A stretch of 64,000 bases of DNA from Betaproteobacteria bacterium (GTDB lineage Bacteria > Pseudomonadota > Gammaproteobacteria > Burkholderiales > SG8-41): assembly GCA_025363435.1 (NCBI GenBank), contig JANYDY010000042.1:5323-69322 (forward strand), written 5' to 3'. The translations under genes and the position numbers were made by a program. Of the stretch, positions 1 to 64,000 are shown one piece after another (position 1 is the stretch's first letter; every line of letters starts with the position of its first letter). Below the pieces are notes generated by a model. It saw nothing but the letters and a program-made list of their open reading frames with translations. It searched no databases and had not been told where the DNA came from.

Positions 1-652
1 TGTTGATGCGTTTCTTAACCGCGCGCACGAAGTATTGCATTGCGTGCGGCGACACGACACCGAAGGTATCGACCAGTGCCAGCGCATCCATGTGACCTTC
101 AGTGGCGACGCGATCAATCAGGTCAAGCACCCAGTGCATTTCGGCGCGCGAGAAGTCGATCGGGAAGAACACCACTTCGAGGCCGTTATCGCGGGCGAAT
201 TTGGTCGCCTCGATCGAAGTTTCGATCGCGCGTTCCATCGGCCAGCGGTAGGCGATGTCGACCATGTGCAGGCTGGACGGGATTTCCATGACGATACCGT
301 TGACGCCGGTGTCGATAGCGCGTTGTACGTCTTCTTTCATGCAGCGCGAAAAAGCGAAAATCTGCGGGCCGAGGTTACGCTTGACGATGGCTTTGATCGC
401 TTCAGCATCCGACGGCGACACGATCGGCATGCCGGCTTCGATACGATGCACGCCCGCTTCAGCCAGACCTTCGGCGATGCGGATTTTGTCGTCCAGCGTC
501 ATGATGATGCCGGTTTGCTGCTCGCCGTCGCGCAAAGTGATGTCGTGAATCTTGACGTTCTTGGCGAACTTGAAATCTTTGGTTACTTCATCAGCGTAGT
601 TCCATTCGCTGACAAACCAGTCATTGGTCTTCCAGGGGGTAGCTGCTGCCAT
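1..652 (-). CDS. HMGL-like (pyruvate carboxyltransferase / aldolase-type) enzyme, N-terminal part only; the C-terminus lies beyond the window start
   Basis: Absent from the ORF track because it runs off the edge. Minus-strand ATG at 652-650 is preceded by AAGGAG (complement of 661-666). Translation MAAATPWKTNDWFVSEWNYADEV...VKIHDITLRDGEQQTG... carries the DxTLRDGEQ signature of isopropylmalate/homocitrate/citramalate-synthase-like domains. The listed + ORF 35..754 is its antisense shadow. Confidence 0.75.
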   Translation of the reverse strand, partial: MAAATPWKTNDWFVSEWNYADEVTKDFKFAKNVKIHDITLRDGEQQTGIIMTLDDKIRIAEGLAEAGVHRIEAGMPIVSPSDAEAIKAIVKRNLGPQIFAFSRCMKEDVQRAIDTGVNGIVMEIPSSLHMVDIAYRWPMERAIETSIEATKFARDNGLEVVFFPIDFSRAEMHWVLDLIDRVATEGHMDALALVDTFGVVSPHAMQYFVRAVKKRIN

Positions 653-837
653 GGGAAAAGCTCCTTGTTAGTGGAAACAAATCTGAGGTCCTGCCGACGC
701 CGAATGGATCCAGCGAGTAATTCCTTGAAATTCAGTAATGAATTCCAGCTATGAAACCGGTCGCGCGGGGTGGCCGGATTTTACCCCAAATGGCAGCAGG
801 AAGTGAATCGGTGCGCTGGCGAACCGGCCGGCCGGCG

Positions 838-1800
838 TCACTTGCCGCGTTTGACCTTTTTCCCGCTATCAAGATACCAGTCCATGATCTGTTCGCCGGT
901 CCAGAACGCCACGCCGGGCTTTTTGCGCAGGGTTTCCAGCACCTGCTCAAAATACTTGATGCGGTACGGCACGCCGGAGATATAGGGATGCACCGCAATC
1001 GACATGATTTTGGCCGAGTGTTTCGATTCAGCGTACAGCCGGTCGAAATGGTCCATGCAGCGCGTGTAGAACTCCTTCGCCGGCTGGTGGCGCACGATCA
1101 TCATCGAAATATCGTTAAGTTCGATGCTGTACGGCAGCGCCAGCAAAGGCCCTTTCTTTGTGTTGATCTCGACCGGTTCGTCGTCGACCGGCCAGTCGCA
1201 GATATAGCGGATGCCGGCTTCAGCCAGATGTTCCGGCGTGTCCAGCGTTTGCGTAAAGCCGGGCCCCAGCCAGCCGAGCGGTTGTTTGCCGGTGAAATCC
1301 CTGATGACCTTGACCGCCTTGCGGATAGTGGCGCGCTGATTGGGCTCGAGGTGGATCGGCCGCTGATCGTACGAATGCCCCATGAACTCCCAACCGGCGT
1401 CAAGGCAGGCCCGTGCGATGCGCGGATAGTCGAGGCAGACGCGCGCGTTGATCGACAGCGACGGCGTGATTTTCAGGCGATCGAGCACTGCCTTCATGCG
1501 CCAGAAGCCGACACGGTTGCCGTATTCATGCCAGGCCCAGTGCGGCACGTCGGGCAGTTGTGTAATGCCGGTCGGCGGCGGCAGGGCCTGGCGCGGCATC
1601 GGGCGCGCGATGTCCCACACTTCAACATTGACGATAGGCCAGACGATCATGCGAATGCCGCGCGGCAGCTTGAGCGGTGGGCGGTCGATACTGGCGGAGT
1701 ATGCGAGTCGTTGCGATGGGATCATGGCGTCGCGGCTATCCGTAAAGATGGTTTGCCGATTGTACTGAATTTGCACCGTTCGCACCGCCTGCTCTACCAT
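838..1800 (-). CDS. polysaccharide deacetylase-family (PuuE-like) hydrolase
   Basis: ORF 838..1845. Motifs ...IVWPIVNVEVWDI..., GWEFMGHSYDQRP and IAVHPYISG are typical of this family. The start is uncertain: ATG 1800 chosen, with 1809, 1725 and 1845 as alternatives. Confidence 0.7.
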   Translation of the reverse strand: MVEQAVRTVQIQYNRQTIFTDSRDAMIPSQRLAYSASIDRPPLKLPRGIRMIVWPIVNVEVWDIARPMPRQALPPPTGITQLPDVPHWAWHEYGNRVGFWRMKAVLDRLKITPSLSINARVCLDYPRIARACLDAGWEFMGHSYDQRPIHLEPNQRATIRKAVKVIRDFTGKQPLGWLGPGFTQTLDTPEHLAEAGIRYICDWPVDDEPVEINTKKGPLLALPYSIELNDISMMIVRHQPAKEFYTRCMDHFDRLYAESKHSAKIMSIAVHPYISGVPYRIKYFEQVLETLRKKPGVAFWTGEQIMDWYLDSGKKVKRGK

Positions 1801-1826
1801 GCACGACATTCTCACCGGAGGCAGAC

Positions 1827-2786
1827 ATGCGAACAACCATTGCAATTCCGTTTTTGCTTGTCGCCGCGGCCGCCCCGGCGCTTGCGGCCTATCCGGAAAA
1901 ACCGATTCGCATCATCGTGCCCTACGTGCCGGGCGGCAACATCGACATCACGGCACGCACGCTGGCACCCGGCCTCAGCGAAGCGCTCGGGCAAACCATT
2001 GTCGTTGAAAACCGCGGCGGCGCCGGCGGCACCATAGGCACTGAAGTCGCGGCCAAAGCGCCGGCTGACGGTTATACCCTGCTGCTCGGCTCCAGCGGCA
2101 CGCTGACCAATTCACCGGCGCTATATCCGAAACTCGGTTACGACCCGTTGCGGGATTTCGCCACCACCTCGATGACGACCGTGGTGCCTATCGTCATTGA
2201 AACCCATCCGTCGGTGCCGGCAAAAAGCGTGCGTGAATTTATCGCGCTGGCCAAAGCGCGCCCCGATCGCATCAGCATGGCTTCCGCGGGCAGCGGCAGC
2301 AGCAATCATCTGGCCGGCGCGCTGTTCCAGAGCATGACGGGCACCCGCCTTATTCATGTTCCCTATAAAGGTAGCGGCGCCGCGCTGGTCGATCTGATGG
2401 GTGGACAGGTTGACGTGTTTTTCGATCAACTGTCGTCGTCGATCTCATACATACAGTCTGGAAAATTGCGCGCCATTGCGGTGACGACCTTGAAGCGCTC
2501 CCAGCAACTGCCCGAGTTGCAGACAGCGCATGAATCGGGCGTGCCCGGCTACGATGTCAGTACTGTCACCGGTATTGTGCTGCCGGCGGCAACACCCGCC
2601 GACATTGTTGCGAAGGTGCACGCTGCCCTGCTCAAAGTGCTGCGCCTGAAAACGACGCGCGACAGCTTTGCGCGCTTCGGCGCCGAAACACTGGAGAGTA
2701 CGCCTGAAGAATTTACGAAATTTATTCGCGACGATCTGGCGAAGTGGAGCAAGCTGGTGCGCGAAACCGGCATCAAGCTGGAGTAA
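1827..2786 (+). CDS. Bug-family (TctC-like) periplasmic tripartite tricarboxylate transporter substrate-binding protein
   Basis: Signal peptide MRTTIAIPFLLVAAAAPALAA followed by the YPEKPIRIIVPYVPGG motif typical of Bug/TctC receptors. GGAGG RBS lies just upstream of ATG 1827. Confidence 0.9.
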   Translation: MRTTIAIPFLLVAAAAPALAAYPEKPIRIIVPYVPGGNIDITARTLAPGLSEALGQTIVVENRGGAGGTIGTEVAAKAPADGYTLLLGSSGTLTNSPALYPKLGYDPLRDFATTSMTTVVPIVIETHPSVPAKSVREFIALAKARPDRISMASAGSGSSNHLAGALFQSMTGTRLIHVPYKGSGAALVDLMGGQVDVFFDQLSSSISYIQSGKLRAIAVTTLKRSQQLPELQTAHESGVPGYDVSTVTGIVLPAATPADIVAKVHAALLKVLRLKTTRDSFARFGAETLESTPEEFTKFIRDDLAKWSKLVRETGIKLE

Positions 2787-2795
2787 TTTTCCGCC

Positions 2796-3791
2796 TCAAC
2801 TACGCGCACTGCCGGGGCGCGGCTCATTTACGACGGCATTGACCAGCACGCCGATTTTTTCGATCTCGCATTCGATGACGTCACCGGCATTCAGATACCA
2901 CGCCGGATTGGCCAGACCGCCGCCGCCCGGCGAACCGGTGGATATGATGTCGCCCGGCATCAGCGTCATCTGCGACATATAGGACACGAGTTTCGGTATC
3001 GAGTGGATCATCTCGCTGGTGTTGCCGTCCTGCCGCAGTTCGCCGTTGACGCGCGTCTGGATACGCAGGTTCATCGGGTCGGTAATTTCAACCTTGGTCA
3101 CCAGATAAGGCCCCATCGGTGCGAAGGTATCCAGGGTTTTACCCAGCATCGGATGGCCGGCATCGCGTTCGATGTCAGCAATGTCGCGCGCCGTGATGTC
3201 GTTCAGTATGGTGTAACCGGCAATCACGTCGTAAGCGCGTTCTTCCGGCACATGTTTGCATTTTTTGCCGATCACAACCGCCAGCTCTGTTTCGCAATCG
3301 AGGCGTTTGGTGATCACCGGCTTCAGAATATCGCGGCCCGGACCGACGATGCATGACGGCACTTTGATAAAACCCGCCGGTACCTTGCCGCCCTGCCGGC
3401 CCTGGTGTTTTGTATAGCCTGGATAGTTGCGGCCGACGGCGATGATCTTGCTGCCGCGCACAGGCGCGTACAACCGGCACTCGGACAGCGGGATGAAGAG
3501 GTCTTCGCCGCTCAGACCGGCGGCATTCGGCTCGGCCTTGACCAGATCGGACAACCAGCCGTAAGCCTCGGACAGGGCTTCCCACGCCGGCGGACCGACG
3601 TGCAGAAACTGCGCCACGTACGGCGGCAGAAAAATACCCGCCAGTTCGCGCCCTTTCGGATTGCCGATTTCTTCAATCAGATAACGTGCATAACCGGCGC
3701 GCAGATCGGCGACCATATCGTTGCCGACCAGCACGCCGAGGCAGGCCTGTGCGGCCTTCTGTCCCTTACGGCTGTAACGTAACAGTTTCAT
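2796..3791 (-). CDS. fumarylacetoacetate hydrolase (FAH) family protein
   Basis: C-terminal FAH fold motifs: ETELAVVIGKK, ILNDITARD, GKTLDTFAPMGP, PGDIISTGSPGG. Confidence 0.9.
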   Translation of the reverse strand: MKLLRYSRKGQKAAQACLGVLVGNDMVADLRAGYARYLIEEIGNPKGRELAGIFLPPYVAQFLHVGPPAWEALSEAYGWLSDLVKAEPNAAGLSGEDLFIPLSECRLYAPVRGSKIIAVGRNYPGYTKHQGRQGGKVPAGFIKVPSCIVGPGRDILKPVITKRLDCETELAVVIGKKCKHVPEERAYDVIAGYTILNDITARDIADIERDAGHPMLGKTLDTFAPMGPYLVTKVEITDPMNLRIQTRVNGELRQDGNTSEMIHSIPKLVSYMSQMTLMPGDIISTGSPGGGGLANPAWYLNAGDVIECEIEKIGVLVNAVVNEPRPGSARS

Positions 3792-3811
3792 GCAATTCTC
3801 CCCGGTCTGAT

Positions 3812-4849
3812 TCAGACCTGATGCGCTTTTAGATGATCGACGATGGCGCGCGTCATGCCGCGCGTACCCGCAGTGCCGCCCAGATCGCGTGTGACCTGTT
3901 TGCCTTCCTGCAATACCTGCGCAAGTGCGGCGTCGATGCGATCCGCTGCGACTGCTTCACCGATGTAACGCAGCATCATCACGACCGACAATATCACCGC
4001 CATCGGATTGGCGAGATCCTGCCCGGCAATATCCGGCGCGCTGCCGTGCACCGCTTCGAACATGGCGCACTCGTCGCCGATGTTGGCGCCCGGTGCGACA
4101 CCGAGGCCGCCGACCAGCCCTGCCGCGAGGTCGGACACGATGTCGCCGTAGAGGTTCGGCAACACCAGGCAATCGAAGGTTTCCGGCTTGATGACGAGCT
4201 CCATGCACAAGGCATCGACCACGCGCGCGTCGAATTCAAACGCCGGATATTCTTTCGCCACTGTTTGCGCTGACTTGAGAAAAAGCCCATCAGTCATCTT
4301 CAATACGTTGGATTTGTGCACCGCAGTCAGTTTTTTACGGCCGGTGCGTTGCATATAGTCAAACGCAAAACGCGTTACGCGTTCGCTCGCCTGCCGCGTG
4401 ATCACCTTGATGGCTTCGGCAGTATCCGCATCGACCATGCGTTCCCTGCCGATGTAGAGGTCTTCGCTGTTTTCGCGAAAAATCACGATGTCGACATTGT
4501 CGAAACGCGATTTAATGCCGGGATAATTACGCGCCGGCCGCACGTTGACGAACAGTTTCAGTTCCTTGCGCAGTGCGATCGCCACGCTTGGATAGATGCG
4601 ATCACCGACCTGCACCGGATAGGCATCTCCGAACGGCGTCTGCGTCGGGCCTTTGACGACGATTTTGGTGCGCGCGATCGATTCGAATACCGCGGGCGGT
4701 AGCGGATGGCCGCCGGAATTACCAGCGCGCATGCCGGCTTCGGCAACTTCCCAGCTCAGATCTACACCGGTGGCAGCAACGATATCGCGCGCCGATTGTG
4801 TGACCTCCGGTCCGATGCCATCGCCCGGAATAAGCGTTACGCGGTGCAC
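3812..4849 (-). CDS. isocitrate/isopropylmalate dehydrogenase-family oxidative decarboxylase
   Basis: N-terminal LIPGDGIGPEV, plus NLYGDIVSDLAAGLVGGLG and HGSAPDIAG motifs of the beta-decarboxylating dehydrogenase family. Substrate not assignable from sequence. Confidence 0.9.
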   Translation of the reverse strand: MHRVTLIPGDGIGPEVTQSARDIVAATGVDLSWEVAEAGMRAGNSGGHPLPPAVFESIARTKIVVKGPTQTPFGDAYPVQVGDRIYPSVAIALRKELKLFVNVRPARNYPGIKSRFDNVDIVIFRENSEDLYIGRERMVDADTAEAIKVITRQASERVTRFAFDYMQRTGRKKLTAVHKSNVLKMTDGLFLKSAQTVAKEYPAFEFDARVVDALCMELVIKPETFDCLVLPNLYGDIVSDLAAGLVGGLGVAPGANIGDECAMFEAVHGSAPDIAGQDLANPMAVILSVVMMLRYIGEAVAADRIDAALAQVLQEGKQVTRDLGGTAGTRGMTRAIVDHLKAHQV

Positions 4850-4863
4850 GCGGGCCTACCCTG

Positions 4864-6372
4864 TCATTCTTCGACGTCGTTTGCCTTCATCGCCTTGATT
4901 TTAGGCAGGATGAATGGCAGAGCAATCGAGATAACCGACAGCGCAATCAGTGTGATCGAAATGCCGCTCTTCACGAAAATCGACGGATCAGCGCCCGAGA
5001 TGGTCATGGCCTGACGGAATGACTGCTCCATGATGCCGCCGAGCACCAGCGATAACACCAGCGGCGCCACTGGAATGTCGACCTTGTCGAATACGTAACC
5101 GACCATGCCAAAGAACAGGATCATGTAGAGATCGAGCATGCTGCCGTTGATCGCATAGGTGCCGATCACCGAAATGGCGACGATCAGCGGATACAGAATG
5201 GCAGACGGAATATACAGAAGGCGCACGAACAAACCGACCAGCGGCAGATTCAGGATCAGCAGCATGACGTTGCCGATGTACATGCTGTCGACCAGACCCC
5301 ACACGAGGTCGGGGCGTTTCTCAAACAGCAAGGGGCCGGGCTGGATGCCATACATGATGAATGCTCCCATCAGCACCGCAGTCGCACCGCCGCCCGGCAC
5401 GCCTAACGTCAACAGCGGTACCAGCGCGCCTGCGGTGTCGGAATTATTCGCCGACTCGGGACCGGCCACGCCTTCGATCGCGCCCTTGCCGAATTCCTCC
5501 GGATGTTTGGACAGGCGCTTCTCCGTGGTGTACGACATGATGGACGCAATCGTACCGCCCGCGCCCGGCAGCACGCCGATGACAAAACCGATGATGCCGC
5601 CGCGCCAGATCGGGCCGATCGAGCGCCGCCATTCTTCGCGGGTCAGCCATAATTTGCCGGAAATCTTGATCATCGGCGGCGCGGTGCCTTTATGCACTTC
5701 TTCGAGCCCGCGGAACACCTCGGCCACGGCGAAAAGTCCGACCACCACGACAATGAAGCCGACGCCGTCCTGGAATTCGGCAATGCCCATGGTGTAACGT
5801 GGTTGCCCGCTTTGCAGATCGATGCCGATGGTGGCGATCATCAACCCCAGTATCGTTGACAGCATTCCCTTGGCCGGCGACTTGCCGGTCAGCGACGACA
5901 CCGCGGTCATGGCGAACAACATCAGGCAGAAATATTCAGCGGGGCCGAACTTCAGCGCCATCGAGGCCAGCGGCAGCGCGAACAGCGTCAAGGCAACGAC
6001 ACCGATAGTGCCCGCAATAAAGGAACCGATGGCCGATACCGCAAGCGCTGCGCCGGCCCGTCCTTTCTGCGCCATGGCATAACCATCGAGCGAGGTCATC
6101 ACCGATGCGGCCTCGCCCGGCGTCCTGATCAGAATCGCCGTGGTTGAACCGCCGTATTTGGTGCCGTAGTAAATGCCGCACATCATGATCAAGGCCGATG
6201 TCGGATTCATGCCGTACGTAACCGGAATCAACAACGCAATACCGGCCGACGGGCCGATGCCCGGCAGCACGCCGATAATGGTGCCGATGAATACGCCGAC
6301 AAAGGTGTACCACAAGTTGATCGGCTGCATGCATACCGAAAAGCCGTTGAGGATATGGGTGAAAGTTTCCAT
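4864..6372 (-). CDS. tctA: tripartite tricarboxylate transporter large permease TctA
   Basis: 502-aa polytopic membrane protein with TctA-type sequence (GVLPGIGPSAGIALLIP..., GVLPGAGGTIAS...). Confidence 0.9.
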   Translation of the reverse strand: METFTHILNGFSVCMQPINLWYTFVGVFIGTIIGVLPGIGPSAGIALLIPVTYGMNPTSALIMMCGIYYGTKYGGSTTAILIRTPGEAASVMTSLDGYAMAQKGRAGAALAVSAIGSFIAGTIGVVALTLFALPLASMALKFGPAEYFCLMLFAMTAVSSLTGKSPAKGMLSTILGLMIATIGIDLQSGQPRYTMGIAEFQDGVGFIVVVVGLFAVAEVFRGLEEVHKGTAPPMIKISGKLWLTREEWRRSIGPIWRGGIIGFVIGVLPGAGGTIASIMSYTTEKRLSKHPEEFGKGAIEGVAGPESANNSDTAGALVPLLTLGVPGGGATAVLMGAFIMYGIQPGPLLFEKRPDLVWGLVDSMYIGNVMLLILNLPLVGLFVRLLYIPSAILYPLIVAISVIGTYAINGSMLDLYMILFFGMVGYVFDKVDIPVAPLVLSLVLGGIMEQSFRQAMTISGADPSIFVKSGISITLIALSVISIALPFILPKIKAMKANDVEE

Positions 6373-6381
6373 GTGATCCTC

Positions 6382-6885
6382 TTAGAACGGCAACAGGCCC
6401 TGCGCGAGAGAAACCCCGAGCAGTTTGGTGAACATGAAATAGCTACCGGCCGAAAACAGCACTGAGGTTAAAACGTTCATCGTCCAGCGGCCGCGATTGA
6501 AATAAGCGGTCATGCCGAGAAGGAATACGGTTGTCGAGATGACAAAACCCAGCGTGGTGAATACGCCGAAATAAAGTGCGATCCAAAAAACCACGCCGGC
6601 CAGCAACAACCACTGCGGTTGTTCCACCGGTTCGGCCGGTGTTTCGGGCGGCGGCGCCTTGCGTGCCTGCAGAATTTCCATCAACAGGATGCCGGCCGTA
6701 ATCAGCAGGCCGATGCCAAGCATGCGGGGAAACGCTTTCGGGCCGAGCGGATCGCCGATTTCCAGCGAGGGAATCTGCGAAGTGGCGTAGAAATAGACGG
6801 CCGCGAGCAGCAGCGTCAGGGCAAAAATAATTTTATCGGTAAGCAACTGCAACCTCCTCCGGGTGAAGCGATCTGTTCCGGGCAA
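6382..6885 (-). CDS. tctB: tripartite tricarboxylate transporter small membrane subunit TctB
   Basis: 167-aa protein with 4 hydrophobic segments, placed 9 bp upstream of tctA in the same orientation. Confidence 0.75.
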   Translation of the reverse strand: MPGTDRFTRRRLQLLTDKIIFALTLLLAAVYFYATSQIPSLEIGDPLGPKAFPRMLGIGLLITAGILLMEILQARKAPPPETPAEPVEQPQWLLLAGVVFWIALYFGVFTTLGFVISTTVFLLGMTAYFNRGRWTMNVLTSVLFSAGSYFMFTKLLGVSLAQGLLPF

Positions 6886-6939
6886 TTCCGGGGAGCCAGC
6901 ATCTTATCACTGACCGCCGCCTTCATAACGCCACTGCCG

Positions 6940-8553
6940 TTACATCTGCGTCTGATATTCGAGCGGGTTGATGCGCGCCTCAATCAGGGTAAAACGCTTG
7001 CTGTTGAGGGCAACACGCGCCACTTTTTTCAATTCGGCCACGTTGTTGACGACAAAACCGTTGCCGCCATAGGCTTCAGCCAGCATTACGTAGTCGGGGC
7101 TGCCGGTCGATACGCCCGTTTCGGCCAGTTTCATGCGTTGCTGCTTCAATTTAATCAGCGACAGCGTGTCGTCACGGAACACCACGATGGTCAGCGCCAG
7201 TTTGTGGTGCGCCAGCAGGGCCATCTCGCCGATCACCATATCGAGCCCTGCTTCGCCCATCATTGCCAGCACCGGGCGTTTCGGAAACAGCAGGCTGGCG
7301 GCAATCGCCGACGGCAGTGCATAACCCATGGTGCCCAGCCCGTTCGATTGCAGCAACCGGCGCGGTTCGAATGATTTCCAGACATGATTGATCAGTATGC
7401 GATGCGAACCGGTGTCGATAGTGGCGATGGTGTCGCGTGGAAACACCTCGCGCAGGGCGCAGGCGACCTGGTATGGCCCCATGCCTTTTACCGGCGTGCT
7501 TTCGATCGCGTGCATGATGGTGCGGCGATAGCGGTCGAGATCGGCATCCAGCCAGCGCGATGGCGCGCGTTTGGGCGCCGCCTGCGTCAACGTCTGCAGA
7601 CAACCGGCGATGCTGCCTGCGTATTCGCAGGCGCTGCGATAAACGTGATGCGTGTTCGGCACGAGGTCGATATTGACCGTTGCCTTTTTTTCGTCCCACG
7701 GCGCGATCCAGTCGGCACGCAATTCAACCGGATCGAAACCGATGGTCAATACCAGATCGGCCTCGCGCACATGCGCCATGTGAATTTTGTCGACTACCGG
7801 ACTGAGTCCGGTCGCGCCCACGCTCAAGGCGTGATCTTCAGGCACCACGCCCTTGGCCTTGTAGGTGGTGACCAGCGGAATCCGCCACGCTTCCAGAAAG
7901 CGCTTCAATTCACGTTCGGCGTTGTCGATTTGCACGCCCATGCCGACCAGCGCGAGCGGCCGCTTTGCTTTCTTCAGCCAGGCTTCAATGGCGGCGCGGT
8001 CGTCGCGCCGCGGCAACGTGCGCACCACAGCCGGCATGAATCTGCGCGCATCGGCCTGCTCCACTGTAGCAATGTCGGTGGGCAGATTGAAATGCACCGC
8101 GCCCGGCAAAGGCGTGCGTGCAATCGCCAGACCTTTGCGCACCTGTTCGAACGCGTTTGCCGGCGCAATCGTCGTCGTCCATTTGACCAGCGGTCGCAGC
8201 AGCGCTTCCTGATCGAAAATCTGATGGGTGTAAATCGGCTTCAGATTGCCGGCAACCTCGCCGGTGATGACGATCAACGCAGAACGATCGAGCATGGCCT
8301 GCGCTACCGCGGTTGCGGTGTTGGCAATGCCGGGCCCCAGCGTGGCGACCAGCACACCGGGTCGCCCGGTCAGTTGATAGGAGGCTTCGGCCATGATGCC
8401 GGCGCCCATTTCATGTTTGGTCAGGATGAATTTGATGCCGGTTTTGCGAAATGCTTCCAGAAGCTCAAGCACTTCGCCGCCGGGAATGCCGAACGCGTAA
8501 CGAACGCCCTCTTCATACAGCGCGTGAGCGATGATTTCCGCAGTTTTGGGCAC
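6940..8553 (-). CDS. thiamine-pyrophosphate-dependent enzyme (acetolactate synthase / benzoylformate decarboxylase-like)
   Basis: N-terminal YAFGIPGGEVLEL, central FAD-like domain and C-terminal TPP motif (GLGTMGYALPSAIAA...MMGEAG). Confidence 0.9.
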   Translation of the reverse strand: MPKTAEIIAHALYEEGVRYAFGIPGGEVLELLEAFRKTGIKFILTKHEMGAGIMAEASYQLTGRPGVLVATLGPGIANTATAVAQAMLDRSALIVITGEVAGNLKPIYTHQIFDQEALLRPLVKWTTTIAPANAFEQVRKGLAIARTPLPGAVHFNLPTDIATVEQADARRFMPAVVRTLPRRDDRAAIEAWLKKAKRPLALVGMGVQIDNAERELKRFLEAWRIPLVTTYKAKGVVPEDHALSVGATGLSPVVDKIHMAHVREADLVLTIGFDPVELRADWIAPWDEKKATVNIDLVPNTHHVYRSACEYAGSIAGCLQTLTQAAPKRAPSRWLDADLDRYRRTIMHAIESTPVKGMGPYQVACALREVFPRDTIATIDTGSHRILINHVWKSFEPRRLLQSNGLGTMGYALPSAIAASLLFPKRPVLAMMGEAGLDMVIGEMALLAHHKLALTIVVFRDDTLSLIKLKQQRMKLAETGVSTGSPDYVMLAEAYGGNGFVVNNVAELKKVARVALNSKRFTLIEARINPLEYQTQM

Positions 8554-8767
8554 GGCAGAACTCTTTCAGAATGACGGCACCGCGGCAAATCCGGCTGAAA
8601 GCGGCGAATTTGCCTGCGCCAAAGCGACGAACTGCGATAATAACACGCGCGTTTTCCGCCTTCGAACGTCTGCCTGGCCGAACCGGCCGTTAGACAAAAA
8701 TTGGCGGCCTGTTTTTGTGGAACGTTATCCGACGCCGATATAATTGCCTTTTACCGGACTTCGCCGC

Positions 8768-10180
8768 ATGACCTCCACCACACTGCTTGATGCACTCGCC
8801 GCTATCGTCGGCCCCAACGGATTGCTGACGGCCGCCGGCGATATCGCGCCCTATTTGACCGATTGGCGCGGCATCTATGCCGGCAAGGCCGTTGCCGTCG
8901 TGCGTCCGGCGAATCGCGACGAACTGGCAAAAACCGTTGCGCTGTGTGCAGAGAAAAAAATTGTCGTGGTACCGCAGGGCGGCAACACCGGCATGTGCGG
9001 TGCCGCGACGCCCGCCACCGGCGGGCAAAACATAGTGATCTGTCTGTCGCGCATGAATCGCATCATCGATGTCGACGCACTCAACAACACGGTTACCGTC
9101 GAAGCGGGCTGCATCCTTGCCAATATCCAGCAGGCAGCAGCTGATGCCGGCCGCCTGTTTCCGCTGTCGCTCGGCGCGGAAGGCAGCTGCCAGATCGGCG
9201 GCAATCTGTCGACTAACGCCGGCGGCGTAAATGTCCTGCGCTACGGCAACACGCGTGATCTGGTGCTAGGGCTTGAAGTCGTGCTGCCCGACGGCCGCGT
9301 CTGGAACGGTTTGCGCGCGCTGCGCAAGGACAACACCGGCTACGATCTGAAACATCTGTTCATCGGCGCCGAAGGTACGCTCGGCATCATCAGCGCTGCG
9401 GTGCTCAAATTGTTTCCGCGACCGCGTTCGCAGGCAGTCGCACTCGCTGTGGTCACCGATCCCAATGCTGCCGTCGCCCTGCTGTCGATACTGCGCGCGC
9501 AATGCGGCGATTGCGTTACTGCATTCGAACTGATTTCGCGTTCCTGCATTGAGCTGGTGCTGGCGCATATTCCCGGCACGCGCGACCCGTTCAACCAGGC
9601 GCATGCCTGGTACGTGCTGACCCAGCTTGGCGACTCCGGTGATGACGCGGCGCTGCAAGCCAAAATCGAAACAGCATTGGCGCAAGCGGATGAACAAGGT
9701 CTCGTACACGATGCGGCAATTGCCGCGACCCAGGCGCAGGTTGCCGCGCTGTGGAAATTGCGTGAATCGATACCCGACGCGGCACGCGACGCCGGCCTGG
9801 TTTATCGCCACGACATTTCCGTTGCGGTCAGCAAAATCCCTGCATTCATCGGTGCTGCAGGCGCTGCTCTCGAAGCGCATTTTCCCGGCACGCGAGTGAT
9901 CTGCTTCGGCCACCTCGGTGACGGCAATCTGCACTACAACGCCTTCGTGCCGGGGCGCGAACGCAGCGATGCGGCAGCGCGCGATGCCATCGATGTGAAC
10001 CGCGTTGTGCATGATGTGGTCAATAGCATGCAAGGCAGCATCAGCGCAGAACACGGCATCGGCCAGTCCAAACGCGCCGAACTCGCGCGTTGCAAGGACC
10101 CGCTGGAACTTGAACTGATGCGCAGCGTCAAACAGGCGCTTGACCCCGATGGCCGCATGAATCCGGGCAAGATATTTTGA
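8768..10180 (+). CDS. FAD-binding oxidoreductase, GlcD / D-2-hydroxyacid dehydrogenase family
   Basis: FAD-binding PCMH-type motifs (VVPQGGNTGMCGAA, GAEGTLGIISAAVLKL) and C-terminal ISAEHGIG...LDPDGRMNPGKIF. ATG 8768 preferred over TTG 8744. Confidence 0.85.
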   Translation: MTSTTLLDALAAIVGPNGLLTAAGDIAPYLTDWRGIYAGKAVAVVRPANRDELAKTVALCAEKKIVVVPQGGNTGMCGAATPATGGQNIVICLSRMNRIIDVDALNNTVTVEAGCILANIQQAAADAGRLFPLSLGAEGSCQIGGNLSTNAGGVNVLRYGNTRDLVLGLEVVLPDGRVWNGLRALRKDNTGYDLKHLFIGAEGTLGIISAAVLKLFPRPRSQAVALAVVTDPNAAVALLSILRAQCGDCVTAFELISRSCIELVLAHIPGTRDPFNQAHAWYVLTQLGDSGDDAALQAKIETALAQADEQGLVHDAAIAATQAQVAALWKLRESIPDAARDAGLVYRHDISVAVSKIPAFIGAAGAALEAHFPGTRVICFGHLGDGNLHYNAFVPGRERSDAAARDAIDVNRVVHDVVNSMQGSISAEHGIGQSKRAELARCKDPLELELMRSVKQALDPDGRMNPGKIF

Positions 10181-10249
10181 ATCTGCAACGCAAGGTTTTG
10201 ACCTCCGCCCCGACCAATCCGGCAGTCAATCGAATATCAGGAGAACAGC

Positions 10250-10645
10250 ATGGCTGACAAAATCGTCAAGACGCCGCAGGAGTGGAAAAAAGATCTGACT
10301 CCGGAGCAATATCAAATTGCGCGCGAAAAGGGTACCGAACGCGCTTTTACCGGCGTTTACTGGGATAACCACGATAAAGGTGTTTACCGCTGCATCTGTT
10401 GCGACGCCGAGCTATTCCTCTCCGACCACAAATTCGATTCCGGCAGCGGTTGGCCGAGTTTTTATCAACCCGCTGCCGGTGAAAATGTCGCGGTCGAGGA
10501 AGACAGCAGCCATTTCATGAAGCGCACCGAAGTCGTTTGCAAGCATTGTGATGCGCATCTCGGGCATGTTTTCGAAGACGGGCCGAAACCGACCGGGCTG
10601 CGTTATTGCATTAATTCGGCTTCGCTGAAATTTGATAGTAAATAA
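10250..10645 (+). CDS. msrB: peptide-methionine (R)-S-oxide reductase MsrB
   Basis: CxxC...CxxC zinc site ([21 protein letters not shown]) and SGSGWPSF active-site region. AGGAG RBS upstream. Confidence 0.95.
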
Positions 10646-10696
10646 GGGCAGTATCGAATTGGACATCGGCGCCTGTGTACAGGACAATCAACGCCG

Positions 10697-11236
10697 ATGA
10701 AAGCCCTCTTCGATCTGTTCCCTCTGCTGGTCTTTTTCGGCGCCTATGCCACGGTGGATATTTTCTTCGCCACCGCGGCGATGATGGTGGCAACGACGCT
10801 GCAAGTCGGCTGGGCCTGGTTCAAGCACCGCAAGGTCGAAAAGGTGCTGATGATCAGCTTCATCGCCATCATCGTCTTCGGCAGCATGACGCTGCTGTTG
10901 CACGACAAGCGTTTCATCATGATCAAGCCGACCATCGTCTACTGGATCATGGCCGGCGCCCTGCTTGTTTCCCATTTGTGGTTTCACAAAAACCCGATCC
11001 GCGCGATGATGGAAAAACATTTCGATGCGCCAACGCCGGTGTGGAATCAGTGGCTCTATGTCTGGGTCGCTTTTTTCGGCGCCATGGGTGTCATCAATCT
11101 TTTTGTCGCCTATTCTTTCAGCGAAGACGTCTGGGTAAAGTTCAAGGTCTTCGGCACGCTGGCAATGTCGCTGGTGCTGGCGTTCCTGCAGGGCTGGCGC
11201 CTGATGCGTTATGCCAGGCCCGAAAGTCTGCAATGA
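10697..11236 (+). CDS. yciB: intracellular septation protein A (YciB/IspZ family)
   Basis: 179-aa multi-pass membrane protein beginning MKALFDLFPLLVFFGAY, the typical YciB N-terminus. Confidence 0.85.
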   Translation: MKALFDLFPLLVFFGAYATVDIFFATAAMMVATTLQVGWAWFKHRKVEKVLMISFIAIIVFGSMTLLLHDKRFIMIKPTIVYWIMAGALLVSHLWFHKNPIRAMMEKHFDAPTPVWNQWLYVWVAFFGAMGVINLFVAYSFSEDVWVKFKVFGTLAMSLVLAFLQGWRLMRYARPESLQ

Positions 11237-11272
11237 GCCGGCTGCGAGCTGAGTTTTAAGGAGAGGCCCCTA

Positions 11273-11557
11273 ATGAATACCTCACACTCCGGTCATGACC
11301 TCATAGAACGCATCGAACAGCGCCTCGCCATCCTTAATCCGGACAGCGTCGAACTTTCCGATGACAGCGCGAAACATGCCGGCCACGAAGGCGCCAAAGG
11401 CGGCGGCGGTCACTTCGAACTGATCATTGTGGCCGCACAGTTCGAAGGCAAATCGCAGCAGGCGCGCCACCGCCTGATCTATGCGGCACTCGGTGACATG
11501 TTGCAACGGGAGATACACGCGATTGCGATCAAGGCGTATACTCCCGACGAAATTTAA
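11273..11557 (+). CDS. BolA-family protein
   Basis: 94 aa with SAKHAGHEGA...GGHFELIIVAAQFEGKSQQARHRLIY, a BolA fold signature. Confidence 0.9.
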   Translation: MNTSHSGHDLIERIEQRLAILNPDSVELSDDSAKHAGHEGAKGGGGHFELIIVAAQFEGKSQQARHRLIYAALGDMLQREIHAIAIKAYTPDEI

Positions 11558-11576
11558 TTCGACCCAAGGAATTTTC

Positions 11577-12377
11577 ATGGACATTTCATCCGTTTCCCAC
11601 AGGCTTTCCGTTGCGTTGCTGTGCTTCGGAATATCTTTAACGGCATGCGCGCAAGCAGCCGACCCCGTCGCCAAGGTCAACGGCACGGCGATCCCGCAAA
11701 GCCGCCTTGACGCAATGGTTAAAGGTGCGGCCGCGCAAGGCCAGCCTGATTCCCCCGAACTGCGCGGCCGCGTGCGTGACGAGTTGATTACGCGCGAAGT
11801 CCTGATGCAGGAAGCCGTCAAGAAAGGCACCGACAAGACGCCTGACGTGGTCAGCCAGCTGGAAATCCAGCGCCAGAGTCTGATTATCCAGGCCTTCCTC
11901 AGCGATTACGCGCGCACGAATCCGGTCAGCGATGCCGACATGCGCAAGGAATATGAAAACGCCAAGACACTGGCCGGCGGCAAGGAATACAAGGCCCGCC
12001 ATATTCTGGTCAAGGACGAAGCCGAAGCCAAACAAATCATCGCCCAGCTGAAAAAAGCACCGGCGAGTTTCGAAAAAATTGCCGGTGAAAAATCCGAAGA
12101 TACCGGTTCGAAGAACCGCGGCGGCGATCTCGATTGGGGCGCGCCGGCGCGTTACGTCAAACCCTTCGGCGACGCCCTGATGAAACTGAAAAAAGGCCAG
12201 ATCACGGATCCGGCAGTGCAGAGCCAGTTCGGCTGGCACATCATTCGGCTTGACGACGAACGTGCGACCAAGATTCCGCCATTCGAAGACGTCAAGAACA
12301 ACATCCAGCAGCAAATGCAGCAGCAGGCGGTGCAAAAACTGATTGCCGATCTGCGCGCCAAAGCGAAGATCGAGTAA
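11577..12377 (+). CDS. periplasmic parvulin-type peptidyl-prolyl cis-trans isomerase (PpiC domain)
   Basis: Internal ATG 11577 of ORF 11481..12377 with AAGGA RBS. Signal peptide MDISSVSHRLSVALLCFGISLTACAQA. Rotamase core KARHILV...FGWHIIRLDD. Confidence 0.85.
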   Translation: MDISSVSHRLSVALLCFGISLTACAQAADPVAKVNGTAIPQSRLDAMVKGAAAQGQPDSPELRGRVRDELITREVLMQEAVKKGTDKTPDVVSQLEIQRQSLIIQAFLSDYARTNPVSDADMRKEYENAKTLAGGKEYKARHILVKDEAEAKQIIAQLKKAPASFEKIAGEKSEDTGSKNRGGDLDWGAPARYVKPFGDALMKLKKGQITDPAVQSQFGWHIIRLDDERATKIPPFEDVKNNIQQQMQQQAVQKLIADLRAKAKIE

Positions 12378-12394
12378 GCATCTTCAGTTCCAAC

Positions 12395-12427
12395 AAAAAC
12401 GGCGCATCGCGGTGCGCCGTTTTTATT
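12395..12427. terminator. bidirectional rho-independent terminator between convergent ppiC-type gene and purL
   Basis: AAAAAC-GGCGCA-tcgcgg-TGCGCC-GTTTTTATTT: a GC stem at 12401..12418 flanked by an A-run and a T-run. Confidence 0.75.
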
Positions 12428-12465
12428 TACTCAAATTTACTGAACCCTGATTCCTGAATTCTGCC

Positions 12466-15400
12466 TCACCCCACCCGGCGCCGCGCATTGCGGAACATGC
12501 GCAACCACGGGCCCTGCTCGCCCCACGATGGCGGATGCCATGAGTTCTGCACACTGCGGAATACGCGTTCCGGATGCGGCATCAAAATGGTAAAGCGGCC
12601 ATCCGCTGTAGTGAGACCGGTGACACCGCCGCCCGAACCATTAGGATTGAGCGGATAGGTTTCGGTCGCCGCGCCGTGGTTGTCGACAAAGCGCAGCGCC
12701 ACCAGTGCGCGCTCTTGTTGCGCCGGATCGGTGAATTCCGCATAGCCCTCGCCATGCGCCACTGCCACCGGCAACCGGCTGCCCGCCATGCCGTCGAAAA
12801 ACAGCGACGGCGACGGCATTACTTCAACCGTGATAAAACGCGCTTCAAATTGTTCGGAGCGGTTGCGCACGAAATGCGGCCAGGCTTCGCTACCCGGAAT
12901 GATCTCGTGCAGATTGCTCATCATCTGACAGCCGTTGCAGACGCCGAGCGCAAAGCTGTCGCTGTGCTGGAAGAAGGCGGAAAATTCTTCGCGCGCACGC
13001 GGATTAAACAAAATCGATTTCGCCCAACCCTCGCCGGCACCCAGCACGTCGCCGTACGAGAATCCGCCGCAGGCGGCGAATCCCTTGAACTCTTTGAGGC
13101 TGACGCGACCGGCAATAATGTCGCTCATATGAACGTCGACTGTGGCGAAACCGGCGCGGTCGAAGGCCGCTGCCATTTCGAGCTGACCGTTGACACCCTG
13201 CTCGCGCAAAATCGCCATGCGCGGCCGTGCGGTATTGACGAAGGGCGCGGCGACGTCTTCCGCCGGATCAAACGTCAGCTGCGGCGAAATACCGGGATCG
13301 GCGGCATCAAGCAGGCGATCGAATTCCTGTTGCGCGCAGAGCGGATTGTCGCGCAGGCCTTGCATATGAAAACTGGTTTCCGACCAGGCGCGATGCAAAT
13401 CAATGCGCCTGGCGCTATAGAGCGGCTCCGAACCTGCATTAATCGTTAATTCATCGCCGGCATGCGCTTCGCCAATACGTGTGGTGATGTCTGCGAGGCC
13501 TGCCGCCGCAATTATTTTTTCCACGGCCGCACGATCGCCGCGACGAACTTGAATTACGCCGCCGAGTTCTTCATTAAACAGGCAGGCCAAGGCTGCCGCA
13601 CCGTCAACCCTGATATCGATGGCAACACCGCAACGTCCGGCAAACATCATTTCACACAGCGTCGCAAACAGTCCGCCGTCGGAACGGTCGTGATACGCCA
13701 GCAACTTTCCACCGGCATTCAGCTGTTGTATCGCATCAAAGTACGCGCGCAGCATTTTTGCGTGATCAAGATCGGGCGCAATATCACCGGTTTGAGCATA
13801 AGCCTGCGCCAGCGCGGAGCCGCCGAGGCGATTACGTCCATAGCCGAGATCAAGCAACAATATATCGGTATCGCCGCAATCGCTGCGCAGTTGCGGCGTC
13901 AATGTGTTGCGCGCATCGACGACCGGCGCAAACGCCGACACAATCAGCGACAGAGGCGCCGTCACTTCCTTCGCCTGCGCGCCGTCTTGCCAGCGCGTTT
14001 TCATCGACATCGAATCCTTGCCGACCGGAATGCTGATGCCGAGTTGCGGGCACAACTCCATGCCGACCGCGTGCACGGTGTCATACAGCGCAGCATCTTC
14101 GCCCGGATGCCCCGCCGCCGCCATCCAGTTGGCTGACAACTTGATGTCGCCGATCTGCTCGATCCGTGCAGCGGCGATATTGGTAATCGCTTCGCCGACA
14201 GCCATGCGGCCGGACGCCGCGGCGTTGATCAGGGCGAGCGGCGTACGCTCGCCCATCGCCATCGCTTCACCGCGGTATTCATCGAAACCCATCAAGGTGA
14301 CGGCGACATCGGCAACCGGCGTCTGCCACGGACCGGCCATCTGATCACGCGCGGTCATTCCACCGACGCTGCGATCGCCGATCGAGATCAAAAAAGTTTT
14401 GTCGGCCACCGACGGCATGCGCAACACACGCATGGCAGCATCGTGCAGATCGATTCCGGCTGTATCGAAAGCGGCCGATTTGCCCGCAAGATGCGCAACA
14501 TCACGCAGCATTTTCGGCGGTTTGCCGAGCAGCACCGACAATTCCATGTCGACCGGCGCATTTTTGAACACCGCATCGCGCACCGTCAGCTGGTCTTCCA
14601 ATGTGGCCGTGCCGACTACCGCAAACGGGCAGCGTTCGCGCTCGCAAATGGCGCGGAACGCATCGAGGCTCTCCGGCGAGATCGCCAGCACATAACGCTC
14701 CTGCGACTCATTGCACCAGATCTGCAACGGTGACATGCCGCGTTCTTCGCTCGGCACCGCGCGCAAATCGAACAGGCCACCGCGCCCGGCGCCGTGCACC
14801 AGCTCGGGCAAGGCATTCGATAAACCGCCGGCGCCGACGTCATGTATCGACAAAATCGGATTGGCGTCGCCGAGCGCGCAGCAACGATCGATCACTTCCT
14901 GCGCGCGTCGCTGAATTTCGGCATTGCCGCGCTGTACCGAATCAAAATCTAAAGCGGCGATATTCGCACCGGTCTGCATGCTCGAAGCCGCACCGCCACC
15001 GAGGCCGATGCGCATGCCGGGCCCGCCGAGCTGAATCAACAAACCACCGGCGGGAATTATTTCCTTAAACGAATGACGCGCCGCGATATTGCCCAGCCCG
15101 CCCGCGATCATGATCGGCTTGTGATAACCACGCATTTCACCGGCGACCACCTGTTCGAAAGTGCGGAAATAACCGCACAGATTCGGCCGGCCAAATTCAT
15201 TGTTAAAGGCTGCGCCGCCGATCGGCCCGTCAAGCATGATTTGCAGCGCCGAGGCGATATGCGCCGGCCGGCCGTAGCTCGTGGTTTCCCACGGCTGGCG
15301 AAAGTCCGGTATGTCGAGATTTGAGACCGTGAAGCCGCTCAGCCCCGCCTTCGGCCGCGAGCCGCGCCCGGTCGCGCCTTCATCGCGGATTTCACCGCCC

Positions 15401-16347
15401 GCGCCGGTCGCCGCACCGGGATAGGGCGAAATCGCCGTCGGGTGATTGTGCGTCTCGACCTTCATCAGGATATGCGTTTCGTCTTCGACGTAAGCGTAAG
15501 CACCGCCTTTGCCCGGATAAAAACGTTTTACGCGTGCGCCTTCGATGATCGACGAGTTATCCGAGTACGCCACAACCGTACCTTGCGGATGCTGCGCATG
15601 CGTGTGGCGAATCATCGCAAACAGCGATTTGTCCTGCGCCTTGCCGTCGATCACCCAGTCGGCATTGAATATCTTGTGTCGGCAATGTTCTGAATTCGCC
15701 TGCGCGAACATCATCAACTCAACGTCGCTCGGATTGCGTTCGATGCGCGTGAAATTGCTGCACAGATACTCGATTTCGTCTTCGGATAAAGCGAGCCCCA
15801 TCGAACGGTTGGCGCTCTGCAACGCGGCGATGCCGCCTTTGAGCACATCGACCGTGGTCAGCGGCTGCGGCTCGACCTGACGGAACAGCCCGTTCGCCTG
15901 CGCGAGTTCGCTAAGCACGGTCTCCGTCATGCGGTCGTGTATCAGCGGCAACAGCAGCTCGCGATCCTGCGCAGTCAGCGCGGCCCCGCCGTCTTTCGCA
16001 ACGCGCCACGCCGTGCCGCGTTCAATGCGTTCGATCACGTCGAGACCGCACTGTCTGGCGATATCGCTTGCTTTCGATGCCCAAGGTGAAATAGTGCCGA
16101 GCCGCGGCACCACCAGCAGCAATTCACCTTGCGATGCGGCCTCAGTGACAGCCGGACCATAGGTCAGGATACGTTCGAGCACACCGCGTTCGGTGCTACC
16201 TAAAGCGCGCGTAATACTGGCGAAGTGATGAAATTCAGCGGTAATCGAAACGGGATGAAGGCCAGCGCGCGTCAGCGCTTCGGTAAGCTTGGTGACCCGG
16301 AAACCGGATAAGGCGTTGCGCCCGCGGAGACTGAGAATCTGCGACAT
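12466..16347 (-). CDS. purL: phosphoribosylformylglycinamidine synthase (large single-chain PurL)
   Basis: About 1290-aa protein with a C-terminal glutaminase domain (GVCNGCQMM). Start taken at ATG 16347 ([18 protein letters not shown]...), matching the usual PurL N-terminus, not at ORF start 16407. Confidence 0.95.
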
Positions 16348-16438
16348 GAAGTCAGCACGATGTCCGTAAAGCCGAATTTTACCCGAAACGGTCTGCGCTC
16401 GCAGCATGCCGTGATGTTGCGCGGCGTAAAATAGGCGT

Positions 16439-17920
16439 ATGTACTCGTCTGCTGAAAATGCGCCGGTCTACCGCACGGAAGAAATCCGTGAAATCGAAAC
16501 TGCGGCGGCAAAGAATCTGCCATCGCCCGGTTTGATGGAACGCGCCGGACTTGCTGCGGCGGAAATTGCACGCACGCTGGCCGGCGGTGACCGTGTGCTC
16601 GTTCTCGCCGGCCCCGGCAATAACGGCGGTGACGCCTTTGTCGTCGCACGCCATCTGCGCGCATGGCACTTCAAGGTTGATCTGGTTTTCGCCGGCGAAA
16701 CAGCAAAACTGCCGGCGGACGCACAAACCGCATATCAAGCGTGGCAAAGCAGCGGCAACACCAGCCTTGCCGACATTCCGCGCGACGGTTGTTGGGATTT
16801 GATCGTCGACGGCCTCTTCGGTATCGGCCTGCAGCGTGACATCTCCGGCCGCTATGCCGAACTGATTGGCGCAATCAATCGTATGAACGCAACGGTACTC
16901 GCGCTCGATTTACCGAGCGGTCTGGCTTCGGACAGCGGCCGTGTACTGGGTTGCGCCGTAGAAACCGATCACACGGCAACTTTTATCGCTTTGAAGCCCG
17001 GCCTGTTGACCGCAGATGGCCCTGATTACTGCGGACGCATTCATGTCTGCGATCTTGGGATCAACGCGGAAGCTATCAAACCGGCGCAAGGCGCGGTGAT
17101 CGGCGGCAATATTTTGCGCGAGGCGCTGCCGGCGCGACGCGCCAACAGCCACAAAGGCAGTTACGGCAGCGTCGGTATTATCGGCGGCGCCGGTGGCATG
17201 GTCGGCGCGGCGCTACTGGCCGGTCGCGCGGCGCTGCATCTCGGCGCCGGACGCGTTTATGTAGGCCTGCTCGATGCAAACAAACCGGCCGTGGATATGC
17301 AGCAGCCGGAATTGATGCTGCGCTCGATTCAGGAAATCAGAACAATCACCAATCTCAATTGCCTTGCAGTCGGCCCCGGCCTCGGTTCGACGCAGGAAGC
17401 GCGCGACTGCTTAAGAAGTGCATTGGCGGATTCGCTGCCGCTGGTGCTTGATGCCGATGCGCTCAATCTGATCGCGACAGACACGGCATTGCAAAATCAA
17501 TTGCGCTCACGCGACAGCGAAAACGTGCTGACGCCGCACCCTGCCGAAGCTGCGCGTCTGCTCGCTTCAACTACCGCCGCGATACAGGCCGATCGCGTTG
17601 CGATGGCGATCGAGATTGCCGAACGGTTGCGCAGCCACGTCGTGCTCAAAGGCGCCGGCAGCATTTGCGCCTCGCCTGACGGCAAATGGTTTATCAATAC
17701 CAGCGGCAATCCGGGCATGGCCAGCGCCGGCGCGGGTGATGTCTTGACAGGAATGATTGCCGCCATGATTGCGCAAGGCGCATCCGCGCAATCTGCCATG
17801 CTCGCCGCCGTGTATTTGCATGGCGCAGCCGGCGACGCTTTGCTTGCTGCCGGCGACGGGCCGATCGGCATGACCGCGGGTGAACTCAGTTACGCCGCGC
17901 GCAAGCTGATCAACCGCTGA
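16439..17920 (+). CDS. nnr: bifunctional NAD(P)H-hydrate epimerase / ADP-dependent dehydratase
   Basis: N-terminal YjeF_N domain ([16 protein letters not shown]) and C-terminal carbohydrate-kinase-like domain ([12 protein letters not shown]). Confidence 0.9.
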
Positions 17921-17930
17921 GGAGGGACCG

Positions 17931-18314
17931 TTATGCGTTTAACGTGCGCACAGTGAGTATGCCCAGATAAGTCATCGCCAGCGAACCAAGCAGATGACTC
18001 GCCACCAGCACGAAAGACCAGAGAAAATCGCGGTCGCTCAATAACTCGACCGCTTCCGACGAAAACGATGAAAAAGTCGTCAGCCCGCCAAGAAAACCGA
18101 CAATCACGAACAAACGCCACTCCGGCGGCAGGCTGTCGTGATGCACGAAATACTCGACTGCAATACCAATCAGGTAACCGCCGACCAGATTTGCCGTCAA
18201 CGTGCCAAGCAGAATATTCGCGAACAGCGGATTTAAAACAATACCAAAGAGCCAACGCAGCCAGGCGCCAAATGCGGCGCCGAGTCCTACTGCAAAAAAT
18301 CCGGCCAATGTCAT
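17931..18314 (-). CDS. crcB: fluoride efflux channel CrcB
   Basis: 127-aa 4-TM protein with GAWLRW...GTLTANLVGGYLIG...GFLGGLTTFSSF, the CrcB signature. Confidence 0.9.
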   Translation of the reverse strand: MTLAGFFAVGLGAAFGAWLRWLFGIVLNPLFANILLGTLTANLVGGYLIGIAVEYFVHHDSLPPEWRLFVIVGFLGGLTTFSSFSSEAVELLSDRDFLWSFVLVASHLLGSLAMTYLGILTVRTLNA

Positions 18315-18316
18315 AT

Positions 18317-19309
18317 TTAATCGGCGCGTATCTGCGCCTGCTTGATTACCCTGGTCCAGCGTTCGATATCCGCGCGCAAAAACGTTTCCAGTTCCTGCGG
18401 CGTGTTGCCGATTCCCTCCGCGCCCTGCGCCAGTAACTGGTCGGCCATATCCTGCGACTTGATGACCGCCACCGCATCAGTGTGCAGGCGTTTGATAATC
18501 GCCGGCGGCATTTTCGCCGGGCCGAGCAAGGCGTACCAAAGGCTGGCCTGATACGCGCCGTAACCCGCTTCGGCCACGGTGGGTATCTCCGGCGCCGCAC
18601 GCGAGCGCGTTGAACCGGTCATCGCCAGCGCACGCAAGCGGCCGGATTTGACCAGCGGCATTGCCGGCAACGGGCTGGTGCACACCACCTGCACCTGACC
18701 GCCGACCAGATCAATCAAGGCTGGCCCCGCCCCTTTGTACGGTACATGCACAAGCTTGATGCCCGCGAGCCAGTTCAGAAGCTCGACCGCAAGATGACCA
18801 CCGGTGCCCGGTCCTGACGAACCATAGTTGATCGCGCCCGGTTTGGCTTTCGCTGCGGCAACCAGCTCTTTGATAGTACTTACGCCGAGCGAGGGATGCG
18901 CAACAAATACCAGCGGCGAACTGGCCACCAGCGTGATCGGCGAAAAATCCCGGATCGAATCGTAGGGCAACTTGTCGCGCAGGCCCGGATTGACACCGTG
19001 CGTCGCACTGGCAAGCAGCAGCGTATATCCATCGGGCGCGGCCTTTGCTGTCATTTCGGTGGCGATGACCTGCCCGCCGCCGCCGCGATTATCGATCACA
19101 AGTTGCTGACCGAGACGTTCGCCTAACCGCGAACTCAGCATGCGCCCGACGATGTCGCCCGCCCCCGCCGGCGGATAGGGAATAATCAGCCGGATCGGCC
19201 GCTGCGGGTACGTGTCTGCGGCTATGGCCGGCAGCGCTGCAAGCAAAGCGGCGCCAAACGCGCAACACCGCAATGAGACGAGAAATTGGTTGGATAGTTT
19301 TTTACTCAT
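18317..19309 (-). CDS. Bug-family (TctC-like) periplasmic substrate-binding protein
   Basis: ATG 19309 (MSKKLSNQFLVSLRCCAFGAALLAALPAIAA, signal peptide), then YPQRPIRLIIPYPPAG. The ORF-track start 19360 is an upstream TTG. Confidence 0.85.
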   Translation of the reverse strand: MSKKLSNQFLVSLRCCAFGAALLAALPAIAADTYPQRPIRLIIPYPPAGAGDIVGRMLSSRLGERLGQQLVIDNRGGGGQVIATEMTAKAAPDGYTLLLASATHGVNPGLRDKLPYDSIRDFSPITLVASSPLVFVAHPSLGVSTIKELVAAAKAKPGAINYGSSGPGTGGHLAVELLNWLAGIKLVHVPYKGAGPALIDLVGGQVQVVCTSPLPAMPLVKSGRLRALAMTGSTRSRAAPEIPTVAEAGYGAYQASLWYALLGPAKMPPAIIKRLHTDAVAVIKSQDMADQLLAQGAEGIGNTPQELETFLRADIERWTRVIKQAQIRAD

Positions 19310-19436
19310 GATCCAGCGCAAAATATCGGCGCCTTCATGCGCTGTCAAGCAAGGAATCAAATGATCGGATGTATTGCGAATAAAGCATCCTATCCCTTAG
19401 ACTGCGTGCTCCTGTAATTCCGCGATTCGAACTGTC

Positions 19437-20855
19437 GTGAACAACTCCACTAGCGATGAAATCCGCGTGCTCGCGCCCAACGGCGTGTGCGGCTCCGGAT
19501 TTCTCGAAGAATCATTCGAAAAAGGCCTGTCGCAACAGCCGCACTTTATCGGTTGCGATGCCGGCTCGACCGACCCGGGCCCCAGCCATCTCGGCAGCGG
19601 TGAACCGGCGTTCCCGCGCGAGGCGGTAAAGCGCGATCTGCGCCTCATGCTGCTGGGCGCGCGCCGTCTGAAAATTCCGCTGCTGATCGGCTCGGTCGGC
19701 ACCGCCGGCGGCGATCCGCATCTGGCCTGGGGTTACGAAATCCTCAAGGAAATCGCCGCCGCTGAAAAACTGAGCTTCAAGCTGGCGCTGATTCACGCTG
19801 AGCAGGACAAGGCTTATCTGAAAAAACGCCTGCGCGAAGGCCGTATCACGCCGCTCGATCCTGCGCCCGAATTCAATGAAAAGGTCATCGACAGCAGCGC
19901 GCACATCGTCGGCATGATGGGCGCAGAGCCGTGGCAGCGTGCGCTCGTCGGCGGCGCGGACGTCATACTGGCCGGACGCTCCAGCGACACCGCGATCTTC
20001 GCCGCACTGCCGGAAATGCGCGGCATTCCCTCCGGCATTGCCTGGCACGCCGCAAAGATACTCGAATGCGGCGCGGCGGCCGTCGTAAACCGCACCTCAC
20101 CCGATTGCATGTTTGCGTGGCTGCGCCGCGATCACTTTGTCGTCGAGCCGCCCAACCCCAAATACCACTGCACGCCGCAAAGCGTCGCCTCGCACAGCCT
20201 TTACGAGAATGCCGATCCGTACAAACTTATCGAGTGTTCCGGTACGCTTGATCTGACTGACAGCCGCTACGAAGCGATCAGCGACCGTGCGGTACGCGTG
20301 TCAGGCAGCACTTTCGCACCGGCCGCGCGCTACACCGTCAAACTCGAAGGCGCCGAACTCGCCGGTTACCAGAGCATCGTTATCGGCTCGGTACGCGACC
20401 CCTTCATCATCCGCCAGATCGACGACTGGACCACGCGCCTGATCGAACGCATACACGCGCGCGTCAAACAGGTTTACGGCGATCGCATGCCGCCCGATCA
20501 ATACGTAATTAACATTCGCACCTACGGCAAGAACGGCACCATGGGGCCGCTCGAGCCGGTGAAGGAAATCCGCTCGCACGAGTTGTGCCTGTTGATCGAG
20601 GTCACCGCACCGAGTCAGGAAGTTGCCAGTTCGATTGCCGGCATCGTGCGCCATCAGGGTTTGCACTTGCCGATTCCGGAATGGAGCGGCCTGATTACCG
20701 CGCTCGCCTGCCCGTACAACCCGGCTCATCTCGACCGCGGCGCGGTTTACCGCTTCAACGTCAATCACGTTGTTGAACCCGACGATCCGCACGAGATGTT
20801 TCCGCTTGAATATTTCGCCATCGACGGTGCCAGCCAGAAAAGGTTGCCGGCATGA
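19437..20855 (+). CDS. AtuA-like acyclic terpene utilisation family protein (DUF1446)
   Basis: GTG start. Family-typical N-terminus (RVLAPNGVCGSGF...IGCDAGSTDPGP) and 472-aa size. Confidence 0.75.
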   Translation: MNNSTSDEIRVLAPNGVCGSGFLEESFEKGLSQQPHFIGCDAGSTDPGPSHLGSGEPAFPREAVKRDLRLMLLGARRLKIPLLIGSVGTAGGDPHLAWGYEILKEIAAAEKLSFKLALIHAEQDKAYLKKRLREGRITPLDPAPEFNEKVIDSSAHIVGMMGAEPWQRALVGGADVILAGRSSDTAIFAALPEMRGIPSGIAWHAAKILECGAAAVVNRTSPDCMFAWLRRDHFVVEPPNPKYHCTPQSVASHSLYENADPYKLIECSGTLDLTDSRYEAISDRAVRVSGSTFAPAARYTVKLEGAELAGYQSIVIGSVRDPFIIRQIDDWTTRLIERIHARVKQVYGDRMPPDQYVINIRTYGKNGTMGPLEPVKEIRSHELCLLIEVTAPSQEVASSIAGIVRHQGLHLPIPEWSGLITALACPYNPAHLDRGAVYRFNVNHVVEPDDPHEMFPLEYFAIDGASQKRLPA

Positions 20856-21160
20856 CTCAACTCGCCGAACTCGCGCGCCTGATCCGCAGCAAGAACGCCG
20901 GACCGTTCGAACTCACCTTCGACATCATGTTCGAAGACAGCGCGACCTATGAGCGCGTCAAACGCTCCGGCATGGTCAGCCGCGAAGCGATTGCATCACG
21001 CTACGGCCTGCCCGCCGAAAAGGTGAAGTTCTTTTATTGCGATCTGGCCTGCGCGATCAAGGCATCGATCCCGCGTCCGCATTTTCAGGGTGACCTGCTC
21101 GATTCCGACGGGCATGGCGGCCAGCAGTACGCGCCGCTGATGGATATCGAAATTCCGTAA
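20852..21160 (+). CDS. DUF4387-domain protein (usual partner of AtuA-like proteins)
   Basis: 102 aa. Start overlaps the stop of the AtuA-like gene by 4 nt. Sequence LIRSKNAGPFELTFDIMF... is typical of DUF4387. Confidence 0.7.
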   Translation: MTQLAELARLIRSKNAGPFELTFDIMFEDSATYERVKRSGMVSREAIASRYGLPAEKVKFFYCDLACAIKASIPRPHFQGDLLDSDGHGGQQYAPLMDIEIP

Positions 21161-21163
21161 TTT

Positions 21164-21255
21164 TCGTAGAATGGGCGGAACCCGTAAGGCCGATACCCAT
21201 CGGCATTGATCGCAAAAATGTCGATGGGTATCGCTACGCTCCATCCATCCTACGA
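21164..21255. repeat. REP-like imperfect palindromic element
   Basis: Left arm tcgtagaatgggcggaacccgtaaggccgatacccatcg faces right arm cgatgggtatcgctacgctccatccatcctacga. Both arms share the tcgtagRatgg and cgatacccatcg ends. Lies between convergent genes. Confidence 0.7.
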
Positions 21256-21274
21256 TTGAACGTCCGTCCGGCGG

Positions 21275-22345
21275 TCAGTTCAGCGACACCGCCTTGATCA
21301 GCAGGTAGACCTCGCAGCCCGGCGCCAGCGCGAGCCGCTCGGCTGAAAAACGGGTGATCCGCGAAGACAGCACTGTTTCGCCGACTTTCACGTGCACTAC
21401 CGCCCGCGCCTCCTGCTCCGGCTTCACGTCGATCACCTGCCCTGCCAATATATTCAGCACGCTGATGTCGGCCGGTCGCGTGAGCGCCAGTGCAATGTCG
21501 CGCGCGCGGATGCGCACGCGCACCGCTTCGCCGATCAGCGCTTCGATGCCCGGCACCGTCAACCGCCCGCCGGAAAATTCGAGTGTCGCGAGGTCATATT
21601 CGAGATCATGCGCGACCACCTTGGCGTCGATCACAGTGCCACCTTCGAAGTCTATGCCTTGGGCGCGCAAATCCGCACGCCCCATTACTTCGCTGACCGA
21701 ACCGCTGGTAACGACGCGACCGGCCGCCATCAGCACGACGGTTTCGGCCAGCTGCACAACCTCCTCGACCACATGCGAAACATAAACGATTGGTACACTG
21801 ATTTCTTCGTGCAGCCGCGCGATGTAACGCAGCACTTCGCGCTTGCGCGATTGGTCGAGTGCCGCCAGCGGCTCATCCATCAACAACAGCCGCGGACTCG
21901 AAAGCAATGCGCGCCCGATTGCTACGCGCTGCTTCTCTCCGCCCGACAGATTGCCCGGACGGCGCCCGAGCAATGCTTCCAGTCCTAGCAGTTCGATGAC
22001 CTTGCCGATTTCGACATAGCGGTCTTGCGGCCGCGCGAGGTCGTAGCCGTAGCGCAGGTTTTCGCGCACGGTCAGATGCGGAAACAAGCGTCCTTCCTGA
22101 AACACATAACCGACACGCCGGCGCTCGACCGGCAGGTCGATCCCGCGCGCGCCATCGAACAGGCACTCGCCATTGACCGTGATTGCGCCTTGGTCCGGCC
22201 GCGCGAGACCCGCAATGGCGTTGACCAGCGTGGTCTTGCCAGAACCGGAGCGGCCGAACAGTGCAGTGATGCCGCTGTCGCTGGCGAAGGCCGCATCAAG
22301 CGCGAAATTGGAGAGCATCTTCTGGACGCTGATTTCAAGCATCAT
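21275..22345 (-). CDS. modC: molybdate ABC transporter ATP-binding protein ModC
   Basis: Walker A GRSGSGKTT, signature LSGGEKQRV and a C-terminal TOBE/Mop-like domain. ATG 22345 overlaps the modB stop. The longer ORF-track N-terminus is not ABC-like. Confidence 0.9.
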   Translation of the reverse strand: MMLEISVQKMLSNFALDAAFASDSGITALFGRSGSGKTTLVNAIAGLARPDQGAITVNGECLFDGARGIDLPVERRRVGYVFQEGRLFPHLTVRENLRYGYDLARPQDRYVEIGKVIELLGLEALLGRRPGNLSGGEKQRVAIGRALLSSPRLLLMDEPLAALDQSRKREVLRYIARLHEEISVPIVYVSHVVEEVVQLAETVVLMAAGRVVTSGSVSEVMGRADLRAQGIDFEGGTVIDAKVVAHDLEYDLATLEFSGGRLTVPGIEALIGEAVRVRIRARDIALALTRPADISVLNILAGQVIDVKPEQEARAVVHVKVGETVLSSRITRFSAERLALAPGCEVYLLIKAVSLN

Positions 22346-23033
22346 GCCCCCGCGCATGTCGCTGAGCACGCCGCACCAGCCATTCTGAGCAAACCAGTGC
22401 CGCCATCGATAGCACCACTGCAAGCAAGCTCAACCGTAGGGCCTCAGCATCGCCGCCTGGAACCTGGGTCTGGGCAAATATCGCCAGCGGCAGCGTGCGC
22501 GTCTCATCGGGAATGTTCGACACGAAGGTAATCGTTGCGCCGAATTCGCCGAGACTGCGCGCGAACGACAGCAGCACGCCGGTAAAAAGGCCGGGGAGCA
22601 TCAATGGCAGCGTGACGGTAAAAAACACACGCCAACGGCCGGCACCCAGCGTGCGCGCGGCCGCTTCCAGACCAATGTCTATCGACTCGATCGACAAGCG
22701 GATCGCGCGAACCATCAGTGGAAAACCCATGATGCCTGCTGCAATCGCGGCGCCGGTCCAGCGGAAGGCGACAACGATGCCGAAGTACTCATCCAGCATC
22801 GCCCCCAGCGGTCCGCGGCGGCCGAGCAGCAGCAGCAGAAAATAGCCGACGACCACCGGCGGCAGCACCAGCGGCAGGTGAACGAAGGCATCGAACAGAC
22901 TCCTGCCCGGAAAATCATGGCGCGCAAGCAGATAGGCTACGGCAATGGCGAGCGGAATGCTGCACAGCACACCCCAGAATGCGACCTTGAGGCTGAGCCG
23001 GATGATCTCCCACTCGTCGGGAGTCAACGCCAC
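22335..23033 (-). CDS. modB: molybdate ABC transporter permease ModB
   Basis: 232-aa permease with the EAA-type loop (AARTLGAGRWRVFFTVTLP), positioned between modA and modC. Confidence 0.9.
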   Translation of the reverse strand: MALTPDEWEIIRLSLKVAFWGVLCSIPLAIAVAYLLARHDFPGRSLFDAFVHLPLVLPPVVVGYFLLLLLGRRGPLGAMLDEYFGIVVAFRWTGAAIAAGIMGFPLMVRAIRLSIESIDIGLEAAARTLGAGRWRVFFTVTLPLMLPGLFTGVLLSFARSLGEFGATITFVSNIPDETRTLPLAIFAQTQVPGGDAEALRLSLLAVVLSMAALVCSEWLVRRAQRHARGHDA

Positions 23034-23036
23034 GAT

Positions 23037-23813
23037 CTACCGTTCAACAGTGAATCCATATTTCTCAAAGATTGCACGCGCCTCCGCCGATTTCAAATAG
23101 TTCGCAAACGATTGCGCGCCGGCGTGCCTGCTCGCCGCGACCACCGCCACCGGATAGATAATCGCGGGATGTGTGTCCGACGGAAACAGTCCGGCGATGC
23201 GGACCCGCTTTTCCGCGTAAGCGTCGGTCTGATAGACGATGCCCAGGGGCGCCTCGCCGCGCGCGACAAAATTAAGCGCCGTGCGCACGTTGTCGCCGCG
23301 CACCACGCTGCGTTCGACGCTCTTCCATACGCCGAGTTTTTCCAGCGCCACCCTGCCGTATTTACCGGCGGGAACGCTGTCCGGGTCCGCCATCGACAGT
23401 TTGCCGTCCCGCAGTGCATCTAAAAGCGGCATGCCCGGCTTGATATCGATCTGCAGTTTGCTGTCCGCAGGGACAATCAGGGCCAGCCGGTTGTGCAGAA
23501 GGTTGGTCCGGGACCCGGCCCTGAGCAGCCTGCGCTTGTCGAGATAATCCATCCATTCGATATCGGCGGAAATGAACACGTCGGCAGGCGCGCCGTTTTC
23601 GATCTGCTTCGCCAGCGCCGAACTTGCAAAATATGATGGTTGCACCCTAAAACCGCTCGTGCGCAAATACTGGCCCGCCACTGCATCAAGGGATTCCTTC
23701 AGGCTGGCGGCGGCAAATACGGTCAAATCCTGCGCCTGTGCCTGAACGGCCGGCACCAGAACCCCCAGCAGCAGTGCGGCGGCAAACAGTCGGACTCCGG
23801 ATTGCAATGACAT
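23037..23813 (-). CDS. modA: molybdate ABC transporter periplasmic binding protein ModA
   Basis: Signal peptide, then LTVFAAASLKESL and PAGKYG... motifs typical of ModA. Confidence 0.9.
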   Translation of the reverse strand: MSLQSGVRLFAAALLLGVLVPAVQAQAQDLTVFAAASLKESLDAVAGQYLRTSGFRVQPSYFASSALAKQIENGAPADVFISADIEWMDYLDKRRLLRAGSRTNLLHNRLALIVPADSKLQIDIKPGMPLLDALRDGKLSMADPDSVPAGKYGRVALEKLGVWKSVERSVVRGDNVRTALNFVARGEAPLGIVYQTDAYAEKRVRIAGLFPSDTHPAIIYPVAVVAASRHAGAQSFANYLKSAEARAIFEKYGFTVER

Positions 23814-23840
23814 GATGGCCGCCTCTTTTGTTTCGTCGAT

Positions 23841-23864
23841 CGATATATTTTACTGAATATAACG
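23841..23864. promoter_or_regulatory. candidate ModE-type operator upstream of modA
   Basis: Dyad CGATATAT-tttactga-ATATAACG, 28-51 bp upstream of the modA start. It resembles the published proteobacterial ModE box (CGnTATATA...TATATAnCG). Confidence 0.6.
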
Positions 23865-23942
23865 AATGCTGCGCAAAAGTCAATCACTGCCCGGGTAATG
23901 CCAGAAATCGATGCCGCCGGAGAAACCGGCGGGATAGAGACG

Positions 23943-24320
23943 TCAATAAATCTTGCCGGCCGGCGGCGTCGTGCGCAGCAGCTTTGAAAAAGCCGGCATT
24001 TCTTTCGAGATCGACGCCAGCGCGCGCGACTCCATGACGCGAAATCCTTTCAATACCAGTCTGCCGAACGGCGTAATCTGCGCACCGCCACCGCCCTTGC
24101 CGCCGGTGGCAGTATCGACGACCGGTTCGCGAAAGCACTGGTTCATGGCGTCGATCAACAGCCACGCGCGGCGGTACGACATAGTGAGACTGCGTGCACC
24201 GGCCGATATCGACCCGGTTTCCGCCACCGCCTGCAGGATGTCGGCCTTGCCCGAGCCGATGGCAAATCCGGAACCATACTGCACACGCAACCTCAGTCTT
24301 GCTTTAGCGATTGCCATCAC
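23943..24320 (-). CDS. ModE-like winged-helix regulator consisting of the N-terminal DNA-binding domain only
   Basis: 125 aa with GKADILQAVAETGSISAGARSLTMSYRRAWLLIDAMN...GGKGGGGAQITPFG, matching the ModE/MopB N-domain. No Mop/TOBE molybdate-binding domains follow. Confidence 0.75.
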   Translation of the reverse strand: MMAIAKARLRLRVQYGSGFAIGSGKADILQAVAETGSISAGARSLTMSYRRAWLLIDAMNQCFREPVVDTATGGKGGGGAQITPFGRLVLKGFRVMESRALASISKEMPAFSKLLRTTPPAGKIY

Positions 24321-24779
24321 TCAATCCTTCGTTTGCCAGCGTTCTGCGGCGGCATCGTCGCTCGCCCGTGCCTCGACCCAGCGCGCACCGTCCGGGGTTT
24401 TCTCTTTCTTCCAGAACGGCGCCTGCGTCTTCAGATAGTCCATGATGAATTCGCAGGCAGCGAAAGCGTCACCGCGATGCGCACTGGTCACCACCACCAG
24501 CACGATCTGGTCGAGCGGCGCCAGGCGGCCGATGCGGTGCACCACCAGCGCGTCGTAGACCTGCCAGCGCCCTTTCGCTTGCCCAATGATCTCTTCGATC
24601 GCCTTCTCGGTCATGCCCGGATAATGTTCGAGCGTCATCTCGGCGACGGTTTTACCGTCGTTGAGATCGCGCACCACGCCGACGAAACTGGCGACCGCGC
24701 CGACCTGCGGGTTGTCGCGCCGCAGTTGAGCGACTTCGCGCCCGATATCGAAGTCTTCGTTCTGGATGCGTACCGGCAT
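24321..24779 (-). CDS. moaE: molybdopterin synthase catalytic subunit MoaE
   Basis: GAVASFVGVVRD...LEHYPGMTEK...VVHRIGRL...SAHRGDAF... are MoaE hallmarks. Confidence 0.9.
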   Translation of the reverse strand: MPVRIQNEDFDIGREVAQLRRDNPQVGAVASFVGVVRDLNDGKTVAEMTLEHYPGMTEKAIEEIIGQAKGRWQVYDALVVHRIGRLAPLDQIVLVVVTSAHRGDAFAACEFIMDYLKTQAPFWKKEKTPDGARWVEARASDDAAAERWQTKD

Positions 24780-24799
24780 GGTCAGGTCCCGTGTACCGT

Positions 24800-25054
24800 C
24801 TAGCCGCCGGTGACCGGCGGGAAAAACGCAACCTCGTCGCCGTCGGTAACGGGCGTGTCGCCCGCCGCCATATCCTGATTGACCGCCGCGCGCACCCGCT
24901 TCGACTCCGCCAGCGCTTCTGCCCAGGCATCACCGCGTTTGCGCAGCAGCGCACGCAGCGCTGCCACGTCACGCACGTCATCGGGCAGCGCGAATTCCTC
25001 CGCCCCCTGACCGGTGGCCTCGCGCAGTCCTGCGAAATAGAGAATTTTTACCAT
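24800..25054 (-). CDS. moaD: molybdopterin synthase sulfur-carrier subunit MoaD
   Basis: 84 aa with a ubiquitin-like fold, ending in the obligatory ...FFPPVTGG. Confidence 0.85.
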   Translation of the reverse strand: MVKILYFAGLREATGQGAEEFALPDDVRDVAALRALLRKRGDAWAEALAESKRVRAAVNQDMAAGDTPVTDGDEVAFFPPVTGG

Positions 25055-25106
25055 CGTATTATCCGGATTACCGCTGAATCCGGCTAATTATCCGCCCGCC
25101 CTGCCG

Positions 25107-25601
25107 TCACGCCAAGCTCGCATGCTGCTCGATGAATGCGGCGATCGCGTCAATGTCGTCAAGCAGAAACTGCGGCAGCGTGGTCTCGACGCGGGCGTCG
25201 CTGGCCACCGCGACGATATGGCTGTCATGCGGAAACAGCAGCGGCTCTTCAACCACTGCGCGATGCACCTCAAGCTTGGGTATCGGCTCGCGTTTGAAAC
25301 CTTCGATCAAAAGAAGATCGCAAGCGGAAAGCTGCTTGACCAGCTCCGGCAGTGTCGGCTCCGGCGCACCACGCAATTCGTGCATCAACGCCCAGCGCCG
25401 CGACGAAGTTACCAGCACTTCCTGGCAGCCGGCGTGGCGGTGACGCCACGAATCCTTACCTTCCTGATCGATGTCGAAGGTATGGTGGGCATGCTTGATC
25501 AGCGAAACTCGCACGCCGCGCGCCGTAAATTTCGGGATCAGCTTTTCGATCAGTGTCGTCTTGCCGGAGCCTGAATAACCGGCGATACCGAATATTTTCA
25601 T
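25107..25601 (-). CDS. mobB: molybdopterin-guanine dinucleotide biosynthesis adapter protein MobB
   Basis: MKIFGIAGYSGSGKTTLIEKLI P-loop N-terminus. ATG 25601 preferred; ATG 25622 is possible. Confidence 0.85.
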   Translation of the reverse strand: MKIFGIAGYSGSGKTTLIEKLIPKFTARGVRVSLIKHAHHTFDIDQEGKDSWRHRHAGCQEVLVTSSRRWALMHELRGAPEPTLPELVKQLSACDLLLIEGFKREPIPKLEVHRAVVEEPLLFPHDSHIVAVASDARVETTLPQFLLDDIDAIAAFIEQHASLA

Positions 25602-25618
25602 GAACTCGATTCTACCCT

Positions 25619-26275
25619 TCATTCGACGACGATCCGCCGCTCCGCCAGAGTCAAGCGATCCAGAATCGCCAACCGCATGATCTCCGGGTCGTGGCTCGCG
25701 ATCAATACAGTGTGATCATCAATGCACAACGCGGTCACCAGATCGAGCACCTGTTTGCGCGCATTGCCGTCGAGATTGGCGGTCGGTTCGTCAAGCAGCA
25801 GCAACGCGGGATTGAGCAGTTTCGCCCGGGCAAGCGCTGCGCGCTGCGCCTCACCGCCGGAGAGCTTGTGCGGCGGCACATCGCTGCGATCTGCAAGCCC
25901 CGCCCATTCGAGCGCTTCGCGCACGCGTGCCTGCCGTTCGACGGGCGGCACACCGCGCCGCGCGAGGCCGTATTCGAGGTTCTTCTCGGTCGTCGTGTGA
26001 AACAAATAGGGTTGTTGGTGCACGTAGACGATTTCGCGCCGCCATGCCTCGGGATAGCGAGCCGTCGTCGCCGGCTGCGCGCGAAACTCGAGCGTGCCAT
26101 GCAGGCTAGCCTCCAGGCCCGCAATCATCCGCAACAAGGTGGTTTTCCCGCAACCATTGGCACCGCTCAGCACGTAACCGTGCCCCGCTTCAAGCGCGAG
26201 TTCGGCGCCGTCGAACAGCACGCGCGTGCCGAAGCGCTTGTGCAATCCGGACATCCGTAGCAGCGGCGCTCTCAT
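25619..26275 (-). CDS. tupC: ABC transporter ATP-binding protein, tungstate/oxyanion TupC-like
   Basis: Only the last 218 codons of ORF 25619..26905 are ABC-like (GANGCGKTT, LSGGEAQRAALA, LLLLDEP). ATG 26275 overlaps the tupB stop (ATGA). The upstream part of the ORF overlaps tupB out of frame. Confidence 0.8.
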   Translation of the reverse strand: MRAPLLRMSGLHKRFGTRVLFDGAELALEAGHGYVLSGANGCGKTTLLRMIAGLEASLHGTLEFRAQPATTARYPEAWRREIVYVHQQPYLFHTTTEKNLEYGLARRGVPPVERQARVREALEWAGLADRSDVPPHKLSGGEAQRAALARAKLLNPALLLLDEPTANLDGNARKQVLDLVTALCIDDHTVLIASHDPEIMRLAILDRLTLAERRIVVE

Positions 26276-26967
26276 TCGAGCCCCCCGCGCCCCTGCAGCC
26301 AAGCGAGCATTACGTTGATGCCTATCGCCAGCACCACCAGCACCATGCCCAATGCGATGCCTTGCGCGAATTCGCCCTTCGCCGTCTCCAGCGCAATCGC
26401 GGTCGGAATATTGCGCGTCAGGCCGGCGATATTGCCGCCGACCATCAAGGCGCAGCCGACTTCGGAGACAACGCGGCCGAACGCATTGACGATGCCCGCC
26501 ATTACCGCGAAGCGCACTTCCCACAGCGTCGTCAACGCGGCGCGCAATGGCCGCGCGCCGAGACTGCGCGCTGTTTCGTAAATTCGCGGATCGGCGCCCT
26601 GCACCGCTGAAACCGTGAAAACGATCAGGATCGGCAACGCGATCACGATATAACCGAGCATGATCGCCCACGGCGTGAACAGCAGCTCGAACACGCCGAG
26701 CGGGCCGCGCCGCGACAGCAGCAGGTAGATGACGAGCCCGATCACCACCGTCGGGAACGACAGCAACGCCTGCATCAGCACGACAATTGCGCGCCGGCCG
26801 GCAAACTTCAGTTTTGCCAGCGCCCAACCGCCTGCAATAGCGACCGGTGCGGTAACCGCGATCGCGAGTACCGCCACCCACAGCGAGACCCAGATGATGC
26901 CCCATAGTTTGGCATCACCCGTGACCAGCAGCGCGAATGCCTGCCGTGTCGGTTCGAACAGATCCAC
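26272..26967 (-). CDS. tupB: ABC transporter permease, TupB-like
   Basis: GTG 26967 lies 5 nt after the tupA stop. About 231-aa permease with EAA loop YETARSLGARPLRAALT. The Pro/Arg-rich N-terminal 51 aa of the ORF track overlap tupA and are rejected. Confidence 0.8.
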   Translation of the reverse strand: MDLFEPTRQAFALLVTGDAKLWGIIWVSLWVAVLAIAVTAPVAIAGGWALAKLKFAGRRAIVVLMQALLSFPTVVIGLVIYLLLSRRGPLGVFELLFTPWAIMLGYIVIALPILIVFTVSAVQGADPRIYETARSLGARPLRAALTTLWEVRFAVMAGIVNAFGRVVSEVGCALMVGGNIAGLTRNIPTAIALETAKGEFAQGIALGMVLVVLAIGINVMLAWLQGRGGLE

Positions 26968-26971
26968 GTTG

Positions 26972-27784
26972 CTACTTGGCGGCGTTCGGGAAGAACATCT
27001 GCACGCCGTTGATCTTGAACGCCGCGATCGCAGCCTGCCCAGCGGGTGAAGCGATCCAGTCGGCGAACGCGGTGGCGCCGGCGGTATTGAGTTTCGGATA
27101 GCGCTGCGGATTGACGACAATCACGCCGTAGGGATTGAACATGCGCGCGTCCCCTTCAACCACGATCTGCAGGCCTGTGCGGTCGCGATAGGCAGCGTAC
27201 GTCGCGCGGTCGGTCAGCGCGTAAGCGCCGAGCTCACCGGCCATGGTCAGCACCGGGCCCATGCCCTGTCCGGCCGACACATACCATGCGCCCTTGGGCT
27301 CGATTGCGGCGCTTTTCCAGTAGCTTTTCTCCATTTCATGCGTACCCGACTCGTCGCCGCGCGAAATGAAACGGCTGCCGCCGGCGGTGATTTTTTTGAA
27401 CGCCTCAATCACATCCTTACCACCGCGCAGGCTCGCCGGATCGCGCGCCGGCCCGACGATGACGAAATCGTTGTACATGACGTCGCGCCGCAGCGAGCCG
27501 TGGCCGGCGGCCATGAATTTGTCCTCGAGCGCGCGCGCATGCACCAGCAGCACGTCGGCGTCGCCGCTCTCGCCGATCTTCATTGCCGCGCCCGAGCCAA
27601 CCGCAACCACCCTGACCTTGCCGCCGTAGCGCGCCTCGAACTGCGGCAGAATCACCGTGAGCAATCCCGACTGTTCGGTGCTGGTCGTCGTCGCCATGCG
27701 TGTGTCCGGCGCGTCCGCGGCGGCGGCACCGCCGCCCATCACGAGTACGCCAATTGCCGCAATCCAGCGCAATGCTCCGATCAT
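26972..27784 (-). CDS. tupA: periplasmic tungstate/molybdate-binding protein, TupA-like (PBP-like-2)
   Basis: Signal peptide, then the MATTTSTEQSGLL (TTTS) motif and GDESGTHE, as I recall for TupA-type tungstate receptors. Confidence 0.75.
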   Translation of the reverse strand: MIGALRWIAAIGVLVMGGGAAAADAPDTRMATTTSTEQSGLLTVILPQFEARYGGKVRVVAVGSGAAMKIGESGDADVLLVHARALEDKFMAAGHGSLRRDVMYNDFVIVGPARDPASLRGGKDVIEAFKKITAGGSRFISRGDESGTHEMEKSYWKSAAIEPKGAWYVSAGQGMGPVLTMAGELGAYALTDRATYAAYRDRTGLQIVVEGDARMFNPYGVIVVNPQRYPKLNTAGATAFADWIASPAGQAAIAAFKINGVQMFFPNAAK

Positions 27785-27931
27785 GGTTATTACCCCTTCG
27801 TGAAAAACAAAGCGCCTCCAACGCGCAGCATCGAATGATAGCGTTTAATCCATATCAAACCAAACCAGCAGGCGCATTGCGCTGCCGATTTCCGCTACAA
27901 TTCCGGCTCGATTTGCAACCATCGTGACAAC

Positions 27932-29206
27932 ATGAGCGACCCCGCACAATCCATCCGCACCGCCAGTTGCGCCGACGATTACGATCCGAATTCCATGCCG
28001 GTCGCGAAGGCACGCGAATTCATCGCGCGCTTCCTGAGCCCGGTGTCGACCATCGAGCACCTGCATATACGCTCAGCACTCGGCCGCGTGCTCGCCGAGG
28101 ACGTCGTCTCCCCGCTCGATGTGCCATCGCACGACAATTCCGCAATGGATGGCTATGCCGTGCGCTTTGCCGATCTCAAAGCTGCTGGCGATGCCAAGCT
28201 GAAAATCGCCGGCACCGCGTTTGCCGGCGTGCCGTTTCAGGGCAAGGCGAAGAGCGGCGAATGCGTGCGCATCATGACCGGCGCGGTGATGCCGCAGGGC
28301 ATGGATACGATCGTGATGCAGGAACACGCCAAGGCCGACGGCGACCACGTCACGGTCGGTAGCGGACACAAGTCCGGCCAGCATCTGCGCTTCGCCGGCG
28401 AGGATTTGAAGACCGGCCAGGTTGCGTTGAAACGCGGCCTTGCGCTGCGGCCGTCTGAAATCGGTCTCATCGCTTCGCTCGGCATCGGCGAAGTCTCGGT
28501 CTATCGCCGCCTGCGCGTCGCGTTCTTTTCCACCGGCGATGAGTTGCGCTCGATTGGCAGCCAGCTTGGCGAGGGCCAGATTTACGACAGCAATCGCTAT
28601 ACGATCCACGGCATGCTGGTGCGCATGGGTTGCGAAGTCGTCGACATGGGCGTAGTGCGCGACGATCCGCAACTGATCGAGGCAGCGTTCAAGACCGCTG
28701 CAGCCAATGCCGATGTCGTCATCACCAGCGGCGGCGTGTCGGTCGGCGAAGCCGATTTCGTCAAAGCCATGCTCGATCGTCTTGGTGAAGTCGTGTTCTG
28801 GAAAATCGCCATGAAACCGGGGCGGCCGCTTGCCTACGGTCGCATCGGCGACGCACATTTTTTCGGTCTACCCGGCAATCCGGTTTCTGTAATGGTGACC
28901 TTCTATCAATTCGTGCGCGACGCATTGCTCAAGCTGTCGGGCCGCGATCCGTTGCCGCCGCCGCCGAGTTTCCGCGTGCCGTGCACGACACCGTTGAAAA
29001 AAGCGCCGGGCCGCACTGAATTTCAGCGCGGCGTTTTGACGCAGGACGCAGTCGGCAACTGGAGCGTGGCGGTCACCGGCGAACAGGGCTCTGGCATATT
29101 GCGTTCGATGTGCGAAGCCAACTGCTTCATCATCCTGCCGACTGATCAGGGCAATGTCGCCGGCGGCTCGCTGGTTGAAGTGCAATTGATGGACGGCATC
29201 GTTTAA
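27932..29206 (+). CDS. moeA: molybdopterin molybdotransferase MoeA
   Basis: SPLDVPSHDNSAMDGYAVR, TGDEL and GGVSVGEADF motifs. 424 aa. Confidence 0.9.
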   Translation: MSDPAQSIRTASCADDYDPNSMPVAKAREFIARFLSPVSTIEHLHIRSALGRVLAEDVVSPLDVPSHDNSAMDGYAVRFADLKAAGDAKLKIAGTAFAGVPFQGKAKSGECVRIMTGAVMPQGMDTIVMQEHAKADGDHVTVGSGHKSGQHLRFAGEDLKTGQVALKRGLALRPSEIGLIASLGIGEVSVYRRLRVAFFSTGDELRSIGSQLGEGQIYDSNRYTIHGMLVRMGCEVVDMGVVRDDPQLIEAAFKTAAANADVVITSGGVSVGEADFVKAMLDRLGEVVFWKIAMKPGRPLAYGRIGDAHFFGLPGNPVSVMVTFYQFVRDALLKLSGRDPLPPPPSFRVPCTTPLKKAPGRTEFQRGVLTQDAVGNWSVAVTGEQGSGILRSMCEANCFIILPTDQGNVAGGSLVEVQLMDGIV

Positions 29207-29251
29207 CAGCGCATTCCGGCAGTTTCTTCTCAGACTATTCAGATTGTTCAT

Positions 29252-30016
29252 ATGGCCAGTTTTCCCGAACTCGCATCGCGCATCGTCGTCATCACCGGTG
29301 CGGCACAGGGCATAGGCGCGGAAACCGCGCGCCACTTTGCAGCGCAAGGTGCAGCGATTGCGTTGTTCGATATTGACAGCAAAAATGCAAAAGTTGTCGC
29401 CGATGCGATCGCCGCTACCGGCGGGCGCGCCAAACCGATCACAGTTGACGTCACCGACGAAAAATCCGTCGCTGCCGCCGTTGCGGCAACGGTCGAAGCC
29501 TATGGCGGCATCGACATCCTGATCACCTGCGCAGGCGGCTACACGCGGTTGGCGCAGGTCGAGGACATGCCACTCGACGAATGGGATCGCACGATTGCGC
29601 TCAACCTGCGCAGCGCGTTTTTGTGCAGCAAGGCAGTGATACCGCATCTGAAAAAATCCAAAGCCGGCCGCATCATCCACGTCGCTTCAATCTCCGGCCG
29701 TACCGTGCACGCCTCGTCATCCCCTGCTTACGGCGCCGCCAAAGCTGCCGTCATCCAGTTGACGCGTTTCCTCGCCTGGGAATTGGGCCCGAGCAATATC
29801 ACCGCCAACGCGGTGGCGCCGATCACCACGTTGACGCCGCGCGTAGCGGCCTTGCGTACCGAGGCGGATGTTGCGCGCATCGCCTCACAAGTGCCGCTGC
29901 GCCGCCTGGCGACACCGGCCGATCACGCGCAGGTCATGCTGTTTCTCGCTTCCGACGGCGCCGCCTATCTCAACGGCACCGTGCAGGACGTCAACGGCGG
30001 CCGCGTGATGATGTAA
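29252..30016 (+). CDS. SDR-family oxidoreductase (FabG-like)
   Basis: TGAAQGIG cofactor motif and the catalytic S...YGAAK tetrad. Confidence 0.9.
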   Translation: MASFPELASRIVVITGAAQGIGAETARHFAAQGAAIALFDIDSKNAKVVADAIAATGGRAKPITVDVTDEKSVAAAVAATVEAYGGIDILITCAGGYTRLAQVEDMPLDEWDRTIALNLRSAFLCSKAVIPHLKKSKAGRIIHVASISGRTVHASSSPAYGAAKAAVIQLTRFLAWELGPSNITANAVAPITTLTPRVAALRTEADVARIASQVPLRRLATPADHAQVMLFLASDGAAYLNGTVQDVNGGRVMM

Positions 30017-30048
30017 CGCACGCTGCTATTTACCTTACCGGATACTGA

Positions 30049-30669
30049 GTGCTTTCGGCCATCGGACTCGAATGCGTGCGCGGCGAACGCCGGCTGTTTG
30101 CGGGCCTCGGCTTTGCCATGCGACCGGGCACTCTGCTTGCCGTGCGCGGCGCCAACGGCAGCGGCAAAACCAGCCTGCTGCGCATCCTGTGCGGCCTGCT
30201 GGCGCCGGCGGCAGGCACGCTGACCTGGAACAATGCCGCAATCAGTGAAGTCAGCGAAGAATACCGCGCCAGTCTCGCCTACCTGGGCCATCTGAACGGT
30301 TTAAAGGACGAATTGAATGCGGCGGAGAATCTCCAGCTGTCGCTGCGACTCGCCGGCATTGCCGTGAATGAGGCAGAGGCTCTGGCCGCACTCGAGTGGT
30401 CAGGCTTGCGTGAGCGCCGGCATCAGCCCTGCGCCACGCTGTCGCAGGGCCAACGCCGCCGTGTTGCGCTGGCGCGGTTGAAACTGTCGCAATCGCGGTC
30501 GTTGTGGATACTGGATGAACCGTTTATCGCGCTGGATACCGCTGCGGTAGAGCGCACCCGCGATTTGATCGTGACGCACCTCGCCGGTGGAGGCATGGTC
30601 GCGCTGACAACGCATCAGGACGTGCCGATTGCTGCGCCGATGACATTGCTGATCGAGCTCGGCGCATGA
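30049..30669 (+). CDS. ccmA: cytochrome c biogenesis heme-exporter ATPase CcmA
   Basis: GTG start, Walker A GANGSGKTS and signature LSQGQRRRVALA. Immediately followed by ccmB. Confidence 0.9.
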   Translation: MLSAIGLECVRGERRLFAGLGFAMRPGTLLAVRGANGSGKTSLLRILCGLLAPAAGTLTWNNAAISEVSEEYRASLAYLGHLNGLKDELNAAENLQLSLRLAGIAVNEAEALAALEWSGLRERRHQPCATLSQGQRRRVALARLKLSQSRSLWILDEPFIALDTAAVERTRDLIVTHLAGGGMVALTTHQDVPIAAPMTLLIELGA

Positions 30670-31343
30670 GCGGCGTGCTTGATGCCATGGCAAGCGTAAT
30701 CGCACGCGACCTGCGCATCGCGATGCGCCGCCGCGCTGACGTCATGACCAGTTTGATTTTTTTCGTCATTGTTGTCAGCCTCTTCCCGCTCGGCATCGGC
30801 GCCGATCCGGTGTTGCTGCGCACGCTGGGGCCCGGCGTGGTCTGGGTCGCCGCGCTGCTCGCCTGCATGCTGGCGCTGGCGCGCCTGTTTGCCAACGATC
30901 ACGCTGACGGCACGCTTGAACAAATGGTGCTGGCGCCGCAACCCTTGAGCATGCTGGTGCTGGCAAAAACAGCAGCGCACTGGCTGACCACCGGATTACC
31001 GCTGGTCATCATCGCACCGCTGCTCGGGCTGCAGTTCAACCTCGATGCCGAAGCACTGCTCATTCTGCTAGCATCGCTATTGCTTGGCACTCCGACGCTC
31101 AGTTTGATCGGCGGCATCGGCGCAGCATTGACGCTGGGCTTGCGCGGCGGCGGCGCGTTACTGGCTCTGCTGGTGCTGCCACTGTATATACCGGTGCTGA
31201 TTTTCGGCGCCGGCGCAGTTGAAGCGACTGCCGCTGCATTGGGTGCGGGTGCGCACCTGTCGATACTGGGCGCGTTATTGCTGGGAACACTGGTATTTGC
31301 GCCATGGGCAACCGCACTTGCTTTGCGTATTGCGATTGAATGA
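30666..31343 (+). CDS. ccmB: heme exporter membrane protein CcmB
   Basis: 225-aa 6-TM protein. 4-nt overlaps with ccmA and ccmC. Confidence 0.9.
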   Translation: MSGVLDAMASVIARDLRIAMRRRADVMTSLIFFVIVVSLFPLGIGADPVLLRTLGPGVVWVAALLACMLALARLFANDHADGTLEQMVLAPQPLSMLVLAKTAAHWLTTGLPLVIIAPLLGLQFNLDAEALLILLASLLLGTPTLSLIGGIGAALTLGLRGGGALLALLVLPLYIPVLIFGAGAVEATAAALGAGAHLSILGALLLGTLVFAPWATALALRIAIE

Positions 31344-32086
31344 CGATGCCTGATATCCGCTGGTATAAATTCTCATCGCCGCAGACCTTCTACCCGCTGG
31401 CTGGCACGCTGGCACCATGGTTTGCCATTGCTGCTGCGGTGTTCGCAGTCTATGGCCTCTACATCGGTTTCTTTCTCGCCCCGACTGATTTTCAGCAGGG
31501 CGAAGCCTATCGGATTATTTTTATCCACGTGCCGGCAGCGTGGATGTCGATGTTTCTCTATCTCGTCATGGCAGGCTGGGCGGCCGTCGGGCTAGCCTGG
31601 AATACGCGTTTATCTTCGATGATGGCAATCGCCATTGCGCCGACCGGCGCCATGATGACGTTCATCGCGCTGTGGACCGGTGCGTTATGGGGCAAACCGA
31701 TGTGGGGTGCCTGGTGGGTGTGGGACGCGCGGCTGACTTCGGAGCTGATCCTGTTGTTTCTCTATCTTGGTTTCATGTTTCTGCATGCGGCGATTGAAGA
31801 CCCGCGGCGCGCTGATCGCGCTGCCGCCGTCATTGCGATTGTCGGCGCAATCAATGTGCCGATTATCTATTTTTCGGTCAAATGGTGGAACACTCTGCAT
31901 CAGGGCGCATCGGTCAACCTGACGCGCAGCTCGACCATGGCCTCCACCATGCTGTGGGGTATGCTGATCATGTCGATTGCATTCTGGTTGTACAGCATTG
32001 CAGTGGTACTGGTGCGCGTGCGCTGCGTCATTCTCGAGCGCGAACGTAATGCCGACTGGGTCAAGCAATTAGGAGCCAGAACATGA
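31340..32086 (+). CDS. ccmC: heme exporter / heme-handling protein CcmC
   Basis: Contains the WWD motif region WGKPMWGAWWVWDARLTS. Confidence 0.92.
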   Translation: MTMPDIRWYKFSSPQTFYPLAGTLAPWFAIAAAVFAVYGLYIGFFLAPTDFQQGEAYRIIFIHVPAAWMSMFLYLVMAGWAAVGLAWNTRLSSMMAIAIAPTGAMMTFIALWTGALWGKPMWGAWWVWDARLTSELILLFLYLGFMFLHAAIEDPRRADRAAAVIAIVGAINVPIIYFSVKWWNTLHQGASVNLTRSSTMASTMLWGMLIMSIAFWLYSIAVVLVRVRCVILERERNADWVKQLGART

Positions 32087-32235
32087 GCTGGGAGAGCCTG
32101 TCGGCGTTTATAGACATGGGCGGCTACGGCGGCTATGTCTGGGGTTCATTCGGCGTCACTGCGCTATGCATCGTCATCGAACTCGCCGCACTGGCGATGC
32201 GTCGCCGCAGAATATTGCGCGAATTCCGCGAATAG
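32083..32235 (+). CDS. ccmD: heme exporter small membrane protein CcmD (50 aa; below the ORF-track size cutoff)
   Basis: ATG 32083 overlaps the ccmC stop (ATGA). Translation MSWESLSAFIDMGGYGGYVWGSFGVTALCIVIELAALAMRRRRILREFRE has a single TM followed by a basic tail, the canonical CcmD architecture and position. Confidence 0.75.
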   Translation: MSWESLSAFIDMGGYGGYVWGSFGVTALCIVIELAALAMRRRRILREFRE

Positions 32236-32244
32236 TCGCTAAAA

Positions 32245-33465
32245 CTACGGCAACGTCGAATCGATCACGACGGCGACGTCTTTCGCCCCGACCTTGACGG
32301 TTTTGCTTGCCCCCTGCAAATCGCCGCTTTGCGGCATTGCATTAGCCGATTTCGAAATGCGTGCGCCGATGACGATTTCGGTGAATTTCGACAGCTTCAT
32401 TTCCTGCGACATCGCCTGACTATCATCGAGATTGAATACAAGCGGCAGATCCTTGACCTGACGGCGCAAAATCGCCAGCGGCATGCGCGGCCCCTGCGCG
32501 GCGCGCGCAAAAATAAACACGGTATCGGTCGGATTCGCTTTCGCTGCCAGTGCCGGGCTGAGGCTGACCGTGCCGCTTACCGTGCCGACTGCTGCGGTGG
32601 AGCTCTGTGCGGTTTTTTTCGCCGGCGCCGCCTTGATGCCACCCAGCTCGCGCGCCTCTGCAATATTTTCCGTCACGGTGCGTGAAAATTCCGATTCTGC
32701 ACCTATGCGGGCAAGCAGCGTCTCCCAGTGCTTGATGGCCGTCTTGTATTCTTTGCGCTCGAATGCGGCCGCCCCCGCCATCGCCAGCGCCTTCCATTGC
32801 CCCGGATCGATACGCAAGGCCTTCTCGACCAGTTTGAGCGGTTCGCCTGCGATGCGTCGGCCCTGCGTCACCGCCAGCGCATCGGCGTAATCGGCAAGAA
32901 GATCGGCGTTGTTTTGCAACAATGACGTCGCGCGTTCGAATGCTTTCACCGCCTCGCCGTAACGTTGCATTGTCGTATAGGCACGCGCTAGCAGCGCCCA
33001 GCCCTCGCCATCATCTGGAAACTCGGCCATGCGTGCGGCAAGTTTTGCCACCACCTCTTCAATTTGTTGCGGCGACAATTTTTCTGCGCGCCTGGACGCA
33101 GCATCGATTGCTGACGGCGCACCGAACTGCCAGTAGAGTCCTGCCGCGCACAGAGGTAAAAGCAGGCACAGCACAAGAGCCGTTCCACGCGCGCTTATTG
33201 CAGTCGATACGACCGGCTTCGCTTCAGCAGATTCCTCCAGCACGCGGCGGTCGAGATCGTCGCGCGCCTGCTGATAGTGCGCTGACGATAAAGTGCCGCG
33301 CGCGACATCGCGCTCAAGCTCGGCCAGTTGATCGCGCAGAATGGAAAGATTGGAAGCTGCCTGCGTCGAATGCGCGCCGCCATCGCGCCGGCGCAACAAG
33401 GTTGGTAGCAGCCAGGCCAGAGCAATCACCGTCATCGCTGCAGCAACCAGCGGAAAAATGCTCAT
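32245..33465 (-). CDS. ccmI: cytochrome c-type biogenesis protein CcmI (TPR protein)
   Basis: N-terminal TM, TPR-like repeats and a 4-nt overlap with ccmH. Confidence 0.8.
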   Translation of the reverse strand: MSIFPLVAAAMTVIALAWLLPTLLRRRDGGAHSTQAASNLSILRDQLAELERDVARGTLSSAHYQQARDDLDRRVLEESAEAKPVVSTAISARGTALVLCLLLPLCAAGLYWQFGAPSAIDAASRRAEKLSPQQIEEVVAKLAARMAEFPDDGEGWALLARAYTTMQRYGEAVKAFERATSLLQNNADLLADYADALAVTQGRRIAGEPLKLVEKALRIDPGQWKALAMAGAAAFERKEYKTAIKHWETLLARIGAESEFSRTVTENIAEARELGGIKAAPAKKTAQSSTAAVGTVSGTVSLSPALAAKANPTDTVFIFARAAQGPRMPLAILRRQVKDLPLVFNLDDSQAMSQEMKLSKFTEIVIGARISKSANAMPQSGDLQGASKTVKVGAKDVAVVIDSTLP

Positions 33466-33929
33466 TTGCCCTGCCCTTTGCCGTCAGCCAGCAATGCGGC
33501 GGCGCGGCGCCGGTCGTCGTCCGATAGCGGTCGCTCGACCAACTGCCGGCGGCGCTCGCGCAGATAACGCAGCAGCAAGGCGAGTCCGAGCAGAAATAGC
33601 AGCGGCGGACCCAACCATAAAACAACTGTCGTCGCCTTCAGCGGCGGCCGGTAGAGCACGAAGTCGCCGTAACGCTCGACCATAAAATCGATAATCTGTG
33701 TATCACTGCGGCCCTGTGCTATCTGTTCGCGGATCTGCCGCCGCAAATCCACCGCCAGATCGGCGTTCGATTCGGCGATCGACTGGTTCTGACAAACCAG
33801 ACAGCGCAATTCCTCCGACAAGGCGACGGCGCGCTTGTTAGCGACGGGATCGGCAATGGTCGGCTGCGCGGTTTGCGCAAGCACGGCGGACGACAGCAGG
33901 CAAAACAAAACCATCAATAATTTGTTCAT
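33462..33929 (-). CDS. ccmH: cytochrome c-type biogenesis protein CcmH
   Basis: Signal peptide plus the LRCLVCQNQSIAESNA (CxxC) motif. Confidence 0.9.
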   Translation of the reverse strand: MNKLLMVLFCLLSSAVLAQTAQPTIADPVANKRAVALSEELRCLVCQNQSIAESNADLAVDLRRQIREQIAQGRSDTQIIDFMVERYGDFVLYRPPLKATTVVLWLGPPLLFLLGLALLLRYLRERRRQLVERPLSDDDRRRAAALLADGKGQGK

Positions 33930-34450
33930 TGCTGCAGCTTTGCCACCAGTGGCAATATTTTATTTTTCAGCGCTTCCGGCGTGACCGGACCGATCTGCTT
34001 GTAGCGGATAACGCCGGCCTTATCGATCACAAAAGTCTCGGGTACGCCGTAAACACCATAATCGATGCCGACACGCCCGTCGCTGTCGCTGATGCTCAAC
34101 GTATAAGGATCGCCGAATTGTTTGAGCCAGTCGAGTGCGTCGCTACGCTGGTCTTTGTAATTCAGGCCGATGATGGGTACGATATTGCTTTTTGCCAGAT
34201 TGAGCAGCACCGGATGTTCCTCGCGGCAGGAGACGCACCACGAAGCCCACACATTGAGCAACCAGACCTTGCCCTGCATATCCTGCGTCGCGAGTGATTT
34301 CGCAGATTCGTGCAATTGCGTCAACTGGAATTGTGGCGCGCGTTTGTCGATCAACGGCGACGGAATTTCGCGCGGATTAAGACGCAAGCCGACAGCGAGA
34401 AAACCGACCAGAACAATAAAAACACCCAACGGCAACAGAAAACGATTCAT
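33926..34450 (-). CDS. ccmG: thiol:disulfide oxidoreductase DsbE/CcmG
   Basis: Thioredoxin motif WASWCVSCREEHP and GVYGVPETF. ATG 34450 (MNRFLLPLGVF...) preferred over 34489. Confidence 0.9.
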   Translation of the reverse strand: MNRFLLPLGVFIVLVGFLAVGLRLNPREIPSPLIDKRAPQFQLTQLHESAKSLATQDMQGKVWLLNVWASWCVSCREEHPVLLNLAKSNIVPIIGLNYKDQRSDALDWLKQFGDPYTLSISDSDGRVGIDYGVYGVPETFVIDKAGVIRYKQIGPVTPEALKNKILPLVAKLQQ

Positions 34451-34463
34451 GTAGCGCCGCCGC

Positions 34464-36449
34464 TCAGCCTGCGACCGGTTGGCCGGCAACCGTTATCGCT
34501 TCGGTCTCCGCCTGACACCGCGCCAGACGGCGGTAGCGCCGGTCGCTGAGCGCAACAAAACCGCCCAGCGCCATGATGATGCAACCGCCCCAGATCCAGG
34601 TGACAAAAGGTTTGCGATAAACGCGCACACTCCATGCGCCGTCACTGACCGGCTCGCCAAGCGAGACGTAAAGATCGCCGAACAGTCCCGTTGAAATCGC
34701 TGCTTCCGTCATCGGCATATTCTGTGCGTTGTAGATGCGTTTTTCCGGATGCATGACGCGAACGGTCTGCCCGTCACGCAGCACCGTGACATTGCCGCGC
34801 GCCGCGCGATAATTCGGCCCCGTTGCGTTCTCGACGCCGTCGAAGCGAAAGGTATAGCCGCCGACTGCTACGGTGTCGCCCACCGCCATGCGCACGTCGC
34901 GTTCAGTTTCATAACCTTTGACCAGCGTGACGCCGATAATAAAAACCGCGACACCGCAATGCGCAATTAGCATGCCGTAATAGCCGCGCGGTTGACTGGC
35001 CAGACGCGAGCGCAGGCTGCCGCTCAACGCGCCCAGCCGCAAACGCAGATTGACGCCGGCCGTGGTGAGTATCCACAGCGCCAGCGCGAGACCGAAGCTG
35101 ACCAGCGGCGTCCATTTGCCGATCACCAGCGGCAACAGCAAGGCCGTGATGATGCTGACAGCGAAAGCCCATTTCAGGCGGTTCGCGAGGTCCGGCAGAC
35201 TTGCCTCTTTCCAGCGCGCGATCGGACCTATGCCCATCATGAATATCGCCGGTGTCATCAGCGGCACAAACACGCTGTCGAAATACGGCGGGCCGACTGA
35301 AATCTTACCGAGACCCAGAGCATCGAGAAACAGTGGATACAGCGTGCCCAGCAGCACCGATGCGGCAGCCACCAGTAACAACACATTATTCGTCAGCAGC
35401 ATCGATTCGCGTGATACCACGTTAAAACTGCCGCCCAACCCCACTTTGGGCGCGCGCCATGCGAACAGCGCAAGCGAACCGCCGATGACGATCGCAAGAA
35501 AGGTCAGAATGAAAATGCCGCGCTTCGGATCGGTCGCAAACGCGTGCACGGAGGTCAGTACGCCGGAGCGCACCAGGAATGTACCCAGCAGGCTCAGGCT
35601 GAATGCACTGATGGCGAGCAGCACGGTCCAGCTCTTGAAGCCGCCTCGCTTTTCGGTCACCGCCAGCGAATGTATCAGCGCGGTGCCAACGAGCCAGGGC
35701 ATGAACGAGGCGTTTTCTACGGGATCCCAGAACCACCAGCCGCCCCAACCCAGTTCGTAATAGGCCCACCAGCTGCCGAGCATGATGCCGATGGTCAGAA
35801 AGCACCACGCCAGCGTGGTCCACGGCCGCGACCAGCGTGCCCAGGTTGCGTCGAGTTTGCCGCCGAGCAAGGCCGCAATCGCAAAGGCGAAAGCGACCGA
35901 GAAACCGACATAACCCATATAGAGCATCGGCGGATGGATCACCATGCCCGGATCCTGCAGCAGCGGATTGAGATCGCGCCCGTCGGCCGCTGCCGGTAAC
36001 AGACGCTCGAAGGGATTCGACGTCAGCAGCATAAACAGTAAAAAACCGACGCTGACCAGCCCCAGCACGCCAATCACGCGCGCCGTCATCTGTTCGGGCA
36101 GATGGCGGCTGAATACTGTCACCGCCGCAGTCCAGACATTGAGCATGAGAACCCACAACAGCAGCGAACCCTCATGCGAACCCCAGGTGGCAGCAACGCG
36201 GTATTGCACCGGCAGTTGCGAATTCGAATTGGTCGCGACGTTAAGCACCGAAAAGTCGTTATTGATGAACGACCAGGCCAGGCAGCCGAACGCAATCGCG
36301 ACGAAGATAAACTGCCCCTGTGCCGCCGGCCGCGCAAGCGCCATCCACACAGTGTTATTGCGCGCCGCACCTATGATGGGTAAAACGCCCTGCACCGTCG
36401 CCAGCAGCAGCGCGAGCACCAGTGCAAAGTTACCGATTTCCGGAATCAT
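34464..36449 (-). CDS. ccmF: cytochrome c heme lyase subunit CcmF
   Basis: 661-aa polytopic protein with the WWD-type motif [14 protein letters not shown]. Confidence 0.95.
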
Positions 36450-36895
36450 TTGGCGACCACGCTTTTCTGCGCTTTCTGCGCCTGTTCGATGGCATGCGCC
36501 GCATCCGGCGGCATGTAGTTTTCATCGTGTTTGGCCAATACCTCGGTGGCGACAAAGGTGCCGTCGTCGCCCAGACGCCCTTGCGCCACGACGCCCTTAC
36601 CCTCTTTGAACAAATCGGGAAGTATGCCGGTGTAGATCACGGGAACCGTCTTCGCGGTATCAGTGACCCGGAAGTTCACCGTCAAACCGTCATTGCCGCG
36701 CACCAGGCTGCCGGCTTCAACCATGCCGCCGATGCGGAAGGCCTTGCCGCGCGGCGCTTCGTTAGCGGCAATCTGGCTGGGACTGAAAAAGAAGACAAGA
36801 TTGCTCTGAAATGCATTCAGAACGAGCGCGGCCGCCGCGCCCAGCAGCAGCATGCCAAGCGCAATAAGGGTAATGCGTTTATGTCGGGGTTTCAT
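36446..36895 (-). CDS. ccmE: heme chaperone CcmE
   Basis: Membrane anchor plus ...[13 protein letters not shown] (heme-binding His region). ATG 36895 preferred; 36913 possible. Confidence 0.9.
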
Positions 36896-37040
36896 CGTTT
36901 GCAATGTATTCAAATAACACAGCAGCGCGGTTTCCGGAGGAACCCCAAGCGGAAAATTACCCTCCCGGCCGTCGTCGCGAATCAGCAGCGCATTTTACCG
37001 GAATCGCGACAATTACCGACAACAGCGGCAACCAAAGCGC

Positions 37041-37068
37041 AAAAAAATGGCGCACTGTTGTGCGCCAT
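37041..37068 (-). terminator. rho-independent terminator ending the formate dehydrogenase operon
   Basis: On the minus strand ATGGCGCAC-aaca-GTGCGCCAT is followed by TTTTTTT, 23 bp after the stop of ORF 37091..37375. Confidence 0.75.
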
Positions 37069-37090
37069 TTGGATGAAACGGGCTGACCGG

Positions 37091-37375
37091 CTACTTCTTG
37101 GCAGGAGCCGCCGGTACAGGCGCCGCCGCAATCGGCGTCGGTTTGACAGTGACGCCCTTGGCGCGCTGCGCGGCGATGTAACGGGTGGCGACGCGATCCT
37201 GTGATTTGGACAGTAATTCGCCATCTTTTTTGGTGGCATCCGCAGCCTTGGTTTTTGCCGCTTCCGCGGCAATTTTCTGCTCGTCGGTGAGCGTCGGCGC
37301 CGGCAGTTTTGCGTATACCGCCCCGGCAACCATCAGGCAAAGCGTTGCAACTGCAAGTCCGCGTTTCGAATTCAT
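37091..37375 (-). CDS. hypothetical small exported protein (94 aa), last gene of the FDH operon
   Basis: Sec-type signal peptide MNSKRGLAVATLCLMVAGAVYA. The mature part is Lys/Ala/Pro-rich. Purine-rich RBS (GGGGGAAG). No family recognised. Confidence 0.5.
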   Translation of the reverse strand: MNSKRGLAVATLCLMVAGAVYAKLPAPTLTDEQKIAAEAAKTKAADATKKDGELLSKSQDRVATRYIAAQRAKGVTVKPTPIAAAPVPAAPAKK

Positions 37376-37399
37376 CGACTTCCCCCGTCCTTATCTGAT

Positions 37400-38461
37400 C
37401 TAAGCCTTGAAGGCTCCGGCAACCTGCGTTTTGACCTCGGCAGGAACAGCATCGGTGAAATGCTGTTTCGCCGTACCGGCCTTGACCTCTTCGCACCATA
37501 ACTCGTGGTGTTCTTTTGCCCACATCTCGTCTACCACGCCAAGGCGCATCGCTTCATAGGCACCGTCAGCACCTACCGTGCCTATGTAGATATGGCCTAA
37601 AGACATTGCGATAAACAGCACGGCGCTGATCACATGCACCACATTGGCAGACTGCATGACAAACCGCGTCTGCTCGAAATTCGCGAAGTCCATCACCAGC
37701 CCTGATGCGCCGCTGATCAATCCGAGCAGAATCACGCCAAACCAGAACCAGGCTTTTTCGCCGGCATTAAAGCGTCCGGACGGCACATGTTCGCCGCTCA
37801 AGAGACCGCCGGCCTTGGTCAGCCATTGGAAGTCAATCATGCGCCACAGGTTGTCCCTGACGAAGGTTACAAACATCACGATCGTGCAAAACACAAACAG
37901 CGGGCCGACGAAGTTATGAAGATTTTTCCCGAAGAAAGCCAGCCAGGAAAAAAAATCATGCCCCAGCAGCGGCAACAACACGTATTTACCAAACAACATG
38001 ATCACGCCGCTGACGGCAAGGATCAAAAAACTGATTGCGGTGCTCCAATGCACCAGTCGTTCCCAATCACTGAAACGCTCGATCAATCTGCCGCTGGGTT
38101 TGCCGTGCAATCGTAATGGCCCCTTCCACCTGAAGAAACCATAAATCAGCAGCGGTATCGCAATTAACAGCAATCCACCATACAACGTCAGCGGCCCGTT
38201 ACGAAGCCGCCGCCATGTTTCGCCCGCAGACTGCATCAGGATATTGGTTTCTACACCGCGCACCTGCGTGGTCTGATAGGGATTTTCGCCTTTGCGCACT
38301 TCGCGCCAAACAGGCGCGTTGTTACCGGGCTGCGTATTCTGGCGCTGCGCCTGTTCCTGCGCGCTGCTGTCGGCGCTCCATGCGCTGGCAGGCGCAACCA
38401 CCAGGCCGCAGATCAGCGTGAATAACAGCCACACCCGCGCACAGACGAATGTTTTGATCAT
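37400..38461 (-). CDS. formate dehydrogenase gamma (cytochrome b) subunit with N-terminal exported extension
   Basis: ATG 38461 is preceded by GAGGG. Signal-like N-terminus MIKTFVCARVWLLFTLICGLVVAPASA, an approximately 90-aa soluble stretch, then the FdnI/FdoI-like 4-TM dihaem b core (HWSTAISFL..., HNFVGP..., GEKAWFW..., HVISAVLFI...GHIY). Confidence 0.85.
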   Translation of the reverse strand: MIKTFVCARVWLLFTLICGLVVAPASAWSADSSAQEQAQRQNTQPGNNAPVWREVRKGENPYQTTQVRGVETNILMQSAGETWRRLRNGPLTLYGGLLLIAIPLLIYGFFRWKGPLRLHGKPSGRLIERFSDWERLVHWSTAISFLILAVSGVIMLFGKYVLLPLLGHDFFSWLAFFGKNLHNFVGPLFVFCTIVMFVTFVRDNLWRMIDFQWLTKAGGLLSGEHVPSGRFNAGEKAWFWFGVILLGLISGASGLVMDFANFEQTRFVMQSANVVHVISAVLFIAMSLGHIYIGTVGADGAYEAMRLGVVDEMWAKEHHELWCEEVKAGTAKQHFTDAVPAEVKTQVAGAFKA

Positions 38462-38471
38462 GATGGCCCTC

Positions 38472-38696
38472 TTATTTGGCACTCGCTACCGCACGCGATT
38501 GCTCGTCCTGCCCCTGGTTGCGTGCCCTGATGGCTTTTTCCCATTCGACCTTGCTGGCTTTGAACTGGTCGTTGTCCCATGGTTTGGCGTCGAACTTGCC
38601 TTGGTACTGCCCCTGTTTATAGACTAGGGGCTTGTCGCTGCAACCGGCCATCAACAAAGCCAGCGCGCCAACCGCGAACAATCTGCGCATCATCAT
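38472..38696 (-). CDS. hypothetical small lipoprotein (74 aa) between FDH beta and gamma genes
   Basis: MMMRRLFAVGALALLMAGC lipobox-type signal. Start overlaps the fdh-beta stop (ATGA). The stop lies 8 nt before the gamma start codon. Confidence 0.55.
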   Translation of the reverse strand: MMMRRLFAVGALALLMAGCSDKPLVYKQGQYQGKFDAKPWDNDQFKASKVEWEKAIRARNQGQDEQSRAVASAK

Positions 38697-39337
38697 GATT
38701 TACTCCCGGCTTTTGCTGCCGCTTTGCCGTCAGCGCCCTCGGGCTTGGCATCGGGTTTGCCGTAGGCCGTGGCCCAACCCAGCACCTCCGAACCTTTGCC
38801 GCGGGCAAGCGCGCGGTTGCGAAATACATCAGAAATCACATCGCCGTCGCCACCGAGCAAAGCCTTGGTCGAGCACATTTCGGCGCACGCCGGCAGTTTG
38901 CCTTCGGCCAGACGATTGCGACCGTATTTCTTGTATTCCTCTTCCGAATTGTCGACCTCGGGACCGCCGGCACAAAAAGTGCATTTATCCATCTTGCCGC
39001 GCACGCCGAACAAACCCTGCTGCGGAAATTGTGGCGCGCCGAACGGGCAGGCATAGGAACAATAGCCGCAGCCTATGCACATATCCTTGTCGTGCAGCAC
39101 CACGCCTTCGGTCGTTGTATAGATGCAGTCAACCGGGCATACCGCCACGCAAGGCGCATCCGAACAATGCATGCAGGCGACCGAAATCGATTTCTCGCCC
39201 GGCACGCCGTCGTTCAGCGTGACGACGCGGCGACGGTTCACTCCCCACGGAATTTCATGCTCGCTTTTGCATGCGGTTACGCAGCCATTGCACTCGATGC
39301 AACGTTCGGCATCCAACAGAAATTTCATTCTTGCCAT
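38693..39337 (-). CDS. formate dehydrogenase beta (4Fe-4S) subunit
   Basis: Four ferredoxin-type Cys clusters (CIECNGCVTAC, CMHCSDAPC, CIGCGYCSYACP, CTFC...C). Confidence 0.9.
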   Translation of the reverse strand: MARMKFLLDAERCIECNGCVTACKSEHEIPWGVNRRRVVTLNDGVPGEKSISVACMHCSDAPCVAVCPVDCIYTTTEGVVLHDKDMCIGCGYCSYACPFGAPQFPQQGLFGVRGKMDKCTFCAGGPEVDNSEEEYKKYGRNRLAEGKLPACAEMCSTKALLGGDGDVISDVFRNRALARGKGSEVLGWATAYGKPDAKPEGADGKAAAKAGSKS

Positions 39338-39362
39338 GACGACTCCTCGGCTCTCGTTATGT

Positions 39363-42281
39363 TTATGCCGCGTTGCTGATCTGGCACAGCGTGGTTTTGT
39401 TTTCCTGCATCATGGTGACGATGTCGTAACCATACGTGGTCGCAGTATTGACCGATTCGCCGCGCACTATGGGAGCTGAACCTTCGGGGTACTTGTCGAG
39501 CAGATCGCGGCCTTCGAACCAGCCGGCAAAATGGAACGGCAGAAACACGGTTCCCGGCGCCACGCGTTCGGTAATCTGCGTTTTAACCTTGAGACGCGCC
39601 TTGGTCGGCGTTTCAACCCATATGTACTGGTCGTTCCGCAAACCGCGGTCGTTGGCGTCTTTCGGATTAATTTCCGCAAACATTTCCTGCTGCAGTTCGG
39701 CAAGCCATGGGTTGGAACGCGTCTCGTCGCCACCGCCTTCATATTCGACCAGACGACCGCTGGTCATGATCAGCGGATACTGCTTGACCGCGTTTTTATT
39801 GGCCTGCTGCACCGTCTTGAACAGGACCGGCACGCGCCAGCGGCTCTTCTGGTCATCGTGCGTCGGGTACTTGTCGATCAGATCCGGGCGCGGACTGAAC
39901 AGCGGTTCACGGTGCAACGGCACCGCATCCGGAAAGTTCCACACCACGGCGCGCGCCTTGGCGTTGCCGAAAGGATGGCAGCCGTGTTTCATCACCACTC
40001 GTTGAATGCCGCCCGACAGATCGGTTTTCCAGTTCTTGCCTTCCGCGGCTTTTTTCTCGGCGTCGGTCAACTCATCCCACCAGCCTAGTTTTTTCACCAG
40101 CACGTGATCAAATTCCGGATAGCCGGTGGTCAGATCGGCGCCGACAGAATGCGAACCGTCTTCCGCCAGCAGGTTGACGCCATCCTTCTCGACGCCGAAA
40201 TTGGCGCGGAAGTTGCCGCCGCCGTCCATCACATGCCGCGTCGTGTCATATAGATTCGGCGAACCCGGGTGCTTGATTTCCGCCGTGCCGTAACACGGCC
40301 ACGGCAGCCCGAAATAATCGCCGTCGAGCACATAACCGGTTTTGGCGTCCTTGCCGCCTTTCGCCCGCAAGGTTTTCACATCGAACACGTGCATGTTGCG
40401 CATATGCGCCTGCAGCCGCTCCGGCGACTGACCGGTGTAACCGATAGTCCAGGCGCCGCGGTTGATTTCGCGCAACGTATCCTCGATGTCCGGTTCGTCC
40501 ATGCCACCCTTGCCTTTGACCAGCTTGATCTTGGCGACAAACTCTTTGGCGAAACCAAATTTTTCGGCGAGCTGATACATGATCATATGATCGGTGCGCG
40601 ACTCAAACATCGGTTCGATCACTTTTTCGCGCCATTGGATGGAACGATTGGACGCGGTCACCGAGCCTGTACATTCCAGCTGCGTCGCCGCCGGCAACAG
40701 GTAAACACCGTCCTGCCGTACTGATGCCGCCAGTGCTGCGGTTGCGGATGGATAAGGGTCGACGACCACCAGCAGTTCAAGTTTCTTCATCGCTTCGACC
40801 ATCTCTTTGCCGCGGGTCTGGCTGTTCGGCGCATGCCCCCAGAACACCACCGCGCGCAGATTCGAATCCTGATCGATGAGCTCATTTTTTTCGAGCACTG
40901 CGTCAATCCAGCGCGAAACGGCAAGGCCTGGTTTTTCCATCATCGCCTGCGATGCGAATTGACTCTTCACCCATTCGTAGTCGACGCCCCACACTGCGCA
41001 CCAGTGTTTCCACGAGCCGGCCGCAATGCCGTAATAACCGGGCAGCGAATCGGGATTCGGGCCGACGTCGGTTGCGCCTTGCACGTTATCGTGGCCGCGG
41101 TAAATATTGGTGCCACCACCCGCCACGCCGACATTACCAAGCGCGAGTTGAAGGATACAGCTGGCGCGCACGACAGCATTACCGTTCGTATGTTGTGTCT
41201 GCCCCATCGCCCACACGATCGTGCTGGGACGGTTCTTCGCCATCGTCTCGGCAACATCGCGGACTTCAGCTTCCTTCATGCCGGTAACTTCTTCGACCTT
41301 CTCCGGCGTCCATTTCGCGGCCTCATCCCTGATCTTGTCCATGCCATAAACACGGGCCTTGATGTAATCCTTGTCTTCCCAGCCGTTTTTGAAAATGTGA
41401 TGCAGCATGCCCATCAGGAATGCTACGTCGGTGCCGGAACGAATGCGGTAGTACTTGTCCGCCTTCGCCGCGGTACGGGTGAAACGCGGGTCGACGCAAA
41501 TGACTTTGGCGCCTTTTTCCTTGGCATGCAGCGTATGCAGCATTGACACAGGATGCGCTTCTGCAGCGTTGCTGCCGAAAAACAATATGCACTTCGAGTT
41601 CTGCTCGTCGTTGTAGGAGTTGGTCATCGCACCATAGCCCCAGGTGTTCGCCACCCCGGCCACTGTCGTCGAGTGGCAGATACGCGCCTGATGATCCATG
41701 TTGTTGGTGCCGAAAAACGACACGAACTTGCGAAACAGGAAAGCCTGCTCGTTGTTGTGTTTGCTCGATCCGATCCAGAATGTCGAATCAGGGCCGTTTG
41801 CCTTCTTGATTGCCAGCATTTTTTCGCTGACTTCCTTCAATGCTTCGTCCCAGCTGATCTTCTGCCATTTGCCGCCGACCAGCTTCATCGGATATTTGAG
41901 ACGGTGTTCGCCATGGCCGTGTTCGCGGATCGCCGCGCCCTTGGCGCAGTGCGCACCGAGATTAATCGGCGAATCGAATACCGGTTCCTGGCGGATCCAG
42001 ACGCCGTTTTTTACCACCGCGTCGATCGCGCAGCCAACCGAGCAGTGTGTGCATACGGTGCGTTTGGTTTCGGTCTTGCCGTCGCCTTTTGCATCGGCGG
42101 CGCGTGCTTTGCCTATCATCGAGAACGGCAACTGGCTCACCGCAGCGCCGGCGCCGACACCGAGCCCGGAGCGCTTAAGGAAAGTGCGCCGGTCGATGGT
42201 GCGTCCCAGATGGGCCGAGACGTTGCGGCTCAAACGGCTGCTGTTTGCGCCTGCGCTTCCTGTTTTTCGGGTCAGTGACAT
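39363..42281 (-). CDS. formate dehydrogenase alpha subunit, periplasmic molybdopterin enzyme, Cys-type
   Basis: Tat signal RTIDRRTFLKRSG, N-terminal FeS motif CTHCSVGCAIDA...C and 972 aa. The active-site region HQARICHSTTV has Cys where E. coli enzymes have Sec. Confidence 0.93.
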   Translation of the reverse strand: MSLTRKTGSAGANSSRLSRNVSAHLGRTIDRRTFLKRSGLGVGAGAAVSQLPFSMIGKARAADAKGDGKTETKRTVCTHCSVGCAIDAVVKNGVWIRQEPVFDSPINLGAHCAKGAAIREHGHGEHRLKYPMKLVGGKWQKISWDEALKEVSEKMLAIKKANGPDSTFWIGSSKHNNEQAFLFRKFVSFFGTNNMDHQARICHSTTVAGVANTWGYGAMTNSYNDEQNSKCILFFGSNAAEAHPVSMLHTLHAKEKGAKVICVDPRFTRTAAKADKYYRIRSGTDVAFLMGMLHHIFKNGWEDKDYIKARVYGMDKIRDEAAKWTPEKVEEVTGMKEAEVRDVAETMAKNRPSTIVWAMGQTQHTNGNAVVRASCILQLALGNVGVAGGGTNIYRGHDNVQGATDVGPNPDSLPGYYGIAAGSWKHWCAVWGVDYEWVKSQFASQAMMEKPGLAVSRWIDAVLEKNELIDQDSNLRAVVFWGHAPNSQTRGKEMVEAMKKLELLVVVDPYPSATAALAASVRQDGVYLLPAATQLECTGSVTASNRSIQWREKVIEPMFESRTDHMIMYQLAEKFGFAKEFVAKIKLVKGKGGMDEPDIEDTLREINRGAWTIGYTGQSPERLQAHMRNMHVFDVKTLRAKGGKDAKTGYVLDGDYFGLPWPCYGTAEIKHPGSPNLYDTTRHVMDGGGNFRANFGVEKDGVNLLAEDGSHSVGADLTTGYPEFDHVLVKKLGWWDELTDAEKKAAEGKNWKTDLSGGIQRVVMKHGCHPFGNAKARAVVWNFPDAVPLHREPLFSPRPDLIDKYPTHDDQKSRWRVPVLFKTVQQANKNAVKQYPLIMTSGRLVEYEGGGDETRSNPWLAELQQEMFAEINPKDANDRGLRNDQYIWVETPTKARLKVKTQITERVAPGTVFLPFHFAGWFEGRDLLDKYPEGSAPIVRGESVNTATTYGYDIVTMMQENKTTLCQISNAA

Positions 42282-42296
42282 GGCGGCGGCTCCTGC

Positions 42297-42494
42297 TTAA
42301 ATTTTGGCGGTACGGTAATAGTTGCGTACATGCTCAGTGAGTTGATAACCCTTGCCCTGCGTCGCGCCGGCGCTAACCGCTGCCGGTTCGGCGTTCCCGC
42401 CGGCCTGCTTGAGCACAACCGCTGCCGCCGCTGCACCGCCGACGCCTAGGGTGGCAAGAAATTTTCTGCGACGGGAAAGCAGTTTCGTCGTCAT
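42297..42494 (-). CDS. small Tat-signal protein of the formate-dehydrogenase-region family
   Basis: 65 aa. Twin-arginine SRRRKFLATLG and a C-terminal YQLTEHVRNYY motif, as described for the 'formate dehydrogenase region TAT target' family (TIGR02811, from memory). Confidence 0.7.
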   Translation of the reverse strand: MTTKLLSRRRKFLATLGVGGAAAAAVVLKQAGGNAEPAAVSAGATQGKGYQLTEHVRNYYRTAKI

Positions 42495-42512
42495 ATTCGG
42501 GCGCTCCTCGAT

Positions 42513-43151
42513 CTAGGCAATTTCGAAAGATTCATACTCAATGGCGAAAAACGCGCGCGCGAATTGAGCAACGCGTTTGTAAAAACCGGTTTGGCTGGCG
42601 CCGTCGACGGCATCGCAGAGTTGCGTCTGCCAGCTATTGATGTGGCGCAGAAAGAAATCGCGCTGCGCGGCAAGCGCAGCAGGCGGCGTGTCATGATCGC
42701 CGTGAATCAACAAGCGCATCACATCGCACAAAGCAGAAATATGATCCTCCGTTTCATGACTGCTGCCGCTTCGCGCCAGACCCATCTGTGTGAGTTCTTC
42801 GCGCAATTGCGCGAGCGGCTTTTCGTGCAGAAATCCTGTCAGGTAAAACGAGCCATACAACATAACCGCCTGGCGCCCGGTGCCGATAAATGCAGCGTCG
42901 TACTCGTCCTTGACTGCTGCAACATCGGTACTAACCGCAGCATGCTGCAACGCGCGCCATGCCCTGCAAAAATCTGAATCTGATACATCATTGCACAGCG
43001 TTTCATTGGCTGCAATAGCCTGCAACAACTCTTTTGAAGGCGGTTGATAAAACAAATTGCCGAGTAAAGCGTAAACGTCAGCCCTTGCGCCGTCTTCCGG
43101 CGACAATTGTTCGCTCCCGGGTATTTCATTGTGCGGCGCATCAATTGTCAT
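42513..43151 (-). CDS. TorD/DmsD-family redox-enzyme maturation chaperone
   Basis: About 212 aa with ...DVYALLGNLFYQPPSKELL..., a TorD-like helical protein directly upstream of the Tat substrates. ATG 43151 (TTG 43154 alternative). Confidence 0.7.
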   Translation of the reverse strand: MTIDAPHNEIPGSEQLSPEDGARADVYALLGNLFYQPPSKELLQAIAANETLCNDVSDSDFCRAWRALQHAAVSTDVAAVKDEYDAAFIGTGRQAVMLYGSFYLTGFLHEKPLAQLREELTQMGLARSGSSHETEDHISALCDVMRLLIHGDHDTPPAALAAQRDFFLRHINSWQTQLCDAVDGASQTGFYKRVAQFARAFFAIEYESFEIA

Positions 43152-45232
43152 CAATGGTCCAATATCGACCCGTGGCTGGCATTCCGCATCAGGTCAACGA
43201 CTCTGCAGTCGGAACACATTTTCAGGCGCTCAAGCGCGCCCGCCTCGGCAAACATCGAATGCGCGGTCAGCTTTCCCAGCATGTTGTCGATCATCTGTTT
43301 GGTCGCAAACGGCTTGCCGCATTTGATGCAGGCGAATATTTCCGCTTCATGCAGCACGACTTGCGACTGGGCCTGTTTGTTCAGCAACAGGCGCGGCGTG
43401 AGGCTGATCGCGTTCTCCGGGCAGGTTTTTTCGCACAAGCCGCATTGCACGCAATTGGATTCAATAAATCTGAGCTGCGGTCGCTCCTGAGAGTCGAGCA
43501 ACGCGCCCTCGGGGCAGGCGCCGACACAGGACATGCATAGCGTACAGGTCTGCTTGTTGACCTCGACCTTGCCGTACGGCGCCCCCGCCGCCAGCGCGAT
43601 CTCATCCTGCGGCTGCGGCGCATGCTTGAGCAAATGCGCGAGGGCGAAATTAAGCGTCGTGCGCTTTTCGTTTGACCAGTTGAACGTCGCCACGGCCGGC
43701 GCCTTACGTACGGGACGCGCAGCCCAAACCGCCGCTTCGAGCGCAGCAAGGTCCGGCGCTTCGATCAATTGTAAATGGCCCTTGCCATAACCGAGCGCAG
43801 TCAAAATCTCCTGGGCGTAACCCATCTGGCGCCTCAACGAGTCCAGATACTCCGGCGCCTCGCCACCAGCACTGACAACCGCAACGCCCGCAGCGCCGTA
43901 GGCGATTGCGCCGAGCATGCTATCGATGCCCAGCGAAGCAATATGAAAAACTTCATGCGGAATAACGTTTGCCGGCAGCCCGCGGCCGCGCCGCCCCAGC
44001 TTTGCCAGCAGCTCGCGGCCGTTGCTCGCGTTATGCAACAACAAAGACGCGTCTTTGCCGCCGGCCTGATGGAAGGTCGAAAGCAGCTTCCTGACGCGCA
44101 ATCCCGCATCGGCCACCCGCGGATAGGCATAACTCATGGCGCCCGAAGGGCAAACGCTGGCGCAAGCACCGCAGCCCATGCACAAATGTGGCTCGACCTT
44201 GACGTGCTCGCCATCGGCGCTGATTGCGGCCGTCGAACAAATATCAATGCACTTGTTGCAACCGGTAATTTCTGCGCGGCTGTGGGCGCAGATTTTTTCC
44301 CGGTAGGCAAAATACTTCGGTTTTTCGAATTCACCCGTCATCTGCGTCAGCATGCGCGCGGCCTCGGCCTGCGCCAGCGGGTCGCGGCCGGGTGCAAAAT
44401 AACCCTGCGGCGGCTGATGCATTCTGAACAGCGGCGTCGCACCGAGATCCAGCACCAGGTCATAACGTTCATTGCGGAGCGCCTCGCCGCGCTCAAAATC
44501 GATTGCGCGCACCTCGCCGCAAGCCTTGACGCACGACCGGTGGGCCTTGCATTTATCGAGATCGACCTGGTAGCTGTAATCAATCGCGTGCTCAGGACAG
44601 GCCGTGATGCAGGCATTGCAGCGCGTGCAGGTATCGAGATCGATCGGATTCACCTGTTCCCAGGCGGCTTCGAACGCGCCCAGATAACCGCTCAACGATT
44701 GCGGCTTGCCGCTGGACACTGCATAGCGGCGCTCCGCCGGCAATTCGCAAGCAGTGCTGTCGGTAATCAGCACATGCACACCGAATTGGTCGGCAAGCTG
44801 CTCAGCCCATGCAATCGCCGCGCCGCCCGGCCCGGTAATCAACAGCTCGCCGCCTGATTTGTAGGTAACGACCGCTACCGGCTCCAGATCCGGCAGTTGC
44901 GCCGCGGCAATCAATGCGGCGATTTTGGGCATCGCCTGTGGCGCTTGCGCGGACCAGCCGGCGGTTTCGCGGATATTGACGAAGCGCAGGTCGCCCGCGG
45001 CTTTGAACTCCTCATGCAGTTCGCGGAATAACGGCGCTTCCTGCGTGCAGGCAACGAGCAGATCGTCGCCGCTTTTGGCCGCCGCTTCGAACGCAGCGAC
45101 ATGGCGCCGGCACAACTCGCTGTTGATGTCGGGCGCCGCTTCAAGACCGAGCGCCGCGCCCACTGCCTTGGCGTCGAGCGGCATGGTTTTATTGCAATTA
45201 CACAGCAGCAACTTGTGACGTGGCAATGTCAT
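43151..45232 (-). CDS. large polyferredoxin (multiple 4Fe-4S dicluster domains)
   Basis: 693 aa with at least six CxxCxxCxxxCP-type motifs (CTRCNACITACP, CNKCIDICS, CMGCGACASVCP, CTLCMSCVGACP, CVQCGLCEKTCP...) and a C-terminal CxxC...CxxC. Confidence 0.85.
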   Translation of the reverse strand: MTLPRHKLLLCNCNKTMPLDAKAVGAALGLEAAPDINSELCRRHVAAFEAAAKSGDDLLVACTQEAPLFRELHEEFKAAGDLRFVNIRETAGWSAQAPQAMPKIAALIAAAQLPDLEPVAVVTYKSGGELLITGPGGAAIAWAEQLADQFGVHVLITDSTACELPAERRYAVSSGKPQSLSGYLGAFEAAWEQVNPIDLDTCTRCNACITACPEHAIDYSYQVDLDKCKAHRSCVKACGEVRAIDFERGEALRNERYDLVLDLGATPLFRMHQPPQGYFAPGRDPLAQAEAARMLTQMTGEFEKPKYFAYREKICAHSRAEITGCNKCIDICSTAAISADGEHVKVEPHLCMGCGACASVCPSGAMSYAYPRVADAGLRVRKLLSTFHQAGGKDASLLLHNASNGRELLAKLGRRGRGLPANVIPHEVFHIASLGIDSMLGAIAYGAAGVAVVSAGGEAPEYLDSLRRQMGYAQEILTALGYGKGHLQLIEAPDLAALEAAVWAARPVRKAPAVATFNWSNEKRTTLNFALAHLLKHAPQPQDEIALAAGAPYGKVEVNKQTCTLCMSCVGACPEGALLDSQERPQLRFIESNCVQCGLCEKTCPENAISLTPRLLLNKQAQSQVVLHEAEIFACIKCGKPFATKQMIDNMLGKLTAHSMFAEAGALERLKMCSDCRVVDLMRNASHGSILDH

Positions 45233-45276
45233 TGGGTACGCCTGTAGCTGAAACCGCGGTTAATCGATCGCGCAAC

Positions 45277-45867
45277 TTACTTGTCGCGGCCCTGCCCGGA
45301 CTTCTGTTCAGTTGCCGTTTGATGAGGTACAGCAGGCTGCTCGACGTGCTCTGCTTGCTCTGCGTGCGCTGTTTGCGCAACCACTGGCGGACTTTGCGGA
45401 TTTGCCGCCAACTCTGCCTGAGCAGGCAGCGACGCCGCCGCATTCTCAGCAGCTTCAGCCGCGCGGTTCGCGTCAGTCTCCTCCTGCGTTTCCGTCGCCC
45501 AGGCGATTATTTTCTGCGCGTGTTTGAGTTGCGCCAGCATTTCGGGCGGTAAGGGGTCTGAGATAGAATAGTCATCGATATAAGTATCGAGCCCGTCCAT
45601 GACGTTGAAATGCGGATCGCTGAATAGTTTTTTCAGCGCCATGCGCCGCAGATTTACATCCGCCTTGGGATGAAAAAAGCCGCGAAAATCCGATTCAATA
45701 GTAAGTTCCTCAATTGACGGCAAAACCAGCGGCGGTGCGTCCGGATCGATGGCCGGCAGTTGCTGGTCGTTGGCATCGGCGGCGGGTTGCTCCCGCAACT
45801 CTTTTTTGACCCGCGACCAGCGCGACAGAAACGCCTCGCTGCGGAATTTATCCGGCTCGTCACTCAT
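45277..45867 (-). CDS. DUF3306-like protein
   Basis: ATG 45867 (MSDEPDKFRSEAFLSRWSRVK...). The conserved N-terminal half is followed by a low-complexity Ala/Gln/Glu tail. The upstream 79 codons of the ORF track are rejected. Confidence 0.65.
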   Translation of the reverse strand: MSDEPDKFRSEAFLSRWSRVKKELREQPAADANDQQLPAIDPDAPPLVLPSIEELTIESDFRGFFHPKADVNLRRMALKKLFSDPHFNVMDGLDTYIDDYSISDPLPPEMLAQLKHAQKIIAWATETQEETDANRAAEAAENAAASLPAQAELAANPQSPPVVAQTAHAEQAEHVEQPAVPHQTATEQKSGQGRDK

Positions 45868-45871
45868 GGCT

Positions 45872-46375
45872 CTATTCAGTCCTGCCCATGCGGCCTTTGT
45901 CCCTGCTGCTGGCGTACTTCTTCGGTTTTCTCGGTTCGGGTTTGTAATGCAAGTCCACAAACTCCCCCACCCACGGCAGTAATTCCACCGGCAACGGCAC
46001 GCCGTCAACGCTTTCACCGCTATCGGCCCAGCGCGTGCCTTCGTTATAGCTGACCGTAACAAACTCCGGTCGCACCCGTTCGTCGTGCACGCGCCAAAGC
46101 ACAAATACCTTGGGCTCGGGTGATGTCAGATTGAGGTAGTAACCCTCGGCCTCTTCGCGCGTCAACTTGAGCCCCAACCCCGGAAACAGCACTTGCATCT
46201 GCTGCTCATCGCGCACCATAACGCTTTCACCGGAGCCCGCTGGAAAAATATCGCGTATGACCCCCCTTGCCTGCCAGCGAAACGGCTGCCACCGGTTATT
46301 CACCTGCATGACGCGCTCCATGATGACTGCAATCGGGTAAAATGCCGCCGTGATATCGTCGGTTCTCGTTGTCAT
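45872..46375 (-). CDS. DUF3305-like protein
   Basis: ATG 46375 (MTTRTDDITAAFYPIAVIMER...). Gene order DUF3305-DUF3306-polyferredoxin matches my recollection of conserved FDH neighbourhoods. Confidence 0.65.
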   Translation of the reverse strand: MTTRTDDITAAFYPIAVIMERVMQVNNRWQPFRWQARGVIRDIFPAGSGESVMVRDEQQMQVLFPGLGLKLTREEAEGYYLNLTSPEPKVFVLWRVHDERVRPEFVTVSYNEGTRWADSGESVDGVPLPVELLPWVGEFVDLHYKPEPRKPKKYASSRDKGRMGRTE

Positions 46376-46536
46376 GGGATGATTCTGCCCGAGCAAAACT
46401 GATAGTTCAATCGGAATCACAAATCAAATACCTGATTTATAAGTAATGTCTTCCTTGCCGTGAGGCAAGCACCTTTATCATAATTGCCATCCGCTGCGGC
46501 TGTGCAGCGCAGCAATGGCACGAGGCGAAGATTTTT

Positions 46537-47577
46537 TTGAACGACCCGGCACACAAGTCTGTAGCAAGCGGCCCCCTGGTCAGCGACCAGCTCGGCAGGC
46601 CCTTGCGCGACCTGCGCATCTCGGTGACCGACCGCTGCAATTTTCGCTGCGTTTACTGCATGCCGAAGGAAGTGTTCGGCAAGGACTACCAGTTCCTCGA
46701 ACATCGCGAACTGCTGTCGTTCGAGGAAATTACACGGCTGGCGCGCGTCTTTGCACAGCACGGCATCGAAAAAATCCGCCTGACCGGCGGCGAGCCGCTG
46801 ATCCGCCGCAAGATCGAAAACCTGATCGAAGTGCTGGCGGCCATACCCGGCCTCGATCTCACGCTGACTACCAACGGCTCGCTGCTGGCGAAAAAAGCGC
46901 AGGCATTGAAAGCGGCGGGCCTCAAACGCATCACCGTCAGCCTTGATTCGCTCGACGACGCAGTATTCATGAAAATGAATGATGTCGATTTCCCGGTTGC
47001 GCGCGTGCTCGAAGGCATAGACGCCGCCGCTGCGGCCGGTCTCGCGCCGGTCAAGATCAACATGGTGGTCAAACGCGGCGTCAACGACCAGTCGATTACC
47101 GCAATGGCGCGGCATTTTCGCGGCAGCGGACATATCCTGCGCTTTATTGAATACATGGATGTCGGCCACACCAACGGCTGGCGTATGGATGACGTAGTTA
47201 CCGCGCGCGAAATCATCGACATGATCTCCGCCGAAGCGCCGCTCACACCTGCCGACCCGCACTACCGCGGCGAAGTCGCGCAGCGCTGGCGCTATCTCGA
47301 CGGCAGCGGCGAAATCGGCGTGATTGCTTCGGTAACGCAGGCCTTCTGCCGCGATTGCACGCGCGCGCGCCTCTCAACCGAAGGCAAGCTGTTTACCTGC
47401 CTGTTTGCCACTGAAGGCCACGATTTCAAATCGCTGCTGCGTAGCGGCGCTGATGACGCAGCGATATCGCAACAGATCACGCGTGTCTGGCGCGCGCGCA
47501 ACGACCGCTATTCAGAAATCCGCACCGCGGCGACGGTCAAGCTCAATAAAGTCGAAATGTCATATATCGGCGGATGA
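46537..47577 (+). CDS. moaA: GTP 3',8-cyclase MoaA (radical SAM)
   Basis: [18 protein letters not shown] radical-SAM motif and C-terminal [21 protein letters not shown] second-cluster motif. TTG start at 46537 with GAGG upstream. Confidence 0.9.
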
Positions 47578-47645
47578 TTGCAGCAGGATTCAGCAAACCT
47601 GATACCGCTCACTACAAGCATCGTCACTAAATCCTGAATCCTGAA

Positions 47646-48452
47646 ATGCCCTACCGCCCCCGACTCTCCAACGCCCAATGCGCGCCGACCTTTACGGTCG
47701 AAGCGCGCGACGAGCATGGCGTCGCCGTGCCGACGTCAATTGCGACGGAACGCCCGCTGACAATCTACGTTGATAAACGCGAGATCGTTACGCTGATGAC
47801 ATTGGGCGCCGCACCCGAAGCATTGGCGATCGGTTATCTGCGCAATCAGCGCCTCGTCGATAACATTGAGGAAATCGTCGCGGTGCAGGTCGATTGGGAA
47901 GTCGGCGCGGTGGCGGTCACCACACGCAATGGCCTCGCCGACCTCGACGGCCGCATGCAGAAACGCACCGTGACCACCGGCTGCGGTCAGGGCACGGTGT
48001 TCGGCGCACTGATGGATGACATCGAAAACATCCACCTGCGCGACGACGTTAGGCTCAGCGAAGCCACCTATTATCAGTTGATCGACAACGTGCGTCGTTA
48101 CGACACAATCTATAAAGCCGCCGGCGCCGTACACGGCTGTGCACTCGCGCATGGTTCCGAAATTCTGATGTTCGTCGAAGATGTCGGCCGCCATAACGCG
48201 GTCGATGCGATCGCCGGCCGCATGTGGCTGGACGCGATCGACGGCAGCGACAAGGTGTTCTACACCACCGGCCGCCTGACCTCGGAAATGGTCATCAAGT
48301 GCGCGCAGATGCAGATTCCGATTCTGGTTTCGCGCTCCGGCCTCACGCAAATGGGCTACGACATCGCGACAAAAACCGGCATTACCATGATAGGCCGCGC
48401 CACCGGCAAACACTATTTACTGTTCACCGGCGCGCATCGCTTCGTGAAATAA
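47646..48452 (+). CDS. fdhD: formate dehydrogenase accessory sulfurtransferase FdhD
   Basis: 268 aa with TTGCGQG..., EDVGRHNAVD and SGRLTSEMVIK motifs. Confidence 0.9.
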   Translation: MPYRPRLSNAQCAPTFTVEARDEHGVAVPTSIATERPLTIYVDKREIVTLMTLGAAPEALAIGYLRNQRLVDNIEEIVAVQVDWEVGAVAVTTRNGLADLDGRMQKRTVTTGCGQGTVFGALMDDIENIHLRDDVRLSEATYYQLIDNVRRYDTIYKAAGAVHGCALAHGSEILMFVEDVGRHNAVDAIAGRMWLDAIDGSDKVFYTTGRLTSEMVIKCAQMQIPILVSRSGLTQMGYDIATKTGITMIGRATGKHYLLFTGAHRFVK

Positions 48453-48458
48453 AAATCC

Positions 48459-49070
48459 GTGAATGCGCCGACAAAAACAACTGCAGCTATAACCGGTGTT
48501 GTACTCGCCGGCGGTCTTGGCCGCCGTATGGGCGGCGTAGACAAGGGATTACGCGAATTGCACGGCAAACCGATGGCGGCAGCCGTCATCGCGCGCTTCG
48601 CGCCGCAGGTCGATGAATTGCTGATCAATGCCAATCAAAACGCGGAGATCTATGCACAGTTCGGCTACCGCGTCATTCCCGACATGATCGGCGGTTACGC
48701 CGGCCCGCTCGCCGGACTGCACGCTGCGCTCGCATCGGCCACGCATGAACTGGTCGCCACTGCGCCCTGCGATTCGCCCTTCCTGCCGCTTGATGTGGTG
48801 GCGCGTCTCTACACCGCGATGAAAACCAGTGACGCTCAGCTCACCGTTGCAAAAACGGGCGATCAGCCGCATCCGGTCTTCTGCCTGTGTCGCCGCGATG
48901 TGCTGCCGCATCTCGAGCAGTTTCTCGCTGCGGGCGGTCGCAAGATCGACGCCTGGTATGCAACGCTGAAGGTCGTTGAAGTGGCCTTCGATAATGTCGC
49001 CGATGCCTTCAGCAACATCAATTCGCCGCAGGAACTGGCGGCCTTCGAAAAGAGCCCGCCTGCCGGCTGA
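48459..49070 (+). CDS. mobA: molybdenum cofactor guanylyltransferase MobA
   Basis: ITGVVLAGGLGRRMGGVDKGL N-terminal nucleotide-binding motif. Confidence 0.9.
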   Translation: MNAPTKTTAAITGVVLAGGLGRRMGGVDKGLRELHGKPMAAAVIARFAPQVDELLINANQNAEIYAQFGYRVIPDMIGGYAGPLAGLHAALASATHELVATAPCDSPFLPLDVVARLYTAMKTSDAQLTVAKTGDQPHPVFCLCRRDVLPHLEQFLAAGGRKIDAWYATLKVVEVAFDNVADAFSNINSPQELAAFEKSPPAG

Positions 49071-49091
49071 TACCCCGCAACGCTAAGGCGT

Positions 49092-50105
49092 TCAGTCCGC
49101 CATGCGCAGGTAGTTAAGCGCGCCCTTGAGACCGATTTTTGGATCGGTCACGATATGCAAGGGATAACGTCGCAGCAAATCAGCGAAGCGCCCCTTGTCG
49201 GTGAAGGCACGCATAAAACCGCCTTCGCCCAGTTTTGCCGCCATCTGCCGCGCAATGCCGCCGGCGATGTAGACGCCACCGCGCGACAGCGTGGCCAGCG
49301 CCATGTTGCCGACAAAGGCGCCATAAACATTGATAAACAAATCGAGCGCGCGCACCGCGAGCGGATCGAGTTTGCCGATTGCAAATTCAGAAATCGCCGC
49401 TGACTCGTCCTGCCGCTGCATTGCGTCGAGCAATTGCCGTGACGGTCTGGCGGCACCAGTGTCCTGCAGAAAACCGAAAATGCGCAGCAAGCCCGGCCCC
49501 GACACGATACGTTCATAAGAAACGCGCCCGAACGGTTTGCGCAAACTGGCGAGCAGCGCGTCCTGCGTCGCATCGAGCGGCGCAAAGTCGGCGTGACCGG
49601 CCTCCGACGAATGCACGGCGTAGCCGTCGTCCTGCCAGTTCAATATGCAGACGCCAAGCCCGGTGCCGGCGCCAACAACGAGGCGCGTGCCATGCGGCTG
49701 CGCCACGGCGCGCTGCAACGTCACGACATCGTGTTCACCCAGGCTCGCAATGCCATAACCGACTGCGGCGAAGTCGTTGAGCAGGCGTACTTCGGGAATC
49801 TTGTAGCGCGCGCTCAGTGCCGATGCATCGATCTGCCAATCAAGATTGGTCATCAAGCAAATGCCGCTTTCCACCGGCCCGGCCACGGAAAAACAGGCCG
49901 CCGCAACGTTCGTAGCGCTGATGCCGGCATCGACAAACAACTGGTCGAGCAGCGCGTCAAAGCTGGTGAATGAGCCGCTGCGATACAAACCTTCATGCAC
50001 ACCGCGCATCACGCCGTCCTGCTCGACATACAACTCGAGCAGTGATTTTGTGCCGCCGATGTCACCGAGCAGTGTATAAGTTTGCCGCATCCCGTCAACG
50101 CTCAT
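49092..50105 (-). CDS. glk: glucokinase
   Basis: LLGDIGGTKSLL ATP-binding N-terminus, LNDFAAVGYG and VVGAGTGLG motifs. Start overlaps the stop of the upstream GGDEF-EAL gene (ATGA). Confidence 0.85.
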   Translation of the reverse strand: MSVDGMRQTYTLLGDIGGTKSLLELYVEQDGVMRGVHEGLYRSGSFTSFDALLDQLFVDAGISATNVAAACFSVAGPVESGICLMTNLDWQIDASALSARYKIPEVRLLNDFAAVGYGIASLGEHDVVTLQRAVAQPHGTRLVVGAGTGLGVCILNWQDDGYAVHSSEAGHADFAPLDATQDALLASLRKPFGRVSYERIVSGPGLLRIFGFLQDTGAARPSRQLLDAMQRQDESAAISEFAIGKLDPLAVRALDLFINVYGAFVGNMALATLSRGGVYIAGGIARQMAAKLGEGGFMRAFTDKGRFADLLRRYPLHIVTDPKIGLKGALNYLRMAD

Positions 50106-52042
50106 GCCGGTTCCAGCACTACGGGCTCCGCTGCGGCCGGCGCCAGAAGGGCCGACGGTTTGGAAATGAAGTAACCCTGCGCATAGTCAACGCCGATGCT
50201 GCGCAGCCGTTCAAGAATACTTTCGTCTTCCACGTATTCGGCAACGGTCTTCAGGCCGAGGCTGTGCGCAATCCGGTTGATCGCTTCGACAATCGCCTGA
50301 TCCATCGGGTCCGACATCATGCCGCGCACGAACACACCGTCTATCTTGATGTAATCGACCGGCAGATATTTGAGATAAGCGAACGACGACATGCCGATGC
50401 CGAAATCATCGAGCGCAAAGCGGCAGCCCAGCATTTTCAATTCATGCATCAAGGCGGCGGCCTTCGACAGATTGGCGATGGCGGTGGTTTCGGTCACTTC
50501 AAAACACAAAAGACCGCGCGGCAGATTGAAACGGTTGAGCAATTGGCGAATGAAATCGGTGAAGCTCGCATCGTTGATGCTCGCCCCCGACAGATTGACC
50601 GCATAAAACGCCGTCGTCGGCTGGCCGGCATCGCGTGGAATCGCGCCGCTCTCGCACTGCCCGGCGAGAAATTCGACCAGAGAACTGATCACCCAGCGTT
50701 CGATTGAACTCAATAGATTGTAGCGCTCGGCCGTCGGCATGAAGCCGCTGGGCGGCACCGGATGCCCGCTGCGATCGAGCATGCGCACGAGAATTTCGTA
50801 GTGCGGCGTATCGCCGTCGGCAGCATTCAGCGCAACGATTTCCTGACGATAAAGCCGGAAGTTGCCGAGCTCAAAAGCGTGATTGATCTGTGACACCATG
50901 CTTAATGCAGTGTTCTGCTCTCCCTCGCCTTGATGTTTGGGTTTGTAGACCTGCACGCGGTCGCGCCCCTTGCTCTTGGCTTCATAACAAATACGGTCGG
51001 CGGTAACCATTACGCGCTCCGGCGATTCGAGGCCGTCGAGACCCACGAGCCCCGCACTGACGCCAACACCGAAGGTCTTGTCCTCCCAGACGAAGCGGAA
51101 CTCGCGCACCGCTTCGCGCATGCCGTTGGCAATGCGTACCGCCTGCTCGAGCGGACAGGTTTCCAGCAACACACCGAATTCGTCACCGCCCAGGCGCGCC
51201 AGTGTATCGCTGCCGCGCATGCGCGTTTGCATTACGGTCGACAACTGGCGCAGCATTTCGTCGCCCGCGGCGTGGCCGCAAGTGTCGTTAACGGTTTTGA
51301 AATTATCAAGATCGAGATAGAGCAAGGCGTGTTGCTGGCTGTCATTGCGCGCCGACGTCACCAGCTCAGTCAGGCGTCGTTCGAATTCACGCCGGTTGAT
51401 CAGCCCGGTCAGCGAGTCGTGGCTGGCCTGCCACGACAATTGCTGCGCCATCTGCTCGATCTGGCTGACGTCGTGGAACACCACCACCCAGCCGACCAGA
51501 TTGCCTACTGCGTTGTGGATCGCCGCCGAAGAATCTCGAATCGCGCACGAAGTGCCGTCGCGCCGCATCAACAGCGTAGCGATGCCGCTGCCGCCGCGCG
51601 CGCCTTTTTCATCACCGCCCGGGTGCGGCAGCGGCGCGCCGGTCTTGTCGTCTACCACGCGATACACCACGTCGAGCGGTTGACCGTGCGCATCGGCAGT
51701 CGTCCAGCCGGTGTATTGTTCTGCAACCGGGTTCATCACGTCGATGCAGCCGTCGGCGCGCACCGTGATGACACCGTCGCCGATCGAACGCAGCGTTACC
51801 TCCGCCAGTTCCTTGGCATCGCGCAAGGCGTCTTCGCTGCCGATCACATTGCGCAAGACGAATTGCGCAGCAACGCCGCCGATCAAAATGGCGAGCAAAC
51901 CTGCGGCGGCAATTACTGCGTCGTACACGCCGGCAGGCCCGCTGCGCGACAGCGCAAGCAAGGTCACGGCGAGCACCAGCGCGAGCAGACCACCGAAGCC
52001 GGCGGTCAATACCCAGTGCGAGGAAAGCGGACGTTTAAACAC
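50102..52042 (-). CDS. membrane-anchored PAS-GGDEF-EAL c-di-GMP turnover protein
   Basis: Two N-terminal TM segments, a PAS region (SIGDGVITV...), an intact GGDEF (RLGGDEFGVLL) and an EAL domain (FEVTETTAI...DDFGIGMSSFAYLK). Confidence 0.9.
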   Translation of the reverse strand: MFKRPLSSHWVLTAGFGGLLALVLAVTLLALSRSGPAGVYDAVIAAAGLLAILIGGVAAQFVLRNVIGSEDALRDAKELAEVTLRSIGDGVITVRADGCIDVMNPVAEQYTGWTTADAHGQPLDVVYRVVDDKTGAPLPHPGGDEKGARGGSGIATLLMRRDGTSCAIRDSSAAIHNAVGNLVGWVVVFHDVSQIEQMAQQLSWQASHDSLTGLINRREFERRLTELVTSARNDSQQHALLYLDLDNFKTVNDTCGHAAGDEMLRQLSTVMQTRMRGSDTLARLGGDEFGVLLETCPLEQAVRIANGMREAVREFRFVWEDKTFGVGVSAGLVGLDGLESPERVMVTADRICYEAKSKGRDRVQVYKPKHQGEGEQNTALSMVSQINHAFELGNFRLYRQEIVALNAADGDTPHYEILVRMLDRSGHPVPPSGFMPTAERYNLLSSIERWVISSLVEFLAGQCESGAIPRDAGQPTTAFYAVNLSGASINDASFTDFIRQLLNRFNLPRGLLCFEVTETTAIANLSKAAALMHELKMLGCRFALDDFGIGMSSFAYLKYLPVDYIKIDGVFVRGMMSDPMDQAIVEAINRIAHSLGLKTVAEYVEDESILERLRSIGVDYAQGYFISKPSALLAPAAAEPVVLEPA

Positions 52043-52080
52043 GGCGCAAGCTTAACCGATTAGCCCTTTAAATTACATGC

Positions 52081-52863
52081 TCAATCGCGCGAGCGGATGC
52101 TGTTTCGCGCGAGCGGATGCTGTTTATAGAACTGCTGAAGCTGAGCATATATCTCAGGGTAATCAGCGTGCACCACTGCAGGAATTTCGAAAAAAGCTTC
52201 GCTTAAAACCGCAAAAAACTCGGCCGGAGACTCCGCCGCGTACGGATCGATGCGGGTTTCCTCATCAGCCTCGACGCGGCGGCAGAAATCGGAGTATGCC
52301 GCCTCAAACGCACCGACCCAGTCGCGCCGGTTCATGCCGGCATGCAAAGGCGGAAAACCATTGGCGTCGCCGTTCAACATATCGAGTTTGTGCGCAAATT
52401 CGTGGATCACCACATTGACGCCTTCGCCGCCGGCGCGCGGCGCCACATCGGCCCACGACAGAATCAGCGGCCCCTGCAGCCAGGCCTCGCCGGCACGCGG
52501 CGCGTGATCGGTATGCACAATACCGTCTTCATCCACATATTCCATGGTCGGCACGAATTCGTCTGGATACACGATGACCTCGACCCAGCCGGCGTAATAA
52601 TCGATATCGAGATTCAAAATGAGAATGCAGGCCTGCGCGGCGATCAGCAGCGGCATCGCGGCATCGAGCACCAGCCCGCCCGCGCCGTGTATCGATTTAT
52701 CGTGCAGAAAAAGAATGACGGTCTGCCGCAGCCGTTCGTTCTCTGCGGGCGTTAGGTCGCGCAGAAACGGCAGTTGCGCGAGAGTCTGCTGCCATAGCGC
52801 CGGGTCGAGTCCGGCGCGCTCGATAATGCGCCGGCGGCGCCAGCGTCTGAACGCTTCGAACAT
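52081..52863 (-). CDS. mtfA: MtfA-like zinc-dependent peptidase (M90 / Mlc titration factor A family)
   Basis: 260 aa with the HEFAHKLD metalloprotease motif in an MtfA-like context. The 3' end contains a tandem duplication (see repeat 52086..52125). Confidence 0.8.
   Translation of the reverse strand: MFEAFRRWRRRRIIERAGLDPALWQQTLAQLPFLRDLTPAENERLRQTVILFLHDKSIHGAGGLVLDAAMPLLIAAQACILILNLDIDYYAGWVEVIVYPDEFVPTMEYVDEDGIVHTDHAPRAGEAWLQGPLILSWADVAPRAGGEGVNVVIHEFAHKLDMLNGDANGFPPLHAGMNRRDWVGAFEAAYSDFCRRVEADEETRIDPYAAESPAEFFAVLSEAFFEIPAVVHADYPEIYAQLQQFYKQHPLARNSIRSRD
52086..52125. repeat. perfect 20-bp x 2 tandem direct repeat inside the last codons of mtfA
   Basis: cgcgcgagcggatgctgttt occurs at 52086..52105 and again at 52106..52125. 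Confidence 0.95.
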
Positions 52864-52889
52864 GCAGCGTTAGCCCGCCACTGCCCCGC

Positions 52890-54128
52890 TCATTGCGGTG
52901 CGCCGGGAAGCGCCTTGACCGCCTCGCCTTCTTCCAGTTCGACGCGTTCGATTTTCGCGAAGCGCTCGCTGATCTTGCGACTGCTAACGTGCACTTCATC
53001 GACATCGTTCTTGGCTTGCTCAATGTGGCGTGCCAGATTATCCATACGCGACTGAAAGCGCCCGAAATCCGCACCCAGCTTGCCGAGTTCGTCCTGTATG
53101 ACGTGCACCTGTTTGCGCATCTCGACGTCGCGGATCACCGCGCGCGCCGTGTTGAGTATGGCCATTAGCGTCGTCGGCGAAGTAATCCAGACGCGGCGCG
53201 CCAGTGCGTATTCGACCAGATCGCGGTGCCGCGCGTGAATCTCGGCGAACACCGCCTCCGCCGGCAGAAACATCACTGCGCCGTCGCCGGTCTCGCCGGG
53301 CACGATGTATTTACCCGAGATGTCGTCGATATGCTTTTTTACGTCGGCCTTGAACGCCGCCGCGCTCGTGCGTTCAGCGCCTTCGGCAAACATGCGCTCG
53401 TAGTTTTCGAGAGGAAATTTCGAATCCACCGCCAGCATGCCGGTCGGCGGCGGCAGCTTCAGCACGCAGTCGGCACGCACGCCGCGCGCCAGCGTGTACT
53501 GAAACTCGAAGGCCGACTCGGGCAAGGCATTGCGCACGATCGCTTCAAGCTGCACTTCGCCGAAAGCACCGCGCGAGCGTTTGTCGCCGAGTATCTCCTG
53601 CAGACTGACCACGCTGCCAGTCAGCGTCTCGATTTTTTTTTGCGCCTCGTCTATGGTGGCAAGCCGCGTCATCACATTAGTGAAGGTTTCGTTGGTCTTC
53701 TTGAAACCTTCATCAAGGCGCTCGTTGACCTTGCCGGCGATCAGCGCCAACTGCTCGTCGATCTTGCCGGTCAGCGCCTGCGTCGTGAGCGCAAGTTTTT
53801 CGAGCATCGTTTCGCGGCTATGGCCCAGCGTCTCGGTCAGCGTCAGTTGCAATTTATGCAAAGTGTCGCGCGTTTGCTTCAATTCCTCGGCGGTCGATGC
53901 ACGCAATCGATCGGAGTTATCGGTCAACGCCACGTTCAGGCGGTCGCCCTGCTGCGTCAGGCCCGAATGCAGATCGGCCAGCATACCGCGATGGCGTTCG
54001 TCGAAACCCGCCGCCAGCGACGCCGGCAGATCGTCGAGACGGCGCTGCAGCGCGCCGATGCGCCAAGCAAGCCAGCCGACGCCCAGCACAAGCAACGCAA
54101 TGATGATACCGCCGACGATTTCAGTCAT
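52890..54128 (-). CDS. rmuC: DNA recombination protein RmuC
   Basis: N-terminal TM, a long coiled-coil and a C-terminal RmuC nuclease-like domain (...AVMFLPAEAVFAE...VWITSPTTLMA...). Confidence 0.88.
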   Translation of the reverse strand: MTEIVGGIIIALLVLGVGWLAWRIGALQRRLDDLPASLAAGFDERHRGMLADLHSGLTQQGDRLNVALTDNSDRLRASTAEELKQTRDTLHKLQLTLTETLGHSRETMLEKLALTTQALTGKIDEQLALIAGKVNERLDEGFKKTNETFTNVMTRLATIDEAQKKIETLTGSVVSLQEILGDKRSRGAFGEVQLEAIVRNALPESAFEFQYTLARGVRADCVLKLPPPTGMLAVDSKFPLENYERMFAEGAERTSAAAFKADVKKHIDDISGKYIVPGETGDGAVMFLPAEAVFAEIHARHRDLVEYALARRVWITSPTTLMAILNTARAVIRDVEMRKQVHVIQDELGKLGADFGRFQSRMDNLARHIEQAKNDVDEVHVSSRKISERFAKIERVELEEGEAVKALPGAPQ

Positions 54129-54162
54129 ACACTACCCGCAGAACAATCGACGCATTCTACAT

Positions 54163-56643
54163 TCATGCGTCGCGCAAAGCAGCCAGCGGCGGCGTATTCA
54201 ACACCGCGCGCGCGGCGGCACGCAGATTCACGCCCAGACAGGCCAGCCCCAGCAGCGGGCCGATCAGCCATACCCAGTGGTTGATCTGATAGGGAAATTG
54301 AAACACCTTCTGCGCGATCAGCCAGCCGATAGCCGTCGCGCCTACCGCCGCCAGCAGGCCGGCAAGCAATCCCAGCACAGCGAATTCAGCGCGCTGCGAC
54401 GCCAGCACTTGCCGCCGCGACGCGCCCAGCGCGCGCATCACCGCTGCTTCGCGCACGCGTTCGTCGCGCGTAGCGAGCAACGCCGCGTACAACACCAGAA
54501 CGCCGGAACCCACCGCGAACAGGAATATGAACTGCACCGCACGCACCAGCTGCCCGACTAGATCCTGCGCCTGTTTGAGCAGAGCGCTCATATCGACCAG
54601 CGTCAGGTTCGGAAAACGCCGCGACAGTTGTTGCGTCACCCCGGTTTTGTCCGGCGGCAGATGAAAACTGGTGATAAAACTGGTCGCCGCTTTTTCGAGC
54701 AGTGAAGGCGTCGATATGACGAAGAAATTCACGCGCATCGAATCCCAGTCAAGCTTGCGGATGCCGACAATCGGCGCGCTGAAATTTTCTCCCGCCACCT
54801 GCCAGGTCAGCATGTCGCCGAGTTTCCAGCCGAGTGTGCGCGCAATGCCGTCCTCGACCGACAGTCCGCCGCGCGCCAGATCGCCGGTTTCGAAACCGCG
54901 CCCCGCCGTCAATGCATTGTGCGGCGGCAGCGTTTCCATATAAGAAAGGTTGAACTCGCGCTCGACCATGCGCCGCGCGCGCTCTTCGAAGCCCTCGCCG
55001 CTGACCGCCTTGCCGTTCAACGCCACGTAACGTCCGCGCACCATTGGATAGATTTCCGGTTGCTGCAGACCGTTTGCCGTAAAAAATTCCGCCAGCAAGA
55101 CACGCTGATCGGGCTGAATGTTGACGATGAAACGGTTCGGTGCATCCGGTGGAATTTTCGACTGCCAGGTCGCCAGCAAATCGCCGCGCGTAAACGTCAG
55201 CAGCAGAATGGTCGTTAAACCGATCGCCAGCGCCAGCACCTGCACTGTGTTGGCACCGGCGCGGCGGCCGAGATTGGCCAGACCGAAACGCCAGGTCAAA
55301 CCGCTGGCACCGCTCGAACGCCCGAGCACGCGCAGCGCGCCCCATGCCACGGCGCCGAACAACGCAAACGCCGCGCAAAATCCACCGAACACAATCAGGC
55401 CCAGCTGCAATTCACCGGCCTGCCAGACCACCAGCCCGGCGAATGCGGCGAGGCCGACACCATAGGCCAGCAGCGACGACTGCCGCGCCGGCCCGAGTTC
55501 GCGCCGCAGCACGCGCAACGCCGGCACGTTCTTCAACTGCAGCAACGGCGGCAGCGCAAAACCGAGCAGCAGCACAATGCCGACCGCGCAGCCTTGAAGC
55601 GCCGGCAACAACGTTGGCGCCGGCAACTGCACCTTGATCAAGTCGCCGATCATCCAGACGATCACCGTCTGCCCGGCGTAACCGCCCGCCGCACCGAGCA
55701 ATGACGCCAGCACGCCGAGCAGCGCGAATTCGCGCAGCAGCAAGGACAATAATCCGGCCTGCGTCGCGCCGAGGCAGCGCATCACCGCATAACCGTCGAG
55801 ATGCCGCTTGATGTAATACTGCGCGCCGAGCGCGATCGCCACTGCCGCCAATATCACCGCCAGCAGCGCGGCGAGGCTGACGAACTGGCCGGCGCGATCG
55901 AGCGTGCTGCGAATTTCCGGCCGCGCGTGCGTCAGGCTCTGCAGCGTTTCGCCGCGCCCGAGCTTCGCCGCCATCGCTTTCTCGAACGCTTCTGCATCCA
56001 CGCGCTCGCCGGCCGCAAGCAAGTGATAAGTGACGCGGCTGCCGGTTTGCACCAGGCCCGTCGCCGCGACATCGTCGACGCGCATCATCAGCCGCGGCGC
56101 AAAGTTGAAGAACGAGGCGCCGCGGTCCGGCTCCAGCGTCAGGATTGCGCCGACTTTGAATGTGCTGTTGCCAAGCTCAAGGCGGTCGCCGACGGCGACA
56201 GCGAACACGCCGGCCATGCGTTCATCGACCCACACCTCGCCCGTCGCCGGCAGCGCATCGGTTATTGCATCGGCAACGCCCGGCGCCGGCGCGATGCGCA
56301 GCTTGCCGCGCAACGGATAACCGTCGGCGACGGCTTTCACCGCCACCAGCTGCGCCTCGCTGGCGGTGCGCGCCATGCTGGTGAAGCTCATGCTCTCGGT
56401 GAGTTTCAGTCCGCTCGCGATGACTGCGTCGCGCGTCGCCTGCTGCCACGGATGGTCCGACACCAGCACGACGTCGCCGCCGAGCAGTTGATGCGCCTCG
56501 CGCGTCAGCGCCTGTTGCAGGCGGTCGGCAAAAAACCCGACGCTGGTGACGCTGACCACCGCAATCACCAGCGCGATCGCCAGCACACGCAGTTCGCCCG
56601 CGCGCCAGTCGCGCCACAACATGGTTAGCGCCAGTCGCGTCAT
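54163..56643 (-). CDS. FtsX-family ABC transporter permease (YbbP-like, duplicated FtsX domains)
   Basis: 826-aa polytopic protein. 4-nt overlap with the upstream ATPase gene. Confidence 0.85.
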   Translation of the reverse strand: MTRLALTMLWRDWRAGELRVLAIALVIAVVSVTSVGFFADRLQQALTREAHQLLGGDVVLVSDHPWQQATRDAVIASGLKLTESMSFTSMARTASEAQLVAVKAVADGYPLRGKLRIAPAPGVADAITDALPATGEVWVDERMAGVFAVAVGDRLELGNSTFKVGAILTLEPDRGASFFNFAPRLMMRVDDVAATGLVQTGSRVTYHLLAAGERVDAEAFEKAMAAKLGRGETLQSLTHARPEIRSTLDRAGQFVSLAALLAVILAAVAIALGAQYYIKRHLDGYAVMRCLGATQAGLLSLLLREFALLGVLASLLGAAGGYAGQTVIVWMIGDLIKVQLPAPTLLPALQGCAVGIVLLLGFALPPLLQLKNVPALRVLRRELGPARQSSLLAYGVGLAAFAGLVVWQAGELQLGLIVFGGFCAAFALFGAVAWGALRVLGRSSGASGLTWRFGLANLGRRAGANTVQVLALAIGLTTILLLTFTRGDLLATWQSKIPPDAPNRFIVNIQPDQRVLLAEFFTANGLQQPEIYPMVRGRYVALNGKAVSGEGFEERARRMVEREFNLSYMETLPPHNALTAGRGFETGDLARGGLSVEDGIARTLGWKLGDMLTWQVAGENFSAPIVGIRKLDWDSMRVNFFVISTPSLLEKAATSFITSFHLPPDKTGVTQQLSRRFPNLTLVDMSALLKQAQDLVGQLVRAVQFIFLFAVGSGVLVLYAALLATRDERVREAAVMRALGASRRQVLASQRAEFAVLGLLAGLLAAVGATAIGWLIAQKVFQFPYQINHWVWLIGPLLGLACLGVNLRAAARAVLNTPPLAALRDA

Positions 56644-57314
56644 ACCGTTTTTCCGCCGGCCAGCCGGATTACGCGCGAGCAGCGCTGCGCCAGCACGTCG
56701 TCGTGCGTGACGAGGATCAGCGTGGTACCGCGTTCGGCATTGAGTTCGAACAACCGATTGATGACGTCGGCGCCGGTGACGGCATCGAGATTGCCGGTCG
56801 GCTCGTCGGCCAGCAGCAGTTGCGGCTGCATGACAAAGGCGCGCGCCAGCGCCACACGCTGCTGCTCGCCGCCGGACAGCGTTTTCGGATAATGGCGCAG
56901 CCGTTCACCGAGCCCGACCCGGCGCAACATCGCCTCCGCCGCGGCGGCTGCATGCACCGCCCCGGAGAGTTCCAGCGGCAGCATGACGTTTTCGAGTGCG
57001 TTCAACGCCGGCAGCAATTGAAACGACTGGAACACGAAACCCAGCAGCCTGGCACGCAGCGCGGCACGGCCGTCTTCATCGAGTGCAAACAGATTTTCGC
57101 CGGCGAGCGTCACCGTCCCCGCACTGGGAACATCCAACCCCGCCAGCAGTCCAAGCAACGTAGATTTACCCGAACCCGAGGCGCCGACGATCGCCACTGC
57201 CTCGCCGGGCATGACCTCAAGGCCGATATCCTGCAAAATGACGAGCGACTGCGCGCCATTGGCCACGCTCTTGCAGAGGCCGCGCGCGGCAATGATCGGT
57301 GACGGATTATTCAT
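56640..57314 (-). CDS. ABC transporter ATP-binding protein (YbbA-like)
   Basis: GASGSGKSTLL, LSGGEQQRVALARA and LLLADEPTGNLD motifs. ATG 57314 preferred (MNNPSPIIAARGLCK...). Confidence 0.9.
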   Translation of the reverse strand: MNNPSPIIAARGLCKSVANGAQSLVILQDIGLEVMPGEAVAIVGASGSGKSTLLGLLAGLDVPSAGTVTLAGENLFALDEDGRAALRARLLGFVFQSFQLLPALNALENVMLPLELSGAVHAAAAAEAMLRRVGLGERLRHYPKTLSGGEQQRVALARAFVMQPQLLLADEPTGNLDAVTGADVINRLFELNAERGTTLILVTHDDVLAQRCSRVIRLAGGKTV

Positions 57315-57927
57315 GTTGATTGGAGTTCTTCTGATTGCAATCACGCTGCTGGGTTCCGCGCTGGCACAGGCGGCGCCCGTGATACTGGTGTTTGGTGACA
57401 GTTTGTCGGCGGCCTACGGCATCCGCCAGCAGGACGGCTGGGTCGCGCTGCTGCAACAGCGTCTGCGGCAGCAACGCAGCGATTATAACGTGGTCAATGC
57501 CAGCGTCAGCGGCGAAACCTCCAGCGGCGGCGCCGCGCGCATCGCCGCCACACTCGCCATGCACAAACCGGCCATCACCATCATCGAGCTCGGCGCCAAC
57601 GACGGCCTGCGCGGCCTGCCGGCCAAACAGATGTCCGACAATCTCTCCGCCAGCGTGCACGCCGCGCAGAAAGCCGGCAGCCGCGTGCTGCTGGTCGGCA
57701 TGCGCCTGCCGCCCAACTACGGCGCGCAGTACACGCAGGAATACGAAAAAGCGTTCTCGAATCTCGCACGACGACACAGGATTGCATTTGTGCCTTTCCT
57801 GCTCGAAGGCGTGGCGAACAAACGCGAACTGATACAGGACGACAATCTGCATCCGAATGCCGCGGGACAGCCGTTGATACTGGAAACGGTGTGGAAAGGA
57901 CTCGCGCCGTTGCTTGGCAAGCGTTGA
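57313..57927 (+). CDS. tesA: SGNH/GDSL arylesterase - acyl-CoA thioesterase I (TesA-like)
   Basis: Signal peptide MLIGVLLIAITLLGSALAQA, then VFGDSLSAAYG (GDSL block), GANDGLRG and DNLHPN blocks. Confidence 0.85.
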   Translation: MLIGVLLIAITLLGSALAQAAPVILVFGDSLSAAYGIRQQDGWVALLQQRLRQQRSDYNVVNASVSGETSSGGAARIAATLAMHKPAITIIELGANDGLRGLPAKQMSDNLSASVHAAQKAGSRVLLVGMRLPPNYGAQYTQEYEKAFSNLARRHRIAFVPFLLEGVANKRELIQDDNLHPNAAGQPLILETVWKGLAPLLGKR

Positions 57928-57983
57928 GGGATGGCGCCCGGGTTAAAGAAGTTATGCAAAATCAGCCTGGTATTTTTCACATT

Positions 57984-58032
57984 TTGGCAGGTAATTTTTG
58001 GCAACTAATATTTGCCACCTAAATTTTGCCAA
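57984..58032. promoter_or_regulatory. nested dyad TTGGCA-N8-TTGGCA-N9-TGCCA-N9-TGCCAA (operator-like) upstream of the MOSC gene
   Basis: Half-sites at 57984-89, 57998-58003, 58013-17 and 58027-32, symmetric about 58008, each pair 14 bp apart. Lies in an AT-rich stretch 14 bp upstream of ATG 58046. Confidence 0.45.
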
Positions 58033-58045
58033 CCAATTAATAGTT

Positions 58046-58522
58046 ATGCGTCAGGAGACCACGGTGATCGTTGAGCGCATCTTCGTTAGCCCAAAGCGCG
58101 GTGTGGCGCAAGTGGAGTGTGAGCACATCACGGTCCAAAGCGGAATGGGAGTGCTAGGTGACCGAAACTTTGGAAAACGTACTTACCCGGGCCAAAACCT
58201 CACTTTGGTCGAGGCTGAAGAGATTGAACTCTTCTGTGCGGAGCATTCGCGCGCCTCTGAACTGTCGCTCACGCGCCGAAACCTTGTTACCCGAGGCGTG
58301 AGACTAAACGATCTTGTGAATATGGAATTCACAATCGGCACTGTGAAGTTGCGCGGTGTAGAGCTTTGCGAACCATGCATCCTTCTTGGCAAAAATCTGA
58401 GTAGTGAGTCACTTGATCCAGCCTCTGTCATCAAGCACTGGGGCGGCCGCGGCGGTTTGCGGGCAGACATACTCACCAATGGAGAAATCGTTCGTGGAGA
58501 CCGCATTGAAACTGACGCATAA
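58046..58522 (+). CDS. MOSC-domain protein (molybdenum cofactor sulfurase C-terminal-like)
   Basis: ...GVLGDRNFG...NLVTRGVRLNDLV...FTIGTVKLRGVELCEPC... is typical of a MOSC beta-barrel with the conserved Cys. The start could instead be GTG 58064, which has an AGGAG RBS 6 nt upstream. Confidence 0.75.
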   Translation: MRQETTVIVERIFVSPKRGVAQVECEHITVQSGMGVLGDRNFGKRTYPGQNLTLVEAEEIELFCAEHSRASELSLTRRNLVTRGVRLNDLVNMEFTIGTVKLRGVELCEPCILLGKNLSSESLDPASVIKHWGGRGGLRADILTNGEIVRGDRIETDA

Positions 58523-58532
58523 CCCCTCCGTG

Positions 58533-58572
58533 GAGCCGACCCTCCAAGAGCTACGCTCTTTCGGGGCGGCTC
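58533..58572. terminator. long imperfect hairpin between convergent MOSC and MFS genes (possible bidirectional terminator or REP)
   Basis: GAGCCGACCC (58533-42) pairs with GGGGCGGCTC (58563-72) with one mismatch. It encloses an inner hairpin AAGAGC-tac-GCTCTT (58546-60). No strong T-run. Confidence 0.4.
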
Positions 58573-58582
58573 ACGTCGAACG

Positions 58583-59716
58583 TTAAGGCTTCTCTTTCGG
58601 CCGACTCATCAACCCGCCCACCCCCATCATCACGCCGTTGATGATGAACACCGCCGTCAATCCCGTAAACGACGCCACCACGCCGAACAACGCCGGCCCC
58701 GCTACCCGCATCGTATTGTTAACCGTGAGACGTAAACCCAGCGTTTCGCCGGTGCGGCCTTCAGCGCATTTGGCAAACATCAGCATGGTGGTGAGTGGTT
58801 GACCGCAGCCCATGCCGAGCCCGAATATAAAAGACACCAGCGAAAGCAATACCACGTTGTTGGACGCCGGTATCAACACGAAGCCGAGTGCGCCGATAAA
58901 AAACGAATAGGTCAGCAGACGCTGTTCGGTAAAACGCGCGACTAGCCCTGCCATGCCGAAGCGCACGCAAAAGGCTGCCGAGGCGAACACCGCCAGCACC
59001 GAACCGATGGCGCTGGCCGACATGCCGGCGTTGTGACCGTAGATCGGCATATAGAACTGAAACAGATCGGTGCCGAGCTGCATGATGCCGCTGGTGATCA
59101 GCATGCTGCGCATTTCGCGGTCAGACAGCGTTTCCATGATGTGCAGCCTGGGCGCGGTTGAGCACTGCCCTCGCGGCAGACTGCGCCCCTTGGTGAACAT
59201 CAGTATCAACGCAAATATCGACAACGAGGCGATGAACAGGCAGGCCATGGCGTGACTGGTGTGATCGACGGCGAGCCCGCCGAACAAAGGGCCGCAGAAA
59301 TTGGTGGCGGCGCCGACCAGACTGAAATTGGAAAAATTACGCACGCGCTGTGCGGGCGTACTCAAGCGCCCGACCAGAGTTTGCAGATTGACGTGATAGA
59401 GCGACAACGCCAGCCCGGACATTGCAGCGGCTATATACAGCGCCGCCACGTGATGCCAGAAGTACGGCAGCATCAAGCCGAGCCCGCTGACAACGGCGCT
59501 GGCGATCAGCGGTTTGCGCGGGCCGACGCGGTCGGACATCGCTCCCATCGGCCAAGACAGCAACAAGGGAAAAATAAAAAACATGGCGGCGAGCAGACCG
59601 ACCGCCGAAGCATCCGCGCCCAGTTGCAGCGCGTAGAGCGACAACACGACCCGCGATGCGGTCATCGCGGTAAAACTTAAAAAACCGACGGCGAATGTCA
59701 GATGCAGCGGATTCAA
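58583..59716 (-). CDS. MFS transporter
   Basis: 377-aa 12-TM-type hydrophobic protein with the MFS loop motif GAMSDRVGPRKP. Confidence 0.85.
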   Translation of the reverse strand: MNPLHLTFAVGFLSFTAMTASRVVLSLYALQLGADASAVGLLAAMFFIFPLLLSWPMGAMSDRVGPRKPLIASAVVSGLGLMLPYFWHHVAALYIAAAMSGLALSLYHVNLQTLVGRLSTPAQRVRNFSNFSLVGAATNFCGPLFGGLAVDHTSHAMACLFIASLSIFALILMFTKGRSLPRGQCSTAPRLHIMETLSDREMRSMLITSGIMQLGTDLFQFYMPIYGHNAGMSASAIGSVLAVFASAAFCVRFGMAGLVARFTEQRLLTYSFFIGALGFVLIPASNNVVLLSLVSFIFGLGMGCGQPLTTMLMFAKCAEGRTGETLGLRLTVNNTMRVAGPALFGVVASFTGLTAVFIINGVMMGVGGLMSRPKEKP

Positions 59717-59734
59717 CGCGTCAACGCCTCCGTA

Positions 59735-60784
59735 TCACAACAGTACGTTGATCAGAGGTTCGCCTGCCGACAGCGTGCCGATTTCGCAGGCAGCCGAAAA
59801 TCCATCGGCCTTGAATATTTCAAGCACCTTGGGCGCAGTGGCACGATCGCAGGCCACCATCAAACCGCCGCTGGTCTGCGGATCGCACAGCAACCTGCGC
59901 TGCCATTCGGGGAAACCCTCAGGTAATCTGATATGCGGACTGATGCCGGTCCAGTTGCGCTCGGAGGCGCCGGTCACATAACCGGCCTCTGCCAGATGCA
60001 AGGCCGCCGACAACACCGGTATATCGGCATAGCGCAAGTCGGCGCGCAATTTCGAACCGCGGCAGATTTCGTGCAGATGGCCGAGCACGCCGAAGCCGGT
60101 GACGTCGGTCATCGCATGTACGCCGGGCAAAGCCGAAAGTGCGATGCCTGGTGTGTTGAGTTTTGTCGTCGTCTCGATCATCTGCTGATAAGCCTTGTCG
60201 CGCAATTCGCCCTTTTTCAGCGCGGCGCTCATTACGCCGACGCCTATGCCCTTGCCGAGGATCAATACGTCGCCCGCCTGCGCACGGTCGTTGCGCTTGA
60301 TGCGCGCCGGTTGCACAAGGCCGATCGCAACGAGGCCGTAGAGCGGCTCCGGGTTGTCGATCGAATGCCCGCCGGCAATCGGAATACCCGCCGCTTTGCA
60401 CACTGCTTCGCCGCCGGCGAGAATTTGCGCCGCCGCTTCAACCGGCAACTTGCCCAACGGCATGCCGAGCAAAGCCAGCGCGAAAATAGGCGTGCCGCCC
60501 ATCGCGTAGACATCCGAGATCGCATTGGTCGCGGCGATGCGTCCGAAATCGAACGGATCGTCGACGATCGGCAAAAAGAAATCCGTCGTTGCAACGATCG
60601 CCTGTTCATCATTAATGCGATAAACAGCCGCGTCGTCGCTCGACTCGGTGCCGACGAGCAGATTCGGATACGCTTTCGCCAGCGGCGATTTCGACAGCAA
60701 TTCCCCCAGCAACGCTGGCGGTAATTTGCAGCCTCATCCGCCGCCGTGTGAAAATGCGGTCAGTTTGATTTTTTGTTGGTCCAT
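59735..60784 (-). CDS. selD: selenide, water dikinase SelD with in-frame UGA (putative selenocysteine 17)
   Basis: ORF track starts at internal TTG 60712. Extending upstream in the same frame gives ATG 60784: MDQQKIKLTAFSHGGG-TGA(60736-60734)-GCKLPPALLGELL... E. coli SelD has SHGAGCGCK with catalytic Cys17 at this column. The rest is SelD throughout (DDAAVY, TTDFF.PIVDDPFDFGRIAATNAISDVYAMGG, MTDVTGFG). Confidence 0.85.
60703..60721 (-). other. candidate SECIS-like hairpin downstream of the selD UGA
   Basis: mRNA CCGCCAGC-GUU-GCUGGGGG starts 12 nt after UGA. Stem CCAGC/GCUGG plus CC/GG across a G.G mismatch, with G and U in the apical loop. Confidence 0.4.
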
Positions 60785-60817
60785 GGGTTGAGCTGGTTGA
60801 TTCATTGAGGTTTTTCA

Positions 60818-61867
60818 TTGCGCAACAACGAGCCGGTAAACGTAGCACAACTCGCCGAGTTTGACGAGGTTATTGACGTTCGTTCCGAGGCGGAATTCGC
60901 CGAAGACCACATTCCCGGTGCGATTAATTGCCCGGTGCTCGACAACGAAGAACGCATACGCGTCGGCACCATGTATAAGCAGGTCTCGCCGTTCGAAGCA
61001 AAAAAAGTCGGCGCCGCACTGGTCAGCCGCAACATTGCGCGCCATCTCGAAGAAAATCTGTCGCAGCGTCCGCGCAACTGGAAGCCGCTGATCTATTGCT
61101 GGCGCGGCGGCACGCGCAGCGGCGCGCTCTCCAGCGTGCTGCAACAGATCGGCTGGCGCGCCAACCGGCTTGAAGGCGGCTACAAAACCTATCGCCGCGC
61201 GGTGATCGACGATCTGGCCGTGCTGCCGCAGCGTTTCAACTGGCGCGTGATTTGCGGTCTCACCGGCTCGGGCAAAAGCCGCCTGCTGCGCGCGCTGGCT
61301 AAAGCCGGTGCACAGGTGCTCGATCTCGAAGCGCTCGCCGCCCATCGCGGCTCGGTGCTCGGCAATCTGCCCGACGAACCGCAACCGTCACAAAAAATGT
61401 TTGAAAGTCTGGTTTGGCATGCGCTGCATCACCTCGACGCCGCCCGACCGGTGTTCGTCGAATCCGAAAGCAAAAAGATCGGCAATCTGCGCACGCCCGA
61501 AGCGTTGATAGAGACGATGTGGGCGAGCGACTGCATACGGCTCGAAGCAGCGACACTTTTGCGCGTGCCCATGCTGATCCAGGAATACGATCACTTCATA
61601 CGTGATCCGGCGGCACTTGGCGCGCAGCTCGACTGCCTGGTGACTCTGCACGGCCACGAACGCATCAACACATGGAAAGCCATGTCGGTTGCGGGCGACG
61701 ACAACACGCTGGTGCGCAAATTATTGGAACTGCACTACGACCCCGCCTACACGCGCTCCATCCTCGACCACTACCCGCGCCTCATGCAGGGTTTGCAGCT
61801 TACGGTTGAAGCGGATAGCGACAGCACATTCGAAGCGCTTGCAGCGCGCTGCATCGCCGGCGTCTGA
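60818..61867 (+). CDS. selU: tRNA 2-selenouridine synthase (SelU/MnmH/YbbB)
   Basis: N-terminal rhodanese domain (VIDVRSEAEFAEDHIPGAINCP...YCWRGGTRS) and a P-loop domain (CGLTGSGKS). TTG start at 60818 with GAGG 7 nt upstream. Confidence 0.85.
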   Translation: MRNNEPVNVAQLAEFDEVIDVRSEAEFAEDHIPGAINCPVLDNEERIRVGTMYKQVSPFEAKKVGAALVSRNIARHLEENLSQRPRNWKPLIYCWRGGTRSGALSSVLQQIGWRANRLEGGYKTYRRAVIDDLAVLPQRFNWRVICGLTGSGKSRLLRALAKAGAQVLDLEALAAHRGSVLGNLPDEPQPSQKMFESLVWHALHHLDAARPVFVESESKKIGNLRTPEALIETMWASDCIRLEAATLLRVPMLIQEYDHFIRDPAALGAQLDCLVTLHGHERINTWKAMSVAGDDNTLVRKLLELHYDPAYTRSILDHYPRLMQGLQLTVEADSDSTFEALAARCIAGV

Positions 61868-61879
61868 ACGCCCGCGCCG

Positions 61880-62179
61880 CTATTTACCGCCGGCGCAGAT
61901 TTCGTCGCTGCGCGTCTTCGCAAACTGAAAATGATTGAAGCTGTGCGCGTTCATGGTTTCTTCGTCGTCGCGCACCATGTACGGCGTTTCTGCTGCTCCA
62001 CGGTAGCGTTCGAGCAGTTGCGCCGCCGTCATGCCATTCGTATACAAGCGCTGCAACAGCGCATCCACCTGCTGTTTGGCGGCGGCAATGGCTTCATCAA
62101 GGCGCTCGTATTCGCCGACCTGGCGCACGCTGCTGGTGGCGTCAGCGCTGCGGTGCAAAACCGACAATATATATTTCAT
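61880..62179 (-). CDS. hypothetical small protein (99 aa)
   Basis: Internal ATG 62179 of ORF 61880..62563 with a GGAG RBS. MKYILSVLHRSADATSSVRQVGEYERLDEAIAAAKQQVDALLQRLY... No family recognised. The upstream part of the ORF overlaps the cyclase promoter region and gene and looks non-coding. Confidence 0.45.
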   Translation of the reverse strand: MKYILSVLHRSADATSSVRQVGEYERLDEAIAAAKQQVDALLQRLYTNGMTAAQLLERYRGAAETPYMVRDDEETMNAHSFNHFQFAKTRSDEICAGGK

Positions 62180-62381
62180 CAATGCTCCGCGGAACCCGCT
62201 GCAATAAAGGCTCCAATTGATATAGATTAAGAATGCGTCGGGCAGGTTCTGTAAAATCATGTTCCATCTTCCGGATATTTGCAATGCGGCGCCGGAACAT
62301 GGCATTGTCGAAATTATATGCGACGTGCCGGATGTTGTAAGGTAGTCGCGCCACCAACAGGGGCCCGGGGATTTTTGCAAC

Positions 62382-63299
62382 ATGACCAATGAACGTATCA
62401 TGCTCGCTGTGCTGTTCGCCGACGTCAGCGACAGTACGCGCTTGTACGAGCAGATGGGCGATACCGGCGCCTTCGGCCTGATCAAGGATTGCATGGAGAC
62501 GCTGACCGAAGTCACCGGCAAGTTCGGCGGCTGGGTGGTCAAAACCATCGGCGACGGCATCATGTGCGCGTTTCAGGGCGCCGATTCGGCGGCGCTGGCG
62601 GCCTGCGAAATGCAGATGCGCATGGCGCAACGTCCGGCGCAGCGCGACAAGGTGACGCTCGCCATCCGCATCGGTTTTCACTGCGGTTATGTGCTGCGCG
62701 AAGGGCGCGAGGTTTTCGGCGACACCGTCAACATCGCCGCCAGTATCGCCTCGCTGGCAACCGCCAGCCATATCGCCATCACCGCGGCGACCGCTGCGCA
62801 GCTGTCGCCGGATCTGAATTTTCGCGTGCGCAAGCTCACCGCCATGCCGGTCAAGGGCAAGCAGCAGATTATTGATGTGCACGAAATCGCCTGGCAGGAC
62901 AGCGGCACAGACACCTTTGTCTCCGGACGCAGCAGCGGCACGCTTGCCGATCTGGTCGAACCGCGTTTGACCATTGATTACCGGCAAAGGAAGTTCATTT
63001 TCCGCGAATCGCTGAAACTCGGCCGCGACGAAACCAACGATCTAGTGATCGATGAAGCAATGGCGTCGCGCCACCACGCGCGCATCGAGAAACGCAAAGA
63101 TCATTTTGTACTCATCGACCAGAGCACCAACGGCACCTATGTCACCATCAGCGGCCGCCATGAAATTGCGCTGCGCCGTTCCGAGTTCGTGCTCTACGGC
63201 AGCGGCCAGATTGCCTTCGGCGATTCGCCCGCCTTGCGGCCCGACGTTACCGTGATCAGGTTCACCTGCGAGACACCGGGCCAGTCAGAGCCAGCCTGA
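62382..63299 (+). CDS. class III adenylate/guanylate cyclase domain fused to a C-terminal FHA domain
   Basis: Cyclase motifs VLFADVSDSTRLYE, KTIGDGIMCAF and FGDTVNIAASIAS. FHA motifs LGRDETNDLVI...SRHHARIE...LIDQSTNGTYV. Confidence 0.85.
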   Translation: MTNERIMLAVLFADVSDSTRLYEQMGDTGAFGLIKDCMETLTEVTGKFGGWVVKTIGDGIMCAFQGADSAALAACEMQMRMAQRPAQRDKVTLAIRIGFHCGYVLREGREVFGDTVNIAASIASLATASHIAITAATAAQLSPDLNFRVRKLTAMPVKGKQQIIDVHEIAWQDSGTDTFVSGRSSGTLADLVEPRLTIDYRQRKFIFRESLKLGRDETNDLVIDEAMASRHHARIEKRKDHFVLIDQSTNGTYVTISGRHEIALRRSEFVLYGSGQIAFGDSPALRPDVTVIRFTCETPGQSEPA

Positions 63300-63350
63300 T
63301 TGCCATCGCGCGGCAACGCGGAGGCAGCGGCTGGTATACTCTCTTCCCAT

Positions 63351-64000
63351 TTGAACGGTTCCCCGCCCATTTCAACGCCATCGACTGAGCGCGCCCTGCG
63401 CGGCTGGTGGTTCATAGTCTTCGCTGCACTGCTCATCTGGTGCGCCAATCTCGACTACCGCAAGCTGGCGTTGTCTGACGAAGGCCGCTATTCAGAAATT
63501 CCGCGCATCATGGCGCAGTCAGGCGATTGGGTGACGCCGCGCCTGAACGGCATCAAGTATTTCGAAAAACCGCCGCTGCAATACTGGACCACGGCCGCCG
63601 CCTACAAAGTATTCGGCGAACACGAATGGACGGCGCGCATCTGGCCGGCAGTCACCGGTTTTGCCGGACTGCTGCTGATTTTCGTCGCCGGTGCGCGCCT
63701 CTATGGCGCCGCGGCCGGTTTCTACGCTGCATTGGTGCTCGGCAGCAGCTTGCTCTATTCAGGCATGGCGCACATCCTGACGCTCGACATGGGTCTCGCC
63801 TTTTTCATGGCGATGGCGATGGTCGGCGTGCTGCTCGGCCTTGATGCGCGCAGTTCTGCCGTTACACAGCGGCGCTGGATGCATGTTGCGGCGACCGGCT
63901 GCGCGCTGGCGGTTTTAAGCAAAGGCCTCGTTGGCATTGTGCTGCCCGGCACGGCGGTCGTTTTGTATATGCTGATCAAGCGCGATTTCGGCCTGCTGCG
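63351..64000 (+). CDS. GT39/GT83-type (ArnT/PMT-like) membrane glycosyltransferase, N-terminal part; continues beyond window end
   Basis: Open frame with no stop in the window (hence not in the ORF track): ...WWFIVFAALLIWCANLDYRKLALSDEGRYSEIPRIMAQSGDWVTPRLNGIKYFEKPPLQYW... is the characteristic ArnT-like first loop. Start uncertain (TTG 63351 or TTG 63300). Confidence 0.75.
   Translation, partial: MNGSPPISTPSTERALRGWWFIVFAALLIWCANLDYRKLALSDEGRYSEIPRIMAQSGDWVTPRLNGIKYFEKPPLQYWTTAAAYKVFGEHEWTARIWPAVTGFAGLLLIFVAGARLYGAAAGFYAALVLGSSLLYSGMAHILTLDMGLAFFMAMAMVGVLLGLDARSSAVTQRRWMHVAATGCALAVLSKGLVGIVLPGTAVVLYMLIKRDFGLL

Follow-up and report, generated by a model that had tools for sequence, protein, structure and literature searches.

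Among the selenoprotein families of bacteria, selenophosphate synthetase (SelD) ranks second in distribution, behind FdhA. Its selenocysteine (Sec) forms are found in Sec-decoding organisms, and Sec-decoding bacteria without a Sec-containing FdhA all have Sec-SelD (PMC1794560). Sec occurs in ~19% of prokaryotic SelD genes, always at the column of the catalytic Cys17 of Escherichia coli SelD, and a Cys-to-Sec conversion in this enzyme is documented for the Pasteurellales (PMC4561486). The first-pass annotation of the locus described here had rightly named this column as a Sec position in some bacteria. SelA and/or ybbB is present in 93% of the genomes with SelD (PMC4561486). SelD as the sole selenoprotein has already been described for other lineages (PMC1794560), and the dependence of the enzyme on its own product has also been discussed earlier (PMC1794560, PMC4561486).

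The window, which is the entire 64-kb stretch of DNA analyzed, contains a gene at 59735..60805 that is identified by its alignments as selD, encoding a predicted selenophosphate synthetase (selenide, water dikinase). Written with C in place of U, the product of 349 aa that starts at ATG 60784 matches the NCBIfam SelD equivalog NF002098 with 512 bits (cut-off of 299), with the alignment starting at residue 2, and TIGR00476 with 424 bits (cut-off of 125). The phmmer alignment with E. coli SelD (PDB 3u0o) has an E value of 4e-94 and is collinear over residues 1 to 310. It sets "ltafshgggCgck" opposite "LTQYSHGAGCGCK", so that the in-frame TGA falls exactly in the Cys17 column. The Gly-rich loop with the catalytic Cys/Sec and Lys (C17 and K20 in E. 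coli) is present, with SHGGG-U-GCK lying on SHGAGCGCK of 3u0o, and the Asp motifs DDAAVY, TTDFF, SDxYAMGG, and MTDVTGFG of the AIRS/AIRS_C fold are kept in the same alignment. Close SelD homologues carry the PF00586 and PF02769 domains. The UGA at 60736..60734 very probably encodes selenocysteine.

Read on the minus strand from ATG 60784..60782, direct translation gives MDQQKIKLTAFSHGGG, the TGA, and then GCKLPPALLGELLSKS onward. The first-pass annotation had described a TGA in the catalytic column with a SelD-like open frame on both sides and an N terminus hidden by the ORF track, all of which is borne out: the mechanical ORF list gives selD only as 59735..60712. Its choice of ATG 60784 as the start stands only in part. 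This codon is in frame, but the frame stays open 5' of it as far as the in-frame stop at 60817..60815 and contains a second ATG at 60805..60803, reading MNQPAQPMDQQK onward. Because the SelD N termini of the relatives L001, L003, and L006 read MN.P, ATG 60805 is a plausible true start, equally or more likely than ATG 60784; if it is used, Sec would be residue 24 and not residue 17. No clear Shine-Dalgarno sequence precedes either of the two ATG codons. As the stop of selD at 59737..59735 is also a TGA, a single selD mRNA would contain one recoded and one terminating UGA. The coordinates of the locus are collected in Table 1. A gene for a major facilitator superfamily (MFS) transporter begins at TTG 59716, 18 nt past the selD stop and in the same frame, and the pairing of selD with this transporter is kept in relatives.

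Table 1. Features of the selD-selU region, in window coordinates
Feature	Position	Strand	Basis
selD, full coding sequence including the putatively recoded UGA	59735..60805	-	NF002098 match, E. coli SelD alignment, MN.P starts of relatives
selD start candidates	ATG 60805 or ATG 60784	-	
selD N-terminal coding segment 5' of the UGA, with the KLTAFSHGGG loop; absent from the ORF call	60737..60805	-	
In-frame UGA, predicted to be read as selenocysteine; E. coli Cys17 column in SHGGG-U-GCK	60734..60736	-	Alignment and conservation
SECIS-like stem-loop directly 3' of the UGA	60693..60733	-	Folding and conservation
Core hairpin CCAGC-GUU-GCUGG	60706..60718	-	
Apical loop GUU	60711..60713	-	
selD terminating stop, TGA	59737..59735	-	
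selU/mnmH, predicted tRNA 2-selenouridine synthase, divergent neighbor	60818..61867	+	NF008752, 507 bits, cut-off of 266

The TGA is a clade-wide feature. It recurs with near-identical flanks in two Logan runs (L085 and L086; 97% protein identity) as well as in three ENA contigs and the NCBI metagenome-assembled genome (MAG) GCA_943330565.2 (L081 to L084), which show 87% identity and are fully syntenic. The comparison of this column among orthologues, as proposed in the first-pass annotation, shows TGA in the closest relatives and TGC or TGT in more distant ones: in a set of 80 GTDB species representatives, TGA is carried by the four nearest (66 to 76% identity) and by two others, and the remaining 74 have a Cys codon. 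The TGA-bearing loci of these sets are L001, L002, L003, L006, L023, L041, and L081 to L086. Of the 120 protein clusters nearest to the window SelD, ~115 have lengths of 316 to 325 aa and are truncated at the point of the TGA, and a metagenome scan for CAYGGNGGNGGNTGAGGNTGYAAR adds ~105 further genuine Sec-type selD genes. In a rough neighbor-joining tree calculated with the first 40 residues excluded, the window SelD lies inside one coherent Sec-type clade of ~60 sequences, which adjoins betaproteobacterial sequences of the Cys type, e.g., those of Novimethylophilus and Sulfuricella. Elsewhere in this genome, and at the end of selD itself, TGA serves as a normal stop. A side observation concerns the metagenome contig Ga0124853_1402914 (L133), where a Sec-type selD lacks one G in the GGGGG of the 3' arm of the hairpin; the gene is out of frame there, and the contig is either misassembled at this point or carries a true pseudogene.

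Termination at the TGA, as in a pseudogene or a truncated gene, would leave at most a SelD starting from TTG 60712, devoid of the Gly-rich loop, Cys/Sec17, and Lys20. This reading accounts for the ORF call at 59735..60712 and for the lack of detected Sec machinery within the 64-kb window, but it does not fit the retention of the TGA in >100 independent contigs over ~60 to 97% protein identity. It is also contradicted by at least 10 codons 5' of the TGA that are under purifying selection in frame. In the 105 Sec-type genes, the variation in codons -10 to -5, a stretch not covered by the search pattern, is almost confined to third positions; for Leu -9, for example, the entropies of the first, second, and third codon positions are 0.45, 0.00, and 1.31, respectively; codons -10 to -5 of the 74 Cys-type genes likewise vary at third positions. 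Since the variation 5' of the UGA is dominated by third positions, this segment is translated in the selD frame, which bears out the earlier argument for recoding over a dead N terminus. In mutagenesis of E. coli SelD, losing Cys17 or Lys20 is reported to abolish activity, and a truncated SelD is therefore not expected to persist beside an intact selU. Truncation is accordingly very unlikely.

The coding sequence directly 3' of the UGA forms a G+C-rich, SECIS-like hairpin at the canonical distance, in the region for which the first-pass annotation had proposed a SECIS prediction. With the U of the UGA numbered 1, G24/U25 are bases of the loop, which begins 20 nt after the UGA, and the 5-bp core stem is part of an extended stem from positions 4 to 44. 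The corresponding loop bases of the E. coli fdhF SECIS are G23/U24. The 48-nt segment after the codon has a minimum free energy of -19.5 kcal/mol and a z score of -2.9 against mononucleotide shuffles; for a 71-nt segment with dinucleotide shuffles, the z score is only -1.39. Dereplicated sets of similar G+C content differ in their mean fold z scores over these 48 nt, with -1.43 for Sec-type and -0.01 for Cys-type genes (Mann-Whitney P = 7e-13, a value that overstates independence because the sequences are related). Hairpins that follow bSECISearch-like rules (apical loop 16 to 37 nt after the UGA, stem of ≥4 bp, stem-loop inside the coding sequence, and G within the first two positions of the loop) occur in 87 of the 95 genes of the Sec type but in only 16 of the 73 of the Cys type, and the window hairpin is among them. 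The real TGA stop of selD has no such hairpin. No Rfam match was found in the whole window at the gathering threshold or in 60600..60830 at an E value of ≤10, but this result is uninformative because, to our knowledge, the SECIS of bacterial selD is not among the families modeled in Rfam.

The hairpins of the subfamilies are built from entirely different stem sequences (GCACC-GUC-GGUGC, GGUCC-GGC-GGACC, CCCAA-GGUC-UUGGG, and CCCCGC-CGUGUU-GCGGGG), and their stems lie at nearly equal distances from the UGA, with register shifts of 0 to 4 nt. The family of the window hairpin, comprising 57 distinct sequences whose proteins show the motif P-A-[LV]-L, by which they were picked, has the helix paired in 96% of cells, compared to 11 to 58% with the partners slid. 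This family is nearly invariant, with double changes at one pair and weak column-wise covariation, and the RNAalifold consensus contains only 4 pairs, which are invariant or GU and include none with double changes. Within the family, support for the helix consists of conservation rather than compensatory change. The constraint is also visible at the codon level. Where the window and L001 (76% amino acid identity) share an amino acid, codons are identical at 14 of 15 positions after the UGA but at 126 of 229 elsewhere in the gene, and third-position entropies at codons +7/+8 are 0.32/0.49 in Sec-type genes versus 1.33/1.02 in Cys-type genes. The RNA hairpin appears to dictate the protein sequence just past the catalytic loop. 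Across L001 to L208, codons +4 to +8 (60706..60727 in the window) lie in a stretch reading K-L-[PT]-P-A-L-L in Sec-type proteins versus K-I-A-P-G-V-L in Cys-type proteins.

Searches with ARAGORN and with tblastn, using E. coli SelA and SelB, detect no tRNA-Sec, SelA, or SelB within the 64-kb window, which contains no tRNA gene of any kind. The 10-kb flanks of the Sec-type relatives likewise yield no selA, selB, or tRNA-Sec, except for the distant L135. Across 200+ loci, these searches find selA-selB-tRNA-Sec only beside Cys-type selD and at this one distant Sec-type locus; eight loci with detected machinery serve as controls (L005, L017, L026, L028, L032, L044, L045, and L135). The Novimethylophilus kurashikiensis locus (L005, 5365..11032) is a compact selenium island with selA, selB, tRNA-Sec, selU, and a Cys-type selD, and selA/selB also stand beside Cys-type selD in L017, L026, L028, L032, L044, L045, L048, and L079. 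A protein search with Novimethylophilus SelB gave four hits that were traced (P0222, P0161, P0229, and P0231), none of them from MAG GCA_943330565.2.

The UGA might alternatively be read without selenocysteine, by near-cognate Cys or Trp insertion or by noncanonical recoding, with the hairpin only slowing the ribosome. Such a reading is consistent with selA, selB, and selC being unobserved in the lineage, both in the window and in the flanks of relatives, and with the four traced SelB-encoding contigs having no link to the MAG. However, these searches cover only the window and the flanks of relatives, the distance of the hairpin and its G/U loop are typical of a SelB-dependent SECIS, and Sec-type SelD in the literature always co-occurs with the Sec trait (PMC1794560, PMC4561486). 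Reading by another amino acid is therefore highly improbable. A betaproteobacterial clade devoid of the canonical selA, selB, and selC, in which the selD UGA and its hairpin are recoded by some other route, has a slightly lower probability still. A sequencing or assembly error of TGC or TGT, for which it may be said that TGA is one base away from a Cys codon, has a negligible probability and is refuted by the occurrence of the same TGA in independent assemblies, namely, two from Logan, three ENA contigs, one NCBI MAG, and six GTDB genomes.

Sec insertion at the selD UGA would proceed as follows. The ribosome would arrive at the UGA in the selD mRNA, where the SECIS stem-loop in the next ~40 nt would be bound by SelB with GTP and Sec-tRNA(Sec), supplied by selA, selB, and selC genes presumably located elsewhere in the genome. 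Selenocysteine would be put in where E. coli SelD has its catalytic Cys17, and translation would then run on to the hairpin-less TGA stop. The full-length enzyme is predicted to convert selenide and ATP to selenophosphate. At least the adjacent tRNA 2-selenouridine synthase would draw on this product, as would SelA in the formation of Sec-tRNA(Sec) and hence the synthesis of SelD itself.

The predicted 2-selenouridine synthase gene lies head to head with selD. SelU/MnmH is intact, with the motifs CWRGGTRSG (containing the rhodanese Cys) and GLTGSGKS (P-loop); its gene starts at TTG 60818, with GAGG at 60807..60810. With SelD and SelU/MnmH, the selenouridine trait pair is present in the window, as judged from sequence. 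Nine of 12 Sec-type relatives share this head-to-head order, compared to 21 of 74 Cys-type relatives. The in-frame stop upstream of selD abuts the start of selU, which leaves almost no spacer (60784..60820), and each promoter and 5' untranslated region must therefore lie inside the coding region of the other gene. A sigma-70 promoter scan of 59500..61400 gave no sites.

It is possible, although doubtful, that SelD is the only selenoprotein of the clade and that the whole Sec apparatus is kept only for the enzyme feeding SelU. This version is in keeping with the alpha subunit of a formate dehydrogenase encoded on the minus strand of the window (39363..42281), which has Cys at the Sec column of FdnG/FdhF (ARICHSTTVAG); as this enzyme is of the Cys type, it does not add a further selenoprotein that would speak for Sec decoding. 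The formate dehydrogenase operon (~37400..48452) encodes an alpha subunit with a Tat signal, a 693-aa poly-ferredoxin, a TorD-like chaperone, a beta subunit, a cytochrome b, and FdhD, and no selA or selB was found beside it. A scan of the window for genes with an in-frame TGA returned only consecutive same-frame genes, e.g., 10697/11237 and 24779/24320. At its codon-usage score threshold of 0.15, the UGA of selD itself was not flagged, and the scan is therefore no evidence against other selenoproteins. Two ORFs (195 and 811 aa) directly 5' of fdhE-selA-selB make up the alpha subunit of formate dehydrogenase in L211 (2931..6002) and L213 and presumably mark another Sec codon broken by the gene caller.

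For annotation, the locus means that gene callers shorten selD, here and in >100 relatives from public protein collections, to 324 to 325 aa without the catalytic loop, and the corrected product would have ~349 to 356 aa with Sec in the active site. For the lineage, it means that these uncultured Betaproteobacteria are probable users of both the selenocysteine and the tRNA selenouridine traits. Conceptually, nothing is new, as Sec-SelD, SECIS elements within coding sequences, and the dependence of SelD on itself have long been described. A census from 2006 found only one selenoprotein family in the Betaproteobacteria, with 10 sequences. The Sec-SelD described here comes from an uncultured betaproteobacterial clade, unlike the known bacterial examples from Haemophilus influenzae and other Pasteurellales, Deltaproteobacteria, and Clostridia. 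The single family of that census is assumed by us to be FdhA.

The known bacterial Sec-SelD proteins have the UGA in the same column, within a loop xHGxG-U-GxK. Like the window gene, they carry the SECIS in the coding sequence just 3' of the UGA and are often paired with selU/ybbB. The window locus differs in that selU is divergent instead of forming an operon with selD and in that the hairpin CCAGC-GUU-GCUGG is specific to its clade. E. coli SelD (3u0o) shares with the window protein both the SHGxGCGCK catalytic loop and the Asp-rich motifs for ATP and metal but, unlike the window selD, its gene encodes residue 17 by TGC (Cys) and lacks a SECIS. The SECIS of E. coli fdhF resembles the window hairpin as a stem-loop right after the UGA with a G and a U in the loop ~20 nt downstream. 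In contrast to fdhF, the window loop is a 3-nt GUU, no bulged U matches U17 of fdhF, and the lower stem has a G-G mismatch, where sister sequences have a bulged A, G, or C. Another bacterial SelD of the Sec type, and one of known structure, is that of Aquifex aeolicus (PDB 2zod/2yye), which is reported to have a natural Sec13 and to have been crystallized as a Cys mutant. Its match to the window protein has an E value of 6e-46, but it is far more distant and has a different sequence, SSGC-AAK, in the N-terminal loop. The window selD is a further Sec-SelD of a well-known type, contributed by an uncultured betaproteobacterial clade.
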